Assembly (NCBI GenBank): GCA_017995275.1
Contig: JAGOJE010000001.1
Location: 1-29,607 of the forward strand
Direction: 5' to 3'
Source of the DNA: Rickettsiaceae bacterium
GTDB taxonomy: Bacteria; Pseudomonadota; Alphaproteobacteria; Rickettsiales; Rickettsiaceae
DNA length: 29,607 bases
Part shown: piece by piece, positions 1 through 29,607 of the stretch
Numbering within the stretch: the stretch's first letter is position 1
Layout: the number at the start of each line of letters is the position of its first letter
The notes under the pieces: generated by a model
What the model was told of the DNA's origin: nothing
Database searches by the model: none
The model's input: only the letters and a program-made list of their open reading frames with translations
Position numbers and translations under genes: made by a program

Positions 1-646
1 TGCTTACAACATCCAGCTTTGCATCCGGGCTTGAATTGCCTATGCCTACGTTGCCGGTATTGTAATATATGTCGCTGCCCGTAGTTGTCCATTGGGATGA
101 TCCTCCAGAATAATTAGGAACATTTAATACTCCTGTTCCTGAATTGTAAGTAGCAACCCCACTCGTTCCTGTAGTTGTTAAGCTAATAGCACTTCTTGCT
201 GCTGAATTAAAATCCTGCCAAGTTTTATCACCTCTCCAATATTGTGCTGTAGTTCCAGGGGTAATTGCCGGCTCAGTACCACTAGAGCTTCCACCTATAA
301 TATCCCAGCAACTTGTAGTAGAATTATATTTAGCTATGTAATAAACATTAGCAACAAGATCGCCCGATACCAATGCCGATCCATTTTTCTTAATACTTCT
401 TGCCGTCCATCCATTTAATTTTAATGTAGAGGCTCCTGTATTAGAAATGGCAGGCATCATACCTATTTCAATGCCGTCTTTTTCTAAAGGAGGAATAAAA
501 CATTTAGAATCAGTAATAGCCATAGAATAACTATTCGTACCAAGAGCGGTCCCTTTTGCACACGTAACTACCGATTGATCAATCTGCGCCTTTGCAAAAA
601 CAAAAGCAAATAAAAAAGTTATTAATAAATATGCTTTTGTTTTCAT
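1..646 (-). CDS. Tail fibre/adhesin-like protein with N-terminal signal peptide (3' end outside the window; not in the ORF track)
   Basis: Manual translation from ATG at 646, open to the window edge: [32 protein letters not shown]...[35 protein letters not shown]...[16 protein letters not shown]...[37 protein letters not shown]...[13 protein letters not shown] and GNVGIGxxxP are motifs I recognise from phage fibre proteins. Confidence 0.8.
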
Positions 647-650
647 ATAA

Positions 651-1250
651 TCAAGAGTTGTCATTATAGTTTAGTGTGACCTTCCAAATGCCTGTAGTTA
701 TTGTATTCCAGTTCACTGTTGGAGTAAGGCTGAAATAAACCCCGGAAGCTGTAGATATAGGAGATACCATAGCGCTCATAGACGATATTAGTCCTGCCGT
801 TTTAACATCATTCATTGGGAAATACTCATCCGTACCACTCGATCTTCCTGATTCACAATAAGCGGAACCACTATCAATTGATTTAAGACATTCTATTTGT
901 ACAGATGTTATAAGAGCCTTGCCAGGTATGAGTGCAGCATCAGCCTTCATTAGTATAGACTGCTTATTCATATTGGCCGCAGAAGTGAAAAAATGATCTA
1001 CCGTAACTCCCGACATAGAATCTCCGGATATAGCTAACACGGCCGAAACCTTTCTTACCGGCATAGAACCAATCGTAGATGAGAGGCTATCAACCGTTGT
1101 GTTCAACGTATAAATCTGCTCCATGAGCAACTTTAGATCGTTGACTATTTTTTCTCTTATATATTTATTATCAGGAGTATCAGACCCTGGCAGTTTAAAC
1201 ATCTCTGTGCTTCTCAGCTTATTAATCAACTCCTGAAGGGTAGTAGGCAT
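651..1250 (-). CDS. Hypothetical protein, probably virion (fibre/appendage-associated)
   Basis: 199-aa ORF with a helical/coiled-coil-like N-terminus ([23 protein letters not shown]) and a Ser/Thr-rich beta-type C-terminus. It ends 4 nt before the fibre ATG. Confidence 0.7.
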
Positions 1251-1278
1251 GATATACTTTTCTTAGTGTGATATTTTT

Positions 1279-1286
1279 CAAAAGTA
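1279..1286 (-). promoter_or_regulatory. Bacteroidota sigma-A-type -7 box (TACTTTTG) for the leftward fibre operon
   Basis: Matches TAnnTTTG on the minus strand, 28 nt upstream of the ATG at 1250. Confidence 0.65.
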
Positions 1287-1328
1287 TATCAGATGTTAAT
1301 AATGTTTGTTACAAAAAAACATAACAAT
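1279..1328. repeat. Dispersed intergenic regulatory repeat, copy 1
   Basis: 1279-1323 aligns ungapped to 25533-25577 with 39/45 identities, followed by CAAT after a 1-nt indel. Confidence 0.85.
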
Positions 1329-1346
1329 TAAACATTTTGTATATTT

Positions 1347-1354
1347 TACATTTG
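1347..1354 (+). promoter_or_regulatory. Bacteroidota -7 box (TACATTTG) for the rightward three-gene cassette
   Basis: Matches TAnnTTTG, 20 nt upstream of the ATG at 1375. Confidence 0.65.
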
Positions 1355-1374
1355 TATTATTTATCTGATTAATC

Positions 1375-1944
1375 ATGAGCCTTATCATTAAAACCACAAC
1401 TTCAAATTCAAGTATATGTGAAAAAATAAATATCAAAGAAGATACAGGTGCTTACAGTGCTACTAATCAAGGTGGATATGGAGTTCCAAATCCATTAACA
1501 TCACACGTACAAACAGCTAAAATTTATATATCAAAAAGAGATTCTACAGGAATATTTTCAACAGAAACAGAGATAGATGCTTTCGGCACTTTTCCTTCAG
1601 ATTCAGGAGCTAATTTTGAAGTAGATTCTACTCTATACAGTCCCGGATTTTCAGACGGCATTTATAAAATAAGATATGTAGTTACGGGAGTAGATGGAAG
1701 TTCTAATGCATTCTCCTATGAATCCATAGAGTATGTTGTTATGCAGTGCTCTATAGATTGCTGCTGGCAAAAATTATCACTTGAAGTAGTTACTTGCTGT
1801 ACGCCTGAAATAAAAGATAAACATAGAAGAATCGGAGTTTTGATGAGAGCATTAGAAGCCTCTAAATATGGAAATGAATTAGATAATATTCAAAAAATAA
1901 TAGACGAAATTACAAGTATCTGCAATTGCAGTTGCGGATGTTAA
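1375..1944 (+). CDS. Cys-rich virion protein, putative tail hub/collar (fibre attachment) subunit
   Basis: 189 aa, 10 Cys. DTGAYSATNQGGYGVPNP motif near the N-terminus and a helical C-terminus ending ICNCSCGC, a pattern I associate with crAss-like tail-associated proteins. The hub role is inference. Confidence 0.55.
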   Translation: MSLIIKTTTSNSSICEKINIKEDTGAYSATNQGGYGVPNPLTSHVQTAKIYISKRDSTGIFSTETEIDAFGTFPSDSGANFEVDSTLYSPGFSDGIYKIRYVVTGVDGSSNAFSYESIEYVVMQCSIDCCWQKLSLEVVTCCTPEIKDKHRRIGVLMRALEASKYGNELDNIQKIIDEITSICNCSCGC

Positions 1945-1955
1945 TACAAAAAAAA

Positions 1956-2387
1956 ATGGGAAACACTTCATTGAAAGTTCCAACGGGACCAAGAGGGCTA
2001 AAAGGAGAACCGTCATGCCTGGTTGTTCCTATTACCGCAAACGCTTCTCACACACTTGCTTCTTATCAAACAGTAGGAAGCATAGTAATAGGCAACGATA
2101 CCAACTCACCTTTTACGGCAGCAGCTTTTGGGATATATGTAGAATCAGGAAGCACGGGAAGTGTAAAAATATTACACATAGATTCTAATGGAGTAAGCAC
2201 AACTCTATACGAGAACACAAACATTACTTCAGTCAATCAATACAACGTTGAAAAAGCAACTAAGTATCTAAGCAATCCGTTAAGTATTGTGTCTAACCTT
2301 GGAACAGTATATATTCAAACATTGAATCAAACTGCCGGAAAATATATTAAAATATCAGGCTGCACTTTATATTACCAATTCAAATGA
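1956..2387 (+). CDS. Hypothetical virion protein with a short collagen-like triplet (GPR-GLK-GEP)
   Basis: The track starts at 1926, overlapping the previous gene. The in-frame ATG at 1956, after an A-rich leader, is more plausible (143 aa). Beta-rich body; ATGA overlap with the next gene. Confidence 0.6.
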   Translation: MGNTSLKVPTGPRGLKGEPSCLVVPITANASHTLASYQTVGSIVIGNDTNSPFTAAAFGIYVESGSTGSVKILHIDSNGVSTTLYENTNITSVNQYNVEKATKYLSNPLSIVSNLGTVYIQTLNQTAGKYIKISGCTLYYQFK

Positions 2388-2995
2388 TTTTTGTAGCTGA
2401 ATCTTTAACTCGTTTTGAACTTATTCAGCATTTGAGATATGCTAATCAAATGGCTGTAGAGAAAATAGTTTCCTACATAGACAAAATGAAGGATGGAGAA
2501 ATGGATGAGAAGTTATTTGATGATGCAGAATTGTTATTTAATCTTATAGATAGTATAAAAGAAATTACTCCTATAGGAGATATGATAGATGGAATACATG
2601 CAAGTGCCAGATTTACTATGTGGTCCGGATTGAATGCAAGGATTGATTCTATAAAAATTAATAACATAGACTATCCGTCTATGTACATGCCCCCTGCCAT
2701 TAACCACACACAATCTGCCCTGGCAGAAGCCTTTTCACTTCATATAAATTCTTTTTATCCACAGAATCCATATTATGCAATTGCTGAAAAAGACGATATA
2801 ATTATATACGGAGTACAGTACAATAATGATAATGGAGCCGCCGTATCTTTTCATATAAATCTACCCGGCATAGGTGGTTCTTTTTCAGGAACATTAGACG
2901 GAGGAGTTGATGGAGAAGAGCAGGAGAGTAACTGCTTAACTAACGCCAACCTTGTTCTCATCCTTAATAAGATTACTTCTCTGATTGATTGTTAA
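2384..2995 (+). CDS. Putative tail hub/collar subunit with an inserted beta domain
   Basis: 203 aa. Helical N-terminus and C-terminal NCLTNANLVLILNKITSLIDC flank a central beta-rich segment ending GGVDG. Overlaps the convergent 2052-aa gene by 23 nt. Confidence 0.5.
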   Translation: MIFVAESLTRFELIQHLRYANQMAVEKIVSYIDKMKDGEMDEKLFDDAELLFNLIDSIKEITPIGDMIDGIHASARFTMWSGLNARIDSIKINNIDYPSMYMPPAINHTQSALAEAFSLHINSFYPQNPYYAIAEKDDIIIYGVQYNNDNGAAVSFHINLPGIGGSFSGTLDGGVDGEEQESNCLTNANLVLILNKITSLIDC

Positions 2996-5900
2996 CAGAC
3001 TTTTGCTGAACAACCTTTCTTCTTTTTATCATTTTATTTTCCATAGAAGGCTCATTAGCACCGGTAGCATAAGGCAACAATACGCTTTCAAATCCCCTTT
3101 CAGCATCCTTGTTATCAGATGTTTTATAAACGTCAAGATCGTCTGAAAGAAATGGAATATCTTTTTCAAGAGATTCAAAAAATCCATTTGCCTTTCTATA
3201 TTTTTTATCTTTCCATTTATTGATATATCCTATCAATCCCTGATATGGAATTAATTGTTTAGAAGAAAAGCCTATTTGATTCATTAAAGTATAATCCCCC
3301 TCTCCATCTAATACTTTAAACATGCCCCCCACATTGGCTAATGGTGTTGTTTCTAATATAAACTTGCCCATTCCATAGGTAGCCTTTCCTAATGCATCTA
3401 ATGCATTATTGTTTAACGCCTCTTTAGAATCTTTAAAGTGATGCTTATAAGCAGCCGGTATCGCCATGGACAACCCGAAGGGTCCAAAGTATTGCATAGG
3501 CACCCAGGTATCCCCTATTCTAACGCTATATGGTTTCCTTCCTGAATCATAAAATAAAGCCCTCTCCTTTTTATCTTCCGGGGCCGACCATGTTGTTTTA
3601 TCTGTAGCCGCCATCATGGCTCCTATTCCCATGGCTACGGATCCTAATGTAGCCCTTGCTATTTTTTGTTTACTGAATTTACCACCGGCAAAACCCAATG
3701 GAGAGAATTCAAGAGCGAATTGTGTAGCCCTCATGGGGGTCATTACAAAAGGGACAAACCAAGATGTTCCATACCCTACCCAATCCTTTCTGCTCCTCCA
3801 CTTATTAATAGCTTCGGCACCATTTTCTAACCCCTTAGAAAATACATCCATTTCCTCTTTATTCAGCAACGCTCTGTTTCTATATAAGAATTTTTCTGAT
3901 AATGATTTTGCTTTATTATTCGCCTCTTTCTCAGACATCCCTTTATCCATCAATCTTGTTTTTTCTGCCTGCCCAAGCATGGTGCTTATAAAAACATCCT
4001 CCGATTCCATAAGTCTTGTTGGCGCTGAATATTTGCGTAACGTTTTAGAACGCCTGAAATCTTCAATCATTCCTTTAGGCTCCCCTACATCAAGTATGCG
4101 GTCCGCCACATATCCTTTCTTAAATGATTCTTTAGCAGCCATCCATGCATTAGGGATATTGGTCAATGCACTCACTATATGCTTTGGTGCATCTGCTAAT
4201 TGATATTCCCTGGCAGAAGGGTTGTCAGGATGCTTTGTATAATCATATACAGAACCTGCAAACATATCTAATGGCCTGGTTAAAAATGTATTAAATAGTC
4301 CTTGATAAATATTTCTGGCATGAGACAAAGGATTCGATAGCATGTTATTGTATCTAAACGCATCAAACTTCTCTTTAAATGTAGGAGGGATTTGATCAGC
4401 AATATAGTTGAGCACTCCCATAGTAGCCTCTGTCTTATCAACTCCTTCAGGCATCTTGCCTATATCCGACATCTTTTTAAATATGGTCTTTTTTACTTCC
4501 TTTGGCAAATCTTGCTTATTAACCTCATTCATCATCTTATCGGACATCTTAACGATTGTTTCCGGAGATAGCTTATTCCACAGCGTAAAGGCCTGTATGC
4601 CCTGCCCTGCTTTTTTACCCATAGTAGTCAGGTGGTCTACTATCTTAACAGCCTCCTCCCAATTACCTAAAGATTCATGATGTTTTATTAATCGTATGCC
4701 CTTAACGGCTACATTGGCATCTAACCCTTTGGCTTCAAATACATCTTTTTCAGCTTGTGTAATATTCGCTTTTATATCTCTATCCGCTTTGGCAATACTC
4801 TCTTTGTTTGATATGCCTTCATAGAATTGATCCAACTCTTTTGTAGCACCTTTAAGTTCTTCAGTAGTCTTGTCACTTCCTAATACAGTTTGTATAAATT
4901 TTCTTTTTTTACTTTCTTTAGAATCATCTATGTACTCATCTGCTTTTGTTTTAGCATTTTCAAAAGTCAACTTCTCTCCCCCTATTTTTTCTTCAATATC
5001 TGCAAGGAAAGTACTTTCATTAAAGTCGGGCTCACCCGATAATTGTTTATAAAGCCTGGTATTCCTGATGTTGTCAATTACCTTATTCTTTTCTAACTCT
5101 TTATTATCAGAATCCTTTATTGCTTCTTTAATAGAATTGACAGTATGATCTAATAATTTGTTATACGATTCAGGACTGGTAGCTTGAGAGTACGCCCCTG
5201 CATCCGCAAATGACAATATCTGCTCCGCAGGTCCTATCTCTTGTGTATTGCTGAAAGGACGATTTGCTTTTTCTTCATTTGTAAGATCAAGTCTATAGGC
5301 GGCATTTCTCGCTTGCACCTCTCCTGAAAGTTTTCTATATAGCTCATATTTTATCTGATCTTCAGATAAACCCTTATTAAGCAAACCATGTTTTTGTGCT
5401 AATTCTTTATATAATTCAGGATCGAAATTATATGGAGTACCTCCTTTTGCAAAGCCTTCTTTATCTTGAACAATATGTTCTAATTCGTGAGTAAATAATC
5501 GTCTAACCCCACGCAGATTATTTGTTCTTCCGAGGATGTCTCCCTCACCCACTTTGGAGAAATTGGTTTGAAACTTTGCTGTATTGATTTGAATTGTTTC
5601 TTTGTTAGAAGCCCTTTCTTTGATGTAGACCGCTTCTTCGTTTTTGTTTTTTTCATCAAATATGAATTTAATGTTTACATTTTTTATTTCAGGATATGCC
5701 TTATACAAATCTTCCGCATCAAACAAATCAGTTATATTGTAATCTTTCCCATCCGGATTTAACATCAAATGTACAACATTATGTATATTTTTAAAATCAC
5801 CGTCAGGCAATTCGTAGTTCCAACTCCCGTCTGTACCCCTTTCCCACCCTGTTGCTAAAAATATTTTACGGCTGCCAACACCTGTTGATTCCATAACCTT

Positions 5901-8900
5901 TGCTATTCCTAATTTAGCAGCAGCACCATTCTCTGTCTTATCATTAACGCCTTCTATCTTATTGAAAATATTCTCTGCATCTTTATTGGTAAATACGATT
6001 TTAAATTCATCATACATATCCTTGATGAATTTCTCAACAGTATAAGCACCTAATTCTATTTGTGCTTTTGCGTATTTGTAAGTAGCATCTAAAACACGTA
6101 AATCTGTCTTAGCGCTTTCCCACGCCCCTTTCTTTCCGGCAATAATGCCAAGTTTTTGTTGCTCATTCCACCATTCATTGCTGGCAGTCCTTAGCTCTTC
6201 TCTTGCTGTTTTTGCTCTTTCTCTGATGGCTTGTCCTTCATCTTTGACTTCAGCCGCTCCCACAGGTTCGCTTTCCAAAGGAGTTGTTTGGCTTTGAGCA
6301 TCGCCTGCTCTTTCTCTTTCTGTAGTTTCATCAAGATATGTTTTTATTCTGTTAATCTCTTCCGGTGTATACAGCCAGTCATTCTCTTTAACGAATGTAT
6401 CAAAATTATCTTTATTTATTCCCTCGTTATTAATAACTGATGCTGTATGATCTTTAATATTATTCGCTTTCTCTATGTCCATGGCCTCTAGCTCTTCCGG
6501 CATAGGCTTCTCCTTTACAGCCTTAAAATATTCATCCAGTGGTATTCCGCTTCGTACAGTATTGCCACCTCTTCCTATAATTGTATTGATCTCCCCTTTA
6601 TCCTGAATATCCTTTGCCGCTTCAATTATTTTACGTGCCGGAACTGAATTAACTCCTTTCTTAATATCATTCAGCCCTTTTGTTATTTCTGCGGTACTCA
6701 AGCTCAGGTCCGCCCTCCAGTCCAATATTTGTCCGGCAGAATTAAACAGTCCGCTATCAATTAATTCATTTGCAAAATCTATGGTAGGTTTCTCATAAAC
6801 ATCATCAATAGCCTTTCTCTTCTCAACAGGTATTTCACTATTCTTATATAACGACCCACCAGACAACTCTTGTGTATTACCCTTTGGCAAGGCACTATTT
6901 TCTATAGGAGGATTAGCCGGTTCATCAAAAACAGATCGTTCACTTTCCACCCTGGCAGGCTCTTTTTTTATTTTTAACGCCTCCAACTCCTTAAACTGTT
7001 CATCCGTCATAAAATCAGGATCCATAGAACTGAGCTCATCAAATCTTTTTTTCTCTTCTATACTTAACTCCTTAACATTTATTTCCCCTATCTTAACCTT
7101 GTCAAAATATTTAGCCATAGCACTTTTGCTGATTGGCATACCCCTGTCATTCATGTCTGATATTACCTTATCGGTAGGCACTTCATCAATAATTTCTTTC
7201 AGATCGGGGCGTATACTCTTTAGTGATTCTTTTATGCTATATGCTTTTTGATTTATAAGCTCAGCAGAACTAGCACCGGTTCCGTCCGATATTCCTCCAG
7301 CCTCTTCAACTTTATTAAGATTTACTTCAAGTCCATTTTTCTCTGCAATATCATATACAGCCTCATCATCTAACATACTCCCCGCCTCTACTATCGTAGA
7401 TACGTCTTTTTGAGTAAGGCCCTTTTTGTCTTTTATTTTCTTTATAAGATCCTTTGCGTACTTTATACCTCTTCCAGAAGCAAATACAAGAAAGTCTTGC
7501 AATATATTATCTATCACCTCTGCGCCTAACTTACCCGCCTCTCCTTTTGGTTTGAATAAAGAATTCATAGGGGTTAGCAATTGGTTGACAATCTCTTCTC
7601 CTCCGAGGGCAACACCGGATAGTTGCATCCCTTTCTGAAATAGTATGCCCTGTGGTGTAAAATTCATTATTATGCCACCGGCAGATTCAAGAAGCCCTGC
7701 TGCTGATTTTAAGAATCCGAGCCCTACTTGAGAAAAACCTTCTTTGGGATCTACGAGTGACCTTTCCGCCCCTTGCGCTATATCTTTAAAACCATTACCG
7801 GTTCTTGACAATCCTTCTTTAATCGTTTCTCCTGCTTTACCAACGTATTCTTTTGCCGAATCTATGGGATGACTAACAACAGCGCTATAGTCTAATGGCT
7901 TTAACAGTTCATCCATAGCCTCTCCAATAGCCAAACCTCTTTCAAGCCCTTTTAGTTCTGCACTTGCAAGAGAGGGGCTTTCCCACATCTTTTGCTCCTG
8001 CTCTGTAAGCGGTTCCCCTTTTTGTATTTTAGGTAATATACTTTCACGTATATGTTTCTCCTGTTCTATAGCCGCTTTTTTATTCTCCTTGGCAAGTTTT
8101 AAATAGTTTTCCGTTTCTGCATCTGCCTGTTCCTTAAAATATTCCTTATCAATTGTTTTATCATCTTGCCCATCTTTATTATCCAGAAGGTCAATATACT
8201 TCTGAGCAATATCTTTGTCCTGGCTTCTTTCCAAATTTCTCCATGTCTGAACCCTTTTTAATGTCGCCTCCTGCATTAAGTTTTTATCTCCACTTAATTC
8301 TGCCATCTTGTAAGCAGTTTCGTAATCTTTTAAAGCAGAAACATCATCCTTAACTCTTAGCTTATATGTGCCTCTGTTTAAGTATAATGAAGCATCGGTA
8401 GGATTATTTTCAATACCACGATCCAAAGCATCAATAGCCATAAAGTTATTTCCGGAAGTTCCGTATACATACGCTATTCCATTATAAGCATTAGTGTAAT
8501 TTTTATCATTGGCAATGATGCTCTCATAATTAGCTAAGGCCTCTTTATTATTACCCATCCTGTTTTGGTGATAGGCTAAAGAATAACGGGAATCAATATC
8601 TGCTGGATTCTCTTTAAGTTTTTTGCTTACAAGCATTACCTGCCTGGCATTGTTAAATACATCTTCCAGCTTATCTTTTATAACCCCTTCTTCCTGCACA
8701 CTAACTTTCCTTTCTCTTAAAAGTTTTTGGTAAAAATCATTCCTGCTTTTATCTGCCGCAAGATCGAATAGAGATGGGTCATTAGCCCATGAAGTAAATA
8801 ATGGGGTAGCTTCTTTAACCACTTTATCTACAGAGTTTTCAGGAGCATCATTATCGGGAAGTGGTACTTTTTTAATAACCCTTAACGCTTTTTGCTTATA

Positions 8901-9131
8901 AGGCCTAAACTCTACACTATCATTATTCCCCGGATATAAAGTAGATGGGGCTTCTGAGGCGGATGGACCTAATGAACTCTCTGATGGTTCTTTTTTTTTT
9001 ACAGAATCCGTTTTAACAATATCGGAAAAGTCAAACTCTTCATTTCCCGAATTGCTTATAGTAGGTTCAGATTTAACTATATCAGAAAAATCGAACTCTT
9101 CTTCTGTTTCTTTATTTTTATTCTGATCCAT
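2973..9131 (-). CDS. Large polyvalent virion cargo/ejection protein: N-terminal repeats, TPRs, LPD23-like module, HExxH zincin metallopeptidase, helical C-terminal DNA-transfer-type region
   Basis: 2052 aa. About 3 TPR-like repeats (~8240-8595; AYNGIAYVYGTSGNNFMAIDALDRGIENNP, LYLNRGTYKL). IFLATGWERGTDGSWNYELPD (LPD23-like) is followed by LYKAYPEI...LFTHELEHIVQDKEGFAKGG...LSGEVQAR (HELEH at 5475-5489). The C-terminal FRYNNMLSNPLS and PYSVRIGDTWVP motifs are typical of podoviral internal virion proteins. Last gene of the cargo cluster. Confidence 0.8.
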   Translation of the reverse strand: MDQNKNKETEEEFDFSDIVKSEPTISNSGNEEFDFSDIVKTDSVKKKEPSESSLGPSASEAPSTLYPGNNDSVEFRPYKQKALRVIKKVPLPDNDAPENSVDKVVKEATPLFTSWANDPSLFDLAADKSRNDFYQKLLRERKVSVQEEGVIKDKLEDVFNNARQVMLVSKKLKENPADIDSRYSLAYHQNRMGNNKEALANYESIIANDKNYTNAYNGIAYVYGTSGNNFMAIDALDRGIENNPTDASLYLNRGTYKLRVKDDVSALKDYETAYKMAELSGDKNLMQEATLKRVQTWRNLERSQDKDIAQKYIDLLDNKDGQDDKTIDKEYFKEQADAETENYLKLAKENKKAAIEQEKHIRESILPKIQKGEPLTEQEQKMWESPSLASAELKGLERGLAIGEAMDELLKPLDYSAVVSHPIDSAKEYVGKAGETIKEGLSRTGNGFKDIAQGAERSLVDPKEGFSQVGLGFLKSAAGLLESAGGIIMNFTPQGILFQKGMQLSGVALGGEEIVNQLLTPMNSLFKPKGEAGKLGAEVIDNILQDFLVFASGRGIKYAKDLIKKIKDKKGLTQKDVSTIVEAGSMLDDEAVYDIAEKNGLEVNLNKVEEAGGISDGTGASSAELINQKAYSIKESLKSIRPDLKEIIDEVPTDKVISDMNDRGMPISKSAMAKYFDKVKIGEINVKELSIEEKKRFDELSSMDPDFMTDEQFKELEALKIKKEPARVESERSVFDEPANPPIENSALPKGNTQELSGGSLYKNSEIPVEKRKAIDDVYEKPTIDFANELIDSGLFNSAGQILDWRADLSLSTAEITKGLNDIKKGVNSVPARKIIEAAKDIQDKGEINTIIGRGGNTVRSGIPLDEYFKAVKEKPMPEELEAMDIEKANNIKDHTASVINNEGINKDNFDTFVKENDWLYTPEEINRIKTYLDETTERERAGDAQSQTTPLESEPVGAAEVKDEGQAIRERAKTAREELRTASNEWWNEQQKLGIIAGKKGAWESAKTDLRVLDATYKYAKAQIELGAYTVEKFIKDMYDEFKIVFTNKDAENIFNKIEGVNDKTENGAAAKLGIAKVMESTGVGSRKIFLATGWERGTDGSWNYELPDGDFKNIHNVVHLMLNPDGKDYNITDLFDAEDLYKAYPEIKNVNIKFIFDEKNKNEEAVYIKERASNKETIQINTAKFQTNFSKVGEGDILGRTNNLRGVRRLFTHELEHIVQDKEGFAKGGTPYNFDPELYKELAQKHGLLNKGLSEDQIKYELYRKLSGEVQARNAAYRLDLTNEEKANRPFSNTQEIGPAEQILSFADAGAYSQATSPESYNKLLDHTVNSIKEAIKDSDNKELEKNKVIDNIRNTRLYKQLSGEPDFNESTFLADIEEKIGGEKLTFENAKTKADEYIDDSKESKKRKFIQTVLGSDKTTEELKGATKELDQFYEGISNKESIAKADRDIKANITQAEKDVFEAKGLDANVAVKGIRLIKHHESLGNWEEAVKIVDHLTTMGKKAGQGIQAFTLWNKLSPETIVKMSDKMMNEVNKQDLPKEVKKTIFKKMSDIGKMPEGVDKTEATMGVLNYIADQIPPTFKEKFDAFRYNNMLSNPLSHARNIYQGLFNTFLTRPLDMFAGSVYDYTKHPDNPSAREYQLADAPKHIVSALTNIPNAWMAAKESFKKGYVADRILDVGEPKGMIEDFRRSKTLRKYSAPTRLMESEDVFISTMLGQAEKTRLMDKGMSEKEANNKAKSLSEKFLYRNRALLNKEEMDVFSKGLENGAEAINKWRSRKDWVGYGTSWFVPFVMTPMRATQFALEFSPLGFAGGKFSKQKIARATLGSVAMGIGAMMAATDKTTWSAPEDKKERALFYDSGRKPYSVRIGDTWVPMQYFGPFGLSMAIPAAYKHHFKDSKEALNNNALDALGKATYGMGKFILETTPLANVGGMFKVLDGEGDYTLMNQIGFSSKQLIPYQGLIGYINKWKDKKYRKANGFFESLEKDIPFLSDDLDVYKTSDNKDAERGFESVLLPYATGANEPSMENKMIKRRKVVQQKSVNNQSEK
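9012..9101 (-). repeat. Tandem peptide repeat EEFDFSDIVK x2 at the cargo protein N-terminus
   Basis: aa 11-20 and 31-40 are identical, 60 nt apart, and differ only at synonymous positions. Confidence 0.9.
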
Positions 9132-10546
9132 TATTTGAACTTAGATAGTATTTGTTGTAACTCTTCTTTACTTGGCTCCCGTTTAAACTTGCTCTTGAAG
9201 GCGGATAATGCTTTCTTTTGCCTTTCACTATAGCCGTTATTTTGATTTTTGCTTTTAAATAAAGATTCGAGATTTCGACCAATAGTTCCTTCCAATTTCG
9301 TTTTGTTGAAATTGTCTTTTAAAGGGGCGAAGTCAAAATTAAATTTATTCGGGTCTTGTCTATACTGTTCTTCATACCATTTATTTTTATCAAACTCGCT
9401 CATATCTTCCCACCCTTCAGGCTTTACCATATTAGGATCGGGAACTGCAACCTCCATAAACAGTTCACCTGTTTTTTTATCTTTTAATAAGGCCCCTGTT
9501 GGCTTGCCATGAATAGAATAGTCATTCTGATTTTTATAAACATCAACCGGCATCATACCTCCGCCAACCCTGGTTATCGTCTTTTCCGTAAAATCCCTCG
9601 CTCCAAGTCCTATTATTTTTCTTTTGACATCCTGCTCATTATCTCCTACTATATACTTCTCCCTGGCTTTATCCATAGAAGATTTAGCGTTGCTTGATGG
9701 AAGGTTTGAAACTGTTTTATCAACAGAATTTTTATATGCTTCAAAAAAAATATTATCAAACTCATCAGCAGTAAAGCCTTGATCCATCGCTATTTCTTTA
9801 GCCCCAATATAGGCTTGGTTAGAATTTTTAAATGCCACCCATCCGGTTTGTATTGCTTCCGGAGAAGAAGTTAATGTTCGTACATCATGCCCGTTAACAT
9901 TCGCTGCTTTCAAAAGATCATCGGTAAGTTTTTTTGCAGACGACTGTAAAGCGGGTAAAAAATCTTTAGGGGTTACTTTGGCCGTAAGCAATCCTGTAGT
10001 ATATCCACCATCAATGGGAATTAGATCGGGGTCTAACCCTTTCTCTCTTACCATTTCTTCCTGTACTTTTCTTAGTTCAGCACTTTTACCGGACTTTATG
10101 GCATTTGCCCATTTTTCATTTACATTATATTTATCAGTCTTTGCCGCCATATTAGCATCCTCGATAATGCGCTTAGTATAAACTTTGTATTTACCGATAT
10201 TGGCGTTGACATTGTATAGTTTATTCATCAACTCAGAATCCGTTCTTGGATTATAAGAATCGTTTTCCCTCCATTTTTTTTGAGTATAGTCAACTAGCTC
10301 TGCCACATCTACTTTTATTTCATCGGCATAATCTCCCCATAAATCCTTGCTATCCACAAATACATTGTTCATCTTGTCATAGAACTCATCTTTCTTCTTT
10401 TCACGATTTAATCTTTCCTGCCTGATACGGCCGGCCTCTCTTTCCAGGTAAGCATCTTCCGACCTCATTGTTTGCAGCATTTCAGGCACATAATCCCTAT
10501 GCGTATCCTGCAACCCTATTGCCTGTCCTAATGATGGTCCTGTCAT
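9131..10546 (-). CDS. Middle cargo/ejection protein (helical, charged)
   Basis: The track begins at TTG 10573 inside the upstream gene. ATG at 10546 (MTGPSLGQAIG), after AACTATTTAAAAAC, is more plausible (471 aa). TAATG overlap with the 2052-aa gene. Position and size fit a middle ejection protein. Confidence 0.65.
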   Translation of the reverse strand: MTGPSLGQAIGLQDTHRDYVPEMLQTMRSEDAYLEREAGRIRQERLNREKKKDEFYDKMNNVFVDSKDLWGDYADEIKVDVAELVDYTQKKWRENDSYNPRTDSELMNKLYNVNANIGKYKVYTKRIIEDANMAAKTDKYNVNEKWANAIKSGKSAELRKVQEEMVREKGLDPDLIPIDGGYTTGLLTAKVTPKDFLPALQSSAKKLTDDLLKAANVNGHDVRTLTSSPEAIQTGWVAFKNSNQAYIGAKEIAMDQGFTADEFDNIFFEAYKNSVDKTVSNLPSSNAKSSMDKAREKYIVGDNEQDVKRKIIGLGARDFTEKTITRVGGGMMPVDVYKNQNDYSIHGKPTGALLKDKKTGELFMEVAVPDPNMVKPEGWEDMSEFDKNKWYEEQYRQDPNKFNFDFAPLKDNFNKTKLEGTIGRNLESLFKSKNQNNGYSERQKKALSAFKSKFKREPSKEELQQILSKFK

Positions 10547-10560
10547 GTTTTTAAATAGTT

Positions 10561-11229
10561 TTATAGTCCCCAATTACTAATGTCATTGCTATACTTAGAA
10601 GGATTCAATGGATCCTCTCCAATAATATTGCTACCTTCTATCTGGTTGCTTTGGTTCCTTGAACCGCTAAAAGCAGCTTGCATACCTAAAGCACCTAATC
10701 CACCAATAGCATTATTAATATTTGTTTGTTGCTGGCGCAACGCATTTCCATAAGCGTTTTCAAGTTGAAATCTCCTTTGTATCCTAACTTCATCATTCAT
10801 CCTTTTAATGTCTTGCAACCTGCCTGCTATCTGATCGGCGTACTGTATCTTTTCTTGTTTAAGTCTGGCACCTTGTGCTGCCAATTGATTAATAGCACCG
10901 ATACTGTCTGAATTATCCATAGCATTGATAACGCCGGCTATCTGCCCTCCTCCAACATCTTTAGCAGCCTGCAATCTTGTATTCTGAGTTCTTGATAAAT
11001 CCTGACTAAATGCTGCTTTTTCCTCTCCTGAAAAACCAAAGCCGGCATTGCCTTCTGCTCTTGCATAAGCATTTCTTAGCTCAGGGGATATACCAAACTC
11101 AGGCATGGGTTGAGAATTAAGTTCTGCCAAAGCCTTCTTCGCTTTATTCTTTTCTGCTATGCTATTTCCGATTTGGTAAAGCTGAGCGGCGGCAGATATT
11201 CCTAGTCCTATGGGTACTAATGGTGGCAT
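10561..11229 (-). CDS. Small cargo/DNA pilot-like ejection protein
   Basis: 222 aa, Ala/Gly/Gln-rich. Hydrophobic Gly-Ala helices at the N-terminus (PLVPIGLGISAAAQL) and near the C-terminus (AIGGLGALGMQAAF) fit the first, membrane-penetrating ejection protein of podoviruses. Confidence 0.7.
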   Translation of the reverse strand: MPPLVPIGLGISAAAQLYQIGNSIAEKNKAKKALAELNSQPMPEFGISPELRNAYARAEGNAGFGFSGEEKAAFSQDLSRTQNTRLQAAKDVGGGQIAGVINAMDNSDSIGAINQLAAQGARLKQEKIQYADQIAGRLQDIKRMNDEVRIQRRFQLENAYGNALRQQQTNINNAIGGLGALGMQAAFSGSRNQSNQIEGSNIIGEDPLNPSKYSNDISNWGL

Positions 11230-11292
11230 ATTAATATGTATAAGTTTTATTTATAAACAAAATCGTTCTATATGTAAATGTGCTATAGTACA

Positions 11293-11967
11293 TTATATCA
11301 AAGTATTTCTTGAAACAATTAATCCGTTCATAAGCGCTGCTATCTCATGCCTGTTTTGCATAAAATCATTCAATACATCTTCTCCTATAATTTTACCTCT
11401 TTGCTCTACCCATGTTTTATTCCACATTTCTGTTTGAAAGTTTGTATACTCTTCTTTAAACATCATGGAAAATTGATAGCAGGCATAGTTCATCAAGGCC
11501 CTCTCATATCTTTTATAAATGAGTGTTCTTCCAAACTCGTCTACATTAAGCCCTATATAAGCTATATCAGCCTTTGTAAAAGTCACATCTGAGTTAAAAT
11601 GAATAAACCCTTTATTTATCTGAAAGCCTTCTCTGTAATCAATGCAGCCGGTTGTGCCGCAATTATTTTTATGTAAATATTTTACATCGGCATAAACCAT
11701 GTCATATACATTAGTAGTTGTATCCGAGCATATCGGCCTCAATCCTAATATCCTTACAAAACCTTTTGGAAGTGCAGCTACGTGATCGCATACATCAATA
11801 CAACATTGCTTCTTAACCAATTGAGATGAACAATCTAAATGATCTAATGCCTCAGATATAAATACTTCAAGCGTATCATCATGCTCTGTGGTAGTAGCTA
11901 TCCGCAATTGCATTTTAGCACGTGCAATTACTTCGTCAATCAATATTTCTTCATACCTTCCTGTCAT
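11293..11967 (-). CDS. Tail ring/tubular protein (P22 gp4-like adaptor fold; crAss ring-1 type)
   Basis: 224 aa with IDEVIARAK...FISEAL...ALPKGFVRI...FQINKGFIHFN...IAYIGLNVDE...YERALMNY. This helix, beta-sandwich, helix pattern matches crAss-like ring proteins. Confidence 0.75.
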   Translation of the reverse strand: MTGRYEEILIDEVIARAKMQLRIATTTEHDDTLEVFISEALDHLDCSSQLVKKQCCIDVCDHVAALPKGFVRILGLRPICSDTTTNVYDMVYADVKYLHKNNCGTTGCIDYREGFQINKGFIHFNSDVTFTKADIAYIGLNVDEFGRTLIYKRYERALMNYACYQFSMMFKEEYTNFQTEMWNKTWVEQRGKIIGEDVLNDFMQNRHEIAALMNGLIVSRNTLI

Positions 11968-12614
11968 TGTGCATATATTTCATTGTCCTTATTATCTTGT
12001 TTTTTATCAGCCGGCCTGGCTACTTCGTTCATAAGAATGCCTGACACCTGTTGTTTTACAAGGGCTAAAGAATTTCCATCTATAGGATATATATCTACAT
12101 CAATATTATAAGTAGGCAATAAACTTGGCTTTGAAAAAATAGCATCTACCCTCATTGATTTAATATTCTTATCTCCATATAACTCTAATAATCCATCGGA
12201 ATATAGGCATCTGACAACCCCTCCCGTAGACACGTCTTTTTGTTTACTAATTCTGTGTTTATTTCTGTTAGACAATTCAGCCCTTGATGCTGCTTTTCTG
12301 TAAGCACAATTACCTTTTATGTGCCCGGCATACATCAATCCATCTGTTTTATTATCAAGCGAAATAGTAGAGGGAATAGAAAATTTTACACAACAATCCT
12401 CGTCCTGCAACTCTTGTTGAAAGTCCGGGAAATACTGCTGGGTCCATACGGATTGAATTCTCCTTTCTTTTGAGAAAATGGCTTTTAAAACCACTTCTCT
12501 TGCCTCATGAATAAGTTGATATATATGTTCATTGGATAGCTTAGAATCGGATATAGATACGCCTCCCTGAACCATCTTCCTTATTGCATCTGCTATTTTA
12601 GGTAGTGTTTCCAA
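11964..12614 (-). CDS. Tail ring protein (crAss ring-2 type)
   Basis: 216 aa, TTG start. Motifs SDSKLSNEHIYQLIHEAR and VDAIFSKP...YPID fit crAss-like ring proteins. ATGA overlap with the next ring gene. Confidence 0.7.
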   Translation of the reverse strand: METLPKIADAIRKMVQGGVSISDSKLSNEHIYQLIHEAREVVLKAIFSKERRIQSVWTQQYFPDFQQELQDEDCCVKFSIPSTISLDNKTDGLMYAGHIKGNCAYRKAASRAELSNRNKHRISKQKDVSTGGVVRCLYSDGLLELYGDKNIKSMRVDAIFSKPSLLPTYNIDVDIYPIDGNSLALVKQQVSGILMNEVARPADKKQDNKDNEIYAQ

Positions 12615-12630
12615 AATTTCAATGTATATA

Positions 12631-12662
12631 CAAAATTAATGTTTATTAATCAAATTATACAA
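12631..12662 (-). promoter_or_regulatory. Possible internal Bacteroidota promoter TTG-N21-TAATTTTG
   Basis: The 57-nt AT-rich gap contains TAATTTTG (12638-12631), with TTG 21 nt upstream, 16 nt before the TTG start. Confidence 0.45.
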
Positions 12663-12671
12663 TAAAGTATA

Positions 12672-13808
12672 TCAATCTTTTTTATTCTTTTCTTCATGTC
12701 CTTCACTCACCTGCATGGAATCAAACTCCCTTGTCTCTTCAAAAAATAATGTGGCAGCTCGGTTCAGTATAACGTAAATAAAGTTCATAGAGTATTTTGT
12801 CTCAAGATCGATGGTTGTATTGGTGGGGTCTATATAGGTTATGTCATTGCTGATATAATCTATTTTAGCCTCCATGCATATCTGGTCGGAAGGCATTGTT
12901 TTTATAAAATACTCTCCCCTTTCAAACTTGGGTTCATGAATGCTTGGTTTGTCATAAGGAGAAACTTTGGCATTAGAGAAATAAGGAGTAGTCGCTTTAT
13001 AAACCGCCCTCAAAGCAATACCACCTCCTGCATATTTGCCATTACTTACAACCCCATTTAGCAGATTGACATCATGATACAATTCATATTTTGTCACTCC
13101 TATTTTTTTAACATAAAATTCACCGTTCGCATTCGGCAGTCCCATTATGCCAATATTTCTTATAATATCTCCTGTCTTTATATTATTGTTTCTTGAGCTA
13201 AGCGTTATAACAATAGGCTGAGCATCGCTTGCATCCACTATTTTTGCTCCTTGTATAACCTCATAATATTTCAATTGAATAGCCAGAAGGTGCAGGTAGT
13301 CTTCTATCATTTTAGGATTAGAAAATCCGTTGCTATACATAGTGGTTCCGCTATGTTTTACTATGGCCCCTGTATTCGCTGTATGGATTAGCCCTGTTGA
13401 ATTGTGCGCTATCGTGAACTGCTTATCTCCCGTTACTGTTACGGTATAACTTATATTATTAATAGCCGACATTGTCCCTGCTACTTTATCAATATATATA
13501 AAATCCCCTGTAATAAGATTATTGGTCGTCTTTGTATTAACAATAGTAGGGTTGCCGGGAACTATAGTGGTTATTGAAATAGGGGCATGACAAATAGCAT
13601 TATTATTTACGTAAAATGTTTTGTTTGTTTTTATAAGAGAATCAATGTTGTCATAACTATGCTGAGCACTCAGATTCTTATATATATCTTCTATAGACAG
13701 TATAAGAGCCTTTTTAAAAAGCTCCTTTTGCTCTGCATCTGTGTAGTATTGAGAGAAAGATTTATTTATCTGTCTTTCAAACTCAAGTTTTAATTCGGCA
13801 CCGGTCAT
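12672..13808 (-). CDS. Tail ring protein (crAss ring-3/4 type) with two inserted FCCH-like beta domains
   Basis: 378 aa. The N-terminus MTGAELKLEFERQINK...YYTDAEQKELFKKA and C-terminus ILNRAATL are ring-type. Inserts at ~13360-13575 and ~13020-13245. Confidence 0.7.
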   Translation of the reverse strand: MTGAELKLEFERQINKSFSQYYTDAEQKELFKKALILSIEDIYKNLSAQHSYDNIDSLIKTNKTFYVNNNAICHAPISITTIVPGNPTIVNTKTTNNLITGDFIYIDKVAGTMSAINNISYTVTVTGDKQFTIAHNSTGLIHTANTGAIVKHSGTTMYSNGFSNPKMIEDYLHLLAIQLKYYEVIQGAKIVDASDAQPIVITLSSRNNNIKTGDIIRNIGIMGLPNANGEFYVKKIGVTKYELYHDVNLLNGVVSNGKYAGGGIALRAVYKATTPYFSNAKVSPYDKPSIHEPKFERGEYFIKTMPSDQICMEAKIDYISNDITYIDPTNTTIDLETKYSMNFIYVILNRAATLFFEETREFDSMQVSEGHEEKNKKD

Positions 13809-13810
13809 TT

Positions 13811-16800
13811 TTATTTATTTATTAATCGTGATGATCCACTATATTTTACTATGATATTTACAAGTCTTTGATAAACCCCTACTTCAAAAAGCATCTTCAC
13901 CTTCATCCACCTTCCCTTTAATCTGGAAGTCCTCATATTATTTTTACTAAGGATATTAGAAGATGAAAAGGTTGAATTATTTTTTATGGCAGATTCAAAA
14001 TAATCTTCCACACTCCTCATTTCATTACTGTCTAAATAGCTTTCTTCCGTCTGCGTTTTAAACAACAACTTCAGTGGTATGATGTCCGAGAGCACACGAA
14101 GGGCTTCAAACCAAACGGTGCCTTCCTGTACATTATTAACAACTCCTTCTATATGCCCCCTTTCTGTTTGTGAGATGCCTGAGTTTTCATACCATGTAAG
14201 CTCTGTTCCTATCCTTTCTTCATATACATATGATACAGGATTAATGGGTCTTGGAGTTAAGTAAGTGTTTTGCCATTTCAAATAAATATTTGGTTTAGGC
14301 GTTAAAAAGCAGGTAAAACCTTTTTTAGCTTCGCTGTAAACAATAGAATAATAGTTAGCCGCCTTTCCATCACTTGCTTTCTTCCAGAAATTATAACATA
14401 TATCGGGCTGTCTGTCAAAGTTGCCGGCAGTCACAAGCGATTCATAAGCATCCCCTATCTCTTGAAAAGGATCCGCACTTACCTGTTCTATAGATAAAAT
14501 AACGGCAGACTGCCCACTCGTTCCTCCGGTTATGGTTTCTCCTACTACAAACGTTCCTGTTATGGTTCCCCCTATTGCTAATGTTTCCACATCATTAGTA
14601 GACTGCATGGTCCCTGTAGCGCCACTCGTTCCGCCCGTCACTGTTTCATTTAAAGTAAATAAACCTGTAGCAGAAGAAAATTTTACTATCAAATAATTTC
14701 CTTTCTTATAAAATACTACAGTGCCTTCCGGATAACCAATGGAGAAAGCAAAAGTAGATGTAAGCTCATTTTTTGCTTTTATGGTCCATATAGCCTCCCC
14801 CTTTCTGTCATACCAAACTCCGCATATACCTCTTCCATTCACAGGATTATCTTTATCTTTTACCCATGTAAGATTATTTGCAAAAAAAGATTTCATGCCT
14901 CGTATATCCGATAGCGTAGCGGTTCCATCGGCGGCAAGTCTTAGGCTTTTTCTGTTAATACTGTCTATCCAATAGGCTGTATCATTCCCTCCTTCACTTT
15001 TCCCTATGATAACACTCCACTTATGTGAGCATCCGTAATTAGTTATGGTAACACCATCTCTGCTCATTACGCTTCCATCACCAACAAGAATATCTGAATT
15101 AGAAGTTTTTAGCGTACCTCTTGTATTGAAATATTGTCTTTGATTTTTTTTAGGCTGTAATGTTAAAAGTTCACCATTGAAAGGAATATGGTTTGTTATT
15201 TGACCATCTGATAAATCCAGATCATGCCTGCTTAATGGTAAAAATGTCCTCCATCCATCCTGGCTGCTTCCTGCATTCTTTATCTCCGAATAGATAATCG
15301 TGGCCGGAAGACTTGAATTGTTGTCAATGTTGGGGTCAAAAGCTATGTCTGTCTTAACTTGGTTACGTATGGTATACCCTGAGTTATAATCTCCGTCCAA
15401 ATCCCCACTGGTCTGTAGCCAATCCGCCTTGCTGCATTCGGGATATATAAGAGTTTGAGATGAGCGTTTATTCCTCATCTGATAGTTTAACCTCGTTTGA
15501 CAATAGAAGGCAATTCCTCCTCCAAATCCACTTATCCCTTGCGATCCATCTGCTGGTTCCCTATGGTTGTAATAGAATAATTCTGTAAAAGTATCTCCGC
15601 CAAAAACATTTGATTCCTGGTATCTAGGAGACGAAATTGCTATGCTGCTGAAATGGCCAGTACTTACATATTTCGTTGTCTCCTTGTTCCCATACTTATT
15701 TGTCAGCGGTCTGTAATATTGTGTATAGTAACCACCATAATCACTATAAATACTTTCGTTATTAAAAGAAGAGTTGGATCTTATTACAAGTGATTTCCTT
15801 GTATAGGTTTTGTTATTAATTATAGTAGACTGCCTTACTAATATTATTACTTTATAAAAAGTTATTCCTGAAAAGAGATGTAAACTGCCCGGGCCCATCA
15901 ATAAACAATCTGCAACCGGTACTAATGCTGGAGGCGATGCTTGCGTTTTAATGGTTGTTCCACTGTAGCATCTCATATTGGCTTGAATCTCCCCTGCTGT
16001 TTTTAGAATATTATTAGTTGTAGAATAGGTATATGGATTTCCATAATTATATATATAATCTCCACTAGAATAAGATATGTTTACGCCTCCATAAAGAATC
16101 TCCGGACTGTATAACGATATAAAGTTCCTGTTAGCGGCCCAGGCGTTTCCTGGATAAGTAGGGTTATTACCTGCGGAGCTTCCATTAACATTACTTCTTC
16201 CTGATACAAAAGGGTACTCCCCAATATCGGTAGAAACGGTTCCGCCTATATACCCTAAAATATTATCACTTGGGGCACTGGTTCCCGTTTGTCCTACAAA
16301 ATCTGTTCCCCAAACTGAAGCTATGCTTAATCCACAGGCAAGTATTTCAGGAACACATTCTGCTCTTTTAAAGCGTATAGCATCATACAAATCACGTATT
16401 TTAAATCCATCAATGATATAATCATTATCCCACTGAAATGCAATGGTGGTAGAATAAACGCCTTCTATGTATCCTGCCATAGAAAGAGAAGTAAGATCAA
16501 ACGAGGGCAATCCGGACAATCTTCTCCCGTCCGCAGTAGTAGCATTGCAATTAAAAGTTATATCATCTACCCAAAAACTTTTAGTCCATAAGCCTGTAAG
16601 CCTATCCCTTAGCTCACATGAAAATCGATAAGTCTCATTATCCATATACCCTACCTTTGCATTTACAATATGTGGATCTTGGTATTCTCCGTATTTTAAT
16701 GAGCCATCTACAGCATCCACCGTAGCTGGTATTGGGTATTTTTCGAGGCTGTGTTTTATAGAAGCAGCAAAGGCGGACAAATCCCTTTCCTGCAACAAGG

Positions 16801-18580
16801 TGATATTAGAGAGCACCACCCTTTTATCTATCGAACAAATATTGGCAGCAGTATCTATATTGAGCATCTTGAGATTAATACTGCCTAAATCAAGATTCTG
16901 CATATCCGTCTCTGTGCCTGTATGCGTTATGTCGATAGAGGTAGATACTTCATCCAGCAAAACTCTTTTTATGATGAATCCATCTAAAGCATCTCCTACA
17001 TAATTTATTCCGGCAAGCTCAACATATTTATATAGTCCTGGATTGATATTACTAATAGTAAGGCTATTTATTTTAGACGTAGTATAATTAGCCTCGTTAC
17101 CAAATATACTTCCAGCAGGTCCGCTTGTTGAAGCATTATAAACAGGAATAGGGTTAGTTAGATCGCTCCATTCTGTAAAAGAAAGAGAATCGGATAAGAA
17201 ACGAATGCAATACCTCCAGTTGCCGGACTTTATTGCCCCTCCAGACTGAAACTGCTCTTTAAAAGCAATTGTTGATCGATGCTGTGATGATATCAACATT
17301 GTTTCATCTGCAACGGTCTCGTAAGAATAATGTCCATTAGGGTTGTTATAAACAATTGCTCCGTCCAAATCACCGGTCGTACCTCCCCATACAGAATTAG
17401 AAAAAATGCCACCTAATGGTCTTTGATAATAAAAGCATCTTGGCTTATCACACTCGCTCGCCCAATACAAAGAATCTTTTTTTGCCGTCCTGTCTCCTGT
17501 TCTAAAATCGGGCTGATACTGCTTTCTGAAATTCCATTGCTTTGTTCTAAGAAGCCGAGTATAAGTCCATTGATCTGTTTCGATATTTTTCTGCGCCACA
17601 CCAATATCCCCTACCGATTCATTGTATATAGTTACTTTACCTCCTGTAGTATAAGCGGTGAATCCGGTTGTAATATTATAATACTCATTAAGCTCAATAG
17701 TATTTGCATTAATAACTGTAATTATAAATATTCCATTAGGAGATTGAATAGGAGTTCCCGTATATACAATTTCACTTGTAGTTATAGACATACCTGTAGT
17801 AAGGCCATGATCAGCAACCGTAAGTCTATACTTATTACCTACAACCGTAACGTTCGTTACTATACCTATATCTGTTGGAAGGTTATTAGAAGAGGTACTT
17901 AATATGTACTCGTCCCCTAACAGATCATGACCGGCTATAAGATTATTCGGACCTGCAAGGGATTGATCGTACGCTTCTTTTATAACTACCGTTGTAAGTC
18001 TTGGGTCTGTAACCAGAGGAACAGGATGAGATACTCCAAATCGAGTTGCTATCAAATTCCAGTCATATCCAGGTATACCTGTTAATTCAAGATCAATATA
18101 CCCTTCCCCTGTAGTCCCATTGCCCGAAGTAATAGTTCCCGATATAGTATAATTACCCGATCCAAAGAAACCATCTAACCCTTGCCCGGCTACTCCGCTT
18201 GTTTTAAGATAATTCGCCTGATCAATAGCATCCTCTCCGGTAGTCATTGGGAAAATAAATAACTTATGCGGTGCCGTAGGATATGCACTAGGGTCGTTCA
18301 TCAACCCTCCATTCTGATCATATATATACAGAGTGCCGGACAAACTTGTATTTCCCCAAAAAGTATATATTCTTATTTTTTTATTCTGAACGGCAACGCT
18401 GCCAATATCAAAAGCATACTTATTCCCCTTTACAGGAATATGAGAAGTAGTGCTGGTGGTATCATTAGTAAGCGCTTCAACATTTAATGCATCGACATAA
18501 TTCTCAACATCTCTATTCTCGTAAGATGTATCCTTATCAAGCACTCCCTGAAAACCTATTTTTTGTAATAGTTTCGACAT
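13811..18580 (-). CDS. Tail muzzle/nozzle (tail stabilisation, P22 gp10-like; crAss muzzle type)
   Basis: 1589 aa. N-terminal FQGVLDKDTS...YVDALNV, internal YQDP...GYMDNETYRF and C-terminal RLKGRWMKV. Lies between portal and rings. Confidence 0.8.
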   Translation of the reverse strand: MSKLLQKIGFQGVLDKDTSYENRDVENYVDALNVEALTNDTTSTTSHIPVKGNKYAFDIGSVAVQNKKIRIYTFWGNTSLSGTLYIYDQNGGLMNDPSAYPTAPHKLFIFPMTTGEDAIDQANYLKTSGVAGQGLDGFFGSGNYTISGTITSGNGTTGEGYIDLELTGIPGYDWNLIATRFGVSHPVPLVTDPRLTTVVIKEAYDQSLAGPNNLIAGHDLLGDEYILSTSSNNLPTDIGIVTNVTVVGNKYRLTVADHGLTTGMSITTSEIVYTGTPIQSPNGIFIITVINANTIELNEYYNITTGFTAYTTGGKVTIYNESVGDIGVAQKNIETDQWTYTRLLRTKQWNFRKQYQPDFRTGDRTAKKDSLYWASECDKPRCFYYQRPLGGIFSNSVWGGTTGDLDGAIVYNNPNGHYSYETVADETMLISSQHRSTIAFKEQFQSGGAIKSGNWRYCIRFLSDSLSFTEWSDLTNPIPVYNASTSGPAGSIFGNEANYTTSKINSLTISNINPGLYKYVELAGINYVGDALDGFIIKRVLLDEVSTSIDITHTGTETDMQNLDLGSINLKMLNIDTAANICSIDKRVVLSNITLLQERDLSAFAASIKHSLEKYPIPATVDAVDGSLKYGEYQDPHIVNAKVGYMDNETYRFSCELRDRLTGLWTKSFWVDDITFNCNATTADGRRLSGLPSFDLTSLSMAGYIEGVYSTTIAFQWDNDYIIDGFKIRDLYDAIRFKRAECVPEILACGLSIASVWGTDFVGQTGTSAPSDNILGYIGGTVSTDIGEYPFVSGRSNVNGSSAGNNPTYPGNAWAANRNFISLYSPEILYGGVNISYSSGDYIYNYGNPYTYSTTNNILKTAGEIQANMRCYSGTTIKTQASPPALVPVADCLLMGPGSLHLFSGITFYKVIILVRQSTIINNKTYTRKSLVIRSNSSFNNESIYSDYGGYYTQYYRPLTNKYGNKETTKYVSTGHFSSIAISSPRYQESNVFGGDTFTELFYYNHREPADGSQGISGFGGGIAFYCQTRLNYQMRNKRSSQTLIYPECSKADWLQTSGDLDGDYNSGYTIRNQVKTDIAFDPNIDNNSSLPATIIYSEIKNAGSSQDGWRTFLPLSRHDLDLSDGQITNHIPFNGELLTLQPKKNQRQYFNTRGTLKTSNSDILVGDGSVMSRDGVTITNYGCSHKWSVIIGKSEGGNDTAYWIDSINRKSLRLAADGTATLSDIRGMKSFFANNLTWVKDKDNPVNGRGICGVWYDRKGEAIWTIKAKNELTSTFAFSIGYPEGTVVFYKKGNYLIVKFSSATGLFTLNETVTGGTSGATGTMQSTNDVETLAIGGTITGTFVVGETITGGTSGQSAVILSIEQVSADPFQEIGDAYESLVTAGNFDRQPDICYNFWKKASDGKAANYYSIVYSEAKKGFTCFLTPKPNIYLKWQNTYLTPRPINPVSYVYEERIGTELTWYENSGISQTERGHIEGVVNNVQEGTVWFEALRVLSDIIPLKLLFKTQTEESYLDSNEMRSVEDYFESAIKNNSTFSSSNILSKNNMRTSRLKGRWMKVKMLFEVGVYQRLVNIIVKYSGSSRLINK
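14500..14670 (-). repeat. Two 36-aa-spaced F-x-x-(N/G)-ET(V/I)TGGTSG repeats in the muzzle protein
   Basis: FTLNETVTGGTSGATG and FVVGETITGGTSGQSA; DNA cores at 14622-14647 and 14514-14539, 108 nt apart. Confidence 0.85.
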
Positions 18581-18593
18581 GGCGGGGCTCTTA

Positions 18594-20783
18594 TTATTCT
18601 AATTGTTGAAGTTGCTGGTTCTTTATTTCTCCCTTCATGGCATCTCTTAATATACCGCCACGAACGGTCTGATCAGTACGTGAACTTTGTCCGTCCTGTT
18701 CCATTTTTTTCTTTTGAAGGTCCGCCTGCATCTCTTGTGCAAGAAGAGCCTGCTGTTGTTGCGCCTGCATAGCTTGTTGCGCCTGCATCTTTTGCTCCCT
18801 TTTATTTTCAAAATATTCAAGATCATTCTCTAATTCAGTCAGCGTATTTGCCTTTATGAGAGATACAGCCTCTCTCATATCCACTTCTCCTCTCTGCGCT
18901 TTGCCAAGCATTACCTGGCTTATCAATTGTTTTTGAGATTCACTTATAGAATCTTTCAATGTTATATCAATAAGGCAGTCTTCAAACCTGGTATCTTTAA
19001 TGATCTTCATCATTTTCTCTCCCCTTACGCCAACTACAAAATCCATATTGTGATTGCCACTGGCAATCAGTAGCCTGCCCATATTTATAGCATGATTGAG
19101 AGCAAGTGTGTTTAACTTAAACAGGTTATACCACATATATCCCATCCCTTGACTGGCTAGGCTGGTTGTATTTTGTTGCACTCCAAGCCCTATCACCTGC
19201 TTTTGCATTCCCTGAGCTATCTTAGGAAGGTTCAATAATTCTTCTATCTGCCTTTCCAAATCCATAGAGAGTTGAATGTAAGCAGTAACATTAGGGTCTA
19301 ATGTCATATCAACACTTTGAACAACTTTCCCTTTTCCATTAGAATCACCGGCTTCTCCGGAAGTGCCAATGATAACATCTACACCCATGGTAGAGAGATT
19401 GGTAACAAGTTCTTTTACACTCTTGTTTATCTCATTACCGATAAAAACATGGCACTTGCCTTTGCTCTTCCCTACCGATTCGCTGATCTTAGTTTGATAC
19501 AAATCCATTTTGTCAACCATATCAGCTACAGTTCCTATAATGCTTATGCCATCACCCTGAACGATATTGCCATTTAAAACAAAAATGGGTAGCTGAACAT
19601 TTCTTTTATCCCCGTACGCCCTTACCACATTTTTTTCATATCCATAATCTGCCAGCCATTTATTACCTATGACAACAGCTTTGTGCAAATCATTAATAAT
19701 ATATTCTCCTCCATTCTTTTTATTTACTGTTTTACTTATATGCTTATTTCCGTATTTATCAATTGCTTTGTTGTATTCAGTATCTCTTGGAGCGTTCCAA
19801 AACATAGTCACTTTAGCAACATATACTTCATTTCCCCTTTGCTCTATCCAGTTAATATTTCCGAATGAATTATGTACCAATGTAAGTTGAGTGCAATACT
19901 CCCCATCACTAATCACCTTCATCATATCCTCCTTATCCTTTTTAGATATGTTCAAAGAGCGGTCGTCTAATACTTTCACCAAAGGCAAGTACTCTATAAA
20001 ACCGGCAAAGCGCCCATCTCTTATAAACGGATCTTCTGACGTATAATCATAAATAAGATTATAAAAAGGGATTCTCTTTTGCTTAATTATGCCGGCATCT
20101 ACATAATTATAAACACCCATGTAATTTGCCGTGGCAAAATCCTGTATAAACGATTGTACATAAAATGTATTTACATCATTTATCCATTCTATATGAGTGC
20201 CTATATCTGTAGCGTACAATTCGAGGCTGTCTTTAAAATCATAGGCCATCCATTTTTCAGCCTCCTCCTTACTCTTAAACTCCCTTCCGCCGGCAGGAAC
20301 ATACTCAACTCCTATTTCCTGCAACTTATTATTAATATACTGAAAGCGATTGTCGTACTTAAACATAAGGTCTTCCCACATCTTCAGCCGCTCATTCTGA
20401 GCCCTTTCGCTTAAAGACTTAGCGCTGATCTTTTTGGTAGATAGCTGCTCTAAGAATTGGGAGCCCATGCGCTCAACCATATTCTTAACCTTCTTTGAAT
20501 TTACCCAAAGTGGTTGCAAGGTGTTGCCTGTTCCATCATTTACAATATGATTGTAATTAATGTTGCTTTGCTTACCTACTAAGTATTTTGAATTGCGAAG
20601 CCCCCTTTCTAATACAGATATATTCTCCGCAGGCCTGTCATCATTTTTAACAGAAGGAGTATAATTATAATAGGTTGAAAAATAGCGGACCGACTGCATC
20701 CAGTAATTATTCCCGGAAAACTTTTCTTTTTCAGAAATAAACCAATTAGGCGCGTTGTATGATATTTTTTCTGATTCGTTCAT
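18594..20783 (-). CDS. Portal protein
   Basis: 729 aa with a helical core and a Gln-rich C-terminal barrel (QAQQAMQAQQQQALLAQ). Size, composition and position in the head-tail module fit crAss-like portals. Confidence 0.82.
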   Translation of the reverse strand: MNESEKISYNAPNWFISEKEKFSGNNYWMQSVRYFSTYYNYTPSVKNDDRPAENISVLERGLRNSKYLVGKQSNINYNHIVNDGTGNTLQPLWVNSKKVKNMVERMGSQFLEQLSTKKISAKSLSERAQNERLKMWEDLMFKYDNRFQYINNKLQEIGVEYVPAGGREFKSKEEAEKWMAYDFKDSLELYATDIGTHIEWINDVNTFYVQSFIQDFATANYMGVYNYVDAGIIKQKRIPFYNLIYDYTSEDPFIRDGRFAGFIEYLPLVKVLDDRSLNISKKDKEDMMKVISDGEYCTQLTLVHNSFGNINWIEQRGNEVYVAKVTMFWNAPRDTEYNKAIDKYGNKHISKTVNKKNGGEYIINDLHKAVVIGNKWLADYGYEKNVVRAYGDKRNVQLPIFVLNGNIVQGDGISIIGTVADMVDKMDLYQTKISESVGKSKGKCHVFIGNEINKSVKELVTNLSTMGVDVIIGTSGEAGDSNGKGKVVQSVDMTLDPNVTAYIQLSMDLERQIEELLNLPKIAQGMQKQVIGLGVQQNTTSLASQGMGYMWYNLFKLNTLALNHAINMGRLLIASGNHNMDFVVGVRGEKMMKIIKDTRFEDCLIDITLKDSISESQKQLISQVMLGKAQRGEVDMREAVSLIKANTLTELENDLEYFENKREQKMQAQQAMQAQQQQALLAQEMQADLQKKKMEQDGQSSRTDQTVRGGILRDAMKGEIKNQQLQQLE

Positions 20784-20784
20784 G

Positions 20785-20820
20785 CAAAAAAGCCCCTACT
20801 AAAAAAAATGCAAGGGCTTT
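20785..20820 (-). terminator. Intrinsic terminator/attenuator hairpin immediately before the portal AUG
   Basis: Minus-strand RNA AAAGCCCUUGC-AUUUUUUUUA-GUAGGGGCUUU forms an 11-bp stem with 2 G-U pairs (these become mismatches on the plus strand). A U6 tract and GC-AUG follow. Confidence 0.7.
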
Positions 20821-20858
20821 AATTAATTATTTAAACACAAAAAATTATGCGTTCATTT

Positions 20859-21908
20859 TCACGCTTGCCCTGCCATTTCTGCTTTTTTCTTTTCAATTAC
20901 AGCGTCCTCTATCTTTTGTTTCAATGTCTCTTTAGATATGGTCACAATCTGCCATCCTTTCACTCCCAAGGCTTTTGCCTGCTCTCTAAGTGGCCTTAAC
21001 TCATCTTGTCTCATCATCTCTAAATCGTGCTCCTCTCTCACCCTAGCATCGCGCTCAGCCTGGCTAACTTCTTTGCTTTTCAACGCCTCTTTAGGCACCA
21101 CGCTTTTTTCTTTAACATCTCCAAGCAATTCACTTACATCAATATCATCTTCGCTGCCTAATGGTAAAACGTCTCTATCTCTCACCTCTCTTTCAATAAA
21201 TCCTTCGTATATTTTTTTGTTGTCTTTGAAATAAGCAACCATGTCATTAACGTTTCTTCCCACTTGCTCTTGTCCTGCATAGTATAGCCCGTTTCTGTTT
21301 TCTATAATTCCCATAGACAATGCCTTTTGAACGTTTACAATAATATCCCTATCAGGGTTTTGAAACATTCTTATAGCATCTTCAGGGTCATGCATTAAAA
21401 TTCCAAGTTCAGTTCCGGGAACAACAGAGCATAATTTCAAATAAATCTGTTCTGCCGTTAAACTAGAAGCATCATGCCCGAACAAATAAGCGATATTCTT
21501 CATATCATTTATCTTCATATTGCTCACCATATTGGCAACAACTTGCATATACTTATTACGCCTTACGTTCTTAGCAATGTCTTTATAAATATCAATGATC
21601 TCATAATAAGGAGTTGCCAGGCAATTGGTATTGCCATCACATTTACACAAATTATGTCTTTTCAACTTATCAATCCACATGACTTGCTCATGCACGGTAT
21701 CATCATAAGCAATCTCTAATCTGTTCATCTTGCCGTCAAAAACAAATTGATATAACTTTTCATCCTTGGTAATATCTCTATTCATGGCAAGTTTCCAATT
21801 GGCTAAAAGGTGCACATTCTGATTGCTATGCTTGTCATAATAACTTCCGGAGAAGGTTAATGCGTGTGATGATTTTTTAAATGGTTGTAAGATGATTTTT
21901 CTGATCAT
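20859..21908 (-). CDS. Conserved capsid-gene-linked protein of crAss-like phages (gene 75-type) with C-terminal Rho-N/HeH-like domain
   Basis: 349 aa with DP...VQKALSMGIIE...LYYAG..QVG...VAYFKDNK. C-terminal LRPLREQAKALGVKGWQIVTISKETLKQKIEDA. Confidence 0.6.
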   Translation of the reverse strand: MIRKIILQPFKKSSHALTFSGSYYDKHSNQNVHLLANWKLAMNRDITKDEKLYQFVFDGKMNRLEIAYDDTVHEQVMWIDKLKRHNLCKCDGNTNCLATPYYEIIDIYKDIAKNVRRNKYMQVVANMVSNMKINDMKNIAYLFGHDASSLTAEQIYLKLCSVVPGTELGILMHDPEDAIRMFQNPDRDIIVNVQKALSMGIIENRNGLYYAGQEQVGRNVNDMVAYFKDNKKIYEGFIEREVRDRDVLPLGSEDDIDVSELLGDVKEKSVVPKEALKSKEVSQAERDARVREEHDLEMMRQDELRPLREQAKALGVKGWQIVTISKETLKQKIEDAVIEKKKAEMAGQA

Positions 21909-21921
21909 TGGTTTTATTTAT

Positions 21922-21962
21922 AAAAATTACATGGGCAGGAAAAATATCCCACCCATGTAATT
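21922..21962 (-). terminator. Strong intrinsic terminator after the capsid gene pair
   Basis: Perfect 11-bp arms AATTACATGGG/CCCATGTAATT, extended to about 16 bp by G-U-containing pairs on the minus-strand RNA. Loop UAUUUU, U-tract at the 3' end, 10 nt after the stop at 21973. Confidence 0.85.
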
Positions 21963-21972
21963 AAGTTGCTTT

Positions 21973-22992
21973 TTACATAGCTGCTGAACTTGCGATAGTA
22001 GCAGTATCCGAACCGCTATCAGTCACAATGTTTTTGAATTTCTTCATCAACTCAGCATCAAAAGTTGCGAAGTTTGTAGCATACCCTGTAGAGGTTGAAG
22101 AAGCCGCTTCCTTCACCCATAGAGTATGAACAGAAGCTCCTACTTTTTCAGTTCTGTTAACTGCTGCATCATAGGTAACTTTATACGATTTGTACAATGC
22201 CCCTGAAGTTGCTTTCTCTCCTGCTGCAACAAGGTCCGCACCTTGTCCGTAAGCATAACCGGCTACTTTTACCACAGTAGCAGTAGTAGTTCCGGTAACG
22301 CCCGCAAGAGTTGTTTGACCGTCTACACTAGCAAGTGAAAACGTATTTGCCGCAAGATTGGTAGGGATAACACGGTATGTTCCGCTTGCAAGTTTTGCAT
22401 CATCAGCAGAAGTGATTGTGAGTATGCTTCCTACAGTTAATCCATGGGCCGTAGCAGTAAGTACTGAAGGATCCGCCACAGTGCTTGAAGCAATAGAAAC
22501 ACCTGCCATATTAGCGGCAACGGTTACATTGGTATTTCCTGATAAAGGAATCGCAATTAGCGGAGCTCCTTTTCCTGCAACCGCAGATACGGTTACAGAG
22601 TAACTACCTCCATGAACAGATACAGCGCTAAGCGGCTTAGAGTTGTTTACTATAAGAGCCAGATTAGTACCGATATCAGTATTAGAAGTAGATGCACCGG
22701 TAGTATAGCTGATAATGGATTGAACAATCTCTCCATTAGCTAATTGCTGAGTAACGGTGAACCTGTATTGTGTGTTTGCCGCACCACCTGTTGTCCAGCT
22801 AACAGTATACGATTGTACTGTTTCTGGGCGAGATGGTTTGCATATAACACTGTAAATGTCAGGATACAAAAACTCCGGAGTTACTGTTCCGTTGTTTGCA
22901 TCATTAGAGATTTTTAGTTTGCGTGCTGCAAGGGTAACATCTGCTGCCCCGCTTGCAATTGTGTCTAACACGCTGCTTGATATAGTATTCAT
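21973..22992 (-). CDS. Auxiliary capsid/decoration protein with an inserted FCCH-like domain
   Basis: 339 aa, Ala/Thr/Ser/Gly-rich beta protein directly after the MCP and before a strong terminator. Size and TDIGTNLALIVNN helix resemble crAss auxiliary capsid proteins. Confidence 0.65.
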   Translation of the reverse strand: MNTISSSVLDTIASGAADVTLAARKLKISNDANNGTVTPEFLYPDIYSVICKPSRPETVQSYTVSWTTGGAANTQYRFTVTQQLANGEIVQSIISYTTGASTSNTDIGTNLALIVNNSKPLSAVSVHGGSYSVTVSAVAGKGAPLIAIPLSGNTNVTVAANMAGVSIASSTVADPSVLTATAHGLTVGSILTITSADDAKLASGTYRVIPTNLAANTFSLASVDGQTTLAGVTGTTTATVVKVAGYAYGQGADLVAAGEKATSGALYKSYKVTYDAAVNRTEKVGASVHTLWVKEAASSTSTGYATNFATFDAELMKKFKNIVTDSGSDTATIASSAAM

Positions 22993-23018
22993 TTTTATTC
23001 TTTTTTAAAGTGTTAATG

Positions 23019-24380
23019 TTATCGAACCACATTATAGTAGTACATAGATGAAGCATCCACCACGTTTACACCGTTACGAACAATAGCATGGCATGAACGG
23101 CAATCGAGGTCAGTTGCAATATCTACAGCGTTTGCATTTACGTAGTTCATTTCTGTATAGTTAGAAGCATCTGCATCTGTCATTCCTTTGATGTATCCAA
23201 ATGACATTTCTTTATGGTAATAGAACATTTCCATAACCGGCTCAGTGCCTCCACCTACTCTGTCTACAGGGGATGTATCCATTACGAAGAATGAATTACT
23301 TTTTTTAGAACCTGTAAGTCCTGATATTTGTGTTAGATCGGCAGCAGATACCCCGAATTTTCCAGGATTATCAAACATAGGATCGTGAACAAATTTGCAG
23401 TTAACAAATCCGATAGAATAGAAAGGAACACTAAAGCCTTTCACTTCTTTACCTCCGAATGTGTTATTTATGCCGGACTGAGCTACGATAGGACCTAATA
23501 CAGATTGAATTTTAACAATGGCATTGATACCTCCAACAAAGGTTAATTCAGACAACCCCTTACCGCTTCTCATCTTAATATTTGATACTATCTCATTAAT
23601 TTTTGATAATGAAATTGAATCACTGGTAATAGGATCAACCATGCCGCCTCTGTTCTCAATAGACCAAAGGATACCTCCGTTAGAGTTAACAAGGCCCTTA
23701 TTTGTTGATATCTGATAGCCTCTTCTGCCCCATATAATTCTTTCTGCCACTTGTGCAGTTAGTCTTTGAAGCATATTTTTTTCTTGAGCAGCCCACCAGT
23801 TTTGCCCTTGATATTTTACAAAAGTTTCTTGCAAGTCTTCAGTAGTTATAACCTGACTATCACGAACCACATTGTAGCAGTTATAATCTTTATCTGGTAT
23901 ATAAGAAAGAGACTGAACACCTTGAGATGCTCTTGCCGCAGAGGCGTTTCCTAATACAGAGATGGTAGAATCTTTAATAAAATGAGTAGCCGCTACAAGA
24001 GCACCACTTGTAAATGGTTGAATAACTACCTGACCTGCTTGTTTAGTTTTAACCAAACCATCATAGTCATTGCTATCTCTAACTACATCACCTTCTCTAA
24101 ATAAATCATAAGAAGCATCTTTAAGAGTAACAATAAGGTCCGCTCCGGATTGAGCAACGGTATCAATAGCCGCAGCGATTGATAAATTACCCGATTTAGC
24201 TCTCCAGTATTGATCTGTATAAATTTGTTTGCCTGTCCATCCGTTCATTGCATAAATGATGGCAAGGGTTGGCATGTTGTACACATTTTGAGTTGCAACC
24301 ACAAACTCAAAAGGGTTGGGCGCATTTAGCGCATTTACCATCAACGATTGTTTTAATGGTAATGATTTAATATTTGACAT
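23019..24380 (-). CDS. Major capsid protein (HK97 fold, crAss-like)
   Basis: 453 aa with ERIIWGR...NSNGGILWSIE...LTFVGG...KGFSVPFYSIGFVNCKFVHDPMFDNP. Follows the acidic scaffold-like gene. Confidence 0.88.
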   Translation of the reverse strand: MSNIKSLPLKQSLMVNALNAPNPFEFVVATQNVYNMPTLAIIYAMNGWTGKQIYTDQYWRAKSGNLSIAAAIDTVAQSGADLIVTLKDASYDLFREGDVVRDSNDYDGLVKTKQAGQVVIQPFTSGALVAATHFIKDSTISVLGNASAARASQGVQSLSYIPDKDYNCYNVVRDSQVITTEDLQETFVKYQGQNWWAAQEKNMLQRLTAQVAERIIWGRRGYQISTNKGLVNSNGGILWSIENRGGMVDPITSDSISLSKINEIVSNIKMRSGKGLSELTFVGGINAIVKIQSVLGPIVAQSGINNTFGGKEVKGFSVPFYSIGFVNCKFVHDPMFDNPGKFGVSAADLTQISGLTGSKKSNSFFVMDTSPVDRVGGGTEPVMEMFYYHKEMSFGYIKGMTDADASNYTEMNYVNANAVDIATDLDCRSCHAIVRNGVNVVDASSMYYYNVVR

Positions 24381-24398
24381 GTATTTATTTCGTTTTAA

Positions 24399-25511
24399 TT
24401 ATTGTGTCAACCAATCAATTGCCTTCGTAGGCTTTTTATCGGTTGTTGAAGGCGCAGTGAATGATGGCTTGATATTCGAATCCGTTCTTTGGTATTCAGA
24501 CAACACCTTTTCTCTTTCATCTGCGCGAATGTTTTTTTCTGCCGTATCCCACATTAATTTTCTTAATTCGGGAACCGCTTCAAAACTTCTTTCAAATGCG
24601 AACTTTGTGTTGTAAGAGCCGTCTGATTTGTAAAAATTCTTATTGAAATCACCTAACATCATCTGCTTGACTTTCTCAAGCATAGGTTCAGTCATGGTAA
24701 CTCCGAAATACTTTTTACCCTTAACGCTATCAACGAACTGATTCATACTATCTATTGCCTTATCTCTCCACTCGTTATTTTTATTGATAGCAGCCTGGTT
24801 GCTTTCTGAGTATTTTGCGAACCGCGCTGCATCTTCTTTCTTTAGTCTATCTCTTTCATCTTCAGTTTCCAATGCTTTTTTAGCTCTGCTAAGGCCTTTA
24901 AAGCCTTCCATCTCCTCAGCCACCACATCGTCTAATGATTTACCTGCTTTTTTATCTTCATCCGTAAGGCGTATGGTTCTCCTTAGTTTTGATTCATATA
25001 ATTGCTCGTAACTAAGAGCTTCGGCATCTACACCGGATAACTCTTTAAGAATGGTCGTAACATCTTTACCGGCTTTTCTACCTGTGTGGATAGCCTTTAT
25101 AAGGTCGTCTTGTATCAACTCTTCATATTGAGACTGCTTGCTTTTTAATTCATTTAATTGACTTTCAATTTCTTTTTGCTTAGAAAGCTCTTGATCAGGC
25201 GCAACTTCATTTGCTTGGTCATTCTCTGGAGAATCCCAGTGCCTTTCAAACTTTTCTTTAGGCTGATCAGGAGTTTTATCTTTTTCATCAGCAGGTTTAT
25301 TTTCTAATACCGCTTCGTTTACCGGCTCAGCAGCAGGGGCAGGATTTGCCTTTAATGCAGGAACGCCCGGCTCTTCTTTATTCTCTTCATTATTCACAAC
25401 TACATCAGGAGTAGCGCCTTCTTCAGCAGCTAATAGATTGAAGTAATCCATAGCTGTTCTAGGTTGACTTTGTGTATCGTTTTGTGCAGGTTGAACTGTT
25501 TGAACGTTCAT
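24399..25511 (-). CDS. Putative capsid scaffolding/assembly protein
   Basis: 370 aa. Acidic, disordered N-terminus and coiled-coil middle; directly upstream of the MCP and first gene of the operon. Confidence 0.65.
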   Translation of the reverse strand: MNVQTVQPAQNDTQSQPRTAMDYFNLLAAEEGATPDVVVNNEENKEEPGVPALKANPAPAAEPVNEAVLENKPADEKDKTPDQPKEKFERHWDSPENDQANEVAPDQELSKQKEIESQLNELKSKQSQYEELIQDDLIKAIHTGRKAGKDVTTILKELSGVDAEALSYEQLYESKLRRTIRLTDEDKKAGKSLDDVVAEEMEGFKGLSRAKKALETEDERDRLKKEDAARFAKYSESNQAAINKNNEWRDKAIDSMNQFVDSVKGKKYFGVTMTEPMLEKVKQMMLGDFNKNFYKSDGSYNTKFAFERSFEAVPELRKLMWDTAEKNIRADEREKVLSEYQRTDSNIKPSFTAPSTTDKKPTKAIDWLTQ

Positions 25512-25532
25512 GAATAAATATTAGTTTATTCA

Positions 25533-25540
25533 CAAAATTA
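25533..25540 (-). promoter_or_regulatory. Bacteroidota -7 box (TAATTTTG) for the head-tail operon
   Basis: TAnnTTTG on the minus strand, 21 nt upstream of the scaffold ATG. Confidence 0.65.
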
Positions 25541-25581
25541 TATCTGTTGTTAATAATAATTGTTACACAAAAACATACAAT
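25533..25581. repeat. Dispersed intergenic regulatory repeat, copy 2
   Basis: 39/45 identical to 1279-1323. Confidence 0.85.
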
Positions 25582-25596
25582 GATATATTTTTTATA

Positions 25597-25604
25597 TACT
25601 TTTG
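25597..25604 (+). promoter_or_regulatory. Bacteroidota -7 box (TACTTTTG) for the HTH-terminase operon
   Basis: TAnnTTTG on the plus strand, 19 nt upstream of the ATG at 25624. Confidence 0.65.
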
Positions 25605-25623
25605 ATATAATAATACAAATCAA

Positions 25624-25890
25624 ATGACAATTACAGAACCAGATCAACTAACAAGAGAACAGATAGTTCTACTATGTAAAACCAACATGGAAAACATCAG
25701 AAAGAATGTTGAAAAAATAATGATGGTCAAAAAAATCAATCAGACAGAATTAGCCAATAGGATAGAAAAAGAAAGGACCCATATCAATTATATACTAAAA
25801 AATAAACACAGCAACATATCTGTAAAGACGTTGGTAGCCATATCGGCCGCCCTTGGAACATCTGTATCAGAAATAACTAAAAACCAATAA
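25624..25890 (+). CDS. XRE/Cro-CI family helix-turn-helix transcriptional regulator
   Basis: NIRKNVEKIMMVKKINQTELANRIEKERTHINYIL...NISVKTLVAISAALGTSVSEI matches the HTH_XRE pattern. Confidence 0.85.
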   Translation: MTITEPDQLTREQIVLLCKTNMENIRKNVEKIMMVKKINQTELANRIEKERTHINYILKNKHSNISVKTLVAISAALGTSVSEITKNQ

Positions 25891-25892
25891 CA

Positions 25893-26228
25893 ATGTACAC
25901 AAACAGAACTCTTCTACAATTTAATGACGAATGCCAAAGGATGCAAGGAACCATCATTGGGGAATTCTTTAGACCTAAAATCAGGCAATTCTATAACGAC
26001 AACAACATACGCCTAGATACTTTATTCAAGAAAATGACTGCTTTAAAAGAAGAACATTTTGAAATAGAAGGAGAAGGAGACTATAAAAGGGTAAAAACAT
26101 ATACTCCAGAACCTATTGATGGCGTTGCTCAACAGCCCAAACCGGTAATGAAAGAAGGCAAAACGGAAGATGACTATACCAAAGCCTTTAACGAACTAAT
26201 GGATGGAGAGGTAAATATTAAGATTTGA
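25893..26228 (+). CDS. Hypothetical phage protein
   Basis: 111-aa ORF with an A-rich leader, in a tightly packed operon. Confidence 0.7.
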   Translation: MYTNRTLLQFNDECQRMQGTIIGEFFRPKIRQFYNDNNIRLDTLFKKMTALKEEHFEIEGEGDYKRVKTYTPEPIDGVAQQPKPVMKEGKTEDDYTKAFNELMDGEVNIKI

Positions 26229-26467
26229 TATACATGCCACAATCAATGGAAAAAAAATTTAAAGTATACCCACCAATGATGCCAAATTTTGTCCGATTTG
26301 AAATGGGGGACGGAACTAAACAAGACGGAATAGAATCACAAGACGGATTTGACATAGCAAAATTCACACAAGAAGAAGCAAAGGAGTTTGCAAAGCTAAT
26401 GCATGACACTTTTATAGAACATTATAAAAGATGTAAGAAAGGAAAATCTTCAAAAGGAAGCTATTGA
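26225..26467 (+). CDS. Hypothetical phage protein
   Basis: 80-aa ORF with an ATGA-type overlap. The true start may be a downstream Met. Confidence 0.6.
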   Translation: MIYMPQSMEKKFKVYPPMMPNFVRFEMGDGTKQDGIESQDGFDIAKFTQEEAKEFAKLMHDTFIEHYKRCKKGKSSKGSY

Positions 26468-26503
26468 TTCTAAACATATATCATTTAATAAAATCAAAAA
26501 CAA

Positions 26504-26848
26504 ATGCTAACAACAAAAGAGATAGAGGAATTAGAAAAGCTATCTGATAAATACCCTGCCGTAAACGCTATCCTTGATTTCTACAAGGAGATACAGAATA
26601 ACGGGGCTAAACTTCTATTTATTGAGATCAATAACAAACTGTCACAATTAGCTAAAGAGATAAAAAAATCAGATATAACAATAACAGATGATAAAGACGA
26701 TAAAAAATTCGACCGCTTCCTAAGACTATCTGTAGAAATGGAAACCATACTAAATAATAACCAAAAAATGCAGGATTACATAAACGGAATAACCGAAGAA
26801 AAGAAATTGAAGCCTAAAAAAGGACATGAAGACAAAGTAGTATTCTAA
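26504..26848 (+). CDS. Helical protein, candidate terminase small subunit
   Basis: 114 aa, all-helical/coiled-coil, TAATG-coupled to TerL. Function inferred from position only. Confidence 0.45.
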   Translation: MLTTKEIEELEKLSDKYPAVNAILDFYKEIQNNGAKLLFIEINNKLSQLAKEIKKSDITITDDKDDKKFDRFLRLSVEMETILNNNQKMQDYINGITEEKKLKPKKGHEDKVVF

Positions 26849-28686
26849 TGCTAATAATAGATAACATAAAAGAAAAGAGCCCTATTTTGGTACATAAACC
26901 AAAACCAACATTCAGAACTGCACTGGAAAAAGAAAGGTATTGGGAGAAAGAGAAAATAAAATGGATAGAAGGAGTTGGCGATATACCAGGAACATTATAT
27001 CACAAAACCCAGGAGCAGTGGATAAAAGATAGAAACTCAGGAGAGATACTACGCCCTATATGCAGAGATGCGGATCTGCTCATTCACCAAACGATAAGAG
27101 ACTGTAGAAAAGAAGGAGAGGCTCTTGTGCTTATCAAAGGGCGCGGACTTGGGCTCTCTGTAGAATTTGGATGCCTTACGAACTACTTCATGAGAGTATA
27201 TCCCGGAACAACATCTCTCATCACCTCTCAGGAAAAAACAAAGATAGCCGCCCTATTCTCCGAAAAAATTGCTGTCACATACGATAAATACGATGAAGAC
27301 ATAAAGCCGGTACAAATCAATAGAAACGAAACGACATATACTGCCGGAATAAAAGTTGAAATCTCCTATAAAGACAAATACGGAAATGTTCAAACCAATA
27401 TATCTCAGGCAATATGCAGAGATACATCAGACCGCCCAGAGAGCGCATCAGCCTTCTCTGGACAAGGAGCGATACTAGGTTGTTATGATGAATTATTCCT
27501 ACATAAACGCCGCAAAGAATTGATTCGATCTTCCGCCTCTTGCTATATAGATCAAAAAACAAAACAGACGACAGGGTTTTTATTCTGCGGAGGAACGGTA
27601 GAAGATACACTCACCAACGAACAGCTATCTGAACTTCAGGTTCTTATAAGAGAGGTACAAACCACTGGACGACTTGGTACCATGAAAGCAAGACTTCTAT
27701 TCATACCTGCATGGATGGGAACATTTATGACCAATGGGTGGAGCGATGAACGCAAGGCGAAAGAATATTGGGAAAAAGAAATAGAAGCCTTAGACAAACT
27801 AGAAGACAAGTCAGCCGTTCGCGCTTACAAAATGAACAACCCCATGTCCTTGGATGATATATTCCAAATGACCGGAGGGGGCAAATTTGAAGAAGATGTA
27901 ATTGAAAAAGTAAAGGAACAAAAGAAGATAATACTATCACAAAACATACCTATAACAAAATGCAAATTAATAGACATGGGCCATACAGTAAAATCAACTG
28001 TAGACTTTAAAAATGGCAATGTTCATGTATTAGAAGAGCCAAAACAAAGTGTTTCTTACTTCTTGGTAATTGACGGGGTTGCAACGGGTAAAAAATCAGG
28101 TAGCGAAAAAGGGTCTAATGTAGCAGGGACCATAGTAAAAGCATTTGACCCATCTACCCAGCCACACATGCCTGTATGTATCTATACAGAAAGACCGGAA
28201 ACCGTGGAACAAAGCTATATCAACCTATTGGCTCAGGCAAAATACTATAATCAATACGGGGGATTGAAAGGAATAATGGCGGAGGGAAATGCCGGAAATG
28301 CTGATCACTTCTTCACCTTCCTTCAAAAGAATGGATATGAAAAATATGCCATGGTAAGGCAGGATCTATCAGGAAAAGGTATAGTAAATACCAATAAAAC
28401 ATTTCAATATGTAACCTCAGATATACGGGACTATCAAATGAAACAGGCAAACATGTTTCTAAGAAAATACATTGACAGCATAAAAATGGTAATGCTCCTG
28501 GATGATATGCTAAAGCCATTAAGCGAGAATGCCGACATATTAGATAGCTGGCTCATGTATTTCGTAGCCAACAAAGATTATGATAAGCCACTTATACAAA
28601 AGGTAACAAAAATTAAAACGCCTACATATACCCTTTCAAGAGATTCATCAGGAAGAACAGTATGGGTAGAAAAATATGAGCAATAA
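26848..28686 (+). CDS. terL: Terminase large subunit
   Basis: 612 aa. Walker A-like LVLIKGRGLGLS, Walker B-like LGCYDELF, and RNase H-like nuclease acidic motifs FLVIDGVATG, IMAEGN and NADILDSW. Confidence 0.9.
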   Translation: MLIIDNIKEKSPILVHKPKPTFRTALEKERYWEKEKIKWIEGVGDIPGTLYHKTQEQWIKDRNSGEILRPICRDADLLIHQTIRDCRKEGEALVLIKGRGLGLSVEFGCLTNYFMRVYPGTTSLITSQEKTKIAALFSEKIAVTYDKYDEDIKPVQINRNETTYTAGIKVEISYKDKYGNVQTNISQAICRDTSDRPESASAFSGQGAILGCYDELFLHKRRKELIRSSASCYIDQKTKQTTGFLFCGGTVEDTLTNEQLSELQVLIREVQTTGRLGTMKARLLFIPAWMGTFMTNGWSDERKAKEYWEKEIEALDKLEDKSAVRAYKMNNPMSLDDIFQMTGGGKFEEDVIEKVKEQKKIILSQNIPITKCKLIDMGHTVKSTVDFKNGNVHVLEEPKQSVSYFLVIDGVATGKKSGSEKGSNVAGTIVKAFDPSTQPHMPVCIYTERPETVEQSYINLLAQAKYYNQYGGLKGIMAEGNAGNADHFFTFLQKNGYEKYAMVRQDLSGKGIVNTNKTFQYVTSDIRDYQMKQANMFLRKYIDSIKMVMLLDDMLKPLSENADILDSWLMYFVANKDYDKPLIQKVTKIKTPTYTLSRDSSGRTVWVEKYEQ

Positions 28687-28882
28687 AAGGAAAATAAATA
28701 AACCATTAACAAAGGTCCCTCTGTCTGATACAGAATGGAAAATAATAATGGATATAAAAACACGCTATCTGCATGGCAATACAATGTTAAAAGACATTGC
28801 TTCTGAATATAAAATGAGCCTAAGTATACTTAGAAACTATGTGAATATGGCTGTAGAACAAATAAAGAATAATCAAAATTAA
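28676..28882 (+). CDS. Small HTH DNA-binding protein
   Basis: 68 aa; TMLKDIASEYKMSLSILRNYV fits an HTH (xxxIAxxYxxSxxxxxxYV). Confidence 0.6.
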   Translation: MSNKRKINKPLTKVPLSDTEWKIIMDIKTRYLHGNTMLKDIASEYKMSLSILRNYVNMAVEQIKNNQN

Positions 28883-28884
28883 CA

Positions 28885-29256
28885 ATGGAATCAACAGGAA
28901 AATTTGATATAAATAATCAGGAAATTTTTGTAGGCGATAAGGTTTTAAAGGCTTGGGGATTTTTTGAAGAAAAAGGCAAGATGAAGCCCTATTTCAAAAT
29001 ACATACAATCATAAAAGAACAAGCGTATTTGATGGGTGATGGAAATATGCGAAACGATATAGCAGGAAACATATTCATACTTGGAAAAACTTACAACACA
29101 TGGAAAGGAAAAGATGTGAAAAAACTAACAAAAGAAGAAATGGATATAATAGGAATGGAAGAAGAAGTACGCTTCTTTTTTAATGAAGAAAAAAAGGCTT
29201 GTCGCTTTGGAGTAAAAACAAAAATACCAGATCATTTACTCTACTGGAAGCATTAA
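28885..29256 (+). CDS. YopX-like hypothetical protein
   Basis: N-terminal STGKFDINNQEIFVGDKV matches the YopX TGxxDxNGxEIYEGDIV motif. Confidence 0.55.
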   Translation: MESTGKFDINNQEIFVGDKVLKAWGFFEEKGKMKPYFKIHTIIKEQAYLMGDGNMRNDIAGNIFILGKTYNTWKGKDVKKLTKEEMDIIGMEEEVRFFFNEEKKACRFGVKTKIPDHLLYWKH

Positions 29257-29276
29257 AAAAAAATAAAAATTTAAAA

Positions 29277-29607
29277 ATGATACAACAGACAATAAATATA
29301 AAACCACTTAGCGTTAATGACTGCTGGCAAGGGAGAAGATTTAAAACGAAAGAATACAAGATTTATGAGAAAGAGATGAAGCTAATGATAAAAAAACAAA
29401 AGATGCCTGTAGCCCCATACAACATTGAACTGAAATTATACCTGAGCAATCCGCTTAGTGATATAGACAATCCAATAAAGCCGATACTGGATATACTACA
29501 AAAGAAATTAGGATTCAACGATAGACTTATAGACAAATTGACTGTAGAAAAAATAAGGATAGAAAAAGGAAAAGAGAAAATATGCTTCTTAATCACAGAG
29601 CTAAATA
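29277..29607 (+). CDS. rusA: RusA-family Holliday junction resolvase (stop just outside the window; not in the ORF track)
   Basis: Manual translation: MIQQTINIKPLSVNDCWQGRRFKTKEYKIYEKEM...SDIDNPIKPILDILQKKLGFNDRLIDKL. Contains the RusA PxSxN and DxDNxxKxxxD...ND catalytic pattern. Confidence 0.8.
   Translation, partial: MIQQTINIKPLSVNDCWQGRRFKTKEYKIYEKEMKLMIKKQKMPVAPYNIELKLYLSNPLSDIDNPIKPILDILQKKLGFNDRLIDKLTVEKIRIEKGKEKICFLITELN

Follow-up and report, generated by a model that had tools for sequence, protein, structure and literature searches.

Homologous pairs of putative back-to-back promoters, sharing a conserved 9-nt sequence, in two divergent gaps of a wastewater crAss-like phage

Two divergent intergenic gaps in a single phage contig, separated by 24 kb, carry almost the same stretch of DNA, and the question is what this shared stretch does and which genes it serves. 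The window analyzed here is a complete contig of 29,607 nucleotides (29.6 kb), the largest of the 187 contigs in a 1.1-Mb bin. Its gene map consists of four outward gene blocks arranged around the two gaps, at 1251-1374 and 25512-25623. The window belongs to a crAss-like phage, as indicated by a 1589-aa protein that matches crAss_MUZ (2.6e-33) and a 216-aa protein that matches CrAss_Ring_2 (2e-9); the Crass_capsid and ring families were found in related contigs. Since the contig corresponds to about half of a roughly 60-kb genome, the statement that these are the only two divergent gaps is true for the window and not for the whole phage. The relatives used for comparison, about a dozen contigs, were gathered via homologues of the cargo protein and of the large terminase subunit (TerL):

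26848-28686, plus strand: large terminase subunit (612 aa), whose predicted model (pLDDT 87) matches T4 gp17 (E 8e-16)

By sequence, this 612-aa protein gave zero Pfam or PHROG matches. The phage is frequent in wastewater and activated-sludge data sets. INPHARED phages yielded no DNA or tblastn match to the window, TerL or the portal, scans of IMG/VR with single proteins gave no match, and a TerL profile search returned just three distant IMG/VR contigs and none of the species genomes. The region at 11154-11292 is a strain-variable cassette in which about 137 nt are swapped for about 555 nt in strain L020 and in contigs from runs X16 and X17, the longer version coding for a 146-aa protein without a family match. 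About 240 nt (26247-26488) are missing from contigs of runs X15, X17 and X2 with loss of the 80-aa ORF at 26225-26467, which constitutes a natural deletion variant. Two relatives possess a tyrosine integrase (Pfam Phage_integrase; L009:16699-17595 and L013:10040-10930), which hints at a temperate lifestyle.

An earlier, sequence-only reading of this DNA had paired 1279-1323 (copy 1) with 25533-25577 (copy 2), and its coordinates and counts were all reproduced. The two segments are identical at 39 of 45 positions without gaps, with CAAT following after a 1-nt indel, and this is the best repeat within the window. None of 2000 dinucleotide shuffles of both gaps reached 39 matches, the maximum being 32. 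Beyond the 45 nt a looser, indel-containing similarity extends up to the rightward boxes. As claimed, each gap has two outward-facing TAnnTTTG boxes, 60 nt apart in copy 1 and 56 nt apart in copy 2, and three of the four promoters have a TAACAA that begins 25 nt before their box. On the minus strand, the 45 nt common to both copies comprise a T-tract, TAACAA, a 19-nt spacer containing TTATTAACA, and a -7 box, which together make up the entire upstream half of the predicted leftward promoter. The features of the two gaps, and the gene that begins the rightward unit of copy 2, are as follows:

1279-1286, minus strand: copy 1 leftward -7 box TACTTTTG, before 651-1250 and a fibre-like gene; predicted start ~1274
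1294-1302, minus strand: copy 1 9-nt element TTATTAACA (TGTTAATAA on the plus strand), 7 nt upstream of the leftward box, about -28 to -20
1306-1311, minus strand: copy 1 TAACAA (TTGTTA on the plus strand) of the leftward promoter, in the -33 position, with 19 nt between it and the box
1312-1321, no strand: copy 1 central A/T tract CAAAAAAACA, abutting the upstream side of the -33-position hexamer in both promoters
1322-1327, plus strand: copy 1 TAACAA of the rightward promoter, in the -33 position, with 19 nt between it and the box
1347-1354, plus strand: copy 1 rightward -7 box TACATTTG, before three genes of unknown function (1375-2995); start predicted at ~1359
25533-25540, minus strand: copy 2 leftward -7 box TAATTTTG, before a 370-aa gene, the capsid genes and genes further on; start predicted at ~25528
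25548-25556, minus strand: copy 2 9-nt element TTATTAACA, 7 nt upstream of the leftward box
25560-25565, minus strand: copy 2 TAACAA of the leftward promoter, in the -33 position
25566-25575, no strand: copy 2 central tract, with the sequence CACAAAAACA
25597-25604, plus strand: copy 2 rightward -7 box TACTTTTG, before the XRE gene through TerL; predicted start ~25609
25624-25890, plus strand: 88-aa XRE-family HTH protein (Pfam HTH_3, 3e-7), first gene of the rightward unit of copy 2

TAnnTTTG at -7 with TTTG or TTG at -33 is the housekeeping promoter of the Bacteroidota sigma factor sigma-ABfr, as cited in PMC7366714 and PMC9723704. In the window TAnnTTTG is rarer than expected (23 found versus 37 expected), and 5 of the 23 boxes fall within the 596 intergenic nt, all directed toward the next gene (P 8e-5; 0.006 when adjusted for composition). 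When 12 related loci were added to the window, tandem gaps contained 26 sense versus 6 antisense boxes, and boxes lay a median of 21 nt from the start codon. Operon heads in the dozen or so related crAss-like contigs nearly always have a box 13-31 nt before the start codon. Divergent gaps of relatives have outward box pairs at varied spacing, namely 56-60 nt, 14 nt in L016, 4 nt in L021, and crossing in G002. The divergent gap L016:326-396 is a perfect 21-nt inverted repeat with both -7 boxes inside it and a central A-run, an arrangement that reads as a fully symmetric bidirectional promoter. Intergenic enrichment, sense orientation, recurrence in relatives and a match to the mapped middle promoters of phage phi14:2 bear out the claim that the boxes behave as Bacteroidota-type promoters, and those in the window very probably function as such. 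As the box spans -12 to -5 in Flavobacterium psychrophilum (PMC9723704), transcription is predicted to begin near 1274, 1359, 25528 and 25609, so that host RNA polymerase would start about 5 nt after each box. Three wastewater RNA runs contain the phage as assembled contigs that bridge gap 2 at flat depth and hold genes of both strands, a pattern which resembles DNA carry-over and is uninformative on start sites.

The -33 region of these promoters departs from the Bacteroidota consensus. By eye, TTG or TTTG is absent 18-21 nt before the box at all four promoters in the window, as had been reported, and TAACAA occupies the site in three of the four. Absence of a canonical -33 had been taken as a special sign, an argument that loses its force as a genome-wide -33 motif could not be detected in Flavobacterium johnsoniae either, the element being known as dispensable or undetectable in flavobacteria (PMC7366714). 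The arrangement TAACAA-N19-box has three occurrences in the window phage and was otherwise found in near-identical strains, together with a TTACAT variant in L009.

What distinguishes the shared stretch from a pair of boxes is the 9-mer in the spacer. Three relatives with 65% TerL identity (L009, L013 and L014) have the same arrangement as gap 2, the capsid operon lying to the left and an XRE gene to the right. These gaps keep the left box, a spacer of 7-8 nt, TGTTAATAA, TGTTGATAA or TGTTAGTAA, and the right box, and cannot be aligned with that of the window elsewhere. The orthologues of the copy 2 9-mer are TTATTAACA in L009, TTATCAACA in L013 and TTACTAACA in L014. TTAyyrACA is thus located 7 nt (8 nt in L014) before the box in five promoters, with 7 of its 9 columns invariant, a degree of conservation reached by none of 1000 shuffles. 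A strict composite, TTAyyrACA-N6-9-TAnnTTTG, was searched for in 268 kb of loci and occurred exclusively in gaps except for one coding site; the gap sites were the two gaps of the window, the same gap of L020 (a 96% strain), and the capsid-operon gaps of L009, L013 and L014. The 96% strain has TTATTGACA at the copy 1 9-nt element. Scans of IMG/VR and JGI metagenomes with the element pattern returned chance matches in coding DNA plus the near-identical strain L049. The close strains L020 and L049 are too alike to reveal selection, having 2 changes in 124 nt versus 2.6-4% overall. The homology of the modules in the two gaps stands as the sequence-only reading had it, and parts of them are conserved in relatives.

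Its position within the polymerase footprint and its conservation amid diverged surroundings make the 9-mer most likely a protein-binding site. The shared element is likely to be functional beyond its boxes. On balance the comparison favors a reading in which each gap is a compact back-to-back pair of sigma-A-type promoters, homologous between the gaps, with the 9-mer as the likely site of a protein. The leftward promoters would initiate transcription of the fibre-like genes from copy 1 and of the capsid, portal and tail genes from copy 2, and a protein bound to the 9-mer, at about -28 to -20, would time or boost transcription of virion genes. Such a protein could repress, or it could activate by substituting for the -33 contact.

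Alternatively, the promoter region could have been copied by illegitimate recombination or gene conversion, in which case the -7 boxes would be the only parts that matter and the rest would reflect recent common descent. The copies are 87% alike, which is more than the orthologous gaps of relatives, and the second copy is absent from the gap-1 equivalents of L016 and L021, with no duplication in G001 and G002, as expected if the copying were recent. Simple descent does not readily account, however, for a 9-mer held at fixed spacing in three relatives with unalignable flanks, nor for the non-uniform identity between the copies, which is concentrated on the side of the leftward promoter. A neutral relic is therefore unlikely.

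How widely the two-copy layout extends bears on its history. The gap-1 equivalents of the more distant relatives L016 and L021 have no element and have boxes 14 and 4 nt apart. L015, in which the neighboring protein is 71% identical, has kept the rightward box and the 9 nt downstream of it (leader), and the rest of gap 1 is not kept. In the IMG/VR relatives G001 and G002 no pair of intergenic regions scores above 15, where the window scores 27. The layout is consequently not a requirement of the family, and the duplication into the fibre gap looks private to the lineage of the window. A separate relative, L011 (52% TerL identity), has its own 14-nt word, ATAAAATTTATGTA, in three copies distributed over two divergent gaps (L011:5459-5621 and L011:8975-9191), one copy being exactly 7 nt before the -7 box of the capsid operon. 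In G002, the IMG/VR contig of L018, small genes of the non-structural arm at about 57.6-61.6 kb on the minus strand are without -7 boxes and have a TAACCCCTTAA-like word near their start codons, often with CACGTTAGTA upstream, which may represent a class of early promoters.

A different account of the shared stretch places its functional core between the promoters. It was suggested that a dimeric phage protein, for example the 88-aa XRE protein, binds the inverted repeat TTGTTA-N10-TA(A)CAA in the center of each gap and thereby co-regulates four outward operons from two switches. The XRE gene opens the rightward unit at copy 2 and at the corresponding gaps in L009, L013 and L014, and TAACAA is symmetric in copy 1, where the repeat is exact. 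Copy 2, however, has TACAA, so that this part of the description holds for one copy and is imperfect in the other. The repeat is at chance level in both, given that a 6-nt inverted repeat occurred in 57% of shuffles of copy 1 and that the 5 nt which copy 2 reaches at best were equalled by 92% of shuffles. Folding of the inter-box regions showed no excess (z -0.28 and +1.40), and L009, L013 and L014 have no such palindrome in their orthologous gaps. Its presence in the window follows from TAACAA occupying the -33 position of each of the back-to-back promoters, around a common A/T tract. Conservation, moreover, is on the leftward promoter only. Relative to the rightward start the 9-mer is located at about -61 to -53, and copies 1 and 2 differ by 4 nt in their spacing to the rightward box. 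The leftward unit of gap 2, which runs from capsid to cargo genes and is the largest in the window, is also divided by features of its own:

12631-12638, minus strand: internal -7 box TAATTTTG preceding the tail ring 2 gene; canonical TTG 21 nt upstream of the box, shared element absent
21925-21962, minus strand: terminator-like hairpin with U-run behind gene 21973-22992 (-24.1 kcal/mol, z -5.3)
20789-20820, minus strand: terminator-like hairpin with U-run behind gene 20859-21908 (whole gap -22.5 kcal/mol, z -4.4)

A simple terminator scan missed both hairpins, which are likely attenuating terminators of the capsid block. Taken together, the one-sided conservation, the internal box and the hairpins tie the element to two leftward transcripts for virion proteins rather than to four units, and the notion of four units governed by two switches is not sustained. 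Since the leftward promoters of copies 1 and 2 head the fibre-like genes and the capsid, portal and tail genes, respectively, the element marks the two main virion-gene transcripts. A dimer acting through the central palindrome is a distinctly unlikely explanation.

Assignment of these promoters to a Bacteroidota-type sigma factor depends in part on the host. The remainder of the bin has TATAAT and TTGACA at proper distances and Shine-Dalgarno words before 29% of its long ORFs versus a background of 10%. A Shine-Dalgarno word precedes 1 of 22 phage genes, which is what a Bacteroidota host would lead one to expect. Because the bin has Shine-Dalgarno and TATAAT/TTGACA signals and the phage has neither of these but has TAnnTTTG boxes, the contig is probably mis-binned. 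Promoter type, the missing Shine-Dalgarno words and the crAss-like genes lead us to infer a Bacteroidota host. The T9SS tail domain was unmatched in the bin, as it was in the controls.

If the host were instead not a member of the Bacteroidota, for example the organism whose genome makes up the bin, the element could be a -35/-10 promoter of the sigma-70 type, either GTAACA-N18-TATAAT or TATACT in the leftward direction, or TTAACA-N17/18 and an A/T-rich -10. Besides the TATAAT, TTGACA and Shine-Dalgarno signals of the bin, this possibility draws on a scan that scored GTAACA-18-TATAAT at 25566-25537 as 10 of 12 and on TCAACA-N18-TATAAT seen by eye in L013. The -35-like words are without the key TTG, however, and it is TAnnTTTG, not TATAAT, that is common to the operon heads of all relatives. 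The phage genes differ from those of the bin in being without Shine-Dalgarno words, and to our knowledge all cultured crAss-like phages infect Bacteroidota. Promoters of the crAss-like phage phi14:2 were transcribed in vitro by E. coli polymerase (bioRxiv 10.1101/2020.03.07.982082), which is a point in favor of sigma-70 recognition. Sigma-70 promoters read in a host outside the Bacteroidota are very unlikely overall. A candidate promoter of the ECF type was rejected by eye, as TGTAAC is present but there is no CGT-type -10.

Least probable of all, and very unlikely, is a non-transcriptional element in both gaps, such as a site for bending by an IHF/HU-like protein, for packaging or for replication, which could make use of the A-tract and of TATyAAC..CTGATA, by eye loosely like the E. 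coli IHF word in three of five sequences, and which would suit the IHF-like proteins encoded by crAss-like phages (phi14:2 g073), but which sits poorly with the weakness of that resemblance to the consensus, the fixed spacing to the -7 box, the same orientation of both copies relative to the leftward gene, and the finding of no recognizable IHF-like gene in the window.

If the 9-mer is a protein-binding site within a leftward sigma-A-type promoter, the protein that reads it could be encoded by the phage. A dedicated phage factor is a serious candidate, toward which we are slightly more doubtful than confident. The 88-aa XRE protein is the sole recognizable DNA-binding protein in the window by Pfam and PHROG, and the second HTH protein that had been proposed at 28676-28882 receives no support from either collection. 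L009, L013 and L014 each encode an orthologue of the XRE protein at this location, and the His, Tyr and Ile of the putative recognition helix are invariant. Among the relatives, L013 and L014 also encode a protein of about 210 aa with histidyl-tRNA-synthetase-like domains (tRNA-synt_His and tRNA-synt_2b; L013:4996-5628 and L014:14779-15420), and the gene in L013 directly follows the XRE gene. All four phages with the 9-mer have an XRE gene next to it and none of three phages without the 9-mer has one there, but the four form a single clade and the association is thus confounded by descent. That the factor is the XRE protein itself is only tentatively proposed and is rather doubtful. Equally speculative is a broader scheme in which TTAyyrACA, placed 7-8 nt before the -7 box, would define a class of virion-gene promoters without a canonical -33 in a wastewater clade of crAss-like phages; its reader would be a protein of the phage, in the simplest case the XRE protein, serving either as a repressor that sets timing or as an activator in place of the contact by sigma region 4, and the promoter would subsequently have been copied to the fibre operon.

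The sequence-only reading held that this architecture had not been described for crAss-like phages. Extended motifs at middle and late crAss-like operons are in fact already published: in phi14:2 and 13 other genomes such motifs are common to the middle and late operons, which are transcribed by the host RNA polymerase, and in phi14:2, the one crAss-like phage for which 5' ends have been mapped, the middle promoters located by primer extension consist of an A-tract, TTG, N20 and TAnnTTTG (bioRxiv 10.1101/2020.03.07.982082). As in phi14:2 and its beta-crassvirinae relatives, several virion and packaging operons of the window phage are preceded by repeats of an extended motif. Repetition of this kind extends to two full copies, a third promoter with TAACAA-N19-box, and the core in L009, L013 and L014. 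The order of parts is likewise that of phi14:2, with an A/T tract, a -33 hexamer, a spacer of about 20 nt and a TAnnTTTG box, and the host polymerase would be expected to recognize them; the copy 1 tract at 1312-1321 may be UP-like, as in the tripartite promoters of phi14:2. Unlike phi14:2, which has TTG at -33, the window phage has TAACAA there and has in addition a conserved 9-mer inside the spacer. Its copies also differ in being symmetric back-to-back pairs, and two to three motif promoters are present in the roughly half of the genome seen. The new features are therefore two sequence words, TAACAA for the -33 position and TTAyyrACA for the spacer, along with the symmetric back-to-back packing and the intragenomic duplication.

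Further comparisons help to place the element. The window promoters resemble Bacteroidota housekeeping promoters in having the exact -7 consensus 13-31 nt before start codons without Shine-Dalgarno words, and they differ from them in having no TTG or TTTG at 18-21 nt and in having conserved spacer sequence. In the middle promoters of phage T4 a MotA box precedes the -10 by about 12 bp, and activation occurs through sigma appropriation by MotA and AsiA. By analogy of function, the window promoters are similar in that they lack the canonical upstream sigma contact and have a conserved 9-bp box at a fixed distance, whereas the box is nearer (7-8 nt) and the host sigma is of another type. No homologue of MotA or AsiA was found by Pfam or PHROG among the proteins of the window, which is without the non-structural half of the genome. 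In the immunity regions of phages 434, P22 and lambda, regulators of the XRE family bind operators of the Cro/CI type, and such repressors usually bind within the promoter footprint. The likeness to the window lies in a small XRE HTH gene that abuts divergent promoters and a conserved site within the promoter footprint. In contrast to those operators, the window element has no significant dyad symmetry, is located in the capsid-terminase region and is duplicated 24 kb away.

The finding reveals no new kind of regulatory system. Compact bidirectional promoters of this sort are possible parts for Bacteroidota genetics. For the crAss-like phages, the switching on of virion genes after the early phase is known in outline, and the use of the host polymerase with an extended motif has been shown in one model phage. 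To this the present analysis adds, in a phage lineage that is abundant and widespread in wastewater, a short cis-element composed of the 9-mer and the -7 box, a natural duplication of that element, and one candidate gene for the protein that may read it.
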